Below, in pieces: positions 1 to 32,000 of a stretch of DNA of 32,000 nt; the stretch's first letter is position 1, and each line of letters begins with the position of its first letter. This DNA is from an uncultured delta proteobacterium (GTDB lineage Bacteria; Myxococcota_A; Polyangia; Polyangiales; Polyangiaceae), in NCBI GenBank assembly GCA_963850305.1, contig CAWKKR010000007.1:127522-159521 (forward strand). The letters run 5' to 3'. A program made the position numbers and the translations under genes. The notes under the pieces were generated by a model. The model worked only from the letters and a program-made list of their open reading frames with translations. It was not told the origin of the DNA and made no database searches.

Positions 1-1
1 C

Positions 2-685
2 ATCGACGGGACGTACGGGCTCGATGACCATCCGACGCAATCGGGTGGTCCTTCGGAGCCCGACGCCGCAGCCGACGTGAATACGGCCATGGGGGGCACG
101 GCGACGGCGATTGTAGACGCCGGCAGGGGCGGCACGGCCGGAGCCGGCGGCAATGGCGTCGACTCGGACGCTCATCCAGCCGACGGGGACACGGGTGCTG
201 GTGGGGCGCTCGCCGACAGCGGCTGCGTGAGTTGCTGCAAGCCTGGGTCGTACGAGGGGTCCTTCACTGGAACGCACGCGCCGCAGATCACGTTCGTCGG
301 TGTTCCCCTTCCCGTCAGCGGAACCGTCTCCCTCACGGCCTCGGGCAGCAGTCCGCAGCTGGACGTGAGGGGCACCTTTTCCGGTACGATCGGAAGCACC
401 TGCACGCCGGGGATGACGGGCTCGTGTCCGTTCCCGGGCGGCCCGTTCGAAGAAACTCTCGTCGGCACACTCGATTGTCACAAGCAGCAGGTTACGGGTT
501 CGATCATCGCGGGCACGATCGTGAACGCGCCCGGAATCACGCTCGTCGGCACCTTCACGGCGAGCTTCGTCGGTCCGGGGGCACTCTCCGGAAATTGGAG
601 CGAACAGGAATCGCCCGGACCCGCGGTGCAAATCACACCCCAGGATGGAACTGGAAGCGGGAGCTGGGTCGCGACTCCGAACTGA
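2..685 (+). CDS. Partial (5' end outside window) Gly/Thr/Ser-rich secreted-type hypothetical protein
   Basis: The reading frame is open from nt 2, with no stop upstream of the ATG at 77 used by the ORF track, to the stop at 683-685. G/C third-position bias is strong. Composition is Cys-containing and G/T/S-rich. Overlapping antisense ORFs (172-468, 478-705) look like shadows. No family recognised. Confidence 0.5.
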   Translation: MDGTYGLDDHPTQSGGPSEPDAAADVNTAMGGTATAIVDAGRGGTAGAGGNGVDSDAHPADGDTGAGGALADSGCVSCCKPGSYEGSFTGTHAPQITFVGVPLPVSGTVSLTASGSSPQLDVRGTFSGTIGSTCTPGMTGSCPFPGGPFEETLVGTLDCHKQQVTGSIIAGTIVNAPGITLVGTFTASFVGPGALSGNWSEQESPGPAVQITPQDGTGSGSWVATPN

Positions 686-728
686 GCCAGCGGGCGATCC
701 CGCAAGAACAGCCGTCGTCATCCGTGGT

Positions 729-1427
729 TCATGGATCGAAGAGCCCTCTCGCGAGCGCGATGGGTTCGATGCACGCCGGGCCGTCGTGCCCAGGCTTGTT
801 CACCCAGGAGCTGACCGGAACGGCGACGAGCTCAGGAGACGTCGCGGCGAGGAGCCGCGAAAGTGTACCGGGATCGCGCGGTCCTGGAGCGAGCCATTCG
901 TCGTAGCTCGGTTCCGAAAGGATTGCGGGCATTCGGGAGTGGAGCTCCGCGACCGGTGCCACGGAGGGCTTCGTGACGACCGTGAACGTTTCCACAATCT
1001 CCCCGTCGTGCGACATCCACCGGTCCCAGAGCCCCGCCATCGCGAGAAGAGCGCGGTCGACCCGCGTGACATAATAGGGCTGCTTCCCTTTTTCGCGCCG
1101 TTGCCATTCGTAAAAGCCGTCCACTACGACGAGGCAGCGGCGCTCGCGGAAGGGGTCGCGGAACGTGTTTCGCTCCGCGAGAGTCTCCATGCGAGCGTTG
1201 ATGAGCTGGTGGGCAATCGACGATTCTCGCGACCACGAGGGCACGAGGCCCCAGCGCAGTAGATCGATGCGACGACCCTCCGTTGCCGACAGAACGCGAA
1301 CCACCGGAACGATGTCGCTCGGCGCAACGTTGTATCTCGGGCGGACGTCGAGTCGAGCCGGAACGCCGGTGATGCTGAACTCGCGGTGGAGGCGCGCCGG
1401 ATCGGCCTGGCTGAAGCGACCACACAC
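729..1427 (-). CDS. yedK: SOS-response-associated peptidase (SRAP / YedK / HMCES family), abasic-site processing protein
   Basis: 232-aa ORF starting MCGRF, with the catalytic Cys directly after Met. RYNVAPS, LRWGLVPSW, INARMETL and VVVDGFYEW blocks are typical of SRAP domains. Confidence 0.88.
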   Translation of the reverse strand: MCGRFSQADPARLHREFSITGVPARLDVRPRYNVAPSDIVPVVRVLSATEGRRIDLLRWGLVPSWSRESSIAHQLINARMETLAERNTFRDPFRERRCLVVVDGFYEWQRREKGKQPYYVTRVDRALLAMAGLWDRWMSHDGEIVETFTVVTKPSVAPVAELHSRMPAILSEPSYDEWLAPGPRDPGTLSRLLAATSPELVAVPVSSWVNKPGHDGPACIEPIALARGLFDP

Positions 1428-1540
1428 CCCATCAACATAACAGCGGATGCGCCGCGAGTGCGCGTTTACGGATGCCGCCGAGTACGGCTAAGCTCCCGGG
1501 TTCCCATGCCCCTCGCTCGCTCGAAATCGCAGTCTTCTCG

Positions 1541-4273
1541 ATGACGCCAGAAACGGACGACCGCGAGAGGGAACGTCTCGCGGAAGATGAGGCCCGCCAG
1601 AAGAACTGGAAGCGCTGGGGGCCGTACCTCTCGGAACGTCAGTGGGGCACCGTGCGCGAGGACTACTCGGACGCCGGGGATTCGTGGGAGTATTTCCCGC
1701 ACGAGCAGGCGCGAAGTCGTGCCTACCGGTGGGGTGAGGACGGGCTGCTCGGTATCTGCGATCGGCAAGCACGACTCTGCTTCGCGTTCGCCCTCTGGAA
1801 CGAGAAGGACCCGATTCTCAAGGAGCGCCTGTTCGGGCTGACCGGCCCGGAGGGTAACCACGGCGAGGACGTCAAGGAGCTCTATTATTACCTCGATGCG
1901 ACGCCCACGAGCTCGTATCTGAAGGCGCTCTACAAGTACCCGCAGGCGGCGTTCCCTTACGAGTTGCTCCTGGCGGAGAACCGCAAGCGGAGCCGGCTGC
2001 AGCCCGAATACGAGGTCGTCGACACCGGTGTCTTCGACGAAAGCCGTTACTTCGACGTCCTCGTCGAATACGCGAAGGTGGCCCCCGACGACATTTTGAT
2101 TTCTCTCACGGTCTCGAATCGCGGGCCCGAGAGAGCGTCGCTTCACGTGCTCCCGACACTCTGGTTCCGGAACACGTGGGTCTGGGGACGTACGGGGGAG
2201 GGCTACTCGACGCGACCGGAGATTGTCCGGACGAGTCCGACGAGCGTCACGGCGCACCATCCGGAGTTCGACGAAATGCAGCTCTGCTTCGATCTAGCCG
2301 ACGGAGCAGCTCCGGAGCTCCTCTTCACCGAGAACGAAACGAATGCAAAGCGCCTCTTCGGCTCGGTTTCGGTCGCGCCGCACACCAAAGACGCCTTTCA
2401 CGACTACGTCGTCGCGAAGGACGTCCAGGCCGTCAACGCCGACGGTCGTGGCACGAAGGTGGCTGCGCATTATCGACTGTCGCTCCAGGCGGGCGCGTCC
2501 ATGACGTTGCGCGCGCGCCTTTCGAGCACTCACACGGGAGTCACGGCGCCGTTCGACGGCCGGTTCGCCTCCGAGTTTTCCGCGCGGAAGAGCGAAGCGG
2601 ACGCGTTTTACGCCTCCGTGCTGCCCAGGAACGCGACGCCGGACGAACTGGAGATCGCGCGACAGGCTCATGCCGGGCTCTTCTGGTCGAAGCAATTCTA
2701 TCACTACGCCGTCGATCAGTGGATCGACGGCGATCCGCCGTGGCCCCGGTCCCCCGCGGCGCGACCCCTCGCTCGAAACCAGCAGTGGCGTCACGTCTAC
2801 TGCAGGGACGTCATCTCGATGCCGGACAAGTGGGAGTACCCGTGGTTCGCCGCGTGGGATCTCGCGTTCCATATGCTGCCGTTCGCGCGGACGGATCCGA
2901 ACTTCGCAAAAGATCAGCTCATCCTCCTGCTCCGCGAGTGGTACATGCACCCGAACGGGCAGATCCCCGCCTACGAGTTCGCCTTCGGGGACGTCAATCC
3001 GCCGGTTCACGCGTGGGCGGCGTTTCGAGTTTACAAGATGTCGGCGCCGCGCGGGCATCGCGACGTGAAGTTTCTCGCGCGAACCTTCCAGAAGCTTCTC
3101 TTGAACTTCACATGGTGGGTGAATCGAAAGGACGAGCAGGGCAACAACCTCTTTGCCGGAGGATTTCTCGGGCTCGACAACATCGGGATCTTCGATCGCT
3201 CGAAGCCATTGCCCACCGGTGGATACCTCGAACAGGCCGACGGAACGGCGTGGATGGCGTTCTACTCGGCGACGATGCTTTCGATCGCTCTCGAGCTGGC
3301 TCAGTTCGATCGTGCGTACGAGGACATGGCGTCGAAGTTTTTCGAACACTTCGTGGCAATCGTCGACGCGATGAACACGTTCGGCGGGACCGGTCTCTGG
3401 GACGAGGTCGACGGCTTCTATTACGACCAGCTTCACGTGCACGGTAATCCGATACCGCTCCGGACTCGTTCGATGGTCGGTGTGATCCCGCTCTTCGCGG
3501 TCGGCGTGCTCGAAGACGAGGTCATCAATCACCTGCCGGGATTCAAGAAGCGACTGGAGTGGTTTCTGGAAAACCGCCGTGATCTGTCGGCCCACATTTC
3601 CTACCTCGAGCACGATCACGAAGACTGCGGCCGCCGGCTTCTCGCCGTCCCGTCGCGGGAACGGCTTGAACGCGTGCTCCGATACGTGCTCGACGAGAAA
3701 GAATTCCTTTCACCGCACGGCGTGCGCTCGCTCAGCCGCGTCCATCTCGAGCACCCATTCGTTCTCGACGTGGAAGGCGTCGAGCACCGGGTGGCGTACA
3801 CGCCGGGGGATTCCGACAGCTGGCTCTTTGGCGGCAATTCCAACTGGCGCGGGCCCGTCTGGTTCCCGCTCAACTACCTTCTGGTCGAGGCCCTGGAGCG
3901 GTACCACCACTTCTATGGCGATGGGCTCCGCGTCGAATGCCCCGCCGGATCCGGTCGACTGATGAACCTGGACCAGGTGGCGGGGGAGATCGCGGCACGG
4001 CTCTCGAACATCTTTCTTCCACGCGCGGACGGATCGCGACCCTGCCACGGAGACGATCGGCGCTACGCCACCGATCCGAACTTTCGCGATCTCCTCCTCT
4101 TCAACGAATACTTCAATGGGGACGACGGTCGGGGCGTCGGCGCGACGCACCAGACGGGGTGGACCGCCCTCGTCGTCGGCTGTCTCGAGGGTGTCGCGCA
4201 GCGCCGCGCGGGCACACCCCGCGCAACGTCGCTGGCCCCGCCCGTTCCGCCTCGCTCAGCGCGCGAGCAGTGA
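1541..4273 (+). CDS. GH63-like glucosidase / MGH1-like glycoside hydrolase
   Basis: Large ORF (track start 1472); I prefer ATG 1541 (MTPETDD...). WKRWGPYLSERQWGTVREDYS, YRWGEDGLLGICD, LWNEKDPILKERLFGL and GGNSNWRGPVWFPLNYL blocks match the bacterial GH63-type 'glucosidase' family as I remember it. The long antisense ORFs 1466-2260 and 2294-3619 are shadows. Confidence 0.82.
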   Translation: MTPETDDRERERLAEDEARQKNWKRWGPYLSERQWGTVREDYSDAGDSWEYFPHEQARSRAYRWGEDGLLGICDRQARLCFAFALWNEKDPILKERLFGLTGPEGNHGEDVKELYYYLDATPTSSYLKALYKYPQAAFPYELLLAENRKRSRLQPEYEVVDTGVFDESRYFDVLVEYAKVAPDDILISLTVSNRGPERASLHVLPTLWFRNTWVWGRTGEGYSTRPEIVRTSPTSVTAHHPEFDEMQLCFDLADGAAPELLFTENETNAKRLFGSVSVAPHTKDAFHDYVVAKDVQAVNADGRGTKVAAHYRLSLQAGASMTLRARLSSTHTGVTAPFDGRFASEFSARKSEADAFYASVLPRNATPDELEIARQAHAGLFWSKQFYHYAVDQWIDGDPPWPRSPAARPLARNQQWRHVYCRDVISMPDKWEYPWFAAWDLAFHMLPFARTDPNFAKDQLILLLREWYMHPNGQIPAYEFAFGDVNPPVHAWAAFRVYKMSAPRGHRDVKFLARTFQKLLLNFTWWVNRKDEQGNNLFAGGFLGLDNIGIFDRSKPLPTGGYLEQADGTAWMAFYSATMLSIALELAQFDRAYEDMASKFFEHFVAIVDAMNTFGGTGLWDEVDGFYYDQLHVHGNPIPLRTRSMVGVIPLFAVGVLEDEVINHLPGFKKRLEWFLENRRDLSAHISYLEHDHEDCGRRLLAVPSRERLERVLRYVLDEKEFLSPHGVRSLSRVHLEHPFVLDVEGVEHRVAYTPGDSDSWLFGGNSNWRGPVWFPLNYLLVEALERYHHFYGDGLRVECPAGSGRLMNLDQVAGEIAARLSNIFLPRADGSRPCHGDDRRYATDPNFRDLLLFNEYFNGDDGRGVGATHQTGWTALVVGCLEGVAQRRAGTPRATSLAPPVPPRSAREQ

Positions 4274-4918
4274 ACCAAGCCGGGCGCGGACGTCCGGCCA
4301 TTCTGCGCGGATGATCGAGAAGAACGCCGAATCTCGCACGATGCCGTCCGTTGCGGGCTTGTCCGCGCGCCGGATCCCCTCGAACGTCGCCCCGAGTCGG
4401 ACGATCGCGTTCCGCGAACGCTGGTTTCGCGCGTCCGTACGGAGTGCCACACGATGCACGTCCCACACGTCGAACGCGTGGGTGAGGAGGAGTAACTTCG
4501 CTTCCGTGTTACAAGGTGTGCGCTGTGCGGATGCGGCGAGCCACGTGTGGCCGATCTCGACGACGTCCGGTCGATTCACACGGCAGAACGGTGAATCCAC
4601 CGGCCATTCCCACGACTGAAGGTCCCAAAAGCTCGTGCTCCCGACGACTCGTGAGCGCCAGACTATCGTGAACGGAATTCGGAGTCCGGCGCTTCTGTCG
4701 CGGAGGGCTCGTTCGACGTAGCGAGCCGCGCCTTCGACGCCGTCCGGGACGGGACTGAGCCCGTAGTGTTCACGCGACTCGGCTGCTGCGACGGAAAGGG
4801 GCTTGGCGTCCGCCATCGAGAGCGGTCGGAGCACGATCTCCGGCCCTTCGAGCACGATCGGCGACGCTGCGAAATGTTCCACGCCAGGTCGACTACAACC
4901 TCGCTCCTTGTTCGTCAA
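4256..4918 (-). CDS. GNAT family N-acetyltransferase (RimJ/RimL-like)
   Basis: IVLRPLSMADAKPL N-terminal block, VVEIGHTWL, NTEAKLLLLTHAF, HRV.LRTDARNQRSRNAI.RLGA.FEG and AEW tail are typical of RimJ-like GNATs. The start may be the in-frame GTG at 4882 rather than 4918. The 3' end overlaps the convergent GH63 gene by 18 nt. Confidence 0.8.
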   Translation of the reverse strand: MTNKERGCSRPGVEHFAASPIVLEGPEIVLRPLSMADAKPLSVAAAESREHYGLSPVPDGVEGAARYVERALRDRSAGLRIPFTIVWRSRVVGSTSFWDLQSWEWPVDSPFCRVNRPDVVEIGHTWLAASAQRTPCNTEAKLLLLTHAFDVWDVHRVALRTDARNQRSRNAIVRLGATFEGIRRADKPATDGIVRDSAFFSIIRAEWPDVRARLGSLLAR

Positions 4919-4959
4919 CGGTGTCGCGGTCGTCTATGCTGTCGTCGAAAGGCGGGAAC

Positions 4960-6096
4960 ATGAGCGGCGGCGAACACATCATCCTCGTGCCTGGTCTCTT
5001 CGGGTTTTCGAGCATCGCGGGTATCGACTATTTCGCCGAAGCCGCGAAGATTCTCTCGCGAGCATGCGAGATACCCCTCGCCAACATCGAGACGTTACCG
5101 ACGCCGCCCACCGGATCCTTCTGGCGGCGCGTCGATACCCTCCACGCATGCGTCCAGAAGATGGTTCGCGCCGAGGCGGCGAAGATCCATCTCGTCGGGC
5201 ACTCGACGGGTGGCGTGGATGTCCGGTTGCTCACGAACTCGAGGTATCTCTGGCCCGGCGGGCCCGAAGGAAGGGCGCGGACGGCCTTTTTCGACCGGGT
5301 TGGCGCGGTCATCTCCATCTCCGCGCCCCACCAGGGAACCCCGATCGCACGAAGGTTTCGTGGGAAGATGGAATCGTCGATCCCGTTCTTGTTCGGGATC
5401 AGCGTGCTCGCGAAGCTCGGCACTGGCTTTCTGAGCCACCTGAAGAATCTCGAGCTCGAAGCCGCGCTCGCGGTTGCCCTCACGACCGACTCCGACAAAC
5501 CGCTGAACATGAGAATGCTCAGGGCCGCGGCAGGCGGCGCCGGTGCAGAGCTCGCGGACTTTCTCGCGCAGATTGTCGAAGATCACCCGTTGATTCACGA
5601 GCTCACCCCGTTTGCCATGGGCAAGCTGAATGCCAAGCTCGAAGGTGCCGACGACCAGCTCGAGGTCACCAACTTCGTCACGGTTGCGCCACCACCCTCC
5701 GTCCACGCTGCGGACTTCAAGATTGGACAGCTGGTCGCACCGATCCAGAGGGTCCTCTATTTCGCGTCGTTCGAGGGGGCGCGGCTCGAGCCGGATGAAT
5801 TCGGGCAGCTCCCCGATGCCCCATGGATCGGCATTCCGGAGAACCTCGACCGTTTCCGTCACGTCGCCCAGGACGGCGTCGTTCCTGCCGCGTCTCAGAC
5901 GCACGATGGCCACGCGGCGGCTTTGATCTACGGTGACCACCTGGACGTGGTCGGGCACTACGTGGGCGCCGCGCACGGGGGCGAAACCGTCTTCGACTCC
6001 GGTGCGAACTTCGACGACGCGAGGATGGAAGCGACCTGGAAGGCCGTCGGCGCCGCGATCCGTGCGAAGCGCAACGCGCCTTCCGACCGGCAGTGA
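4960..6096 (+). CDS. Alpha/beta hydrolase, lipase/esterase-like
   Basis: IILVPGLFGF followed by the nucleophile elbow HLVGHSTGG (GxSxG) and ISAPHQGTP. ATG 4960 is preceded by AAAGGCGGG; alternative in-frame starts are at 4921 and 4936. No signal peptide seen. Confidence 0.75.
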   Translation: MSGGEHIILVPGLFGFSSIAGIDYFAEAAKILSRACEIPLANIETLPTPPTGSFWRRVDTLHACVQKMVRAEAAKIHLVGHSTGGVDVRLLTNSRYLWPGGPEGRARTAFFDRVGAVISISAPHQGTPIARRFRGKMESSIPFLFGISVLAKLGTGFLSHLKNLELEAALAVALTTDSDKPLNMRMLRAAAGGAGAELADFLAQIVEDHPLIHELTPFAMGKLNAKLEGADDQLEVTNFVTVAPPPSVHAADFKIGQLVAPIQRVLYFASFEGARLEPDEFGQLPDAPWIGIPENLDRFRHVAQDGVVPAASQTHDGHAAALIYGDHLDVVGHYVGAAHGGETVFDSGANFDDARMEATWKAVGAAIRAKRNAPSDRQ

Positions 6097-6210
6097 CTAC
6101 CCGGAGTCGAGAAGAAAGCGCCCGCGATCGACTCGCCGTAAAGGAAGACGGAGAATGCGCGCTTCTGACGATTTGTTGGGGTTTGTTTTTGCGACTATGC
6201 TCCGTCGCGT

Positions 6211-7089
6211 TTGAACGTCGCGAAACGGCACTCCAGGGATCCAGCGCTCGGTGACGTGCTGACGCTGACGGACGGCGCGGCGGGCGGTAGTTCCGTCGAG
6301 CTTTTTCCGGGACGCGGGGCGCTGGTCACGTCCTTCCGCGTCGGCGGCCGAGAGCTCCTCTATCTCGACGCCTCGACGCTGCACGACCTTTCGAAGAACG
6401 TTCGCGGAGGGATTCCGATCCTGTTCCCGGCGCCAGGCAAGCTCGACCACGACGAGTGGCGCCAGGGTGGTCACCGCGGCTCGATGAAGCAGCACGGTTT
6501 TGCGCGGAATCTCGCGTGGACGGTCGAGAAAACCGGGGTGGCTCCGTCGCCGTTCGCGACGCTCTCTCTGGCGTCATCCGACGTTACGCGTGCCCAATAC
6601 CCCTGGGACTTTCAGGCGACGTTCACGTTCGTCCTGCGGGGCCCGAGTCTTCGCGTCGAGCAGACGATCGCGAACACGGGCGGCGAGCGGATGCCGTTCG
6701 GTATCGGATTTCATCCATACTTCGGCGTGTCGGATAAGGCGCACGCTCGGATCGACACCCGGGCCACGCGCGCGTTCGACAACGTCACGAAGACGGAGGT
6801 CCCGTTCGAGGGGTTCGAGCTCACCGCGCCCGAACTCGACATTCATCTCCTCGATCACGGCAGCACGGCGAGCGCGCTTCACTTGCCCGACGGATCGCGG
6901 ATCGACGTTGCCGGGTCGTCGAGCTTCACGCACTTCGTCGTATGGACGCTCGCGGGCAAGGATTTCGTCTGTCTCGAGCCGTGGACGATGCCAGGGAACG
7001 CGCTCAACACTGGCGATCGCTTGCTCTGGCTCGACCCGGGCGCGTCGCAAACGTCGTGGATCGAGCTTGCGTTCGTCGCGTCGGTCTGA
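6211..7089 (+). CDS. Aldose 1-epimerase family protein (galactose mutarotase-like fold)
   Basis: GGIPILFP, KQHGFARN, W.F...F.L, FGIGFHPYF and CLEPWT motifs characteristic of the aldose-epimerase superfamily. The track start 6211 is TTG; the in-frame GTG at 6256 (LTLTDG...) is an equally plausible start. Confidence 0.8.
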   Translation: MNVAKRHSRDPALGDVLTLTDGAAGGSSVELFPGRGALVTSFRVGGRELLYLDASTLHDLSKNVRGGIPILFPAPGKLDHDEWRQGGHRGSMKQHGFARNLAWTVEKTGVAPSPFATLSLASSDVTRAQYPWDFQATFTFVLRGPSLRVEQTIANTGGERMPFGIGFHPYFGVSDKAHARIDTRATRAFDNVTKTEVPFEGFELTAPELDIHLLDHGSTASALHLPDGSRIDVAGSSSFTHFVVWTLAGKDFVCLEPWTMPGNALNTGDRLLWLDPGASQTSWIELAFVASV

Positions 7090-7112
7090 CGCTTGCGCAG
7101 CCGGGCGATTGC

Positions 7113-8306
7113 CTAGGGCGCTGGCAATCGGGTGCGGACGTCCGCGCAGGTGGCATTGTCCGGCATCCGGACGGAAATCATTTTCCCGGGTCCCGATGGC
7201 GTGAACACCGGACGGTTCTCGTCGATGAACCCCGACTGCGATGACGTGCACGTCGTGCCGCCCTGGACGTGACAGCCGATGATGCTCGAGTCGATCGCCG
7301 CCACGCCACCGGGCGCGGCGATCGTCACCGCGCCGTCGAGCTCGTCGCAGCTCGTCAGCGTCCCGCTCAGCGACATGACGGTTCGCTGCGCCAGGTAAAG
7401 TTGATCCGCAAGCGGTGTTCCGGGGAAGGGAATGCTCGTCGGTGGGTAGCTGTAACCGGGGCCGGTCGCGGGAATGATGGTGACTCCAGGGTTCTGGTCC
7501 TTGTCCTCATCCACTTCATTGACCGACGCCGTTCCCGGCCACTGCGCGGTCGCGGCATTGTCGAGGGTCAAGCCGATCAGATAGGCAAATGGGTTGGTCG
7601 TGAAACCGAACCCGGAGGGAGTGATCGTCACCGAGATCGTGAATGCGGTCGGCGGGATGTTCCCGCTGTCGAAGATGGTGTCCGGAAACCGAATACCGAA
7701 GGCCGATGCCCCACCGAAGATGTTCGTCTGGAAATCGGGGGTGGTGATGCCGCATGGCACCGAGGATGCGGTGACGGATCCCCCGGGCGTCGCCTGAGTT
7801 TCGCGCGAGAGCACCCACTGGTTCAGCGTTCCCTGGCTCGCGATGATCGCGATCGTGGCGGGCCACGTGACCGGAACCTGACCGAACGTCGCCCAGGTGC
7901 CCGTGAAATTGCAGAGAAGAGGATTGAACGCGCCCGCATCGCTTCCCGTCCCTGTCGACACTCCACCGGTGCCGAGCGCGTTCGTGAACCCGCCCGTGCT
8001 CGTGAACCCGCCCGTGTTCGAGAAGCCGCCTGCGCCACTGGCAATTGCGAATCCCCCGCTGCCGTCAAAGAACCCGCTGGAACCACCTGCGAAGTCCGGT
8101 CCCGCGCCGCCGGCGCTCATTGATGTGCCACCCTCGGAACGGGGATCCGTCTCGTATGAGGGGGACCCTCCGAAGAGCCCTACGCCGCTAGACGATCCAC
8201 ATGCCGATACGGCCAGCAACGTGACGAGCGCCGGAGCAAAATGGCGAAATGACAACACGGAGCGCTTCAACTTTCCCGATCGGTGATCATGGCACCAATT
8301 GCCCAC
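7113..8306 (-). CDS. Hypothetical lipoprotein with Gly-rich spacer
   Basis: The N-terminus carries a lipoprotein-type signal (APALVTLLAVSAC/GSSSG). It is followed by GGF(S/T)-type Gly-rich repeats and a beta-rich domain. High GC3. The exact start is uncertain (ATG 8306 or a downstream in-frame GTG). No family recognised. Confidence 0.6.
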   Translation of the reverse strand: MGNWCHDHRSGKLKRSVLSFRHFAPALVTLLAVSACGSSSGVGLFGGSPSYETDPRSEGGTSMSAGGAGPDFAGGSSGFFDGSGGFAIASGAGGFSNTGGFTSTGGFTNALGTGGVSTGTGSDAGAFNPLLCNFTGTWATFGQVPVTWPATIAIIASQGTLNQWVLSRETQATPGGSVTASSVPCGITTPDFQTNIFGGASAFGIRFPDTIFDSGNIPPTAFTISVTITPSGFGFTTNPFAYLIGLTLDNAATAQWPGTASVNEVDEDKDQNPGVTIIPATGPGYSYPPTSIPFPGTPLADQLYLAQRTVMSLSGTLTSCDELDGAVTIAAPGGVAAIDSSIIGCHVQGGTTCTSSQSGFIDENRPVFTPSGPGKMISVRMPDNATCADVRTRLPAP

Positions 8307-8379
8307 TCAGGGAACGTCGAACCACGTCCGAAGCCATGCCCCGGAGCTCATCGCCGCAATGCGTAATGCCGTCGAGCCC

Positions 8380-8718
8380 TCACCCGCGCGCCTTCACGAT
8401 CAGGTAACGGAGCGGCTCCGTCTCCGATGAATTGGTCAATGCGAGCACGGAACCGAGCGGCAAATACACGACTTCCCCGGCGGTCAACGGATGGAGACCT
8501 CCATCCACGCTCGCCTCGCCCTGCCCCTCGAGTCCGATGACGACCTCCGGGAACTCTTGCTGCGCGTGCCGACCGACCGAGCCTCCAGGCTCGAGCTCGC
8601 ACGACAGGACCGCCGTGAAAGGGGGGGCTGCGACGGAAAGGAGATTCCATACGTGCACGGCGCCGTGGCCTCCGAACAGGTTTGCGTGAACGAGCGGCGC
8701 GCCCTTCTGAATCCTCAT
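8380..8718 (-). CDS. Cupin domain protein
   Basis: 112-aa ORF with a cupin-like G.S.G.H.H...E....L.G.G core (EPGGSVGRHAQQEFPEVVIGLEGQGEASVDG ... GEVVYLP). It lies between msrBA and the lipoprotein gene on the same strand. Confidence 0.7.
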   Translation of the reverse strand: MRIQKGAPLVHANLFGGHGAVHVWNLLSVAAPPFTAVLSCELEPGGSVGRHAQQEFPEVVIGLEGQGEASVDGGLHPLTAGEVVYLPLGSVLALTNSSETEPLRYLIVKARG

Positions 8719-8800
8719 TGCCCCAGGGTAATCCGCGCTGTCCGAAATGCGCCAGGGTTCACCCCTTCCTGCGTCACCGCCGTCGCCGATGGCTCGAGCG

Positions 8801-10033
8801 CTAGAGCGACGTCTTCGAGAAATCTCGGAGGTAGTGGCAGGTGTAACCGCCCGGGTTCTTCTCGAGGTAGTGCTGGTGGTACTCCTCCGCGCGCGTGAAC
8901 GGACCTGCGGGAACGACCTGCGTCACGACGGGAGCGGGCCACTCGTGGCTCGCGTCCACCTTCTTCTTCACGCGCTCCGCCGTTTCGAGCTGGGCAGCCG
9001 ACGTCGCGAAGATTGCCGACCGATACTGCGACCCGATGTCGTTCCCCTGCTGGTTCGGGAGCGTCGGATCGTGCATCCGGAAAAACCACTTTTCGAGCAA
9101 ATCCTCGTAGGACAGCTTCTTCGGATCGAAGATCACGCGCACGGATTCGGCGTCCCCGGTCGTCCCGGTGTGCACGTCTTCGTACGTCACGCCGGCCTTG
9201 CCGCCCTCGTAGCCGACCTCCGTCGAGACCACGCCGGGGATCTTGCGCAAGATTTCCTCCATTCCCCAGAAGCAACCGCCTGCGAGGATCGCCGTGTCGA
9301 GCGTCGCGGTGCATCCCGGCTTCTGTCCGGGCGCGGGCGTCGTGCAGCTGTTGCCGTCGGTGGCCGACGTCGGGGGCTCCGGTGCGTTCGTCGCAGCACT
9401 CGGTCCGAAGAGCGGCAAGTAAGCCCCGTAACCCTGCGCGGCGAGATCGTTCACGCGGATGAACCGGAGCGCGGCGGAGTTGATGCAGTAGCGTAGTCCC
9501 GTCGGCGGCGGCCCATCGTCGAACACGTGACCGAGGTGCGACTGGCCGTCGCGCGAACGCACCTCGGTGCGCTCCATCCCGAGCGTGCTGTCGGTGTGCT
9601 TGACGATGTGCGCCGGGTCCACCGGGCGGCTGAAGCTCGGCCAGCCCGTGCCGGAATCGAACTTGTCGCGCGAGCTGAACAGCGGCTCGCCGCTGGCCAC
9701 ATCGACGTAGAGCCCCTCTTCGTGATTGTCCCAGTACTGATTCGCAAACGGAGGCTCGGTTGCAGCGTTCTGCGTCACTTCATACGAGAGCGGCGCGAGC
9801 ATGCGCTTCAGCTCTTCGTCCGTCGGCTTCCGATAAGTGCGTGCCGTCACGGTAACTGGAGCCGCGGCCGTCGTGGGAGCAGATGGGGGCGACGGGGTGC
9901 TGGTCGCAGCAACGGGTTCCGGCAGAGGTGCGGCGCGTTGTGCGCAGCCGGTTGCAAGCGCGACGAAGAGCAGGCTGAACAGCCGAAGGAATCGAGGAAC
10001 GGCCTTTTCGGTTCCGGTGAACCAGATCCACAT
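8801..10033 (-). CDS. msrAB: Exported bifunctional methionine sulfoxide reductase, MsrB domain followed by MsrA domain (lipoprotein signal)
   Basis: Signal plus lipobox (LFVALATGC). MsrB block (SGTGWPSF ... [21 protein letters not shown]), a Cys-containing linker, then the MsrA block (GGCFWGMEE ... [10 protein letters not shown] ... EEYHQHYL). Confidence 0.9.
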
Positions 10034-10294
10034 GACTGGCGTACGGGGAAGGGGGCGATCCTGTTACAGGTCGAGTCGAGACCAACCGCGCACGCAAACT
10101 CGATGTACCAGGGCGCGACCGGGAGACTCGTGCATCGGTAGGTCGGGGGTAACATGGGGGCCGGCGCATCGGTCCAGGTCGTCCCCGGATGCCCCACCGA
10201 GGAAGCGCCGGTACACCGAGACATTCATGCAAAAAGGCACGCGCGTGAGTCCCGTGGCTGGCCCCGGCCCCCGGGAGACCTTACGCTGGCGGAA

Positions 10295-11200
10295 ATGGAT
10301 GCTCAGACGGACCTGGTAGCGCCTGCGCGCCCTGCGGGTCGGACCAAGACGAAGAAGATGGGCCCGGTGGCGGTTGCGCTGGCCTTCCTGGCCGGCAAAC
10401 TGAAGTGGGCCTTCGCGGTCTTCAAGCTGGTCAAGCTGGCGACGCTCGCCAGCATGCTGCTCGCGATCGGCGTGTACGCAACGCTCTGGGGGCTCCCGTT
10501 CGCGCTCGGATTCGTGGCTCTGCTCTTCGTGCACGAGATGGGTCACGCGATCGCCATGCGCCGGGAAGGGATCCCCGCGAGCGCCCCCGTGTTCATCCCT
10601 TTCGTCGGGGCCGTCATCGCCATGCGCGGCATGCCGCGGGACGCTTGGGTGGAAGCCGTCGTGGGGATTGGTGGTCCCGTGCTCGGCACAGCGGGCGCTG
10701 CGGCCTGTCTCGTCGTTGCGTTCGTCACGGGGTCGCCGTTCTGGTTCGCGCTCGCCTCGACCGGCTTCATGTTGAACCTGTTCAACATGATCCCCGTATC
10801 GCCGCTCGACGGGGGGCGCGTCGTGGGCGTCGTCAGTCGCTGGCTCTGGGCCGTCGGATTCGTCGTCGGCATCGCCGTCTTCTTCGTGACCCGCTCGCCG
10901 CTGCTCCTGATCATCCTGCTCCTCGGCGCGCTCCAGCTCTGGAAGTCGCTCAAGGCACCGCGCACCGCGTATTACGACGTGCCTGTCATCCAGAGGGTCA
11001 CCATGGGCGGCGCCTACTTCGGCCTTCTCGCCCTGATGACGCTCGGCATGTGGGTCTCAGAAGGGCCGCTGCACGCGGTCGGCGGGAATCAGCTCATGCT
11101 AACCGAAGGGGCCACGTTGCTCTTCGGTTCCGTGCCGCTCTTTGCCGGCTGGGCGCGCCGGCTGTTTCCTGGGTTTTCTGGTGGAGCCGCGGGGAATTGA
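10295..11200 (+). CDS. Site-2 protease family (peptidase M50) integral membrane metalloprotease
   Basis: HEMGH zinc motif inside a hydrophobic segment and a second motif NLFNMIPVSPLDGG, with multiple TM segments. The track start 10154 adds an implausible leader; I prefer ATG 10295 (ATG 10358 also possible). The last 22 nt overlap the 3' end of the convergent tmRNA gene. Confidence 0.8.
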   Translation: MDAQTDLVAPARPAGRTKTKKMGPVAVALAFLAGKLKWAFAVFKLVKLATLASMLLAIGVYATLWGLPFALGFVALLFVHEMGHAIAMRREGIPASAPVFIPFVGAVIAMRGMPRDAWVEAVVGIGGPVLGTAGAAACLVVAFVTGSPFWFALASTGFMLNLFNMIPVSPLDGGRVVGVVSRWLWAVGFVVGIAVFFVTRSPLLLIILLLGALQLWKSLKAPRTAYYDVPVIQRVTMGGAYFGLLALMTLGMWVSEGPLHAVGGNQLMLTEGATLLFGSVPLFAGWARRLFPGFSGGAAGN

Positions 11201-11521
11201 ACCCCGGTCCGCGAGGCTTCCAATCGACCTTCGTTCACGTGCGTAGTCGCCGTATCCCCGGCGACCGAGTTCGCGGATTCGGCCGCGACCTATTCTCAAC
11301 TGTTTCTCGGCAGCGCTATCAGAGACGTTCTCGTGCTGCCCAGCCCTGGTGTCGCGCCCGAACGGTTACGAGGACTACCTTACCGCCGGACGGCTCAGCG
11401 GTTCTTTAGGCCGCGAGAGCGATTGCGTTGTCGTTCGCAAATAACGTGCCGGTTTTAACGTGGACCGGAGCCACTGCACGCAGATTGACCTTCAGTCCCC
11501 ACGTCGAAGCCGATCGGCCCC
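11179..11521 (-). ncRNA. ssrA: tmRNA (transfer-messenger RNA, SsrA)
   Basis: Minus-strand read starts GGGGCCGAUCGGCUUCGACGUGGGG and ends GGACCGGGGUUCAAUUCCCCGCGGCUCCACCA. The 7-bp acceptor stem GGGGCCG/CGGCUCC includes the G3:U alanine-identity pair. The T-arm is CGGGG-UUCAAUU-CCCCG, and CCA is encoded. The internal tag ORF follows UUAUUU. Confidence 0.93.
11406..11438 (-). other. tmRNA tag reading frame: ANDNAIALAA-stop
   Basis: GCG AAC GAC AAC GCA AUC GCU CUC GCG GCC UAA on the minus strand. This is a classical proteolysis tag ending in hydrophobic LAA. It is the C-terminus of spurious track ORF 11406-11591. Confidence 0.9.
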
Positions 11522-11587
11522 TGATTGGGTTCGGGGAACATAACACCGTTCCTCGAACATGACAGAGCGGATCCCGAGTTTGCCGGG

Positions 11588-12712
11588 TCACCCGTCAGCG
11601 CGGCGCCGTCGGGCCAGGCCGAGCAAGCCGAGTAAGCCGAGCAGCGCCGCACCGTTCGAGTGCGCGTGGCCCACGCCGATCTCGCAGCCCCCGCTGTCTT
11701 TGCTGGCACTCTTCGATGTCGCTGATGGCGTCGCGGAGAGATCATTGCCGCCGCCCGCGGAGCCGGTACTCGTGCCTCCTGTCGGTGTGACGCCCTCCGG
11801 CGCTCCGGCGCCGCCCGAGAACGTGCCCGACGCGTCGCTGAGCGTCCCATTGCCGTATGTGTAGCCGAGGTTCGAATACGGTGGCACGCACACCAGCTGA
11901 ACCGGCGGTGTGACCACCGATCCGCAATCGCTGGCGAAGCCACCATCCGGCAGCATGCGCGCGGCGCAGCCGCCTATGCCCGTCGTGGCGCTGGGATCTT
12001 GCTCGCAGAGCCAGCCGGTCGGGCACTGGCTCGTCGCGGTGCACGGCGTATTCGTCGCCTGGCAATGCGACGTTTGCGACGTGCAAGTGCAGCTCGGCGG
12101 CAAAGGCGCCATTGCGTCGGCCGAACCCCCGGGTGCTGGCGGTGGCGTCGTGTTGCCGGATCCGGAGGGAGCCGGAGGTGAGCTCGACGGCGAGTCGCCG
12201 CCCGCTGACGGTGCTGGTCCCGCGTCGATGGCCGAGCCCCCGGCGCAGGCGCACTCATCCGGTACGCACGTGAAGCCGTCGCCGCACGCCGCGTCGTTCG
12301 TGCAGGGCAGCACGTACTTCGGCACGCACGCGCTCACCGTCTTCGACGTGCAAGTTTCAGCCGGTGTCGCGCAGTTCGAGTCCGGCGGGCAAGAGGGTTG
12401 GTTCGAGACCGGGCAGGCCGTCTCCGTTTGCGAGTAGCAGACCATGCCGTCCGCGCAGTCGCTGTCCGTCGTGCACGGCGAAGGCACGCACCCCATGATG
12501 TCCTGTTCGACGATGCAATCCGGTTGCGCGCACGGTTCTCCGGGCGGACACGCGGGCGCGGCGCATCCGCCGGAGCTTCCGACGACCTGGCACGTGTAGC
12601 TCTTTGGACAATCCGAGTCCGCCGAGCAATCGGCGGCGCGAGCCGCGGTCGAAACGAGAATCAGGGCGCCTGAAGCGAGCAGCGAGAATCCGGAAATGAA
12701 GGGGGCTCTCAT
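11588..12712 (-). CDS. Cys-rich secreted protein with MYXO-CTERM-like C-terminal sorting signal
   Basis: ATG 12712 is preceded by GGGAGA. Signal peptide MRAPFISGFSLLASGALILVSTAARA. Four copies of a Cys module (CSADSDCPKSYTC, CTTDSDCADGMVC, CTNDAACGDGFTC, CTATSQCPTGWLC) are separated by P/S/G linkers. The C-terminus GGC...AALLGLLGLLGLARRRR matches the MYXO-CTERM pattern (Gly-Cys, hydrophobic helix, Arg cluster). Confidence 0.75.
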   Translation of the reverse strand: MRAPFISGFSLLASGALILVSTAARAADCSADSDCPKSYTCQVVGSSGGCAAPACPPGEPCAQPDCIVEQDIMGCVPSPCTTDSDCADGMVCYSQTETACPVSNQPSCPPDSNCATPAETCTSKTVSACVPKYVLPCTNDAACGDGFTCVPDECACAGGSAIDAGPAPSAGGDSPSSSPPAPSGSGNTTPPPAPGGSADAMAPLPPSCTCTSQTSHCQATNTPCTATSQCPTGWLCEQDPSATTGIGGCAARMLPDGGFASDCGSVVTPPVQLVCVPPYSNLGYTYGNGTLSDASGTFSGGAGAPEGVTPTGGTSTGSAGGGNDLSATPSATSKSASKDSGGCEIGVGHAHSNGAALLGLLGLLGLARRRRADG

Positions 12713-12952
12713 GATGTTTTCTCCCGGCCGCCTGCGGTTCGGGAAAGAGCGGCCTACGGTTCCCAAGAGCACGGCTCGTGCCATCCGTATTCGGCTTTAA
12801 TCAACTGTTTAGCGGCGCCTCGGGCTGTGCCAGCGTGTGCCATTCGCCGGCTTTTCGCAATCCCCCGGATCTCGGCGCCAGGTTCGGCGGCGCGTCGGGC
12901 TTGCCACGCGACGCTTCGCGTCCGAAACCTGACGGCACCCAGAAGGAGAGGG

Positions 12953-13870
12953 ATGCAAATGAAGCGGATACTCGTTTCGGGGGCCACGGGGTTCATCGGG
13001 GGCCGGCTCGTCGGCGCGCTTCTCACGCGCGGCGACGCGGTCACGGCCTTCACACGCGGTGCTTCGGGTGAGCGACGCACGCCCGACGGCGTGGTCCGCT
13101 TCGAGCACTGGGATCCGCGTGGCGTCGAGCCGCTCGCGCTGCCCGAAGCCGACGCCATCGTGCACCTCGCCGGGGAGCCCGCGATCGGCTCGTACTGGAC
13201 CGCGGCTCGCATGCACGAAATCGAAGCGAGTCGCGTCGAGAGCACCGAGCGTCTCGTCGCGGCGATCGAACGCGCCGCATCTCGTCCCGCGGTGCTCGTG
13301 TGCTCGTCCGGCGTCGGTTACTACGGCGCTCGCGACGGCGAACCGCTCGACGAGTCCACGCCGCCGGGTCGTGACTTTCTCGCTCATGTGACGATCGGAT
13401 GGGAGCGTGCCGCGGCCCGCGCGGAGTCGTTCGGGGTGCGCGTCGTTTGCACGCGGTTCGGCGTCGTCTTCGGAAAGGGCGGCGGCGCGCTCACGGAGAT
13501 GGTGAAGCCGTTCAAGCTCTTCGTCGGTGGTCCGATCGGCTCCGGCAAACAGATCGTCTCGTGGATCCACCTCGACGACGCCGTCGGCGCGTTGCTCCTC
13601 GCCCTCGACGACGAACGCCTGCGCGGCCCCGTGAACGTCACGTCACCGAACGCGGTCACGAATCGTGAGCTCGCGACGGCCATCGGACGAGCACTCGGCC
13701 GTCCTTCGGCGCTCCCCGTTCCCGCAGTCGCGCTTCGGCTCCGCTTCGGCGAAGGCGCCGACCCGCTCGTCACTGGCCAGCGCGGCATCCCGCGCGCGCT
13801 CACCGAAGCCGGCTATGCCTTCCGTTACCCGACTGTCGGAGGCGCGCTCGATCAAGTCCTGAAAGCGTGA
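12953..13870 (+). CDS. TIGR01777/YfcH-like NAD-dependent epimerase family oxidoreductase (SDR with C-terminal DUF1731-type extension)
   Basis: ATG 12953 is preceded by a strong AGAAGGAGAGGG. ILVSGATGFIGGRL Rossmann motif, IVHLAGEPI, GVGYYG, SWIHLDD, GPVNVTSP and a C-terminal GYAFRYP block are typical of the YfcH family. Confidence 0.85.
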   Translation: MQMKRILVSGATGFIGGRLVGALLTRGDAVTAFTRGASGERRTPDGVVRFEHWDPRGVEPLALPEADAIVHLAGEPAIGSYWTAARMHEIEASRVESTERLVAAIERAASRPAVLVCSSGVGYYGARDGEPLDESTPPGRDFLAHVTIGWERAAARAESFGVRVVCTRFGVVFGKGGGALTEMVKPFKLFVGGPIGSGKQIVSWIHLDDAVGALLLALDDERLRGPVNVTSPNAVTNRELATAIGRALGRPSALPVPAVALRLRFGEGADPLVTGQRGIPRALTEAGYAFRYPTVGGALDQVLKA

Positions 13871-14030
13871 GCGCCGCTCGAGGCTGCCCCCCATCGTCCG
13901 CCGCAACGGCGGCCGGTTCCCCCCAAATCGCGCCGCCAGGCGCCGCTCAGGGGGGAACCCCGCTAACCCCGCTTCCCCGACGGCCCCGATTGGAAGTCGG
14001 GCCGGATTAGGTGACGGAGGACGCCGCAGC

Positions 14031-15575
14031 TCACGGCGTTCGCGCGTCGGAGAGGACTGCGGAGCACGGCAGAGTACGCGGCGTGCCGATGGGCTCGCGG
14101 GTCCACCAGGCGCCGGTGCGTCGTCGCTGCTCGGGCGTCGTGAAGTGGTATTGAAAGAACTCCACGCGCGCGGCGTCCGGCGAAGCGGGGAGGGGACCGA
14201 CGAACAGCGACGCGACCGACGAAGGATCGGTGCACAGCTTTTCGAGCAGCGTGCCGACGTATTCGGGGACGCTTCTTTCGTACCCGAGCCCGTAAAACCA
14301 CAAAAGAAAATCGACCCGCGGTTGATGCGGCGCCACGAACGGCGGCGCGCGCTCCGGATCCCCCGGCTTGTAGTGGAGATCGTGCTCCGTCCACTTTTCG
14401 CCTTCGAGCGTCTCGAACGTGGGCTCGATGCGCTCGCGCGTGATCTGCGCGAACAGGTGATACGTGTTCACCAGGCGCAGGCTGTAAATGTCCTCCATGA
14501 TGCTCGTTGCGATCGCGCTCCGCGGGGCGGCGGGAAAGAATGTCTGAACCGCCTCTTCGTACGACACCGCGACGTAGACGGACGTGATGACGACAGCGAA
14601 CGTGAGGCGCGCGATCCGCAGAGGCGTCGCGGTTTTCTCGGTCACCGCCCGGCGCACGAGTTGGGCGAACGGTCGCGCGGCACGGCGCTTCGCGAGCCGG
14701 AACCTGGCGCGCGCGCGTCGTGTTCGGCGCAGCAGCGGCGCAAAGGGACGCGCGAGACGCTTCACGTCCTTCCCGTCGAGCAACGTCATCCCGAGAACGA
14801 GCGCGAGGTAACTGAAGAAGCCGTAGTTGGCCGTCGCGATGTTCAGAAGCTGGAAGCCCGTGAACACGACTACGGCGATGAGCCGTCCCGGGCGCGGCAA
14901 GAAGATCAAGAACGGCACGCCGAGCTCGAAGACGAGAGTCGCGTGGCTCTCGAGCGCGTGCCACGCCGCCGGAAGATGGTGTGCGTACCACGCGATCCAC
15001 GTCGGGATCGGCGCGGTCTCGTAGTAGTAGGCCATCGCGCTGCCGTCCTTCCAGTCCCCGAGCGGCGACCCGAGCTTCGCGAGGCCGGACTCGAAGTAGA
15101 GCTTGAACAGCGCGACACGCAGAAGAAACCAGACCCACCGCTGCGGCTTGCGCGCGGACAGGAGCGCGCCGAGCGCGCCGCATTCGAGCAGCAGGTTGTC
15201 CCACTGGAACCCGAGAAAGCTGCGCGCGACGACCGCATAGCCCAGATAAAGCAACGTCGTCGCGGCGAACGCGAGCCGCGGCATCACCCCGAGCAGCGCG
15301 AGTAGCGCGAACCCGATCCCCGCCGCGATACCCATGTGCAGCGCCGCGTCGCTCGCGTCGAAGCGCAACAGAGTCGGCGCGTCGAGGAACGTGATGTCCG
15401 GCCGCGCCGCGATGCGTTCCACCAGATCTTTCGCGGGTAACAGTCCGTGACTGCCGATGAGCACGTCGATCTGCACCCCGAGCGAGGCCCACGCGACGAG
15501 GAACGTGACTGCGAGCGATCGTTGAAAGAGCCGAGCCACGGGAGCTCGGTCATCTGCGGCGAGCGCGACCGTCAT
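14031..15575 (-). CDS. Lipase maturation factor (LMF1/LMF2-like) family polytopic membrane protein
   Basis: 514 aa. The N-terminal two thirds has many TM segments (FQWDNLLLECG, KLYFESGLAKL, FFSYLALVL). The C-terminal soluble part (YSLRLVNTYHLFA, YKPGD..RAPPFVAPHQPRVDFLLWF, FQYHFTT...WWTRE) matches the eukaryote-type LMF family as I remember it. The ATG overlaps the ndh stop (ATGA, 15572-15575). Confidence 0.75.
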   Translation of the reverse strand: MTVALAADDRAPVARLFQRSLAVTFLVAWASLGVQIDVLIGSHGLLPAKDLVERIAARPDITFLDAPTLLRFDASDAALHMGIAAGIGFALLALLGVMPRLAFAATTLLYLGYAVVARSFLGFQWDNLLLECGALGALLSARKPQRWVWFLLRVALFKLYFESGLAKLGSPLGDWKDGSAMAYYYETAPIPTWIAWYAHHLPAAWHALESHATLVFELGVPFLIFLPRPGRLIAVVVFTGFQLLNIATANYGFFSYLALVLGMTLLDGKDVKRLARPFAPLLRRTRRARARFRLAKRRAARPFAQLVRRAVTEKTATPLRIARLTFAVVITSVYVAVSYEEAVQTFFPAAPRSAIATSIMEDIYSLRLVNTYHLFAQITRERIEPTFETLEGEKWTEHDLHYKPGDPERAPPFVAPHQPRVDFLLWFYGLGYERSVPEYVGTLLEKLCTDPSSVASLFVGPLPASPDAARVEFFQYHFTTPEQRRRTGAWWTREPIGTPRTLPCSAVLSDARTP

Positions 15576-16906
15576 GGTTTCAGCGAGAGATCGCGCGACC
15601 CTTCGGGCTCATGTTCCGCGACCGCCGCCAGTGCGATGGCGCGCCGCGACGCCCAGGCGCCCGTGATCAGCCGCGCGCCGCGCTTGTAGGTGAAGTAATT
15701 CCAGGCCCAGGTGAAGAGCACGATGAACCGATTCCGGAATCCGATCAGATACCAGATATGGACAAACAGCCATGCGAGCCACGCAATGAGGCCGTGAAGC
15801 CGCAGTTTTCCCATCTCGGCCACCGCGCGCGACCGCCCGATCGTCGCCATGCTGCCCTTGTCGACGTACTCGAACTTCTCGGACGCACTCGGTCCGCCCG
15901 AGCGCGCCCTGATGAGCCGCGCGACGAACCGCCCTTGCTGCATCGCGACGGGGCTCACGCCGGGGATAGGATGGTCCGAGCCTTCAGGGACGAAGCGCGC
16001 CGCGTCCCCGATCACGAACGCTTCCGGGTGCCCCGGAATCGAGCAATCCGCGTTCACCTTCACCCGGCCTGCTCGGTCGAGCTCGACCCCGAGCGTCCCT
16101 GTCAGACTCTTCGCCTTGACGCCCGCGGTCCACAGCACCGTCGTCGCTTGCAATCGCTCCCCGTCGATATCTACTCCGTGCTCGTCGATCCCGGTGACGC
16201 GCGTTCCGAGCCGCACCTCGACGCCGATGCGCTCGAGCTCGCTCTTCGCGTTCTCGGAGAGGTGCGGCGCGAAGCCGCCCGAGAGCAGCCGGTCCCCCAT
16301 CTCCACCAGGACGACGCGCGGCCGCTCGTTCCGGATGCGCCGGAAATCGTCGGCGAGCACGAACTTGCCGAGCTCGGTGAGCGCCCCTGCGACCTCGACC
16401 CCGGTCGGCCCTCCGCCGATGACGACGAACGTCAGGAGCCGCCGGCGCGCCTCGGGGTCGTCCTCGCGTTCCGCGGCCTCGAACGCGAGCAGCACGCGAC
16501 GGCGCACCTCGATAGCGTCGTCGACCGTCTTCATCCCGAGCGCCCACTTCGCCCACTCGTCCTTGCCGAAGTAGTTCGTCTTCGCCCCGATCGCGACGAT
16601 CAGGAAGTCGTACGCGACGCTCTTTCCGTCTTCGAGCACGACACGACGGTCCGCGAGCTCGACGCGCGTCACGTCGGCCAGGAGCACCTGCACGCGCTCG
16701 TGTTCCTTCAGCACCGACCGGATCGGCACTGCGATATCGGCCGGACTAAGCCCGGCCATCGCGACCTGATAGAGGAGTGGCTGAAACAGGTGATAGTTCG
16801 CGCGATCGATCAGCGTGATCTGCGCGTTCGTGCGGCGGAACGACTGCGCCGCCGTGAGGCCGCCGAACCCGCCGCCGATGATCACCACCCGTGGCGCCGG
16901 CTTCAC
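15572..16906 (-). CDS. ndh: Type II NADH:quinone oxidoreductase (NDH-2)
   Basis: VVIIGGGFGGL (FAD GxGxxG), a second dinucleotide motif FVVIGGGPTGVEVAG, GDAA, and a C-terminal amphipathic/membrane tail (AWLAWLFVHIWYLIGFRNR). The track start 17047 adds an Arg-rich leader. GTG 16906 overlaps the stop of the upstream small gene (GTGA), so I prefer it. Confidence 0.87.
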   Translation of the reverse strand: MKPAPRVVIIGGGFGGLTAAQSFRRTNAQITLIDRANYHLFQPLLYQVAMAGLSPADIAVPIRSVLKEHERVQVLLADVTRVELADRRVVLEDGKSVAYDFLIVAIGAKTNYFGKDEWAKWALGMKTVDDAIEVRRRVLLAFEAAEREDDPEARRRLLTFVVIGGGPTGVEVAGALTELGKFVLADDFRRIRNERPRVVLVEMGDRLLSGGFAPHLSENAKSELERIGVEVRLGTRVTGIDEHGVDIDGERLQATTVLWTAGVKAKSLTGTLGVELDRAGRVKVNADCSIPGHPEAFVIGDAARFVPEGSDHPIPGVSPVAMQQGRFVARLIRARSGGPSASEKFEYVDKGSMATIGRSRAVAEMGKLRLHGLIAWLAWLFVHIWYLIGFRNRFIVLFTWAWNYFTYKRGARLITGAWASRRAIALAAVAEHEPEGSRDLSLKP

Positions 16907-17109
16907 GTGGGTGCTCCGAGCTCGTGTCCCTGACACACGAGCACCGGCAAGCGCGGGTACTTCGAGAATCGCGCGTCCGTCTTCGAGCGCTCGCACAGCC
17001 AGAACACGCTGCCTCTCGCCGACACGACCGCGCGCGCGTGCTGACACCGTCCGCAGAGCCCGGCTTTCCGCGACTCCTCGGCGCTCGGTCTCGGACTCTC
17101 GCTCATCAT
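16903..17109 (-). CDS. Small (68 aa) zinc-ribbon-like protein, CxxC...C...C
   Basis: MMSESPRPS...GLCGRCQHARAVVSARGSVFWLCERSKTDARFSKYPRLPVLVCQGHE. It has four Cys in ribbon-like spacing and a ...RF.KYP.LPV..C tail that I recall from a conserved small-protein family. The upstream part of track ORF 16903-17349 looks like noise. It is sandwiched in the operon with a coupled stop/start. Confidence 0.6.
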   Translation of the reverse strand: MMSESPRPSAEESRKAGLCGRCQHARAVVSARGSVFWLCERSKTDARFSKYPRLPVLVCQGHELGAPT

Positions 17110-17137
17110 CTTCCGCCGCTTCTCGGAGCGGATCTTG

Positions 17138-17917
17138 TCACTCCTGGTCGGTCTTCTGCTTCCAAAAGAATCCACGCGCCAATCGATCGTTCCGGAACGC
17201 ATCGAGAGCCTCGAAGTCGAGATCGTAGACCCGCGTCGCATCGCCGACCGGCTGGAACAACTGCTCCGGGTCCACGGTCGTCGGATCCGCGAACCCTGCG
17301 ACCCCGCTCGGCCCCATGCCGGCGAGCCCCGACACGTGCGCCCAGTCACTCACTCCCACATAGGCGCCGAACTCATACGCGCGCGCGACGGCGAGGTGTC
17401 CCCACAGCCGTCGCGAGTAGTCCGGCGTCGGCTTCCGAGTGACCGACAGTGCCGGCACCACGATGAGCTCCGGCAGCGTTGCCGCCCGATAGAACAGATC
17501 CGAGAACCAGAAGTCCGCGCACACGAGCACGAGCACGTGTCGCCCGCCGATCGTGAACTCCCCGAGTCCCGACCCTTCACGAACCCGTTCGCGCTCCGCG
17601 GCATAAGGCCGCAGCTTCTCGTACGACCCAAGCACACCGCCCGACGCGTCCGCGACCACGCCCCGGTTCACGGCAAACCCATCGCGCGCCTCGTGGTGCG
17701 ACCCTCCCACGACGTGACACCCCAGCCGTCGCGCAAGAGCACGAACGCCGTCTTCGTACGCCGCGCGCGACGGACGCAGATCGAAATGTTCCGGCAGCAC
17801 GACGACATCGTCCGGCTCGCGCTCGCCCGAATGCGGTTCGAGCAGCCGCGCCACCGCGCCGACGTTGTCCGCGTTCGCGTCATAAGCGAGCAAAGGTTGA
17901 ACGAGCACCAGCTTCAC
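17138..17917 (-). CDS. Carbon-nitrogen hydrolase (nitrilase superfamily) protein
   Basis: A Glu-Lys-Cys triad context is visible: VVLPEHF (Glu), SYEKLRPY (Lys), VLVCADFW (Cys). GTG start at 17917. First clear gene of the minus-strand operon 17917-14031. Confidence 0.8.
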   Translation of the reverse strand: MKLVLVQPLLAYDANADNVGAVARLLEPHSGEREPDDVVVLPEHFDLRPSRAAYEDGVRALARRLGCHVVGGSHHEARDGFAVNRGVVADASGGVLGSYEKLRPYAAERERVREGSGLGEFTIGGRHVLVLVCADFWFSDLFYRAATLPELIVVPALSVTRKPTPDYSRRLWGHLAVARAYEFGAYVGVSDWAHVSGLAGMGPSGVAGFADPTTVDPEQLFQPVGDATRVYDLDFEALDAFRNDRLARGFFWKQKTDQE

Positions 17918-18286
17918 GGGTCTTGCCTGGACATCCTGATCACAATCCGAGGTAACCCGTCCTTGCGTGCATGTCCTCCTCTTTCCAGCTCTCCAATTTC
18001 ACCATCACCGACGGCGCGGTGCCCGGACGGGACGACCCGGTCCACGTCGAGCGCCCACGACGACAGCGCCCTGACAGGTTGCGACGGCGGCACCAACGAC
18101 AGCCCCGGCCTCCTGGGAGTGTCGAGCGCCAGCTCCCTGTACACGCCCCGGGCCCCTTTCGCGCCCGGCGCGGTTGCCCCATGGTGCCGGTCGAACGTCG
18201 CGCAACTCGCCGCTTCCGCATCGAGGGGTGCTTGCGCCGGTCCGGCGCCGGCGGTACGAGAACCACCAGGGGACAATTCCGGGAAG

Positions 18287-18559
18287 ATGAAGCGCACTAT
18301 CCGCGTGGCAGCAAGCTTCGAAGAAGCGGACGCGCTGGATCGCGAGGACGTTGCGCGCATGAGCTTCGCGGAACGCGTGTCGGCGGTGGCAGAACTGCGG
18401 AGGAGTTGGTTCGGTGAAGATGGAGTTCGGTCGCGACTGGTCCGAGTTCTTGCGTCTTCTGATCTCGCATCGCGTAAGGTTCGTGCTTGCAACGGCGGCG
18501 CTCCCCTTCGCGTGCGCGTCCTCACCTCCACTGAAGCTCCCCGGCGACCCATGCCGTGA
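18287..18559 (+). CDS. Small hypothetical protein (possibly a remnant)
   Basis: MKRTIRVAASFEEADALDREDVARMSFAERVSAVAELRRSWFGEDG... looks protein-like and resembles small proteins I recall next to nucleotidyltransferase-type genes. The 3' third overlaps ORF 18414-18782 in another frame, so the true end is unclear. Confidence 0.3.
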   Translation: MKRTIRVAASFEEADALDREDVARMSFAERVSAVAELRRSWFGEDGVRSRLVRVLASSDLASRKVRACNGGAPLRVRVLTSTEAPRRPMP

Positions 18560-18782
18560 GGGCGTCTGTCCCGATGGCACGCGCTGCGAAACGTGGGAGG
18601 AGATCTCGAGAAGGGCCGGAGGCACGCGCGGTCCCCCGAAGTCCCGACCCGAATGCGTTCTCATGCCGGAGCGTTGCGTGTCGGCGACCGATTGCTCCCA
18701 CAAATGGATGGAATGCAGACACGGCAACTCGGGCCCCGATGACATCGGCTTCTGCATAGAGCCGCCGATGACGATCCAATGA
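18414..18782 (+). CDS. Small Cys-rich probably secreted protein
   Basis: The internal stretch RLLISHRVRFVLATAALPFACASS looks like a signal peptide, and an in-frame TTG encodes the first L of this stretch. The mature part has 8 Cys (DPCREGVCPDGTRCETW ... CVLMPERCVSATDCSHKWMECRHG ... FCIE). GC3 is moderately high. The start is uncertain. Confidence 0.35.
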   Translation: MKMEFGRDWSEFLRLLISHRVRFVLATAALPFACASSPPLKLPGDPCREGVCPDGTRCETWEEISRRAGGTRGPPKSRPECVLMPERCVSATDCSHKWMECRHGNSGPDDIGFCIEPPMTIQ

Positions 18783-18843
18783 ATGGTCGACCGTGGGCGA
18801 CGTAGCCAGGACGAGCGCGGCGCGCGCGCTAGACTCTGGGCGC

Positions 18844-19495
18844 GTGGCGCGCAGGTTCATCTGGATGTCGGTGGCGGTCTGTTCGATCGCGTTCGCGGCG
18901 TGCGGCGGACGCGTTCTCGAATCGGGCGCGGGGGCGAGCGACGGGGGCGCGGGCGGTGACGGCGCGTTCGGCGGCTACGCGGGCAGTGACGACCTGCGAG
19001 CCTTGCCCGCCCACGACTTGTCCAGGGACGTTCTGCCCGCCCGGGCAATCTCCCGTGACGCCGCCCGGACAGTGCTGTCCGGTGTGCAGCGGCGTCAGCT
19101 GCGCGGCAGTGGACTGTGTGCCGGTTCCTTGCGGGCCCGGCTACGTTCCGGTCACCCCGGTGGGAGGGTGCTGTCCCGTCTGCACCGCGAGCACCGCAGA
19201 CGCGTCGGTCAACCAGTGCAACAACGACGCCTACCAACAGATGGTGGACAACCTGATCGCACAAACCGGCGCGACCAAGTGCACGACTGCCGGGGATTGC
19301 ACCATGGAGTCCTTGAACACCAACTGCCCGACGGCTTGCTCGACCGCCGTCAACTCCAGCATCGCGGACGAGCTACTCAAAGCCATTCAATCGAACCCGA
19401 GCTGCACCGGCTGCTATCCCCAGGACGACTACTGCCCGCCGTCGCCGTCGGCCGAATGCATCAACGGCTCGTGCGCCGCCGTCACGCCGCTATAG
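18844..19495 (+). pseudogene. Frameshifted Cys-rich lipoprotein with two VWC-like (CCPVC) modules
   Basis: A lipoprotein signal plus Gly-rich spacer (ARRFIWMSVAVCSIAFAAC/GGRVLESGAGASDGGAGGDGAFGGYAGS) is encoded in the frame of track ORF 18793-19530. The Cys-rich body (TTCEPCPPTTCPGTFCPPGQSPVTPPGQCCPVC ... CVPVPCGPGYVPVTPVGGCCPVC ... to the stop at 19495) is in the +1 frame (track ORF 18956-19495). The switch lies near 18980-18995. Confidence 0.6.
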
Positions 19496-19653
19496 GTTCC
19501 TCGAGCGTCCCGCGCTGCCCGACCGGGTGAGGCGAAGGCCGTCTTTTCCGGCGGCACCGAGCTTTCGGCGATCGAGTCCCTGGGCGCCCGAGCCGAGCCG
19601 CGACCTTTGCCGGCCCTCGCGTCTCGGCGCGTCGCTGACATCCTAGGATCTAC

Positions 19654-20010
19654 GTGGAGGCCGTCGGGCTCGCCACATTTCCGGACGGCGCGGTGATCTG
19701 CGGTCCACTCGAACAGCACCCCCCGAGCCCCAAGGCGACGGCCCTGAACCCGACGGTCCTGCTGGAGGTCACGAGTGATTCGTCGGAGGCGTACGACACG
19801 CGGGACAAGGTCGACTACTACACCACGATCCCGTCGCTCCGCGATTACGTCATCGTCTCGCATCGCGAGCGGCGCATCACGGTGCACCGGAGGTCCGCGG
19901 ATGGCGAGTGGGTCGCGCGGGTTGCGATCGCGCGAGGGCGTGTCCCGATCGAGAGCCTGAACGCGGAACTCTCGGTCGACGAGATCTACGCGAAGAGTTC
20001 CGTCGTCTGA
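19654..20010 (+). pseudogene. Uma2-family (DUF820) endonuclease, C-terminal fragment only
   Basis: PDGAVICGP...P.VLLEVTSDSSEAYDTRDKVDYYTTIPSLRDYVIVSHRERRITVHRR matches the C-terminal half of Uma2 restriction-endonuclease-like proteins. An in-frame stop at 19636-19638 leaves no room for the N-terminal half. Confidence 0.6.
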
Positions 20011-20047
20011 GGGCCGTGGAGCGGAGTTATCCTGGACGGGTACTCCG

Positions 20048-20785
20048 CTACGCGTCCCGCGGATCGATCCCCTTGGCGAGCGGGACGAGGAGTGCCTCGT
20101 AGGTGCCCGTGGGCGCCTTCACTCCCTCGTCGAGAATGTGGACCAGGAGCGCGCCGTCCTTCGACGACGCATCGACGGAAACGCGAACGGCAGTGCGCAC
20201 GTCGCCCGGAGGCGGGACCGCGACTCTCTCCTTGGGCGCTGCCTGCGCCGGAGCTGCGGCGCGCTCGGGTTCGGCCGAGGGCGGCGGTGGATGGCGTTCG
20301 CTGGGCGCTGCTTGCGATGTCGTGCGCGCGGGCGCTGGCTCGGAGCGTTCACCGGGCGGCACCCAGGGTTCGAGCGGCGCATTCGGGATGTCAAGGCCCG
20401 CGCCGGCGAGCTCGGTGACCGGGCGCGATGGCGCAGCCGAGGTGCGCGATGGCACGGTCGAGATGCGCGCGGGTGGCGGCGCCGATCGGACGGCCTGGAC
20501 GGGACGCTCGGCTGAAGGTGCCGACGTGGACGCGCGCTGGCTCGCGGGCGCCGGTGGTACCCGTGACGGTCGGAACTGGTCTTGCAGATCGGCAGCGGCG
20601 CGCGCGAGGGAGAGCGCGCGCATGTCGTCGCCTTGGGTCTCGGCGGCTTCCGCTGCACGCCGCACCCACCGGAGTGATTCTTGGAGATCACCGCGTCGCC
20701 AGAGCACCTGGGCCGTCTCGATGGCGACGGCGACGTCGCTCGGGTCGTTCTGGGCCACCTTCGGAAACTCGAAGCTCGTGTTCAT
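20048..20785 (-). CDS. Hypothetical protein with helical N-domain, long Pro/Ala/Ser-rich linker and small C-terminal domain
   Basis: ATG 20785 (MNTSFEFPKV...) is preceded by GAGGGA; the track start 20941 is less likely. The N-terminus is AIETAQVLWRRGDLQESLRWVRRAAEAAE..., followed by ~120 aa of low complexity and the C-terminus VRVSVDASSKDGALLVHILDEG. No family recognised. Confidence 0.55.
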   Translation of the reverse strand: MNTSFEFPKVAQNDPSDVAVAIETAQVLWRRGDLQESLRWVRRAAEAAETQGDDMRALSLARAAADLQDQFRPSRVPPAPASQRASTSAPSAERPVQAVRSAPPPARISTVPSRTSAAPSRPVTELAGAGLDIPNAPLEPWVPPGERSEPAPARTTSQAAPSERHPPPPSAEPERAAAPAQAAPKERVAVPPPGDVRTAVRVSVDASSKDGALLVHILDEGVKAPTGTYEALLVPLAKGIDPRDA

Positions 20786-21015
20786 GTTCCGATCCCTCGT
20801 TCTCGGACGCGCGGCGAGCACATCGCCCGCCGCGGCGCCGTCACTCTTCCCGCGTCTCACGACCTCGTCCTCGGTGCAACCTGTCCCCTGGTAAATCCCG
20901 TCCGTTCGCCGGAACAGGCGAGGCGCGCTGAAATTTTTCACCGGTACGCGGCCAGGGGACCAGCCGCCGCTCGTCCGGGCCAGCCGTGCGCTGAGTCAGG
21001 AAGACGACCGAGAGG

Positions 21016-21858
21016 TCACTGGTCGGCGCCGCAGTTCTTTTTGTAGAACCGAAACAGGGTATCGCCCCCCGTGTCCGCCGCCGGGGCGTCGCAACTCGAC
21101 AGGTGCAGCGTGCATTCGTACGCCCCCGGTGGGTTCCAGTAGTCTTCCACGGCGACGCAATCGCTCCGGGACTCGCATGCCAGGAGACAGTCCTCGAGGG
21201 TCTTGCCGGTGGCCGTCGCGGCGGCGTACGGAACGGCGTTCTCGCAGGTCTTGAAGTCGCCGATACTCTCGAACCGGCACGGCGACGTGGCGCTGGGCGC
21301 GATGCCGGGAAGGTCGTCGAACGCGAAGATGGCGTCCGACGGCGCCTGCGAACCGCACACGTACCGATACTCGAGGGCCGCGTCTTCGGGGTCACTGATA
21401 TCGGTCGACGGTGTACACGGCCCGTATGCCACGGCGCACCCGAAGTCGGGCGCAATCCACGTGTAGTCGACGATCGACGTGCAGCCGGTCGCAACGCAAT
21501 TTTGGGCGCATTCGACGCGAGTCTTGAATGCGAAATCGAGGCCGCTCCTGGTTTCCGCGCAGCGCTTCCAGAACCCCAGGGGTTCGAACCAGCACGACGC
21601 TCCCGGGCCGCCCTCGGGCGTGCTCCCACCGCCGCCGGTGACGCCGCCCGAAAAGCTGCCGCCGCTCTGCGACGCGCCGCCGGCGCTCACACCGCCGGAC
21701 GCGGCGGAATTGCCACCCGTGCTGGACGCGCCACCCGACGCGGTGGCGCCGTTCGCCGTCTCGGCTTGACCGCCGGATCCGTCGACCACCCGCCCCGCGC
21801 AGGCGACGACGAGCGAGCCCACGACAATCGACGCACCCCGACGATCCCATTGCACCAT
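21016..21858 (-). CDS. Lipoprotein with two tandem PAN/Apple-like Cys modules
   Basis: ATG 21858 (MVQWDRRGASIVVGSLVVACAG, lipobox-like). A G/S/A-rich spacer is followed by two homologous ~60-aa modules with matching Cys order and near-identical spacing (CWFEPLGFWKRC...VECAQNCVATGCTSIV...GCAVAYGPC and CRFESIGDFKTC...EDCLLACESRSDCVAV...YECTLHLSSC). Confidence 0.65.
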   Translation of the reverse strand: MVQWDRRGASIVVGSLVVACAGRVVDGSGGQAETANGATASGGASSTGGNSAASGGVSAGGASQSGGSFSGGVTGGGGSTPEGGPGASCWFEPLGFWKRCAETRSGLDFAFKTRVECAQNCVATGCTSIVDYTWIAPDFGCAVAYGPCTPSTDISDPEDAALEYRYVCGSQAPSDAIFAFDDLPGIAPSATSPCRFESIGDFKTCENAVPYAAATATGKTLEDCLLACESRSDCVAVEDYWNPPGAYECTLHLSSCDAPAADTGGDTLFRFYKKNCGADQ

Positions 21859-22211
21859 CTCTTCAAAGCCTAGCACTGCCATGAAAATAGAACGAGAAGG
21901 CGGTGGCGGCTTCACCCGCTTCCGGCGCGCGATGGAGACCCCGTTCAACATGGTGCTCACGTCGTCGGTCCCTTGCAGCCGTCGGTCCCGCACGTCGCGA
22001 GACAGACGCCCGCGATCGGTGCGCTCGCGCACGCAGCGACGAACGCCGCGGAGCCGCTCACCTTGCAAGCGCTGCCCGCAATGTTCGAGCACGATCCCGC
22101 GGAGCCGCATTCCGGGGACCGTCGAGTCGCGAAGAGCTCGCGTGCTTGCGGATTCGGCCGCCGCGTGAGTAGATACCGCATGATCGGCTCACCCGATCGA
22201 GAGACGCTCCG

Positions 22212-22976
22212 GTGACCGAGGGCATGCACGGCTCCCGGCGAAGATTCCTGGCGGACCTGGGCGGAGCGGGCGTGGCGGCGGGGGTCGGTGTCGGTCTCGG
22301 TGTACTCGCAAAGCGCGTCGCGCTCCGGCGGCGCGAGGACGCGGCGAGCCAGAACGGCGCTGCTGCGGGCACCGAGTGGGTGGAGGTCGAGGACACCCCG
22401 GTGGAAGATCTCATGCGCGAGCACGCAGTGCTCGAGCGGGTGCTCCTCGTGTACGAGGAGGGTGCCCGGCGGCTCGAAGCCGGCGTCGACCTCGCGCCGG
22501 AGACGCTCGCCACCGCCGGTGGGATCGTGCGTCGCTACATCGAGGACCATCACGAACGCGACGAGGAGACCCACGTGTTCCCTCGACTCGAGAAGATCGG
22601 CGCCGAGGTCGAGCTCGTCCGGACGCTGCGTGTGCAGCACGCGGCCGGCCGTCGCCTCACGAGCGACGTGATCGATCTCGCCACCGTCGGGGGCGTGCGG
22701 GAGCCTTCGACGCGAGCGCGGCTCGTCCAGTCGATGCGCCTCTTCATCCGCATGTACAGGCCGCACGCGGCGCGGGAGAGCACCGTGCTCTTCCCCGCCT
22801 TCCGCAAGGCCCTGTCGCGGATGGAGTACGAGGGGCTGCGCGCCGAGCTCGAGAAGAACGAGCGCGCGCAGTTCGGCGAAGACCTCTACGAGACCGTGCT
22901 CGAGCAAGTACGCGAGCTCGAACGGGCACTCGGGGTCGGGGAGCTCTCGGCCTTCACTCCGCCGGCAGGCGATTGA
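22212..22976 (+). CDS. Hemerythrin (HHE cation-binding) domain protein with twin-arginine signal
   Basis: The N-terminus GSRRRFLADLGGAGVAAGVGVGLGVLA is a Tat-type motif. The body carries DLMREH..LERVL, IEDHHERDEE..FP and ARE..LFP helices typical of hemerythrin-like four-helix bundles. The start is GTG 22212 or ATG 22224. Confidence 0.78.
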   Translation: MTEGMHGSRRRFLADLGGAGVAAGVGVGLGVLAKRVALRRREDAASQNGAAAGTEWVEVEDTPVEDLMREHAVLERVLLVYEEGARRLEAGVDLAPETLATAGGIVRRYIEDHHERDEETHVFPRLEKIGAEVELVRTLRVQHAAGRRLTSDVIDLATVGGVREPSTRARLVQSMRLFIRMYRPHAARESTVLFPAFRKALSRMEYEGLRAELEKNERAQFGEDLYETVLEQVRELERALGVGELSAFTPPAGD

Positions 22977-23850
22977 CGAGCACGCACGCGCGCGGCGAAC
23001 CCGAGTCGCACCAGCGCCGGAAAGCCTCTGCCATGGCGGGTGACTCGCCGTCCAGGCGTTCGACCTTCCGCGACACCCAGAGACAGGCGTCGAATGAGAG
23101 GAGCTCGCAGGCTGTCCGGTAACCCTCGGCGATCGTCGCCGGCTCCGCTCCTTCCGCCTCCTCTGCTCGCGCCAGCTTCAGGTGCGGGTACGGCGCGCCG
23201 GGAGCGAGCTCACACGCTCTTCGATAGAGCGCGACGGCTCCTGCCCCGGTGCGATGGTCGCCCTCCTGTTCGCATGCTGCCGAAAGGCCGAGAGCGCACG
23301 CCTTCGCCTCCTCGACGGCCGCCCCGCGGGGGTTCCACGCGACACCGAAGCCGGAGGAGTGGACGCGGCTCGCGCCGAGGCAGCTCTCGCTGTCGTCCTT
23401 TCTGCACGCATCGAGGTAGAGCGCGAGGGCCCGTCTCATCCTCGCGCGCGCCAGGGGGATCACGTCGGCCCCGGCGCTCCCTTCTTCCGCCTCCTCACGC
23501 AGCGTCTGCGCCAGCTCCTCGCAAGCGAACGCGTCGTGCTTCAGCATGCAGCCGACGTCGATCTCGAACGCTTCGTAGTCCGAATAGCGCTTCGCCCAGG
23601 GCTGGGCGCGAGAGCACGCGCTTCGGAGACCGCCCTCGCAGGCGAGCGCAAAGTAGAGGCCGGCCTCCTCCGGATACCGGCTCCGCAGCTCGCCTCGTTC
23701 GAGCAGGTCGCCGAGCCTCTCGCAGCTCCCGGGGTTCGAGGCGCGGACGCAGGCGTCGTCGAGCGTCGCGTGCTCGCCTGGGGCCGCAGGTGCCATGAAG
23801 CCGAGCGCGAAACCCGCGAGCGCGACGATGACGAGGCGCGAGGCACGCAC
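22954..23850 (-). CDS. Secreted Sel1-like / Cys-rich repeat (Hcp-like) protein
   Basis: A signal peptide (MRASRLVIVALAGFALGFMAPA) is followed by repeated A.AC..G...(A)C helical-pair units (ALACEGGLRSAC, FACEELA, LDACRKDDSESC, ACALGLSAACE, YRRACELA, TACELLSFDAC, WCDSGSPRAC), as in Sel1-like Cys-bracketed repeats. It starts 13 nt downstream of the phosphoesterase gene. Confidence 0.68.
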   Translation of the reverse strand: MRASRLVIVALAGFALGFMAPAAPGEHATLDDACVRASNPGSCERLGDLLERGELRSRYPEEAGLYFALACEGGLRSACSRAQPWAKRYSDYEAFEIDVGCMLKHDAFACEELAQTLREEAEEGSAGADVIPLARARMRRALALYLDACRKDDSESCLGASRVHSSGFGVAWNPRGAAVEEAKACALGLSAACEQEGDHRTGAGAVALYRRACELAPGAPYPHLKLARAEEAEGAEPATIAEGYRTACELLSFDACLWVSRKVERLDGESPAMAEAFRRWCDSGSPRACVLVNRLPAE

Positions 23851-23863
23851 GAATATGCGCGCC

Positions 23864-24877
23864 TCAGGGAACGTTGCACGCCTTGGAGGAGGCCGGCGCC
23901 CCGCTCGTGGCGGCCGTCTCGAAGTGATACCCGTAGGAGCCCGCGTAGAGCCCGAGCTTCAGGACGCCGTTGATCGGCGAGGCGCGCGACGCCACGAGTC
24001 TCGACGCGTCGATGTTCGACAGGGGAGGCTGTACCTGGCCGCGCCCGCCCGAGCCCACCGTGAAAAGCTTGGCGCCGACCGACGAGTAGTTGCCGCTGCC
24101 GTCGAGCTTCTCGAACTCCTCGTACACGTGCACGTGCCCCTGGAGCACGATGTCCGCCTTCTGGGCGATCGCTGCGGTCCAGATCGGTGCCACGCCGGCG
24201 GCCCAGGGCTCGTTGTCGGCGTCGCTGCTGAACATCGTGCTCCACCGCGCGGTGTGCATCGCGACGATCACGCAGCCGTGGCCGCCGTGGTTGGTCCTCC
24301 ACGTGCTGATCTCGCTCTCGAGGGTGGTGCCCTGCGCCGAGCATGACTGCTCTGCGCAATTGAGGCCCGTGTTGACGACGACCAGGAGCCAGCCGGGGGT
24401 GATCTCGTACGAGTACGAAAAGTCGTACGTGGCCACGCCGTTGTCGCCGGTGATCGCGGAAAACTTGTGGTTACCGGCGGCGTTGTTGCCGTTGAACATG
24501 GCGAAGGGCTGTTGCCCGCCCGTGCCCGCGACGCTGTTGAACTCGTGGTTTCCCATGACGGGGAACGTGCGCGACGCCCAGCTTGCCCAGGGGTAGTTGC
24601 TCGCATAGGGTGCGGCGTAGGACATGTCGCCCACCGCGATGAGCTTCACGGCCGAGTTGCTGGCGATCTCCGTCTGCACGATGCCCTTGGTGGAGCTCGT
24701 CGCCGAGAAGTCCCCGTCGACGAGGAGCGTCGCGGCCGCCGTGACCGCCTCGACACTCTCGCCCACACCGTCCCCCGCTTCGCTGCCGGCGGAACTGCCG
24801 TCGCCCGAGCAACCGATGGCAGCGAGAGCGAGCGAGGTCAGGATGCCGAGGCGGCAGCACATCGTCTGGTTCGTCAT
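23864..24877 (-). CDS. Metallophosphoesterase (calcineurin-like) lipoprotein
   Basis: Lipobox LALAAIGC. Phosphoesterase motifs GDMSY, GNHEF, MHTARWS and GHVHVYE appear in canonical order. Confidence 0.8.
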   Translation of the reverse strand: MTNQTMCCRLGILTSLALAAIGCSGDGSSAGSEAGDGVGESVEAVTAAATLLVDGDFSATSSTKGIVQTEIASNSAVKLIAVGDMSYAAPYASNYPWASWASRTFPVMGNHEFNSVAGTGGQQPFAMFNGNNAAGNHKFSAITGDNGVATYDFSYSYEITPGWLLVVVNTGLNCAEQSCSAQGTTLESEISTWRTNHGGHGCVIVAMHTARWSTMFSSDADNEPWAAGVAPIWTAAIAQKADIVLQGHVHVYEEFEKLDGSGNYSSVGAKLFTVGSGGRGQVQPPLSNIDASRLVASRASPINGVLKLGLYAGSYGYHFETAATSGAPASSKACNVP

Positions 24878-24983
24878 GTCGAATCCTTTCCGGATACGCG
24901 CGGATGACCGAGCACGCTATCTCGCCCCGGTGACACGTCCGTGTCGCGAGCGTGGATAAATCGTCTCCACTGCGGTTCGCGAG

Positions 24984-25328
24984 TCAGGGAGTGCAGGGGC
25001 AGCAGTAGAAAAGCTCGTTGGACGGCGTGGGAATTGGGATTACGGAGCAGTTTAGAGAGCTGTCCGGTTCGGGGATTGAACCGAACGTGGCGCTCGCTCT
25101 GCACGTAATCGATGGAGGCCCAGCGGAGTCGGGAGCGCCGACGTCGCCGAACATATCGGCGATCACCTTGTTGCCGACGCCCTGCTCCTTCAGCTCGCGG
25201 ATCAGATCCGTGAACACCTGGTTCGCCGTGTGAGCGAGGGGCGCGCGTCCGCCCGTCGCCGTGGCCAGCTGCGCGATGAGCACGGTCGTCTGTCGGACGA
25301 TCGAGTCGATGAGCAGATCCGGATTCAT
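24984..25328 (-). pseudogene. Truncated gene: only the first ~60 aa of a conserved (regulator-like) protein remain
   Basis: MNPDLLIDSIVRQTTVLIAQLATATGGRAPLAHTANQVFTDLIRELKEQGVGNKVIADMFG looks conserved and has high GC3. After about nt 25145 the frame runs into lower-GC sequence with poor codon usage (…SIPEPDSSLNCSVIPIPTPSNELFYCCPCTP). Confidence 0.4.
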
Positions 25329-25340
25329 GCCCTCGAACGA

Positions 25341-25553
25341 TTACACGACGCCGCCCCGGGATGCGGAGTGTCCGTTTTTGCACCCCTGCGCCCATACGCT
25401 CGGCACCGCATGAGCGGTAACGAGCGCGTCGCGCGTCACGATCGCTCGCGCCACGATGATGGTCTCGCCAGCGCTCGCCCGTTCGACCAGCTCCGGCAGG
25501 TGCGCTTTCGCTTCGGCGACGTTGTACACACTGGGCTTCGTTCGAAGGGTCAC
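25341..25553 (-). CDS. Phd/YefM-type antitoxin-like protein, possibly degenerate
   Basis: From GTG 25553: VTLRTKPSVYNVAEAKAHLPELVERASAGETIIVARA... matches the antitoxin N-terminal consensus (v.eAKa.L.eLv.r...GE...I.r.). The usual GKPVA.LVP segment after it is not recognisable. No recognisable toxin gene follows. Confidence 0.5.
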   Translation of the reverse strand: MTLRTKPSVYNVAEAKAHLPELVERASAGETIIVARAIVTRDALVTAHAVPSVWAQGCKNGHSASRGGVV

Positions 25554-25598
25554 GCAACCCAGCGTACCAAGCTGACCAGGCGCGGGCGGCCTCGGTGG

Positions 25599-25627
25599 GG
25601 CGGCGGCGGCGGCGGCGGCGGCGGCGG
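25599..25627. repeat. (GGC)9 trinucleotide microsatellite
   Basis: Uninterrupted ggcggcggc... run, read directly. It lies ~46 nt upstream of the antitoxin-like start and produces the poly-Ala/poly-Gly stretches in track ORFs 25341-25724 and 25230-25676. Confidence 0.9.
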
Positions 25628-25724
25628 GCGTATCCAGATGATCACGGCGGCAGCGACGGCGCCGGTTTGCAACTGACGAGTAGCGCATCGCGAGCGTCGT
25701 CCGAGTACGACGCCCCTTGCCCAC

Positions 25725-26324
25725 TCAGATCCCGAAGCCAAACGTGAGATCGAACGAAGCGAACCAGCTCGGGACGTCGGAGCGCGAGAGCGGCGCGAAG
25801 TCCGAGTAGTCGTCCTGGACGTCACTCGCTGCTGCCAGTAGCGCGATTCCGGGACCCGTCGCAAACCGGAACCCGCCGCGCGTGACGAGCTCGTATTCGA
25901 GAGCCAGCTGGACCCAGTAGGCGCGCTCGCTCACGGACGATTGATCGCCCGTGATGAGCGGGTAGCGGAATCGACCCGATGCAAACGCAATCGTGGAGTC
26001 GAACGCATGCGCGATGTTGCGCTCCTCGAGCACCGCCAGCCGGTAACGGACGAGCGCCGCGACCTGGACGGGCCCTGGAATACTGCCGCCCCCGAGCCAG
26101 CTCGCGCCGACGCCGGCGCCCACCGCGACGCGTGACCCGAGGTTGTACTCCACCACGCCGCCGAAGCCGCCGACCGGCGTCCCCACGCCGAGCATCGCGT
26201 TGAAGGTGAGCGGCCTGCTCGTGAAACGAACCGGCTCCGCTGTCCCGGGCGTGGCCGGCGCGGCAAGGATGGCGGGAGCGAAGAGGAACGCGGCTCCGCA
26301 CAGGCATCGAGCGACGCGCCTCAT
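25725..26324 (-). CDS. Small outer-membrane beta-barrel protein (OmpW/opacity-like class, family not resolved)
   Basis: Signal peptide MRRVARCLCGAAFLFAPAILAAPA. Alternating hydrophobic beta-strand pattern with Gly-rich turns. C-terminal FDLTFGFGI with an aromatic near the terminus, typical of OMP beta-signals. Confidence 0.65.
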   Translation of the reverse strand: MRRVARCLCGAAFLFAPAILAAPATPGTAEPVRFTSRPLTFNAMLGVGTPVGGFGGVVEYNLGSRVAVGAGVGASWLGGGSIPGPVQVAALVRYRLAVLEERNIAHAFDSTIAFASGRFRYPLITGDQSSVSERAYWVQLALEYELVTRGGFRFATGPGIALLAAASDVQDDYSDFAPLSRSDVPSWFASFDLTFGFGI

Positions 26325-26518
26325 CGGGGTCGCCTTCTAGCATCACCGCCGTCGCCGCCGTCGGTCAATCCCGCGTCCACCCGGAACGTCGAACCAGCCT
26401 CCGCACCAGCATCATCTGGACCAGCATCGGTCGTGCCGGCGTCGACCTCCGGGAAGAAGCACTCGGCGTCGGTCGACGTGGAAACGCAGTACGCGCCGGG
26501 GAACGAATGAGATCTCAA
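26321..26518 (-). CDS. Possible small acidic protein upstream of the OMP gene
   Basis: 65-codon ORF with a TTG start. Its stop overlaps the OMP ATG (ATGA at 26321-26324). The first half has good GC3 and the D/G/A-rich second half does not. Weak support. Confidence 0.2.
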   Translation of the reverse strand: MRSHSFPGAYCVSTSTDAECFFPEVDAGTTDAGPDDAGAEAGSTFRVDAGLTDGGDGGDARRRPR

Positions 26519-26770
26519 AATGTACCGGAAATCCCCGTCCCTGACGGCCCGGGGCCGTCGTGGACGGCGGGGAGCGGCGGGTCGACGAAGGGGACGGCTT
26601 TGCTTCTCCTGGCCTCAGGATTTCACAATATAATGCAATCGCCGACGCTACGCTGACGAGTGTGAGCACCCTCGAAGTCGTCCAAAGCCGAGCGACCGAG
26701 ATTCGCGCGATTGCTGCGGCACATAGGTCGCGAAGATCGTCCACACCATCCTTTGAAACGAGGCTCCGTG

Positions 26771-27844
26771 ATGAACGTCGACGTCGAGTGGCTCGCAGGT
26801 CCAGAGCGTCGGCTGACGCGCTTCGGTGAAGTGCCGCGCTACCGGGAAGGGCTGCATCGGCTGAGCCTCAGAGCGTATGCGTGGATGGTTCCCAACGGGT
26901 GCTGGGGCGAGACCAACCTGGGACTCGTGGACTGCGACGGCCAGAGCGTGCTGATCGACACGGCCTGGGATCTGGCCTTCACGAACGAGTTTCTGACGAG
27001 CGCCCGACACTTGGTGACGAGATCGCCCGTCGAGTGCGTCGTGAACACGCATTCGGACGGGGATCACTGCTGGGGCAATCAGGTATTTGCGAACAAGAGG
27101 ATCATCGGCACGCACGCCTGCATCGCCAGGATGGACCACGTCACGCCGCGAACGGTCCGCGCGCTCACCGCCGCGGGACGCCACATGCGCCACGTTCCGT
27201 TCGGGGGCGTCGCCGAGCTCGGGCGCTACGTCGAGAGCATGTTCGGCCCCTACGATTTCAGCGGGATCGAGCTGACGAAGCCAGGCGAAGGGTTCTCGCG
27301 TGAAAAGACCCTCACGCTCAGGGGCGTCGAGATCGTGCTGCGCGAGGTCGGCCCGGGTCACACGGACGGAGACGCCCTCGTGTACGTGCCCGGCGAGAAG
27401 GTCGTGTACGCGGGCGATCTGCTGTTCGTGGGCGTGACCCCCGTCATGTGGGCGGGCCCGGTGGAGAATCTGCTCTCGGCCTTGCGGCATCTGCTGTCGC
27501 TGCCCGCGATCGCCTTCGTGCCGGGTCATGGTCCGCTCGCGACACGCGGTGACATCCAGGATGCGATCGACTACTGGGATTTCGCGCACGAAGCGATCCA
27601 CCGGCGCTTTCGTTCTGGGATGCCACCCGCGGAAGCCGCTCGCGATGTTCTCGCGGACGACGCTTTCCGACGCTCTGCCTTCGCTCGCTGGGGCTCGCCA
27701 GAGCGGCTCGTCACGAGCGCGTACACGATGTACCGCAACTGGGGGCACCCCTGGAGTCGGTTGCCCGAAAAAGTCGCCACGATGGACCTCCTGCGACGCC
27801 AGGCTCAAGTCGCGGCGGCGCTCTCGCGAAAGGAGGGAGGCTGA
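26771..27844 (+). CDS. MBL-fold metallo-hydrolase
   Basis: ATG 26771 is preceded by ACGAGG. VLIDTAWD, the metal motif VNTHSDGDH (H-x-D-x-D-H variant), GPGHTDGD and VPGHGP are in the canonical beta-lactamase-fold order. The 406-aa antisense ORF 26648-27868 is a shadow. Confidence 0.8.
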   Translation: MNVDVEWLAGPERRLTRFGEVPRYREGLHRLSLRAYAWMVPNGCWGETNLGLVDCDGQSVLIDTAWDLAFTNEFLTSARHLVTRSPVECVVNTHSDGDHCWGNQVFANKRIIGTHACIARMDHVTPRTVRALTAAGRHMRHVPFGGVAELGRYVESMFGPYDFSGIELTKPGEGFSREKTLTLRGVEIVLREVGPGHTDGDALVYVPGEKVVYAGDLLFVGVTPVMWAGPVENLLSALRHLLSLPAIAFVPGHGPLATRGDIQDAIDYWDFAHEAIHRRFRSGMPPAEAARDVLADDAFRRSAFARWGSPERLVTSAYTMYRNWGHPWSRLPEKVATMDLLRRQAQVAAALSRKEGG

Positions 27845-28055
27845 ACGGCAAGGCGCGGCCCCTCCCAAGACTTACGCGGACCCCGGCTGCGTCCGAGCAA
27901 GAAACCGTGCGGTTGCCGGCGGGACACACGAGCGAACCGCAGCGAAACCGCGAAAAGCCGGGCGCGCCGCGGGGCGTCATCGCGAAGTGCCTGGGAACCT
28001 GGGTCATTCGTGGTGCACGTCTTCGCGCGTGCAAAGAATTTCTCGAACCCGAGTT

Positions 28056-28496
28056 TTGAAAGGATGTCAGGTTTCAAGGGTTTCGTGTCGGTGCTCGACG
28101 CGGCGCCGTGCAAGGTCGCTTCGCGCCGTCACGGCGTGTCGAGCAACGCTCTCCGCGCTCGTGGTTGCGTTCTCGATCTACTTCGGCGGTGCCGGCATCG
28201 CGCACGCCGGAGACGCGGCCGCGCCCGCGAGCCGCGTGGTGAGCAACGAAGAGCTCGCGCTCCGGGTTTCGGATCTCGAGGCCTACGTGACCAACGGCGT
28301 TCCGAAGAAGCTCGTTTCTTCGGGGCCCGGGCACAACGCCTGGCTCATGACCTCGGCGGCGCTCGTGCTGTTCATGACGCTCCCGGGGCTCGCGCTCTTC
28401 TACGGCGGGCTCGTCCGGCGCAAGAACCTCCTGCCCGTCATGGCGCAGTGCCTGGGCTGCGCGGGCGTCATCACGATCCTCTGGTGGGCGATCGGC
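28056..28496 (+). pseudogene. amt: Ammonium transporter (Amt) N-terminal fragment
   Basis: Signal-like N-terminus (LSALVVAFSIYFGGAGIAHA) followed by NAWLMTSAALVLFMTLPGLALFYGGLVRRKNLLPVMAQCLGCAGVITILWWAIG, which is the first two Amt TM helices. Similarity and GC3 collapse right after 28496, and a convergent gene ends at 28510. No clean ATG/GTG start precedes the signal (TTG 28056 is the only in-frame candidate). Confidence 0.7.
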
Positions 28497-28509
28497 GCCG
28501 CGCGGAGAC

Positions 28510-28890
28510 CTACGCGAGCTCCTGCTCGACCTGCCGGCGTGCCTCTTCCGCGAAGGCTTCGGCTTCTGCCTGCTCCATCGTGGGTAGCTCCGTGCCGGAC
28601 AGGTCGAATCCCTGCCTGGCGAGGAGCTCGCGCAGGTTCTCGATGATCCCGCCGACGCGCTCGCGCTCGCGGTCGATGCGCTCGAGGTCCGCCAGCCCTT
28701 CCTCGCGCTCGGGACCCACCAGGGTACGCACCCGGACGCGCTCGCGCGCGAAGGCGCGGCACTGCTTCCGGTATTCCTCCACCAGCGCGTGCAGCCGGTC
28801 CACCTCGGGCCCCGTGCGCCGGCGCGGCCCTCGCTTCGGCCACGTCGCCCACCACGCAACGACGATCCCCGCCGCGACGATCCAGAGCAC
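28510..28890 (-). CDS. Small membrane-anchored coiled-coil protein (hypothetical)
   Basis: The C-terminal 126 codons of track ORF 28510-30045 have high GC3 and a protein-like sequence. From GTG 28890: LWIVAAGIVVAWWATW (TM), a KRGPRRR stop-transfer, then a charged helical region (VDRLHALVEEYRKQ ... IENLRELLARQG ... EEARRQVEQELA). The upstream 385 codons of that ORF are Arg/Ser/Thr-rich noise. Confidence 0.55.
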   Translation of the reverse strand: MLWIVAAGIVVAWWATWPKRGPRRRTGPEVDRLHALVEEYRKQCRAFARERVRVRTLVGPEREEGLADLERIDRERERVGGIIENLRELLARQGFDLSGTELPTMEQAEAEAFAEEARRQVEQELA

Positions 28891-29060
28891 GGGGGAAGCA
28901 TAGCATGTGCGCCGGGCCGTTCGCGGCGAGCGCCCACGATCCCCTCCGAAGCTTGAACACGGCTCTGCCAGAACGGGGTATCGCGAGCAGGCGCGCGCGG
29001 CGGGGGCTCGGGGCCGGGCAGGAGCTGTGCGAGCCTTCGCGGCACTTTTCCGCTCCGCGG

Positions 29061-29794
29061 ATGCGATGTTACTCTGACCGCGCAGTGAGGCGTCCCACAT
29101 CGTCGAGATCCCGGACCAGGCCGGGAGCCAGGTTGCCGTTGCTCGCCGTGCCTGTGGTCGCGCTCGTCGTCGCGTTCGCGTCGCGGAGCCTCGCGGACGT
29201 CGGGTATTCCACGCTAGACCTCGCAACGGTGCGGGTGTTCGCCCTCTACGGCGTGGGGACGCAGGAGGTGGAGCAGAAGAAGACCGCGCACAAGTACACG
29301 CTCGCGGTGCCCCTCGCGGCGCACAAGTCGTTCGTGCCGCTCCCGAAGGCGCTGCCGACCATCCATGTCCGGCAATCCGTCTTTGCCGTCGGCTATCCGA
29401 TGGACCCGTCGCAGAAGCGGCCCCAGTCCACCCGCGGGTCATCTCGGGCGTCTCGGAAAACGGCACGGTGAGCCTCGGGATCTCCGTGAACCCGGGCAAT
29501 TCCGGCGGGCCGCTCGTCGACGACGGCGAACGGATCCTCGGGGTCGTCGTCGCTCGCGGTGATCCGAAGCAAGGGGTGGAGGGGATTGGGTATGCCGTCC
29601 CGCTCGATCGCCCGCTCCTGGTGCTCGCGTCGGTGCTCGATCGGCACGCCCGCGCCCACGCGACCCTCGATTCGCTCGACGAAGCCGAGAAGTCGTTCGC
29701 GCGCGTGGTCGGCCACCTGGTGGAAAGCGAAGGGGTGAACGGGATGCTCGACGAGGCCGCCCGCGCCATCGAGCATCTGAAGGCGAGGTCGTGA
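29061..29794 (+). pseudogene. Trypsin-like (S1C/DegP-type) serine protease, frameshifted and lacking a recognisable His region
   Basis: Frame A (29061-29471) has a signal peptide RLPLLAVPVVALVVAFASRSLA and ...GQSVFAVGYPMD. Frame B (-1; open from ~29402 to 29794) has PRVISGVSENGTVSLGISVNPGNSGGPLVDDGERILGVVV with the catalytic-Ser motif GNSGGP. The switch lies near gcggccccag (29417-29426). The segment that should hold the GSG...TNxHV His block is too short. Confidence 0.65.
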
Positions 29795-30120
29795 CCCGGG
29801 CTTGTCACGACGCGCACTTCAGGTTGACCGGGGTGAAGAAGGACGGCCTCCGCTGCAGCGGCGTGCCGGGCGGGCCCGCCTTCGCGCCCGTCGCTCGGCT
29901 CCGGTTCTGCGACGACGAGCTGTGCCAGGTCGATCTCGTCGAAAAGTTCGAAGGCGACGACGCCACGGATCTTCTCCAGCAATACGAGGCGAGGCGAAGC
30001 GAGCTGAGCGAGAACGTCCCTCTTGGTCGGCATAGTTCGACGCAATCATCTGCGGGACGCGGGCGGCGGTCCAGCGCCCCGGTTCGTCCCCTGGCGTTGT
30101 TCGACGTCCGAGAACCGTGA
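29791..30120 (+). CDS. Small hypothetical protein, translationally coupled to the protease remnant
   Basis: The GTG start overlaps the upstream stop (GTGA 29791-29794). The first ~75 codons have very high GC3 (AHFRLTGVKKDGLRCSGVPGGPAFAPVARLRFCDDELCQVDLVEKFEGDDATDLLQQYEARRSELSE), and the tail has poor codon usage. The antisense alternative has lower GC3. Confidence 0.45.
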   Translation: MTRACHDAHFRLTGVKKDGLRCSGVPGGPAFAPVARLRFCDDELCQVDLVEKFEGDDATDLLQQYEARRSELSENVPLGRHSSTQSSAGRGRRSSAPVRPLALFDVREP

Positions 30121-30165
30121 CGAGTACGAACGAGCGGAAAACCTGCGCCCCTCGTTTTCTGTCAC

Positions 30166-30650
30166 GCGACGACCCGCCCCTCGGCCGCGAGAACCGATCC
30201 GCCCGCCGTGGTAACCGCATTCTCCGCCGCGACGACGCGTCCGTCGGCCGTGATAAGTGGATCACACAGCGCGACGACGCCTCCGTCGGCGGTGAGGACA
30301 CCTCCGACGGCCGTGATAAGTGGATCATGCGCCGCGACGACGCGTCCGTCGGCCGTGATAAGTGGATCACACAGCGCGACGACGCCTCCGTCGGCGGTGA
30401 TGACGCCTCCGTCGGCCGTGATAAGTGGATCATGCGCCGTGATGACGCCTCCGTCGGCCGTGATAAGTGGATCATGCGCCGTGATGACGCCTCCGTCGGC
30501 CGTGAGGATGCGTTCTCACGGGCGCGATGATCGCTTCACGCGCCGTGAGGACAGCTCCGACGGCCGTGATAAGTGGATCATGCGCCGTGAGGACACCTCC
30601 GTCGGCCGTGAGGATGCGTTCTCATGGGCGCGATGATCGCTTCACGCGCC
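30166..30650. repeat. Mosaic of 21-bp-phased direct repeat modules (three families) including two 43-bp double-hairpin modules
   Basis: Segmented by eye into 21 consecutive 21-nt units plus two 43-nt units. Family A is gtgataagtggatca(tgcgcc/cacagc), x6 (starts 30250, 30313, 30355, 30418, 30460, 30566). Family B is g(t/c)ga(t/c/g)ga(c/t)(g/a)c(c/g)tccg(t/a)cggc(c/g), with many copies. Family C is gtgaggatgcgttctca(c/t)gggcgcgatgatcgcttcacgcgcc, x2 (30502-30544, 30608-30650). Higher-order duplications are present (30229-30291 = 30334-30396). The leftmost units (30166-30228) are degenerate. Confidence 0.9.
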
Positions 30651-30910
30651 GTGCGAAGGCGTCCGTCGGCCGTGCGAAGGCGTCCGTCGGCCGTGCGAAG
30701 GCGTCCGTCGGCCGTGCGAAGGCGTCCGTCGGCCGTGCGAAGGCGTCCGTCGGCCGTGCGAAGGCGTCCGTCGGCCGTGCGAAGGCGTCCGTCGGCCGTG
30801 CGAAGGCGTCCGTCGGCCGTGCGAAGGCGTCCGTCGGCCGTGCGAAGGCGTCCGTCGGCCGTGCGAAGGCGTCCGTCGGCCGTGCGAAGGCGTCCGTCGG
30901 CCGTGCGAAG
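30651..30910. repeat. Perfect tandem array: 12 identical copies of gtgcgaaggcgtccgtcggcc (21 bp) plus an 8-nt partial copy
   Basis: Read directly: no mismatch in 252 nt (30651-30902), then gtgcgaag. No spacers. All six frames are stop-free, which generates the heptad ORFs (RAKASVG)n, (VRRRPSA)n and (LRTADGR)n in the track. Confidence 0.95.
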
Positions 30911-30969
30911 TTTCACGATCGTAACATTCCGGGTGGCACTCGTTTAGTCGTGCGTGTTACTAGCGCGGC

Positions 30970-32000
30970 GTGAATCGCGTCGCGGGACTTCAGGGGGGCA
31001 GCCTGATACTGGTGGCGGTGCTCGGCTTCGCGCGCGCGGTTTGGGCCCAAGATGGCGGAGCGCCGCAATCGTCCGCAAGTGCCCGGGCCGAGGCGGCTCC
31101 AGCGCCGCCGCCCGCCCCGGCACCCGTTGCAAAGGCGCCACCGCCCGTTGCTTTGCCGCCCGTTGGCTTGGCGCCCGTCGCTTTGCCGTCCGTGGCCGTC
31201 GGCGGACCGCTCGCCGCGCAGTTGCCGGAGGTCGTCGTGCATGGGAGGGCCGAAGATCTGCTGGGGGCCGCTACCAGCGCGTCGCAAGGATCGGTCGGCG
31301 AGGCGGACCTGGAAGACCTGCCGCTTCTCCGCCGCGGTGAGTTGCTCGAGAGCGTGCCGGGCATGGTCGTCACTCAGCACTCGGGTGACGGAAAGGCCAA
31401 TCAGTATTTCCTCCGCGGGTTCAATCTCGATCACGGTACCGACTTCGCCTTCTCCGTCGACGGCGTGCCCGTCAACCTGCCGAGCCACGCTCACGGTCAG
31501 GGCTACTCTGACCTGAACTTTCTCATCCCCGAGCTGGTCAGTTCCATCGACTTCAGAAAGGGGCCGTTCTATCCGGACGTCGGCGACTTTTCGGGCGCCG
31601 GCGCAGCGAACATCCGCCTCGTGAACACGCTGCCCGAGGGGATCGCGAACCTGCAGCTCGGGCAATTCGGGTATGCGCGCATGCTCGTCGCCGACAGCCC
31701 AAAGGTGGGTTCAGGGACGCTCCTCTACGCGCTCGAATACAATCACTACGACGGGCCGTGGGACGTTCCCGAGAATTCGAACCGCTATAACGGCCTGCTG
31801 CGGTACCACTGGGATTCCGGTCGCGACGAGTACAGCATCACGGGCAGTGTTTACTGGGCTCCCCAGTGGCATTCGACCGATCAGGTCGCGCTGCGTGCGG
31901 TCGACGAGAACGTGATCGGCCGCTTCGGCGCCATCGATCCGACCGACGGTGGGCGGACGGGCCGCGACGCTCTGTCGTTCGACTGGGTTCGACACGGCGA
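30970..32000 (+). CDS. TonB-dependent outer-membrane receptor (partial; continues beyond the window)
   Basis: Not in the ORF track because no stop is reached. My translation from GTG 30970 gives VNRVAGLQGGSLILVAVLGFARAVWA/QDGG (signal), a Pro/Ala-rich linker, then the plug domain: VVVHGR...SQGSVG..DLE..PLLRRGELLESVPGMVVTQHSGDGKANQYFLRGFNLDHGTDFAFSVDGVPVN. An in-frame stop at 30961-30963 bounds the start. The 250-aa minus ORF 30913-31665 is its shadow. Confidence 0.85.
   Translation, partial: MNRVAGLQGGSLILVAVLGFARAVWAQDGGAPQSSASARAEAAPAPPPAPAPVAKAPPPVALPPVGLAPVALPSVAVGGPLAAQLPEVVVHGRAEDLLGAATSASQGSVGEADLEDLPLLRRGELLESVPGMVVTQHSGDGKANQYFLRGFNLDHGTDFAFSVDGVPVNLPSHAHGQGYSDLNFLIPELVSSIDFRKGPFYPDVGDFSGAGAANIRLVNTLPEGIANLQLGQFGYARMLVADSPKVGSGTLLYALEYNHYDGPWDVPENSNRYNGLLRYHWDSGRDEYSITGSVYWAPQWHSTDQVALRAVDENVIGRFGAIDPTDGGRTGRDALSFDWVRHG

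Follow-up and report, generated by a model that had tools for sequence, protein, structure and literature searches.

Among iteron and centromere arrays, F sopC consists of 12 repeats of 43 bp, and R1 parC is of the same kind. Mycobacterium tuberculosis carries MIRU-VNTRs, which were reportedly described by Supply et al. in 1997 and 2000. The tandem repeats in the promoters of M. tuberculosis dop, lpdA and cysG vary in copy number in a high-GC bacterium (PMC12817950), and many loci used in MLVA are found in Xanthomonas, Ralstonia and Burkholderia (for example, PMC1853098). At Haemophilus influenzae hmw1A, the number of 7-bp repeats makes the promoter a 'rheostat' (PMC8262952). Helicobacter pylori FrpB4 and FecA3 are reported to be TonB-dependent nickel transporters under the control of NikR (cited in PMC11247825, PMC3177205). 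Since promoter-proximal minisatellites are documented (PMC12817950), the view that no described system has the architecture of the locus considered here, put forward in an earlier reading of its DNA letters alone (the sequence-only reading), was overstated.

We analysed a tandem array on the chromosome of an uncultured member of the Polyangia (Myxococcota). The window, by which we mean the whole stretch of 32,000 nucleotides that was analysed, has a G+C content of 62–71% and contains genes for tmRNA, SRAP, a GH63-like hydrolase, an aldose epimerase, MsrB-MsrA, an M50 peptidase, an LMF1-like protein, NDH-2, hemerythrin, an epimerase and an MBL-fold hydrolase, most of them with full-length Pfam coverage. 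The array lies towards the end of the window, among the following features.

28150–28500, + strand: N-terminal stub of an ammonium transporter gene (Pfam Ammonium_transp profile positions 1–52 of 399).
29106–30006, + strand: pseudogene of an S1C (HtrA-like) serine protease, C-terminus lost (tblastn of P0177, 549 aa; GC3 frame plot).
30168–30650, + strand: older, diverged part of the repeat tract, with a-a-b and A/B/C units (Tandem Repeats Finder, TRF; register tables).
30397–30505, + strand: perfect 42-bp (A+B) repeat in 2.6 copies, a second recent expansion (TRF, 100% matches, score 218).
30504–30546, + strand: first copy of the C unit, 43 nt, with a +1 shift of the sense frame and an ATGA stop/start overlap; ORF 30117–30530 ends and ORF 30527–30973 starts here.
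30610–30652, + strand: second copy of the C unit, one base off the first, with the second +1 frame shift; ORF 30208–30636 ends here.
30651–30910, + strand: the reported array of 12 perfect 21-bp D units and an 8-nt partial unit (TRF, shuffle control).
30911–30969, + strand: conserved pre-start region, probably the promoter with a degenerate candidate operator (aligns with the nikR-receptor intergenic regions of relatives).
30970–32000, + strand: 5′ part of a TonB-dependent receptor gene, cut by the end of the window (Pfam Plug, E = 2.5e-13).

Between 30651 and 30902 the unit GTGCGAAGGCGTCCGTCGGCC is repeated 12 times head-to-tail with zero mismatches. An 8-nt partial copy, GTGCGAAG, follows the twelfth unit and takes the array to 30910, which leaves 59 nt (30911–30969) before the GTG of the receptor at 30970. 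TRF gave 12.5 copies, 100% matches and a score of 526, and the number of chance matches expected from dinucleotide shuffles of the window was 0.01, even with 3 mismatches tolerated. These coordinates and the TRF result agree with the sequence-only reading, which had also described a CGGCCG palindrome in each unit; we saw it in all of them. CRISPR was rightly set aside there, because a CRISPR array requires unique spacers and the units here are contiguous. The 21-bp period corresponds to two helical turns and to seven codons, a length that fits protein binding or an ex-coding origin too.

The array is the 3′ tip of a tract of ~740 bp with the same 21-nt period (30168–30910). The tract comprises about 35 units, about 22 of which are older and stand besides the 12.5-copy perfect array. 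Over the tract, TRF reported a period of 21 with 29.9 copies (30276–30905) and further periods of 42, 63 and 105. The units belong to four types that share one register.

Type A: GAyGACGCsTCCGTCGGCCGT, several copies.
Type B: GATAAGTGGATCAyrCrsCGy, six copies, with the short palindrome GTGAT-N6-ATCA(C/T).
Type C: an A+B pair, diverged and one base longer, 43 nt, two copies.
Type D: GCGAAGGCGTCCGTCGGCCGT, twelve copies, perfect.

From 5′ to 3′ the order is a-a-b in degenerate form, A-B-A-A-B-A-B-A-A-B-A-B-A-C, A-B-A-C and then D twelve times, and types A and D are identical over their last 15 nt. Copy identity climbs in the same direction, the first copies being degenerate and the last perfect. 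At least three separate recent amplifications are seen, namely the block of 2.6 copies of 42 bp, a duplication of the 106-bp [A-B-A-C] segment, and the D array. Nested and graded in this way, the tract looks as expected of a minisatellite that evolves naturally and has formed higher-order repeats.

On one side of the tract lies the decayed protease pseudogene, on the other the receptor's conserved promoter region. In tblastn searches with P0177, residues 6–174 aligned to 29106–29438 in frame 3, residues 168–289 to 29429–29782 in frame 2, and residues 408–478 to 29794–30006 in frame 1. Compared with this 549-aa homolog, the pseudogene contains two frame switches, a deletion of ~58 aa that has removed the His/Asp catalytic region and a further deletion of 118 aa, and the last 71 residues are missing. 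The coding signal of the ammonium transporter stub stops at ~28500 in the GC3 frame plot. Because the other genes of the window are intact, the decay around the tract is local and does not reflect general sequencing error.

The receptor fragment encodes a signal peptide, a lineage-specific Pro/Ala-rich stretch and the Plug domain. It is most closely related to TonB-dependent receptors from uncultured Polyangia (66–87% protein identity); at the DNA level it is ~80% identical to them, with homology starting only at ~31200, inside the gene. The dN/dS ratio of the fragment was 0.09 against the relative L014, so the receptor is still under purifying selection and evidently functional. We retrieved nine relatives' loci (L014, L015, L016, L025, L026, L027, L029, L030 and L031). 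The gene for NikR lies directly upstream of the orthologous receptor in eight of them, cut by the contig start in L026; the ninth locus, L030, is without nikR. The relatives' nikR passes the NCBIfam NikR equivalog cut-off, and genes for TonB_C, ferritin and DUF2079 follow the receptor in several of these loci. As judged from sequence comparison, the window receptor is orthologous to the nikR-linked receptors. In the window itself, tblastn of three NikR proteins gave a best E value of 0.37. The position of nikR in most relatives is taken here by the repeat tract, the S1C-protease pseudogene and the ammonium-transporter stub. The larger tract, the loss of nikR and the surrounding pseudogenes are absent from the sequence-only reading. 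A derivation of the repeat from nikR or its operator was rejected, because local alignments were not significant against shuffles; the one marginal case, the nikR of L014 (5 of 100 shuffles), was not reproduced with that of L025 or L015.

The intergenic regions of the relatives share the inverted repeat CACGAT-N8-RTCGTG and the motif CGTGyTAyGAG before the start codon. The 59-nt segment of the window holds TCACGATCGTAA, the same as in L025 over 12 nt, together with GGCAC-N14-GTGTTACTAG (GGCAC-N14-GTGTTAC) in the register of the relatives, and also TACTAG. Its local-alignment scores against the nine relatives summed to 158, compared with a mean of 118.6 (sd 6.3, maximum 140) in 500 shuffle trials, and against L029 the alignment runs end to end from 30911, the first base past the array. 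Since the gap aligns with the relatives' pre-start region from that first base, the receptor promoter lies most probably in the 59-nt segment, downstream of the array. The promoter had been placed either within the array or immediately after it; the alignment speaks for the latter position and against the former. In the place of the candidate operator, the window has GCACTC...GCGTGT in register with the CACGAT-N8-RTCGTG of the relatives, and a separate CACGATCG too. In the inverted repeat, the left arm has degenerated (GCACGA has become GCACTC), which, speculatively, would fit the loss of the cognate repressor. Consensus scans of 29700–31300 found no sigma-70 consensus promoter and no intrinsic terminator. 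The weak ECF-like match AAC-N15-CGT, noted earlier in the gap, did not hold up as an ECF promoter: it is unconserved in the relatives, and the domain detected in the receptor was Plug, with no signalling-extension domain. A sigma-54 reading of TGGCAC in the gap was rejected because its GG is unconserved in the relatives.

We looked for the repeat elsewhere with a double-core pattern, TCCGTCGGCCGTG-N(8-29)-TCCGTCGGCCGTG, in 185,579 species-representative genomes, JGI metagenome contigs and viral contigs; of the source genome itself, the window was covered. The scan gave 13 matches in genomes, 8 in metagenomes and 0 in viral contigs. All 8 metagenome matches were off-register, with gaps of 9–23 nt but never of 8 or 29, and the genome match that was inspected, L011, had a gap of 29 and fell inside coding DNA; we treated all of the double-core matches as chance. 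No multi-copy array was present in the genome, metagenome or viral collections; the genomes and metagenomes yielded single matches only. A blastn search of the repeat against 72,556 plasmid records and 50,697 phage records gave no match, and none of the nine relatives' loci had a tandem array upstream of the orthologous receptor.

With the VNTRs of M. tuberculosis the array has in common a high-GC host genome, head-to-tail units some tens of bp long, an intergenic position adjoining a gene start, and near-perfect copies that imply slippage or recombination. MIRU-like features of the tract are the small ORFs across the repeats, with ends overlapping the flanking starts. However, in the M. tuberculosis promoter repeats it is the promoter itself that is duplicated, whereas the conserved promoter segment here is outside the repeat; MIRUs form a dispersed multi-locus family inside operons, whereas our unit, which follows a pseudogene, was a single-locus one in the searches; and copy-number polymorphism is documented in M. 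tuberculosis, whereas the array is known from one assembly. As at hmw1A, a tandem tract lies upstream of an outer-membrane protein gene, and copy number could in principle tune expression. In contrast to hmw1A, the repeats measure 21 bp instead of 7, the tract precedes the promoter segment and does not separate promoter from start codon, and the host is a free-living environmental myxobacterium.

The relatives' loci recall the NikR-controlled nickel transporters, with the receptor paired with nikR in eight of nine, an inverted repeat before the start, and TonB and ferritin genes downstream. The window departs from this arrangement in being without nikR, in having a degenerate inverted repeat, and in carrying the repeat tract in addition. 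We infer the nickel specificity of the receptor from gene linkage only.

The tract is probably a non-coding minisatellite of hierarchical organisation (a VNTR-type tandem repeat), with the array as its youngest block. The 21-bp units fall in the range of about 10–100 bp typical of such repeats and are highly identical in the array, and the tract appears to be non-coding, its frame being broken twice. The array has the look of an ordinary non-coding minisatellite and not of a new system. A VNTR-type element had been one of the proposals of the sequence-only reading and is the one that fits best, given the head-to-tail 21-bp units, their 100% identity and their non-coding nature; the recent expansion claimed with it is supported by the perfection of the copies. 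Because the D copies are identical, the last expansion would be very recent, or the copies would still be homogenised, so copy number would be expected to vary within the population and is probably variable.

Such a minisatellite could have arisen as follows. The loss or displacement of nikR and the decay of the neighbours would have left DNA under relaxed constraint. An ancestral 21/42-bp unit would then have gone through several rounds of amplification, by replication slippage and/or unequal RecA-dependent recombination, in a succession that would run from the older 5′ copies through the 106-bp [A-B-A-C] duplication and the 42-bp block of 2.6 copies to the 12 perfect 3′ D units. The receptor is most likely transcribed from the conserved 59-nt segment past the array. 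With the promoter downstream, the array would be outside both the core promoter and the mRNA, and a change in copy number would thus leave core-promoter spacing and the leader unaltered. Any effect on expression would be indirect, through altered sequence upstream of the −35 region. The array may modestly influence the promoter; a dedicated function of its own is unlikely. A phase-variable locus of the transcriptional type was rejected, since the array appears to lie upstream of the 59-nt segment and not between the −35 and −10 elements or in the promoter–start interval.

Other explanations read the tract as part of a gene, an RNA or a replicon. The ORF at 30527–30973 that the sequence-only reading had pointed out is present as described; it encodes (RAKASVG)n, and its TGA overlaps the receptor GTG as GTGA. 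The tract could then be, or have been, a heptad-repeat gene, (RDDASVG/RDKWIxx)n-(RAKASVG)12, coupled to the receptor through GTGA, with the +1 shifts as mutations or GGG-for-GG homopolymer errors. Indeed, the period divides by three and, one extra base per C unit aside, keeps its phase over ~35 units, and GC3 is highest in the sense frame, for the A/B as well as the D blocks (GC3 frame plot); for these two reasons an ex-coding origin keeps some room. The ORFs are also chained by ATGA and GTGA overlaps, and mycobacterial MIRUs are said (Supply et al., 1997) to have ORF-chaining overlaps too. Translation of the repeat as it stands is not supported, however: the sense frame is broken by the two +1 shifts, no homolog was found, and the core is without third-position wobble. 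An exhaustive phmmer (HMMER) search with ORF 30117–30527 against 1.84 billion cluster representatives returned unrelated low-complexity heptad repeats only, with QRDPLTL, QRDQHST and NRDDTVV types as the top matches, and the six tract ORFs concatenated (four in + frames, two in −) gave nothing at E <= 1e-5 against 5.8 billion clusters. In the 12-nt core TCCGTCGGCCGT none of the three codon positions varies, so the repeat is conserved at the DNA and not at the protein level, and the differences between units are mostly non-synonymous. The product would have neither a signal peptide nor a recognisable domain, and with the upstream neighbour a pseudogene there is no operon for coupling. Two sequencing errors exactly here are unlikely when the other genes of the window are intact. 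All six frames are open, as had been reported, but this is unremarkable, being expected for 41–54% of 21-mers of this genome's composition. We regard a coding gene as quite improbable. A structured RNA or riboswitch leader was rejected: at gathering thresholds, Rfam found in the window only the tmRNA, elsewhere, and no family in the tract, and the folds of each unit type on both strands were of no unusual stability (z-scores of −1.5 to +0.1 against shuffled sequences). The likeness to an iteron or a centromere-like site of the sopC/parC type, or to part of a mobile element, is formal only. As in F sopC and R1 parC, there are about 12 spacer-less tandem direct repeats, exactly twelve tandem copies in the case of sopC. 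In contrast to those systems, partition and replication genes are absent, the context is chromosomal with housekeeping neighbours (tmRNA, MsrAB, NDH-2 and others), the copies are perfect without belonging to a conserved family, and pseudogenes adjoin them. Pfam searches of ~40 window ORFs found no rep, par, integrase or transposase domains, in line with what had been noted before, and the plasmid, phage and viral collections held no match; the analogy drawn earlier is thus not supported, and we consider such an origin extremely improbable.

Two further explanations accept the repeat as such and concern what it does or how faithfully it was assembled. The array could be a functional cis-regulatory element, either a copy-number 'rheostat' or contingency element or a set of tandem binding sites, which took over control after the loss of nikR. 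It stops exactly where the conserved promoter region begins, in the position of an upstream activator or UP-like element, and its 21-bp period sets all copies, each with a partially palindromic core, on one face of the helix. The absence of nikR, together with the degenerate candidate operator, argues in the same direction, as does promoter control by repeat number in M. tuberculosis (PMC12817950) and at H. influenzae hmw1A (PMC8262952). However, no candidate binding protein is encoded nearby (Pfam, ~40 window ORFs), and the motif is absent from the relatives' loci and from public collections, so that there is no sign of a conserved regulon. The adjoining DNA is visibly decaying, and copy number would not touch −35/−10 spacing or the 5′-UTR. 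A regulatory role of this kind is unlikely in our view, and so is the more specific version, in which the array is a copy-number-tunable element that replaces NikR control of a metal-uptake receptor, perhaps as a phased platform to which a nucleoid protein or a regulator encoded elsewhere binds. Consensus polishing is able to homogenise tandem copies, and the repeat might be real while assembly or polishing created the count of 12 and the perfect identity. The window comes from a metagenome-type contig of more than 1 Mb, and contigs of related organisms in similar ENA assemblies have many split genes. Yet a 260-bp array is easily bridged by single long reads, the flanking genes of the window are full length, and the diverged older copies with their nested periodicities are those of natural repeat evolution. 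In addition, the one further contig of this organism, a 1.3-kb Logan contig from an independent run (ERR11594399), is 99.92% identical over 1308 bp nearby, a stretch that covers the MBL gene only and leaves the array outside. We consider an artefact of this kind very unlikely.

If the locus is a simple minisatellite, as we favour, it would be usable as a marker for typing strains, and it calls for care when high-GC metagenome genomes are assembled and annotated. The locus also shows tandem repeats colonising DNA freed from constraint after gene loss. If it were true that copy number tunes the receptor, the logic of contingency loci would reach environmental myxobacteria, beyond host-associated pathogens. 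More interesting than the array itself is the conserved nikR-receptor module and its disruption here. Polyangia keep a conserved nikR-receptor-TonB-ferritin module with CACGAT-N8-RTCGTG as its candidate operator, and the lineage of the window appears to have lost the linked regulator and kept the receptor under purifying selection. Loss of a linked regulator with the receptor kept would be a natural experiment in rewired control of metal uptake.

The S1C (HtrA-like) serine protease reading frame upstream of the repeat tract is a pseudogene, and several further genes or gene fragments and short repeats were found in the window, as follows (window coordinates).

11179-11521, minus strand: tmRNA gene, present at full length and scoring 136.6 bits against Rfam RF00023
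19639-20010, plus strand: short ORF with a partial match to Uma2, a family of putative restriction endonucleases (positions 66-160 of the 172-position profile)
25599-25627: perfect trinucleotide tract, (GGC)9.7
28150-28500, plus strand: stub of an ammonium-transporter gene, its N-terminal portion matching positions 1-52 of the 399 in the Pfam profile
28510-28900, minus strand: small ORF, convergent with the ammonium-transporter stub and adjoining it, with a good coding GC3 signal
29106-30006, plus strand: S1C serine protease pseudogene
30252-30580: palindrome GTGAT-N6-ATCA(C/T), six copies, in the B units of the older part of the tract
31141-31193, plus strand: 15-bp coding repeat CCGCCCGTTGCTTTG, 3.5 copies, in the N-terminal linker of the receptor

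Comparison of the protease pseudogene with P0177, a 549-aa homologue, revealed two frame switches, an internal deletion of ~58 aa that corresponds to the catalytic His/Asp region, a second internal deletion of ~118 aa, and loss of the C-terminus. The Uma2-like ORF, whose match is confined to the C-terminal part of the family, may be another gene fragment; the small ORF at 28510-28900 gave no family match. The tmRNA gene overlaps the stop end of an M50 peptidase ORF call (10154-11200).

Within the older tract the B-unit palindromes lie 42-106 bp apart, and each of the six contains a GATC site. In the receptor gene, CCGCCCGTTGCTTTG encodes PPVAL-like residues inside a lineage-specific, Pro/Ala-rich N-terminal linker; homology to relatives begins only at ~31200, past this repeat.

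Polyangia MAGs share a common module with the order nikR, TonB-dependent receptor, TonB_C, ferritin (minus strand) and DUF2079 (minus strand); the nikR-receptor part is conserved in relatives' loci L014, L015, L016, L025, L026, L027, L029 and L031. The contigs of L015, L025, L027 and L029 (ENA ERZ2503/2504xxxx) contain numerous split genes, including those for RNR subunits, nikR and the receptor, as is usual where indel errors of long reads have been left uncorrected; gene calls and protein lengths from these contigs are, thus, not reliable at face value.

Just before the receptor start, the nikR-linked relatives carry an inverted repeat, CACGAT-N8-RTCGTG, and a motif, CGTGyTAyGAG, which together form a candidate NikR operator and promoter; no description of this motif was found in the literature consulted. 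In one relative, L030, nikR is absent upstream of the orthologous receptor and the ATCGTGCTACGAG motif is retained (L030:3540-3620), so that either the nikR linkage was lost more than once or nikR moves.
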